NCBI GenBank assembly: GCA_048884785.1
Contig: JBHLQM010000072.1
Span: forward strand, 1-14,140
DNA length: 14,140 nucleotides
From: Candidatus Thorarchaeota archaeon
GTDB taxonomy: Archaea; Asgardarchaeota; Thorarchaeia; Thorarchaeales; Thorarchaeaceae
Reading direction: 5' to 3'
The position numbers and the translations under genes were made by a program. Shown here piece by piece: positions 1 to 14,140 of this stretch. A model generated the notes under the pieces. It was not told where the DNA came from. It searched no databases and saw nothing but the letters and a program-made list of their open reading frames with translations. Positions within the stretch are counted from its first letter, which is position 1; each line of letters starts with the position of its first letter.

Positions 1-73
1 AATCTTGGGGTCGCAAGTAGGGAGAAGTCGTAACAAGGTATCCGTAGCGGAAGCTGCGGATGGATCACCTCCT
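1..73 (+). rRNA. rrs: 16S rRNA, 3' end (partial)
   Basis: AAGTCGTAACAAGGTA universal motif, helix 45 (TCCGTAGC-GGAA-GCTGCGGA) and anti-SD tail GGATCACCTCCT ending at 73. Confidence 0.98.
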
Positions 74-80
74 AAGAATC

Positions 81-223
81 GCACAGCCGACAAGGCTGTG
101 CATCATTTGCTTGCCTGTCTTCGGACAGGGGGTGCAGGCTTACGACGGGACTGTGCAATCGTATCACATGGTTGCCATTGAGGGACTTACCCTCCTACCG
201 CTGTTGAGCACCCTTTTTCATTT
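81..223 (+). repeat. 16S 3' trailer element, copy T1 (native, complete)
   Basis: Hairpin GCACAGCC-GACAA-GGCTGTGC (81-101); CCTGTC-TTCG-GACAGG hairpin (114-129); GGGTGC (130-135) complementary to GCACCC (208-213); inner hairpin GAGGG-ACTTA-CCCTC (180-194); T-rich tail TTTTTCATTT (214-223, probable terminator). Repeated downstream. Confidence 0.9.
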
Positions 224-310
224 CTGCAGTATTCTGTCATGCCTCAGCGGAGCACAGGCCCAATGCTTCTCCTTAGGTAACTCCAAAGCCTCCAATCCTA
301 TGAGTCAATG

Positions 311-340
311 AGGTTATAAGCAATTATCAACATTATAAGT
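311..340 (+). promoter_or_regulatory. Putative TATA promoter/operator of the TA operon
   Basis: TTATAAG at 314-320 and again at 333-339. The first lies ~25 nt before ATG 342, which fits a leaderless archaeal transcript. Confidence 0.5.
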
Positions 341-341
341 T

Positions 342-539
342 ATGATAGACATGGGCGAAACCACAACGATTCCTCTCTCAAAGGAAACTCGTGATCTCTT
401 GAAGAAGTTCGGTCAGAAAGGCGAAACGTATGACGAGCTTATCCGACGCCTGTTGGAAAGCGCTGAGCAGATGGAATTCGCCAAACGCCAGAAACGAATC
501 CTGTCAGAAGAGGAGTTCGTTCCGCTTGAAGAAGTATAG
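342..539 (+). CDS. Antitoxin, ribbon-helix-helix type (archaeal RelB/VapB-like); start may be ATG 351
   Basis: TTTIPLSKETRDLLKKFGQKGETYDELIRRLL is a typical archaeal RHH antitoxin N-terminus; acidic tail EEEFVPLEEV; overlaps the toxin start. Confidence 0.85.
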   Translation: MIDMGETTTIPLSKETRDLLKKFGQKGETYDELIRRLLESAEQMEFAKRQKRILSEEEFVPLEEV

Positions 540-807
540 GGTCCTACTTTCGCAGACTGCTGTTTCGCAACTTCGAATGCTGGAAGTGAAGGAAGCTGAG
601 AGGATCAAAGAAGCACTTCAGAATCTTCAAGATGATCCCTTTCGTAGGCGTTCGGGAGCAGATATCAAGAAATTGATAACGACCAATGAGCCGCCACTTT
701 TTCGACTACGAATAGGAAACTACCGAGCTATCTACTTCGTACTTGAGGGAGAGGTTAAGGTCACAGAGATCATTCATAGAAGTAAAGGATACAAGTGGCT
801 GGAATAA
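526..807 (+). CDS. relE: Type II toxin, RelE/ParE family (93 aa from TTG 526)
   Basis: YRVLLSQTAVSQL...DIKKL...FRLRIGNYRAIY...IIHRSKGY RelE signature. SD GAGGAG at 510-515 supports TTG 526 rather than the track start at 430. Confidence 0.9.
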   Translation: MKKYRVLLSQTAVSQLRMLEVKEAERIKEALQNLQDDPFRRRSGADIKKLITTNEPPLFRLRIGNYRAIYFVLEGEVKVTEIIHRSKGYKWLE

Positions 808-955
808 GCCCTCTCTATTCAGGGTTGCGCACTTTCTAGCTTGTCCTGTCTTCGGACAGGGGGTGCAGGCTTACGACGGGACTGTGCAATCGTATCACAT
901 GGTTGCCATTGAGGGACTTGCCCTCCTACCGCTGTTGAGCACCCTTTTCATTTTT
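807..955 (+). repeat. 16S trailer element, copy T2
   Basis: 845-953 matches T1 114-223 except one substitution (920 G vs 189 A) and one T fewer in the T-run. The 5' part is divergent but keeps a hairpin (AGCCCT...AGGGTT, 807-826) followed by GCGCAC...GCTTG. Confidence 0.95.
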
Positions 956-1048
956 GAAGAATCTAATAGATATTAATGTATGAATTTGTTGCTTTCTTCT
1001 TCTCCATTATATACTCAAAATAATCTTGAAATAAATAGTGTGAATAAG

Positions 1049-2089
1049 ATGTCTGGCAGAAGGGAATATGATGGTAGTAGAGTTCATCTTTCCTTGGCCG
1101 GTAGTGGTGATCCGTGGAGTTCTCTGTCGAAGCTCCGCAAGAGGATACTGAGAGAGCTTCATGACACTCCTGACATCAACGAGATAGCATCGATACTGAA
1201 AATGAATCACGACGAACTCTTGTCGGAGATACGACCGATGATGGATGCAAGCCTTGTGCATAAATCATCTGAGGGATACCGTCCGTCCTTCCTGGTCACT
1301 GATGAAGATGAAACCATGACTGTATTCAACCATTCATGTGAGTTCAGCAAGAATCTGGCTGATATAGTCGAGAAGAATATGGATGACATTAGAACATCCT
1401 ACAACGAACTTGAGATTAGCAAGTCGTACGACTTTGATGATTTTGCATTCTTCCTTGTTGGTGGAAGAATACTTGATATCAAATTGCTTGAGAAGCTCAC
1501 TATGGGAAATCGAGTAATGCCCCCAGCTCCAGCACGACCAAGTCCGGAGAGGCCTGACTCACGCTACTACTTCTTCATGGTAGAAGGAGATGTTACCCAT
1601 CTGGGAGGGTTTGGTCAAGACGATTCGAACATGCCTTGGGCGAAATGGTATTTCATAACCTTTGGACAGAATGTCATTGATGGCAAGGCAAACCCAGAAC
1701 GAAGAAAATTGGAAGAGAGATACTCTGAAATCATCGAATCAGGAGTCTGTCAATGTCCAGAGGATATTGGAGAAGCCCTTGGTATCCCAATCGTGACGTT
1801 GCTGGACTCAGACTTATGGGAAGCTACGGCAGACATTCACGCTGAGTACCTCTGTCAGTGTTATGAGCAGCAAAATCCCTCGATTCAGGCATTGCACACT
1901 GGTCTGAAGTCCGGTCAGTATGCGCCTCACAGTTTTGGTGAGTTCTATTGCTGGTATGCTCACATTGCATATGCGAGTGCCATTGAGATACTCGAAGAGC
2001 GCGGAGTGATTTTCATACCGCCATCCCGGTTTCAAGCGGCTGTTTGGTGTAGAGAACGAGATAATGAAGGACTGCTTTCAGAATTCTAG
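1049..2089 (+). CDS. Hypothetical protein with probable N-terminal winged HTH (start ATG 1049 preferred over 980)
   Basis: Long ORF. LRKRILRELHDTPDINEIASILKMNHDELLSEIRPMMDASLV resembles an ArsR/MarR-like wHTH; the remainder is not recognised. Confidence 0.7.
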   Translation: MSGRREYDGSRVHLSLAGSGDPWSSLSKLRKRILRELHDTPDINEIASILKMNHDELLSEIRPMMDASLVHKSSEGYRPSFLVTDEDETMTVFNHSCEFSKNLADIVEKNMDDIRTSYNELEISKSYDFDDFAFFLVGGRILDIKLLEKLTMGNRVMPPAPARPSPERPDSRYYFFMVEGDVTHLGGFGQDDSNMPWAKWYFITFGQNVIDGKANPERRKLEERYSEIIESGVCQCPEDIGEALGIPIVTLLDSDLWEATADIHAEYLCQCYEQQNPSIQALHTGLKSGQYAPHSFGEFYCWYAHIAYASAIEILEERGVIFIPPSRFQAAVWCRERDNEGLLSEF

Positions 2090-2099
2090 ATGTTATACT

Positions 2100-2169
2100 T
2101 CACATACTTGCTGTACTGGATTTGGTGAGAAGGTTCTGCCTCACACCGTTGAGCACCCTTTTCATTTTT
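2100..2169 (+). repeat. 16S trailer element, copy T3 (3' part only)
   Basis: GTTGAGCACCCTTTTCATTTTT (2148-2169) is identical to T2 934-955. It is preceded by hairpin GTGAG...CTCAC (2125-2144) and TCACAT..TTGC as in T1. Confidence 0.85.
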
Positions 2170-2234
2170 CTATACCTTCTGATTTGACTTCCTCTATCAT
2201 CATTGTAATATTCAATTATGTGGAAGGTTTGATT

Positions 2235-2396
2235 ATGAAGGAAGTAAACGGCCTTTATGAATGCGAAGAATGTCATTTGTTTTATGAAGATGCAAAATGG
2301 GCAAAGAAATGTGAAGAATGGTGTATCGAGCACAAGTCCTGTAACCTCGAGATTACGAAACATGCCACTAAAGAATCTAAATTATCTCTCTCATAG
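2235..2396 (+). CDS. Small Cys/His-rich zinc-finger-like protein (53 aa)
   Basis: YECEECHLFY...AKKCEEWCIEHKSCNLEITKHA pattern with CxxC and CxxxC...H..C. The true start is probably ATG 2235 because the track's N-terminal extension overlaps T3. Confidence 0.75.
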   Translation: MKEVNGLYECEECHLFYEDAKWAKKCEEWCIEHKSCNLEITKHATKESKLSLS

Positions 2397-2448
2397 ATGT
2401 TCTAAGTTGCTTATCTCAAATGGACTTGGAATATAGACTGACCAGGTC

Positions 2449-2503
2449 AGGTGAATAGGGAACTTTCCCTTGCCTCGCCTTTTGAGCACCCTTTTGCATT
2501 TTT
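2449..2503 (+). repeat. 16S trailer element, copy T4 (3' part only, divergent)
   Basis: TTGAGCACCCTTTTGCATTTTT (2482-2503), preceded by nested stems AGGTGA/TCGCCT and AGGGA-ACTT-TCCCT (compare GAGGG-ACTTA-CCCTC in T1). Confidence 0.8.
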
Positions 2504-2667
2504 CTTCCAATACTTGAAACATTCACATGCACCAAGAACGATTATTAGAGAAGCTGGTTTATCGAAAACATCCTCAAAAGAGTTCTAGGCACGCCTTCAT
2601 GCACATCTAGTCCTATTTCGAACCGGGCTATATGATGGTCATGAATTAGAAGCGATGGTGGATTTAA

Positions 2668-4029
2668 ATGAAAGCAAAACAAGGACTGGTTTTTGCCATC
2701 TTGGCATCATTTTGTATATTGCTGTTCTCTCAAGCTACAGAATTGACTTTCGATAGGAGTTCGAATAGCAAACAATTCATGATGTCAGAAACAGAGGCAC
2801 ATTATGAAATCGTTATTACACACAACGATAACTTCACAGCCCAAGGATGGGACGGAAACGGTACAGCTGTTAATCCATTCCTAATTTCAGGACTGGAAAT
2901 CGCCAGCGATGCAATTTGTATCAACATTAGCAATACAGACTTGTACTTCATCATCGAGAACTGTCACTTGACCAGTGAAGGCTCAACTCCAAGTGGATAT
3001 GGCATCAGTTTCGAAGCTGTCAGTAATGCACAGGTGCGTGACATCTTCATAACAAGGAAAGTAATTGGAATAAATGTACTTGACGCCTCTGATACCCTTT
3101 TTTCAAACGTCACCATTTATGACTCCAGCTCGGGCGCCTATATTAGAGACTCAACAGACACCTCCATATCTAATAGCAGCATCATTGGCAGTACAGAGGG
3201 TTCAGCCATTATTTTGGATAGTAGCGATCACTGTAATATAATTGGCAATCAAATCCATGGTAATCAGGTTGGGTTCCTTTCTAATTCCTCTGAATGGATT
3301 AGCATCACGAATAATACAATTGTTGGAAATTCTGCCTATGGCATTCAGTCCACAAGCGGTAGCAAGAAACTCTCAGTTTATTGGAATAGAATTGGCTGGA
3401 ACGGCATAAATGCCATTGATAATGGAACCACGAAATTCTGGGATAATGGGAACTATGGAAACTGGTGGAGTGATAGTGATAATGATACTGCATACTTGAT
3501 ACCAGGTGCAGCGAATGCAAAGGACCGTCACTCTCAACTCTGGACTGATAACTTGGGACCTGATATTCACACAGTGTTATCTCAGAGTAAGTCTGATAGC
3601 ATATACTCTATCCATATCTCTGCGGAGGTTGCAGATAATATCGCAGTCGATCAAGTGATCGCATCCGTTTCATTGGATGATGAGGTTTCTTGGGAGAATA
3701 TTACAATGGATTGGTCATATACATCATGGACAACTAGCATCGATTCTCTATCGGCAGACAGCACAATTCACTATGTGGTTTATGCGAGTGATTATGCAGA
3801 AAACTGGGAAGTGACCTCAGCTGACGTATATTCCATAATCGTTGAAACTGATACTGGCTCCACATCGCAAACAACTACTACAGATACGAATACTACCAAT
3901 GGATTCACTGGCAATGGACCGGAAATTGGCCCGATAGTGATTGCTGCAGTTTTCGGAGCAATAGCAATAATCAGTGTAGTGGCGGTTCTTATGTATCAAT
4001 ATCCCTCCAAGTTCAGACGAAATAACTAG
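2668..4029 (+). CDS. Membrane-anchored surface protein with right-handed parallel beta-helix (NosD/pectin-lyase-like) repeats
   Basis: N-terminal signal peptide, GWDGNGTAVNPFLI motif, I-x-x-N-x-I beta-helix repeats, GNWWSD motif, Ig-like segment, Thr-rich linker, C-terminal TM and basic tail. Confidence 0.85.
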   Translation: MKAKQGLVFAILASFCILLFSQATELTFDRSSNSKQFMMSETEAHYEIVITHNDNFTAQGWDGNGTAVNPFLISGLEIASDAICINISNTDLYFIIENCHLTSEGSTPSGYGISFEAVSNAQVRDIFITRKVIGINVLDASDTLFSNVTIYDSSSGAYIRDSTDTSISNSSIIGSTEGSAIILDSSDHCNIIGNQIHGNQVGFLSNSSEWISITNNTIVGNSAYGIQSTSGSKKLSVYWNRIGWNGINAIDNGTTKFWDNGNYGNWWSDSDNDTAYLIPGAANAKDRHSQLWTDNLGPDIHTVLSQSKSDSIYSIHISAEVADNIAVDQVIASVSLDDEVSWENITMDWSYTSWTTSIDSLSADSTIHYVVYASDYAENWEVTSADVYSIIVETDTGSTSQTTTTDTNTTNGFTGNGPEIGPIVIAAVFGAIAIISVVAVLMYQYPSKFRRNN

Positions 4030-4056
4030 AATGCTTGCGAGAAGGAATCTGCGAAG

Positions 4057-4273
4057 ATGCATCTAAAACCGGTGCATACCCTTTCGCTTCGTTCTTTGAT
4101 TTTGCCTTAGGAGCAGATGGGCGCAGTTGATAACGAAGGTTTGTTCCTAAGTGACACTGCCATTTGATTCTCTTGTCCCTATGATCCGAATAGCGTTTCT
4201 CACACACGCATAAGGGGAATTCCGGATTCGCGGACTTACCCCCATTGCACTTTTGAGCGTTCTCTTTCATTTT
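4057..4273 (+). repeat. 16S trailer element, copy T5 (full length, highly divergent)
   Basis: Same order of elements as T1: hairpin ATGCATC/GGTGCAT (4057-4077), hairpin TTTGC/GCAGA (4101-4117), GGGCGCAG...ACGAAGG, GGACTTACCC (4232-4241), TTGAGCGTTC-TCTTTCATTTT (4253-4273). Confidence 0.7.
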
Positions 4274-4283
4274 GCAGAATCTC

Positions 4284-4730
4284 TCATAATTTGGCTGATC
4301 TAGGTTTTCTCTTGACTTCAAGAAGCCTCTTGATATCGGTAATGGTTGCTGATGAAGGAATCCTTATCCAAAGCCATTTGCCATCCTGCAATTGGTCTGT
4401 GGTTGCGAATATCTCTTTAAGACCAGAGCCAAGTTCGTCTAGTATGTTCTCCACTTTTTCTACCTCTTTCTTGCCTAGCACAATTAGGACAGTAAAACAT
4501 CCGGATTCTGGAAACAGTGTACAGAATGTCTTTCCACCTTTTCGATATCGTACTGTCCATCCATATTTCTTCCCGTAGAATATAATTTCAAAATCAAAGT
4601 CATAGTTTGAGCCAAGAAATGACGTCAGTTCGACCCAATCTCTTGTTGCCTGCTTCCCAATGAAGTGCTGTATATCCTCCTCAGTTGGTTTTCTCTCCTT
4701 ATCACACATTCTTTCAGGTGTGCTAGTCAA
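4284..4730 (-). CDS. DUF3788 family protein
   Basis: FYGKKYGWTVRYRKGGKTFCTLFPE...FTVLIVLG...DGKWLWI...DIKRLLEVKRKP; TTG start with upstream AGGAG. Confidence 0.85.
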   Translation of the reverse strand: MTSTPERMCDKERKPTEEDIQHFIGKQATRDWVELTSFLGSNYDFDFEIIFYGKKYGWTVRYRKGGKTFCTLFPESGCFTVLIVLGKKEVEKVENILDELGSGLKEIFATTDQLQDGKWLWIRIPSSATITDIKRLLEVKRKPRSAKL

Positions 4731-4831
4731 TTTCAGATTACTCTCCTGTTCTTTGGAATACCGCTTTCGTTAGCCACGATTTCCATGGAATATTGCCTTT
4801 CGCCAAAGAAAAAGCTTTCATCCTAAAGGAA

Positions 4832-4906
4832 ATGCAAATCTTCAGAGTCGTGCATCATTTGCTTGTCCTGTCTTCGAACAGGGGGTGCAGGCTTACGACG
4901 GGACTG
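4832..4906 (+). repeat. 16S trailer element, copy T6 (5' part only)
   Basis: 4850-4906 matches T1 98-153 with one inserted T (shared with T2) and one G>A substitution. It is preceded by an ATGCA...TGCAT hairpin; the GAGCACCC/T-rich 3' end is absent. Confidence 0.9.
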
Positions 4907-4975
4907 AACGTTAACTCACTGCACTGTCATGTAGTATTCCTAAATGACTTCGGAATAGCTTCTAATCGGCCTACA

Positions 4976-5128
4976 AATCTAAAATGGTAAACAAACCAAT
5001 TGACCTTTATATAGGTTAATGTTTTAATAAACAAATACCATATATAATAGGTTATAAGCAATTTGAATAGACAGACTCGCATATAAAACTCATGAAGATT
5101 GGTTTCTAGTACCTAAGGTGATGAAGAG
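4976..5128 (+). promoter_or_regulatory. Promoter/regulatory module, copy 1 (paralogous to 7614-7839)
   Basis: AATCTAAAATGGTAAACA...AATTGA...TATAGGT block, AATAGGTTATAAGCAATTTGAATA block, CGCATATAAAA TATA box and SD AAGGTGATGAA, all with counterparts at 7614-7839. Confidence 0.7.
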
Positions 5129-5293
5129 ATGCTAGTATTGGAACTTGAATTACTGGAGGAGCTGGTATATTCTCTCTTTGTAATGTTTTTTGCAGCTGCA
5201 GTATCTCTGTTTCTGAGCAAACTCACGAACTATGCTTCCAGAAAGCCTACAGTTCCAAAAATGGCAGTATTGGAATCATACTTATCCATATGA
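5129..5293 (+). CDS. Small single-TM protein (54 aa) upstream of antiporter 1; not in the ORF track
   Basis: MLVLELELLEELVYSLFVMFFAAAVSLFLSKLTNYASRKPTVPKMAVLESYLSI; SD AGGTGA; 24 of the first 37 residues are identical to the ORF at 7840. Confidence 0.8.
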   Translation: MLVLELELLEELVYSLFVMFFAAAVSLFLSKLTNYASRKPTVPKMAVLESYLSI

Positions 5294-5302
5294 GGAATAT
5301 CC

Positions 5303-6637
5303 ATGGCATCATCTGACTTCATACTACCATTTCTCCTTCTTGCATTGATTCTTACAATAATCAAGGTATCCCAAGTTATATTCAAGAAACTCGATTTGCC
5401 TGAAGTCCTGGGGGAACTTCTGGTTGGAATAATACTAGGACCTACAATGTTAGGAATCCTATATCTGAATGCAGTACCGACATCATCTTTGAGCTTGTTT
5501 TTTGAGATTGATCAAAATCAGCTTGATATTGCTTCACTCATTATCAATTTCATCAGCAATCTTGCAGTACTCTTGTTGCTGTTCAAGGTGGGAATGGAGC
5601 TTGATTTTCATGATATGATTAAGGTGCGCACTCCTGCGTTTGTGACTGCAGGAGCTGGAATTTTGTTGACAATTGCTGGAGGTATAGTATTCCTTGTAGC
5701 ATTAGTCGGAATAACCACGTTGGATTTGCAGCCTCACGGTGTTGATATATGGTACTCAGCAATATTCCTTGGTGTTGCATTTACTGCAACCAGTATTGGC
5801 ATCAGCACTCGCCTGTTTTGCGACTATAAGAAACTTCAGACGAAAGTCGCCCAAACGGTCGTGGCCTCTGCGATATTTGACGATATTATTGCAGTTGCAT
5901 TATTCTCATTCGTTATCGCATATTTCACCAGTGCAGAATCATTGAATCCTTTCGGACTTCCCATAATTCTAGTTAATATCACCCTATTCTTTGTTGTAAG
6001 TTACATTCTATATAGGTATATTCTACCCTATTTCTTCCAAAAGACAAAGAAATACGACGACAAAACATTGCCTGTTTTTGTAAGTCTGTCTCTAATGCTC
6101 TATTTGGCATTCTTTGCTCAAATGCTGGGACTAGCTCCAATAATTGGAGCTTTTGTAGCAGGGGTCATTATTGGGAATGAGGATGAGTATCTTGATATTC
6201 ATGATGATTTTGAGCCCATTTCTTCTTGGATTATTCCCTTCTTTTTCATAAGTATTGGTTTGACCATCAACCTTGTTCCATCTTTGAATGTCATCTCGAT
6301 TCTTATCGCGCTACTATTGGTTGCTGTAGCAATTGTACCAAAATATGCAGGTGGAATATTTGGATCTTATTTCGGTGATTACGATAAGGGAGAAGCTAGA
6401 ACCATTGGTCTTAGCATGGCTGTTAGAGGCGAGGTTACCCTCTTCTTTGCCTATACAGGCTTTCACCTTGGATATTTCACAGAAACACTTTATGGAATCG
6501 TAATCCTGTCAGTCATTCTAGTTTCCTTTATTCTCATTCCTCTGCTCAAGCACGCCTGTATGAATTGGCTACCAGAGAACGGTGTGAAATGTGAAACACC
6601 CATCATCATCTCACCTGAAACTTCCGACATTTCCTAG
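5303..6637 (+). CDS. Cation:proton antiporter, CPA2 family (NapA/Kef-like membrane domain)
   Basis: LPEVLGELLVGIILGP, LLFKVGMELD, ATSIGI, AIFDDII, IIGAFVAG, PFFFISIG, VRGEV motifs; about 13 TM segments. Confidence 0.93.
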   Translation: MASSDFILPFLLLALILTIIKVSQVIFKKLDLPEVLGELLVGIILGPTMLGILYLNAVPTSSLSLFFEIDQNQLDIASLIINFISNLAVLLLLFKVGMELDFHDMIKVRTPAFVTAGAGILLTIAGGIVFLVALVGITTLDLQPHGVDIWYSAIFLGVAFTATSIGISTRLFCDYKKLQTKVAQTVVASAIFDDIIAVALFSFVIAYFTSAESLNPFGLPIILVNITLFFVVSYILYRYILPYFFQKTKKYDDKTLPVFVSLSLMLYLAFFAQMLGLAPIIGAFVAGVIIGNEDEYLDIHDDFEPISSWIIPFFFISIGLTINLVPSLNVISILIALLLVAVAIVPKYAGGIFGSYFGDYDKGEARTIGLSMAVRGEVTLFFAYTGFHLGYFTETLYGIVILSVILVSFILIPLLKHACMNWLPENGVKCETPIIISPETSDIS

Positions 6638-6811
6638 ACCATTTCAGCTGTTCATTCAGTCAATAGATTGAATTGATACTAGAAGCACTCACATCCGCCA
6701 AGAATGATTATTAGTGAAGTTTGCTTATCCCAAACACACTCAAAAGTCTTCTAAGCGCGCCTCCATGCAGAACTAGTCCCAACTGGCACTTGGTTATCCA
6801 ATTATGGAGAT

Positions 6812-6994
6812 ATGAGTATGAACGAGAAAGAATCTGTATACCAAGCATTTGTGAAGGCTGGAAAGCCGCTGAAAGCTGGTGAAGTTGCCGAAGCAACTGG
6901 GATCGAAAAAGATCAAGTTTCCAAGATAATAAAGGAACTAAAGAACGACGGAAAACTGGTTTCTCCCAAGAATTGCTACTATGCTCCAGCATAA
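6812..6994 (+). CDS. Small winged-HTH protein with C-terminal SPKxCYY motif
   Basis: GKPLKAGEVAEATGIEKDQVSKIIKELKNDGKLVSPKNCYY; GGAG SD upstream. Confidence 0.85.
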   Translation: MSMNEKESVYQAFVKAGKPLKAGEVAEATGIEKDQVSKIIKELKNDGKLVSPKNCYYAPA

Positions 6995-7061
6995 TAGTCC
7001 AATTAGAATCATCTTTCTGTTTCCTACAGATATTCCACGTATCCTCTTCACATACCTGTGA

Positions 7062-7430
7062 CTATCGATTCTTATCCAAGTACATGCCAACGATTAATGC
7101 CGCACTGAAAATCAAGGCAAATGGAATCCAGGTTCCAATAGGACTGTAGAACATCGCATAGTCTTGAAGAATTATCGTTGCGGTTAGGAAGAAATCAAGT
7201 AGGATTACTGTGATTACAATTACTATGGCAGTTATGAGCGGGCTTGAATAGTTGAACTTCCTGTAGTAAATGTATGAGAACGCTGCAGAAACAAACGGCG
7301 CAGCAGCCGCATGAACTAGCAATGCTGTATCAACATCTAATGTTGCCATGCTCGCACCCATTACTGCGAAACATACAAGGTAAATTATGATCGCATGAAT
7401 GACCAAAATCAATGATTCCCTAAGTTCCAT
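7062..7430 (-). CDS. Hypothetical 4-TM membrane protein
   Basis: 122-aa ORF with four hydrophobic segments; no family recognised. Confidence 0.75.
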   Translation of the reverse strand: MELRESLILVIHAIIIYLVCFAVMGASMATLDVDTALLVHAAAAPFVSAAFSYIYYRKFNYSSPLITAIVIVITVILLDFFLTATIILQDYAMFYSPIGTWIPFALIFSAALIVGMYLDKNR

Positions 7431-7613
7431 CTCTCTTCACCCAAGGCGAAATTGTATAGCCATTTTACAAGATATAACTAAAACCGTTTTGGTTTTTTCA
7501 ATTTATCACATCCTAGAATGACTGGGGGCAAAAGCAACGAAACACTCGTTTTAAGAGCTGCATATGGAAACAGAATCTGTGCTGCTATTGGTGAACCCAT
7601 TTATTATAACAGG

Positions 7614-7839
7614 AATCTAAAATGGTCAACAGATTAATTGATTTTAATATAGGTATGTTTTTATTTAAATAAAATTAGTATAATATAGGAATAATATTAT
7701 ACAAATCAATTGTGTTTTATATCTATAAGTGTTTTAATATACCTATATCGCATAGAATAGATTATATGCGATATGAATAACGAGGCCGCATATAAAATTC
7801 CTGCATCCTGGTCTCTGATGTGTGAAAGGTGATGAACAC
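7614..7839 (+). promoter_or_regulatory. Promoter/regulatory module, copy 2, with a perfect 10-N10-10 inverted repeat
   Basis: AATCTAAAATGGTCAACA block (7614-7631); ATATCGCATA (7745-7754)/TATGCGATAT (7765-7774); CGCATATAAAA (7787-7797); SD AAGGTGATGAA. Confidence 0.7.
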
Positions 7840-8037
7840 ATGCTGATATTGGAGCTAGAAATAATAGAAGAAATGATAGTTTCTCTTTTTCTCATGTTTT
7901 TTGCAGTTGCAGTATCACTGATTCTAACCAAGCTTAAAAGCTACCTTTCTGAAAGGACCACAATTTCATCAAGAGATGTTATTAGACCAACATTGACTAG
8001 GAGCTACTATTTGCCAACGCTGCTGAGTAGCTGCTAA
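7840..8037 (+). CDS. Small single-TM protein (65 aa) upstream of antiporter 2; paralogue of 5129-5293
   Basis: MLILELEIIEEMIVSLFLMFFAVAVSLILTKLKSYLS...; the SD position and the paralogue indicate ATG 7840 rather than GTG 7822. Confidence 0.8.
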   Translation: MLILELEIIEEMIVSLFLMFFAVAVSLILTKLKSYLSERTTISSRDVIRPTLTRSYYLPTLLSSC

Positions 8038-8056
8038 CAGAAAAGGAGGGCTGTAT

Positions 8057-9316
8057 TTGGACAATATCCCCATTATTATCGGAATTGGACTAGTTATGGC
8101 CTTCCTGGCTTCTAAAATCTTCAAAAGAGTAGGCATTCCTCAAGTTGTTGGATTCATGGTAGCTGGAATACTGCTTCGAGTCTTTGGTATTGTGACCTAT
8201 GAAAATGTGAATACTCTAAGTGTAATATTCTCTCTGGCACTCGGTCTGATTGGGTATAACATAGGTCTTGAACTAAAAATGAGAATCCTTCGAGGGAGAA
8301 TACGAAGAATACTATTGATTGTGGTTCTTGAGGCAACCGTTGCCTTTTGGATTGTCACACTTCTAGTTCTCGCAATAACTCAACAAATGTACGTTGCCTT
8401 GATTCTTGGCTCAATTGCTAGTGCAACAGCTCCAGCAGCAACTGCTGATGTTGTTTGGGATCACGAATGTAAGGGGCCCGTGACGGAATCGTTGATGTTC
8501 ATTTTGGCGATGGATGATATCATTGCAGTCGTATTAACTAACGCTGCCGTGGCCTACGCACTTTTTGTACTATCACCTACAACCAACATGTTTTTGGCTG
8601 CATTGCTGAGTCCTATCATTCTAACCATTGGCTCAGTTGTAATTGGAGTGGTTTTTGGTATTGTATTTACGATGTTCACAATGAGAGAAGAGAGCAAGGC
8701 TGTAATTGTGGAGCTTGAGGTTGCGCTCATTATTCTCTTGGTTGGTGTCGTCGGTTTCTTTGGATTCAATGATATTCTTGCCGCCATCGCCTTCGGAGTG
8801 ATTGTAGGCAATAGCGTTCCGGAGAACAAACAACAGGGTCCCCATCTATTGGAAGTCATCATGGCCCCCATCGTAATGCTGTTTTTCGTATTGGCCGGAG
8901 CAAAAACAGATCTGTCATTATTTATGGGCGAACTAGGCGGGATTGTTGTACTTCTAACGATATTATATATCGGAGGAAGGACATTCGGAAAGATTCTTGG
9001 GGCGCGTGCGGGGGCATCTGTTACCGCATCCGAACCTACCGTTAGAAAATATCTTGGTATCTGTCTGCTTAGTCAGGCTGGCGTTGCCTTGGGTCTCAGC
9101 GTGCTGATTGAACACGAGTTTGCAATACTTGGCGGAGAAGCTGCTGTTTTTGGAACAATCATCCTGAGCGTAGTAGCTCTTTCAACAATTTTCCTTGAAA
9201 TTGTTGGCCCAATTGCCGCGAAGTGGGCTTTGACGCAAGCCGGTGAGGTTGGCAATGGCAATGGGCGGTGTGATGAATCTGCGATAAGCCAACCAGAAAC
9301 CATCGAGAGTTCTTAG
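8057..9316 (+). CDS. Cation:proton antiporter, CPA2 family
   Basis: GIPQVVGFMVAG, IGLEL, ASATAPAAT, LAMDDIIAV, LFFVLAGA, RTFGKILG, LLSQAGVALGL motifs; TTG start with AGGAGG SD. Confidence 0.93.
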   Translation: MDNIPIIIGIGLVMAFLASKIFKRVGIPQVVGFMVAGILLRVFGIVTYENVNTLSVIFSLALGLIGYNIGLELKMRILRGRIRRILLIVVLEATVAFWIVTLLVLAITQQMYVALILGSIASATAPAATADVVWDHECKGPVTESLMFILAMDDIIAVVLTNAAVAYALFVLSPTTNMFLAALLSPIILTIGSVVIGVVFGIVFTMFTMREESKAVIVELEVALIILLVGVVGFFGFNDILAAIAFGVIVGNSVPENKQQGPHLLEVIMAPIVMLFFVLAGAKTDLSLFMGELGGIVVLLTILYIGGRTFGKILGARAGASVTASEPTVRKYLGICLLSQAGVALGLSVLIEHEFAILGGEAAVFGTIILSVVALSTIFLEIVGPIAAKWALTQAGEVGNGNGRCDESAISQPETIESS

Positions 9317-9426
9317 TTGGACGGCTTTGACATTTCTTGAGGTGTGTGTGTTCCTTGGTAGAAGCATTTGGATTAGAGCCAATGGAAATATCAGGATGAA
9401 CAGTCAGATAGAAATCAGGGGATTTT

Positions 9427-10614
9427 ATGGAAAGCAAGAAGAAAGGTCTGCTTAAAGAGATACTAAGGGGAATTCAGTCTGGAGAAGACTTTGATACCCT
9501 CCAGAGCAATTTCGAGAAGACTATAGGGTATTCAAATCCTGTTGAATTGACACTCGTAGAAGACGAATTGAAGCAAGAAGGAGCGACCAATGAAAATCTC
9601 CAAACACTTCGTAATATCAATCTAGCAGTCTTTAGACACGCTATACAGAACATGAAACCCGTTGTAGAGAAGGGGCATCCAATTCATACCTTAATGACTG
9701 AGCACGCGCTCCTTATGGGGTATGCTAATGAGCTTTTCGCGATTACAGTGGCTTTATCGAAAGGCGAAGAGGAAACAATAGATGTGCATCTCGATCGCAT
9801 TCGGCAGTTGATTCAATTCTTTATTGAATCAGAGTCACATTATCAGCGTGAAGAAAATGCGCTCTTTCCTGTGATTGAAAAGCATGGTCTTACTGGACCT
9901 CCCTCAGCTATGTGGAGCGAGCATCAAGAGATACATGCCCTTGAAAAGAGTCTATTTGCTCTCGACTCGCAGAATAACGATGAGCTGAATAACCGCATCG
10001 GAAAAATAAGTCAGATTTCACAATCACTTGCGAACATGCTAGCAAGCCACTTCAACAAAGAGAACAGTGTCCTTTTTCCAGCCTCGCTCAGAATGCTAAC
10101 TGAAGATGAGTGGGATGTAGTTGCTCAGGATTTTGATGACATCGGATATTGTAGTTATTCAGTCAAGGCTACAATAAGCAAGGTAGTAGCTGTGATGGCC
10201 GATACCGTTGGTGATGAGGTAGTCTTTGGCAGTGGAAGCCTTTCAATGGAGTTGCTAGAGGCTATCTTTAATCATCTACCAATTGACATGACCTTTGTGG
10301 ATGACAAAGATCGTGTGAAGTTCTTCAGTGAATCTCCTGAACGAATTTTTGTGCGGTCCCGCGCCGTCATAGGAAGAAGTGTTCAACTATGCCATCCAAA
10401 AAAGAGCGTCCATGTTGTAGAGCAAATCTTGAAGGATTTTAGAGACAAGAAGAGGGATTCTGCTGAGTTTTGGATAAACCTTGGCAAGAGAAAGATACAC
10501 ATACGTTATTTTGCCGTAAGAAATAGCAGTGGAACATATCTCGGATGTTTAGAGGTTAGTCAAGACATTACAGATATCCAAAAAATCGAAGGCGAGAAGC
10601 GACTTCTTGAATAG
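9427..10614 (+). CDS. DUF438 / hemerythrin / PAS domain protein
   Basis: GHPIHTLMTEH, HYQREENALFP, MWSEH, HFNKENSVLFP hemerythrin motifs; C-terminal LPIDMTFVD...FFS...RIFVR...IGRSVQLCHP PAS domain. Confidence 0.92.
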   Translation: MESKKKGLLKEILRGIQSGEDFDTLQSNFEKTIGYSNPVELTLVEDELKQEGATNENLQTLRNINLAVFRHAIQNMKPVVEKGHPIHTLMTEHALLMGYANELFAITVALSKGEEETIDVHLDRIRQLIQFFIESESHYQREENALFPVIEKHGLTGPPSAMWSEHQEIHALEKSLFALDSQNNDELNNRIGKISQISQSLANMLASHFNKENSVLFPASLRMLTEDEWDVVAQDFDDIGYCSYSVKATISKVVAVMADTVGDEVVFGSGSLSMELLEAIFNHLPIDMTFVDDKDRVKFFSESPERIFVRSRAVIGRSVQLCHPKKSVHVVEQILKDFRDKKRDSAEFWINLGKRKIHIRYFAVRNSSGTYLGCLEVSQDITDIQKIEGEKRLLE

Positions 10615-10659
10615 GCTGTATCTCGACTGAAAGAGATTAGCCGGCAATTAGTCTGGAGA

Positions 10660-10941
10660 TCATGTATACAGTATTGGCGCAAGAAGATTGACCATTCTTT
10701 CCACATCATTTTTGGAAGGGAAATTCCTGAGAAGCAGTCGACCTGAGGGAAAGATGTTGATAACCTCTCCTTCATCTCCCTGTAGAAGTATAAGTGCAGG
10801 CACACCTACACGAACTCGCATTCTCGTAACAGCTACAATCTGATCCTTTAATGTCATCAGGTCCAATTTTAGGCTTCTTTTCGGCTTCGCCTCATAACCT
10901 GTCTTCTCAGAGCAAATCTTGAGATGATACGATTCAGCCAT
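10660..10941 (-). CDS. Small hypothetical protein resembling the C-terminal domain of ThiF/MoeB-family proteins
   Basis: KICSEK...LKLDL...INIFPSGRLLLRN pattern; begins 1 nt after the thiI stop. Confidence 0.6.
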   Translation of the reverse strand: MAESYHLKICSEKTGYEAKPKRSLKLDLMTLKDQIVAVTRMRVRVGVPALILLQGDEGEVINIFPSGRLLLRNFPSKNDVERMVNLLAPILYT

Positions 10942-10942
10942 T

Positions 10943-12124
10943 CTATCTCCCCTCCTTTAAACTGAATATTTCAGCATCTGATACAGCATATTTTACCCAG
11001 TCTTCTCCAATCTTGTCTTCAGCTATGGGAATCTCTCTAGTATCTGCTTTAATCGTGGGATATCTCGGGGGAAGGGAACAGCATGAGGCCGCCTCTTCGG
11101 CATACTGATATGTGCCTATCTCTCTCGCCTTCTGAATTATCTCGTCCTTATCATCTCCAATGCAGGGTCTGATAACTGGTATATCACATATGGCAGTATT
11201 CTCAGCATAGATATTCCTAGTTGTCTGAGATGCCTGCTCTCCAATTATCTCCCCTGTTACTATTGCATCTGCGTTTTCTCGGAAGGCAACCTCTTGAGCC
11301 AGTCTGTACATATTTCTTCTACAGAATATACAGGTCATTCTTCTAGGAGCATGTTCTAGCACCTGAATGAGATCTTCTCCATGAGGAACGATATACATCT
11401 TGACTTCTTCACCATAGATGTATTTTGAAAGTGTCCTTGCCTGTTTGATGGCAATCTCCTTGTTTGAATCATCCGAGAAGGGCGAATTATCGAAATAAAC
11501 GAAGATTGGCACACACCCTCTTCTTATGACCTTGAATGCTGCAACAGGAGAATCCAGACCACTAGAAATCATGCACACAACATGGCTCTCGTAGCCGGAT
11601 GGCAGGCCTCCAATCCCTCTAATCCGTCTATCGAATACATAGGCGAAATCTTTCGTTAGATGAATTATAATCCCGTATTGTTCACTGGTGTAAGGAGAAC
11701 TATGAATTGAGTTGATAGGCCTCCTCATTATTTGCATCTGTAGCTTTCTTTCTATATCTTCCATCAATTCTGAATCTGTGGCTGGGTCTGCGTGAAAGAT
11801 GGCTATCCGAGGTACTTGGTTGAACGAATCATTCATGAGAAGTGAAACTGATTCGGAGATCCTCTTGCTATCCTTTTCAACCTGAATTGCGTTTGACACT
11901 GATAGCACACCGAAAACCTGCGATGCGGTCAAAAGGATATCATCTGGTCCCATTCCCTTGATTATTATCACATCGCCATCCATTTTTACTTCTGAACAGT
12001 TTACTTTGTGTTCCTCTAGAGCAAGTTTCAAGTTTCTCTCAAGAAATTGCAATGCCTTTTGCCGACTTTCCCTGGTTTCTGGTAAATTTGGTTGCACAAG
12101 AACAACGTTTCTCTTCTCAGTCAA
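10943..12124 (-). CDS. thiI: tRNA 4-thiouridine synthase ThiI (archaeal, Cys-motif type)
   Basis: GIGGLPSG, PP-loop SSGLDSPVA, CIFCRRNM, IVTGEIIGEQASQT, RPCIGDDKDEII...IGTY, CC...PT motifs; TTG start with AGAGGAG SD. Confidence 0.92.
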   Translation of the reverse strand: MTEKRNVVLVQPNLPETRESRQKALQFLERNLKLALEEHKVNCSEVKMDGDVIIIKGMGPDDILLTASQVFGVLSVSNAIQVEKDSKRISESVSLLMNDSFNQVPRIAIFHADPATDSELMEDIERKLQMQIMRRPINSIHSSPYTSEQYGIIIHLTKDFAYVFDRRIRGIGGLPSGYESHVVCMISSGLDSPVAAFKVIRRGCVPIFVYFDNSPFSDDSNKEIAIKQARTLSKYIYGEEVKMYIVPHGEDLIQVLEHAPRRMTCIFCRRNMYRLAQEVAFRENADAIVTGEIIGEQASQTTRNIYAENTAICDIPVIRPCIGDDKDEIIQKAREIGTYQYAEEAASCCSLPPRYPTIKADTREIPIAEDKIGEDWVKYAVSDAEIFSLKEGR

Positions 12125-12279
12125 TGGGACTCCTCTCTGAGCATTGGACGAATATATTTCGAATTCTGACGAAAAGAGCCCTTGCAGTTTGCGCTTTTGA
12201 CTTTTCTATATGGCAAATGACTCTGGTTGAGTCATGGTTTTTTCACCAGAAATCATGGGGCCTTGGAATGAAGTAGAAT

Positions 12280-13608
12280 TTATTGATTACCTACAGTAAT
12301 CTGAGAGGTTCTATTCTGCTTCCTAACAGGATCATCGGCCATCAATAATGTCAAGCCTGCAAGAATCATGATTATTGCTCCAACAATAAATGGAAGAAGC
12401 CCGATAGGTCCGGTGGCAGAGCCATTTCCTGAAGTACTAGCTACTGATAGATCTGCCAAGAACCCCAGCAATAGAGGGCCCGCTATAAATCCAAAGTCGC
12501 TTATCATTCTGTAGAGCCCCATTGAAATCTCAAGCTTGTCCTGCGGAGACACATCTGTAATATATGCCGCAATTGGACCGGAGAGCCCCACCCCTGCACC
12601 ATAGGCAACCATGCAAATGGAGAGACTAAGCAAGTTTGTGGAAAAAGGAATCCACAGAGTCACTATTGCAGAAAATAGAAGAGCTGCAATCAGAGGATTT
12701 CTCCTGCCAATCCTGTCTGAGAGGCTCCCCATTGGTACCATGGTGGATGCAGTGGCCAATGCTGCGAATGTCAATAGTATGCCAATTATGTCAGCACTGA
12801 GTCCGAGGTTGTTGGCCGCGAAAAGTGGTACCAAGGTACTTCTCACACCGGTTCGTATGAAAAAGAGAGTGAAGGTTGCGATCGTTGCAAGAAAGAATGA
12901 CGGATACGTCAGCACACTCCATACATCACGAAGAACCGGTTTTCTATCCTCAAGAGTCGATGTGTGTCCAGAGTTCGGCATTTTTGGTAGAATCAGTGTT
13001 GGAATCACGCCAAATCCTGCAACAACTGCATAGGCGAAAAAAGGAGCTCGAATATCAAAGGCGGTTGCTAAAGCTCCTCCGAAAGTAGGGCCAAATATGC
13101 TCCCGAGGAGTAGCATTCCAGAATATACGCTCATGAGTTGACCCCTTTTCTTAGATCCTGTAATCTGTGCAAGAAATATAGTGGCGGTTGTGACATATAA
13201 TGCTGAACCGGCTCCTTCAATCATTCTTGCGATTATCAATAGAGGATATGTAGTTGCAAAGCCGGCGATGATTGATGATACAACAATTAGTAGTAGTCCA
13301 AGAATCATGATTGCTTTCTTGTCATACTTTCTACCGAGAAAACCAGCTGGAATATCAAGAACCATTCGAGTCACTGCAAAGGATGATATTACAAGTCCAA
13401 CCATCGCATACGATACCTGAAAACTCTCTGCGTATCCTGGTAGGATTGGAGCAACCATACTTAGCCCAAGCATGACGAGAAATGTGACCGAAGATAGATT
13501 TAGAACCGTTAGTAATTTTCCATTGTTTTTAAGACGAGCTCCAATGGATAGAGTCGATGGTTTCTTGTAACCCGTTTCCAAAATCGTAGCCTTCTCGTAT
13601 GCCGGCAT
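12280..13608 (-). CDS. MFS transporter (DHA1-like)
   Basis: 12 TM segments, ARMIEGAG, GSIFGPTFGG, GSLSDRIGRR motif A; exact start uncertain. Confidence 0.93.
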   Translation of the reverse strand: MPAYEKATILETGYKKPSTLSIGARLKNNGKLLTVLNLSSVTFLVMLGLSMVAPILPGYAESFQVSYAMVGLVISSFAVTRMVLDIPAGFLGRKYDKKAIMILGLLLIVVSSIIAGFATTYPLLIIARMIEGAGSALYVTTATIFLAQITGSKKRGQLMSVYSGMLLLGSIFGPTFGGALATAFDIRAPFFAYAVVAGFGVIPTLILPKMPNSGHTSTLEDRKPVLRDVWSVLTYPSFFLATIATFTLFFIRTGVRSTLVPLFAANNLGLSADIIGILLTFAALATASTMVPMGSLSDRIGRRNPLIAALLFSAIVTLWIPFSTNLLSLSICMVAYGAGVGLSGPIAAYITDVSPQDKLEISMGLYRMISDFGFIAGPLLLGFLADLSVASTSGNGSATGPIGLLPFIVGAIIMILAGLTLLMADDPVRKQNRTSQITVGNQ

Positions 13609-13712
13609 CCATTGAAGAAGGGGTTAAAATTCTTTGAGATGGATTCGAATTGGAATAATTGAACAGAGGGGAAGAATTAAGTCCATTCTAAAGTGTAATC
13701 CTGAGGATTGCG

Positions 13713-14140
13713 ATGGATACCTCAGCGATTTCAAAATTCGATAGAGTGAAGGATCTATTTAGTGGCAAGCGGGTGTTAGTCGCCTTCAGCGGTGGTGTAG
13801 ACAGTGCAGTTCTAGCCATTCTTGCCAAACAGAGTGCAAGAGAAGCACGTCTTCTTACAGTAGATAGCATTACTTTTCCCCGAAGAGAATTGGAAGCAGC
13901 CAAAAAGGTAGCAGAGGAACTAGACTTAGAACTCGAGATTATTGAAGTGGACGAACTTGCGAACAAAAATTTGGTGAGCAACCCTCCAGATCGGTGCTAT
14001 CATTGTAAGCAAGAACTTGCCAGAGTCTGGCTGACTAGGGCAAATCAGCTCTCATTTGACATGGTGGCTGATGGTACCAACGCAAGTGACATGGAAGGTC
14101 ACCGTCCTGGTGCTAAAGCTCTTGAGGAGGCAGGTGTTTT
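13713..14140 (+). CDS. larE: ATP-dependent sulfur transferase LarE family, 5' part (runs off the window; not in the ORF track)
   Basis: Manual translation from ATG 13713: RVLVAFSGGVDSAVLA...FPRRELEAAK...NPPDRCYHCK...DGTNASDMEGHRPG. Confidence 0.9.
   Translation, partial: MDTSAISKFDRVKDLFSGKRVLVAFSGGVDSAVLAILAKQSAREARLLTVDSITFPRRELEAAKKVAEELDLELEIIEVDELANKNLVSNPPDRCYHCKQELARVWLTRANQLSFDMVADGTNASDMEGHRPGAKALEEAGV

Follow-up and report, generated by a model that had tools for sequence, protein, structure and literature searches.

The locus behind the 16S gene

The stretch analysed, hereafter the window (14,140 nt, positions 1 to 14,140 of contig JBHLQM010000072.1, forward strand, assembly GCA_048884785.1), comes from a Thorarchaeota genome, G000, and opens with the 3' end of a 16S rRNA gene. 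Behind it lie six segments derived from the 16S trailer (T1 to T6), all on the same strand, and the five intervals between them hold one gene or operon each (signed positions are counted from the 16S end):

1..73, + strand: 3' end of the 16S rRNA gene (Rfam SSU match), an intron-free allele
74..225, + strand: T1, native trailer; it has hairpins, forms the 3' arm of the pre-16S processing stem and closes with a conserved core and a T-rich tract
342..807, + strand: cargo 1, antitoxin DUF7557 (342-539) and RelE/ParE toxin (526-807), by Pfam
819..957, + strand: T2, displaced trailer of the own genus that begins only at about +17, its 5' part being lost; the arm of hairpin 1 differs from that of T1
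980..2089, + strand: cargo 2, protein of 346-369 aa of no known family; no significant Pfam match
2137..2170 (approximate), + strand: T3, trailer 3' core only (HMM E 8.5e-5), with no 5' match
2235..2396, + strand: cargo 3, Cys/His-rich protein of 53 aa
2413..2503, + strand: T4, displaced foreign trailer of the genus g6 type, starting at about +10
2668..4029, + strand: cargo 4, beta-helix/NosD-domain protein (Pfam) with hydrophobic ends
4219..4273 (approximate), + strand: T5, degenerate trailer 3' part, 76% identical to T1 over 41 nt
4284..4730, - strand: cargo 5, DUF3788 protein (Pfam)
4843..4906, + strand: T6, distal copy of the own-genus type that lacks both ends, the 3' core included

T1 pairs with the 16S leader (z -4.6 versus shuffles) and has a fold of its own (z -3.6); by eye no bulge-helix-bulge of canonical form could be made out in the predicted stem, and an Rfam search of the trailer gave no match. 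No tRNA was found in the window and no 23S match in G000, and a sigma-70 and terminator scan was disregarded since the host is archaeal. The body of the 16S gene forms the end of another contig, C29, and is the only 16S match in the whole genome. As the C29 copy stops within an intron (intron D, at its first two bases) whereas the window allele is intron-free, the bin has two 16S-end alleles. Leader-trailer pairing was considered as proof that the window's contig continues C29, and was dropped because foreign trailers, here as in the family at large, pair with a leader about as well as its own does (T1 ranked 2nd of 36 trailers in one comparison and 8th of 16 in another).

Could the arrangement be a chimera of several strains' 16S flanks? 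The two alleles in the bin would be in keeping with that, as would the fact that no single record spans the whole stretch, but positions 890-6025 lie on one unitig of 5,136 nt at an even depth of 10.5 in the probable source run (there the toxin-antitoxin, TA, unit has a depth of 12.1, and the segment common to T1 and T2 one of 18.4, as two copies would give). Most of the array was recovered, in pieces, in a second sample of the same study, which is concordant, and a relative assembled as a single contig, G030, has an array of like kind; we consider a chimera hardly credible. A joint from 223 to 4854 in run X4 was not counted as an excision, because one of its sides is just 24 letters long and it lies within repeats.

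Displaced trailers and their cargo

T2 and T6 are 97.4% (over 116 nt) and 96.5% (over 57 nt) identical to T1, and both start inside the loop of the first trailer hairpin. The best match of T4 is the native trailer of genus g6, with a score of 61 against 15 for the own trailer and a shuffle maximum of 25. T3 and T5 retain just a core of 22-41 nt: the 5' parts proposed for them match native trailers no better than shuffles do, and neither folds significantly (z about -1.4). The first-pass annotation had described six copies in the same orientation, ranging from nearly identical to conserved mainly in structure. The six same-strand segments stand, and so does the near identity of T2 and T6, but the starts of these two move to ~819 and ~4843, T6 is without the 3' core and T3 and T5 have nothing else, and given the shuffles and folds just mentioned conservation mainly in structure is unsupported. 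Of the comparison with native Asgard trailers that it proposed, the part concerning T4 succeeded, while the 5' parts of T3 and T5 found no counterpart; the g6 type of T4 bears out its suggestion that incoming DNA brings a trailer of its own, the resident trailer being pushed outward and truncated.

When the 3.6-Mb genome was searched with an HMM of the trailer 3' part, for which no G000 sequence had been used, the top five matches were T2 (E 3e-11), T1 (5e-10), T4 (7e-9), T3 (9e-5) and T5 (0.06), and the sixth was the 16S leader on the opposite strand. The copies are thus confined to the locus and a repeat dispersed over the genome, which had been named as a possible undoing of the whole idea, is not what is found.

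Homologues of the TA pair occur in arrays of several other genera, with a junction and trailer type particular to each. Cargo 2 (369 aa) had been called a wHTH protein, an assignment left unconfirmed for want of a significant Pfam match; its homologues, in 6 of 85 relatives, are mostly without trailer copies alongside, and a comparison with plasmids gave no match. The Zn-finger unit (cargo 3) together with its downstream g6-type trailer is also present in G032 and G064, where the pair sits right after the host's own core. Cargo 4 has many distant paralogues at other places in the genome, and of 85 relatives 25 have a homologue of cargo 5, in a few cases with trailer copies flanking it. The rule of one cargo unit per interval holds in the window but fails in relatives, whose intervals contain anything from no gene to several.

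Arrays across the family

The trailer model matches 76 of the 86 family genomes, natives counted, with up to 19 matches per genome, and copies cluster directly behind 16S on a single strand. Their 3' ends are fixed (30 of 36 well-matched copies stop 8-22 nt past the core) and their 5' ends widely spread, from -67 to +119, about 190 nt; the core common to different genera amounts to merely ~20-25 nt. Cassettes are small, TA-rich and often end near a stop codon, and the same cargo is found in differing orders in different genera. A YdeI-family unit has one constant junction in seven genomes, but the tails that follow it vary. Intron status sets displaced 16S ends apart from the native end of their genome: G048, G030, G064 and G031 have an intron-free native end yet intron-containing displaced ends, which, with cargo recurring across genera, upholds the earlier view of the 16S 3' end as a recurrent capture site. 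In a best-match comparison several native trailers best match another genus, while leaders mostly follow genus.

A fixed 3' end with variable 5' truncation is also the boundary pattern expected of retrocopies, that is, of reverse-transcribed 3' ends of pre-16S RNA. That origin is largely refuted and very improbable: the copies are confined to the locus, the long ones retain an unspliced intron, and RVT_1 is without a match in five array-bearing genomes.

The resemblance to integrons, to which the first-pass annotation had likened the array, goes as far as small cassettes between same-strand repeats, shuffled between genomes, and ends at the attC boxes. That attC sites of a cassette array of the CALIN type should by chance lie behind 16S scarcely merits belief. 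Integrons have been reported in Asgard archaea (PMC9668308), the cassettes are small and TA-rich with ends close to stop codons, and GTTRRRY matches within the core in 94 of 138 copies, but this match belongs to the strand that pairs with the leader, the RYYYAAC box is in none of T1-T6, and both boxes occur in 13 of 138 copies, exactly as many as have the left box among shuffled flanks. The array is not an integron; it is without attC boxes, and no integrase, which a CALIN can do without, was found in G000 (91% complete).

A Cas1-like/TnpB element and 16S mini-introns

In G001, G009, G035, G036, G039, G043 and G069 a giant Cas1-like gene, divergent to TnpB, starts ~200-250 nt behind 16S, and in further relatives fragments of this element occupy the first slot. 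Neither it nor the mini-introns of 16S had been noticed at first reading. For the giant protein no clear match came from Pfam, NCBIfam, a PDB sequence search, ESM Atlas or Foldseek, and a single-sequence fold had a pLDDT of 34; the Cas1 catalytic-domain fold was seen only with an alignment-based model and VIA-align, where the top six matches are all Cas1 (Z 8.4-10.0, the best with rmsd 3.2 over 130 residues). Residues E13, H101, D109 and D112 are invariant, and the predicted structure gives the giant gene a Cas4-like nuclease as well (Z 8.0). The TnpB, identified by TnpB family matches, retains the Asp of RuvC-I and RuvC-III; the RuvC-II Glu is replaced by Gly, an alternative Glu being invariant, and for such rearranged sites activity is only predicted (PMC10691335).

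Downstream of tnpB in relatives are a conserved motif and a hypervariable guide-like region; in the 16S-linked subgroup this consists of short repeats and guide-like segments of 14-27 nt, absent behind other TnpB copies of the family. The segments, two of the guides being antisense, match 16S at about -182, -153, -34 and -11, all in its last 200 nt. All four targets are preceded by CGGAT or AGAAT, and every one is interrupted in some alleles by an intron of 29-33 nt. In the window the targets of guides C and D are both intact, each with its CGGAT motif. Self-protection is incomplete, which speaks against the model developed below: of the element-bearing genomes, G043 and G001 have an intact target at site A, G001 at B as well, and G009 at C.

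ISDra2 TnpB cuts 15-21 bp from its TAM (PMC8612924), and if this distance is applied the predicted cut for the -11 target is at +2 to +8, a figure weakened by its being borrowed from another TnpB. How do the displaced copies begin? The starts of displaced tails of the intron-free type form a sharp front at +7: 25 of them lie in +7..+19 (those at +7..+12 come from seven genomes) and 5 in -42..+6. Of the 27 displaced copies that contain 16S sequence, not one begins upstream of -43, a limit that misses the predicted guide C cut by 5-11 nt, which it does not reach. Intron D is in 20 of 29 long remnants versus 15 of 43 native ends (Fisher p 0.008), kin among them not being independent; p-values here are overstated because neither genomes nor events are independent. 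Two further points run against a nuclease: the +7 front coincides with the first trailer hairpin, and pop-out loss of longer remnants could mimic the gap.

In G058 the last guide continues into a full displaced trailer and the right end of the element meets 16S exactly past the CGGAT motif, which hints that the element itself is inserted in a site-specific way. Are the cassettes, too, integrated at the trailer core by an enzyme of this kind, either a recombinase that went unrecognised or the Cas1-like protein acting in trans? The G058 junction, the sharp 3' boundary and the strongly conserved core would suit it, but the core closes the processing stem and can be conserved for that reason without a recombinase, 5' ends are spread over some 190 nt, and cargo junctions are without a common end motif and differ between homologous cassettes. 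Nor was a candidate enzyme found in this genome: in G000 (91% complete) neither PF00589 and PF00239 nor the alignment of the Cas1-like protein had a match, any more than PF00078 (RVT_1) and PF07282 did; PF00239 had none in G030 either, and PF00589 none in 17 other array-family genomes (incomplete ones among them, G030 a single contig) or, as an element-borne integrase, on the array contigs checked. The trans-acting tyrosine or serine recombinase offered as the first-pass alternative thus went unmatched in both G000 and G030, and we judge a site-specific enzyme unlikely.

Proposed repeated replacement of the 16S 3' end

The reading we prefer, at a probability of roughly 55%, is that the array records repeated replacement of the 16S 3' end, in which an RNA-guided cut was repaired from a donor allele together with its tail and cargo, the old tail moving outward. 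A selfish Cas1-like/TnpB element, once in the cell or lineage, would cut the 16S end at guide-defined sites, and a target split by a 30-nt intron would protect its allele. The left broken end would then be repaired from another allele, with the conserved 16S gene as anchor, copying the donor 16S end, its trailer and the gene or genes behind; this step is suggested by the anatomy of the array. The copied DNA would be joined to the resected right end, which leaves the old tail beyond the new cargo as a direct repeat that has lost its 5' part; this step is visible as structure. Ordinary recombination among tail copies, for which the evidence is partial, may subsequently excise, reinsert and shuffle units, even between genera. 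TA pairs probably aid retention of units, by analogy with what is generally known of integron arrays, and the cargo units would have no need of a dedicated integrase.

The element and the mini-introns are probably the trigger for capture and explain where displaced copies start. No nuclease gene is present in the window and none was found in G000 (91% complete); this TnpB and Cas1-like protein are likewise without a match in G030 (single contig), G048 and G079, all of which bear arrays. This is a point against the model, which has to take the nuclease as transient or since lost.

Arrays in genomes with no detected element are also what might be expected if no nuclease were involved, with linear DNA taken up by homology (16S or trailer as anchor, illegitimate joining at the far end) or popped-out circles reinserted by RadA-type recombination, the TnpB element just using the same hotspot. 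The Zn-finger unit with its g6-type trailer directly after the host core in G032 and G064 is as expected of a circle, and the constant junction of the YdeI-family unit ahead of different tails points the same way. However, the hard limit at -43, the +7 front and the excess of intron D in long remnants are not predicted, and a shared core of only about 20-25 nt between genera offers little for homology. A nuclease-free origin is possible, and clearly less probable than replacement after cutting.

Relation to known systems

Tandem accretion of integrative elements at the 3' ends of tRNA and tmRNA genes is a known kind of system. At the ssrA islands of Dehalococcoides duplicated 3' fragments of a stable RNA gene lie between successive insertions (PMC3146451); unlike elements at tRNA or tmRNA ends, the units here have no integrase in or near them and the 5' crossover point is not fixed (-67 to +119).

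The closest parallel in outcome may be sought in yeast, in the WHO elements at FBA1 of Torulaspora and Lachancea (Coughlan et al. 2020, PMC7282813), where a nuclease cuts the sensitive allele of an essential gene, repair swaps its 3' end for the donor's, and the old end goes outward, so that after several rounds fragments of the gene end stand in a tandem cluster, the newest nearest the gene. Here too same-strand 3' fragments differ from the current allele (T2, T4 and T6, and intron-bearing remnants in relatives); the nuclease gene is absent from the window cluster and occupies the first slot of several relatives. Unlike WHO, the gene is an archaeal rRNA gene with a processing stem, the candidate nuclease is RNA-guided, resistance would come from mini-introns, and most units are unrelated accessory genes rather than the nuclease.

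The Asgard aCas1-TnpB loci (Cas1H-Asgard-1/-2; Altae-Tran et al. 2023, PMC10691335) share with the first slot of relatives a Cas1-like protein, TnpB and a downstream TTCACTCA-type motif; the paper has no target, 16S link, introns or cargo array, and the window has no element. With TnpB/reRNA homing of ISDra2 (IS200/IS605; Karvelis et al. 2021, PMC8612924) there is in common a guide from the right-end flank, a TAM 5' of the target and a break proposed to trigger recombinational copying, but here there are several guides, two antisense, the locus is without a Y1 transposase and the target gene would be replaced in repair, not simply interrupted. Integron arrays and CALINs, archaeal ones included (Ghaly et al. 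2022, PMC9668308), likewise have small TA-rich shuffled cassettes between same-strand repeats; the repeats here are rRNA tails with variable 5' truncation, without attC boxes, and IntI was not found. HeimM2 of Heimdallarchaeum (Wu et al. 2022, PMC8813620) is a nuclease-bearing mobile element that likewise follows immediately on the sole 16S gene of its Asgard host; it is a single 8-kb element with a homing-endonuclease homologue, and the part of its description available mentions no array of trailer copies. No literature description of arrays like the present ones was found, subscription papers being outside the coverage.

Implications

A practical caution is that the 16S 3' end and trailer move between genera. 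Another is that introns occur in the last 45 nt of 16S, the binding region of common reverse primers.

The model is directly testable, guide, TAM-like motif and cut position all being given. In its widest form, which we put forward tentatively at somewhat short of even odds, selfish RNA-guided cutting of the only 16S gene made the locus a family-wide gene-capture platform, with introns as immunity alleles and discarded tails as recombination sites for cross-genus cassettes, in which no cassette integrase takes part. If true, this would join three puzzles, namely the targets of Asgard aCas1-TnpB, the tiny fixed-site 16S introns of Thorarchaeota, and the variable assemblies and accessory genes behind 16S, and it would be an integrase-free route to integron-like arrays, on a gene that no cell can afford to have damaged, in the archaea most closely related to eukaryotes.

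Trailer copies and their cargo

The window comprises all of contig C72 of a 3.6-Mb assembly that is 91% complete; signed positions below are counted from the 16S end (0 = window 74).

1-73: 3' end of the 16S gene
74-225: T1, the native 16S trailer
Intervals 1 to 5, followed in turn by trailer copies T2 to T6: DUF7557/ParE pair; unknown 369-aa protein; 53-aa Cys/His protein; beta-helix protein; DUF3788

The 16S gene body is at the end of contig C29 and is the sole 16S match in the genome; named relatives of a window gene belong to Candidatus Thorarchaeota wherever a group is stated. Pairing between T1 and the 16S leader (z -4.6 versus shuffles) identifies this trailer as the 3' arm of the stem at which pre-rRNA is processed. 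Identity to T1 is 97% over 116 nt for T2 and 96% over 57 nt for T6. The six trailer-derived copies of the first-pass annotation do exist, but the limits it drew for T2 and T6 were too wide (both start at about +17, in the first hairpin loop), and of its T3 and T5 the 3' core alone is supported. The dispersed repeat that it considered is ruled out, as the five best matches in this genome of a trailer profile made from other genomes only are T2, T1, T4, T3 and T5, all behind 16S, and the sixth is the leader on the opposite strand; the element is thus tied to 16S. An assembly chimera is unlikely given that a unitig from a probable source run covers 890-6025 at even depth, and that depth roughly doubles over the segment common to T1 and T2, though no record bridges the T1/T2 order.

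The 16S end on C29 has the first two bases of an intron at -10 and differs by one base from window 1-75, which is intron-free; one bin therefore holds two 16S-end alleles, and a source run contig also has the -10 intron. Farther along, 4983-6637 and 7693-9316 are similar modules (repeats D1, D3, D18), each with a promoter-like region, a short ORF of ~55-70 aa and a gene resembling Na+/H+ antiporters. In the relative G005 trailer copies separate related modules and neighbouring ThiI-like/LarE-like genes, so these neighbours seem drawn into the array. A 122-nt direct repeat (76%) links 2510-2631, right behind T4, with 6676-6797, which lies ahead of a small HTH gene; this second copy is not preceded by a trailer core. 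A tRNA-SeC is predicted at C35:12547-12637 of the same genome.

Displaced tails across the family

The repeats are displaced 16S tails, and both units and tails pass between genera. That incoming DNA brings the donor's trailer, as first proposed from the sequence, is borne out by T4, whose best match is the native trailer of another genus, g6 (score 61 versus 15 for T1; shuffle maximum 25), and the Zn-finger unit with its g6-type tail is also present in G032 and G064. The 16S end itself is swapped: some displaced copies contain the last 27-43 nt of 16S, and in four relatives (G048, G030, G064, G031) displaced 16S ends have a 30-nt intron at a site where the native gene has none. Leaders are mostly genus-specific and several native trailers are not; foreign trailers pair about equally well with a given leader, and so trailer replacement is viable.

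The array is family-wide. With natives included, the trailer model matches 76 of 86 family genomes, up to 19 times, and 40 loci of relatives have ~180 same-strand matches versus 2 opposite-strand; all six in the single-contig G030 lie inside 14 kb directly behind 16S. Cargo families recur across genera in varying order (several TA pairs, YdeI, Acr3/ArsR-like and other small genes), and as cargo 2 and cargo 5 have their homologues mostly outside arrays, ordinary accessory genes are being recruited. Of the integron-like platform initially envisaged, recurrent capture behind 16S stands, and the cargo is shuffled, but the array is not an integron, as the attC left box is not above chance in the trailer copies and no integrase was found in this genome (91% complete) or the array-family relatives searched. 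Nor, with such variable 5' ends, is it a standard att-site island.

In seven genomes from three genera (L045, L046, L047, L050, L064, L067, L068), one YdeI/DUF1801 cassette joins the 16S end at -43 through the same junction and has differing tails behind it; contigs of runs X1 and X4 likewise join the 16S end there. Other Asgard families have short 16S 3'-end duplicates downstream of 16S (L055, L062, L063; G089, G097, G110). A single trailer-like match in opposite orientation (G059:C1:1871783-1871848) lies a long way from the main cluster, with a TnpB copy ~7 kb away.

Boundaries and a candidate nuclease

In 30 of 36 well-matched copies the 3' end is 8-22 nt past the conserved core, at the stem end, while starts span -67 (counting an intron) to +119; none of the 27 displaced copies containing 16S starts upstream of -43. 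Intron-free-type copies have a sharp front at +7, with 25 starts in +7 to +19 versus 5 in the preceding 49 nt (binomial p 5e-13, overstated because kin and events are non-independent). The last intron is enriched in long remnants (20/29 versus 15/43 native ends, our own count).

The window itself is not an aCas1-TnpB locus. In seven relatives, however, a gene for 1,600-1,700 aa starts ~200-250 nt behind 16S, and fragments of it occupy the first slot in others. By predicted fold its first 160 residues resemble the catalytic domain of Cas1 (the six best matches are all Cas1, Z 8.4-10.0), and a Cas4-like nuclease comes next; a TnpB gene is divergent to it. Loci of aCas1-TnpB have been described without a target (PMC10691335), and PMC8813620 reports a single element with a nuclease behind the 16S gene of a Heimdallarchaeum; the literature searched yielded no account of a 16S-tail array.

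Downstream of the 16S-linked tnpB subgroup are short repeats with 14-27 nt segments, absent behind other TnpB copies of the family, that match four 16S sites, each preceded by CGGAT or AGAAT. For every site there are alleles in which an intron of 29-33 nt splits it (all four in G035 and G008); in the allele of the window the last two targets are intact. In G058 the last segment runs on into a whole displaced trailer and is thus the element's right junction. ISDra2 TnpB cleaves 15-21 bp from its TAM (PMC8612924), a distance that on the last site predicts a cut at +2 to +8, matching the +7 front.

Among these guide-like segments (L072-L094) two run antisense to 16S and the other two in sense; the last alone is explained, as right junction. 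The four hairpin mini-introns of relatives, at ~-190, -144, -42 and -10 (L102-L119, L036, L052, L053), each measure 29-33 nt, and G025 carries an insertion of 89 nt at ~-23. Beside a Cas1-like protein, their uniform, spacer-like length raises the question of what inserts them.

How tails may be displaced

We give roughly 55% to a course in which TnpB would cut the 16S end, break repair would copy a donor allele's tail and cargo, and the resected old end would be rejoined behind them, with later recombination between tails shuffling units. The logic is that of the yeast WHO cluster at FBA1 (PMC7282813), but with no nuclease gene in the array, a candidate nuclease that is RNA-guided, and passenger cargo. 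Relatives do have the element, with its guide-like segments; against this course, arrays without a detected element occur in this genome (91% complete), G030, G048 and G079, the TnpB RuvC site is of rearranged type, self-protection is only partial, and the first trailer hairpin coincides with the +7 front as well. Homology-anchored uptake with pop-in circles would do without a nuclease; we think it rather unlikely to be the whole explanation, yet it probably operates alongside the TnpB route in any case.

A tRNA-like sequence stands behind another copy of the element's TnpB family (L092, G037:C16). Other TnpB copies share different downstream segments, and the family therefore probably targets several conserved genes.
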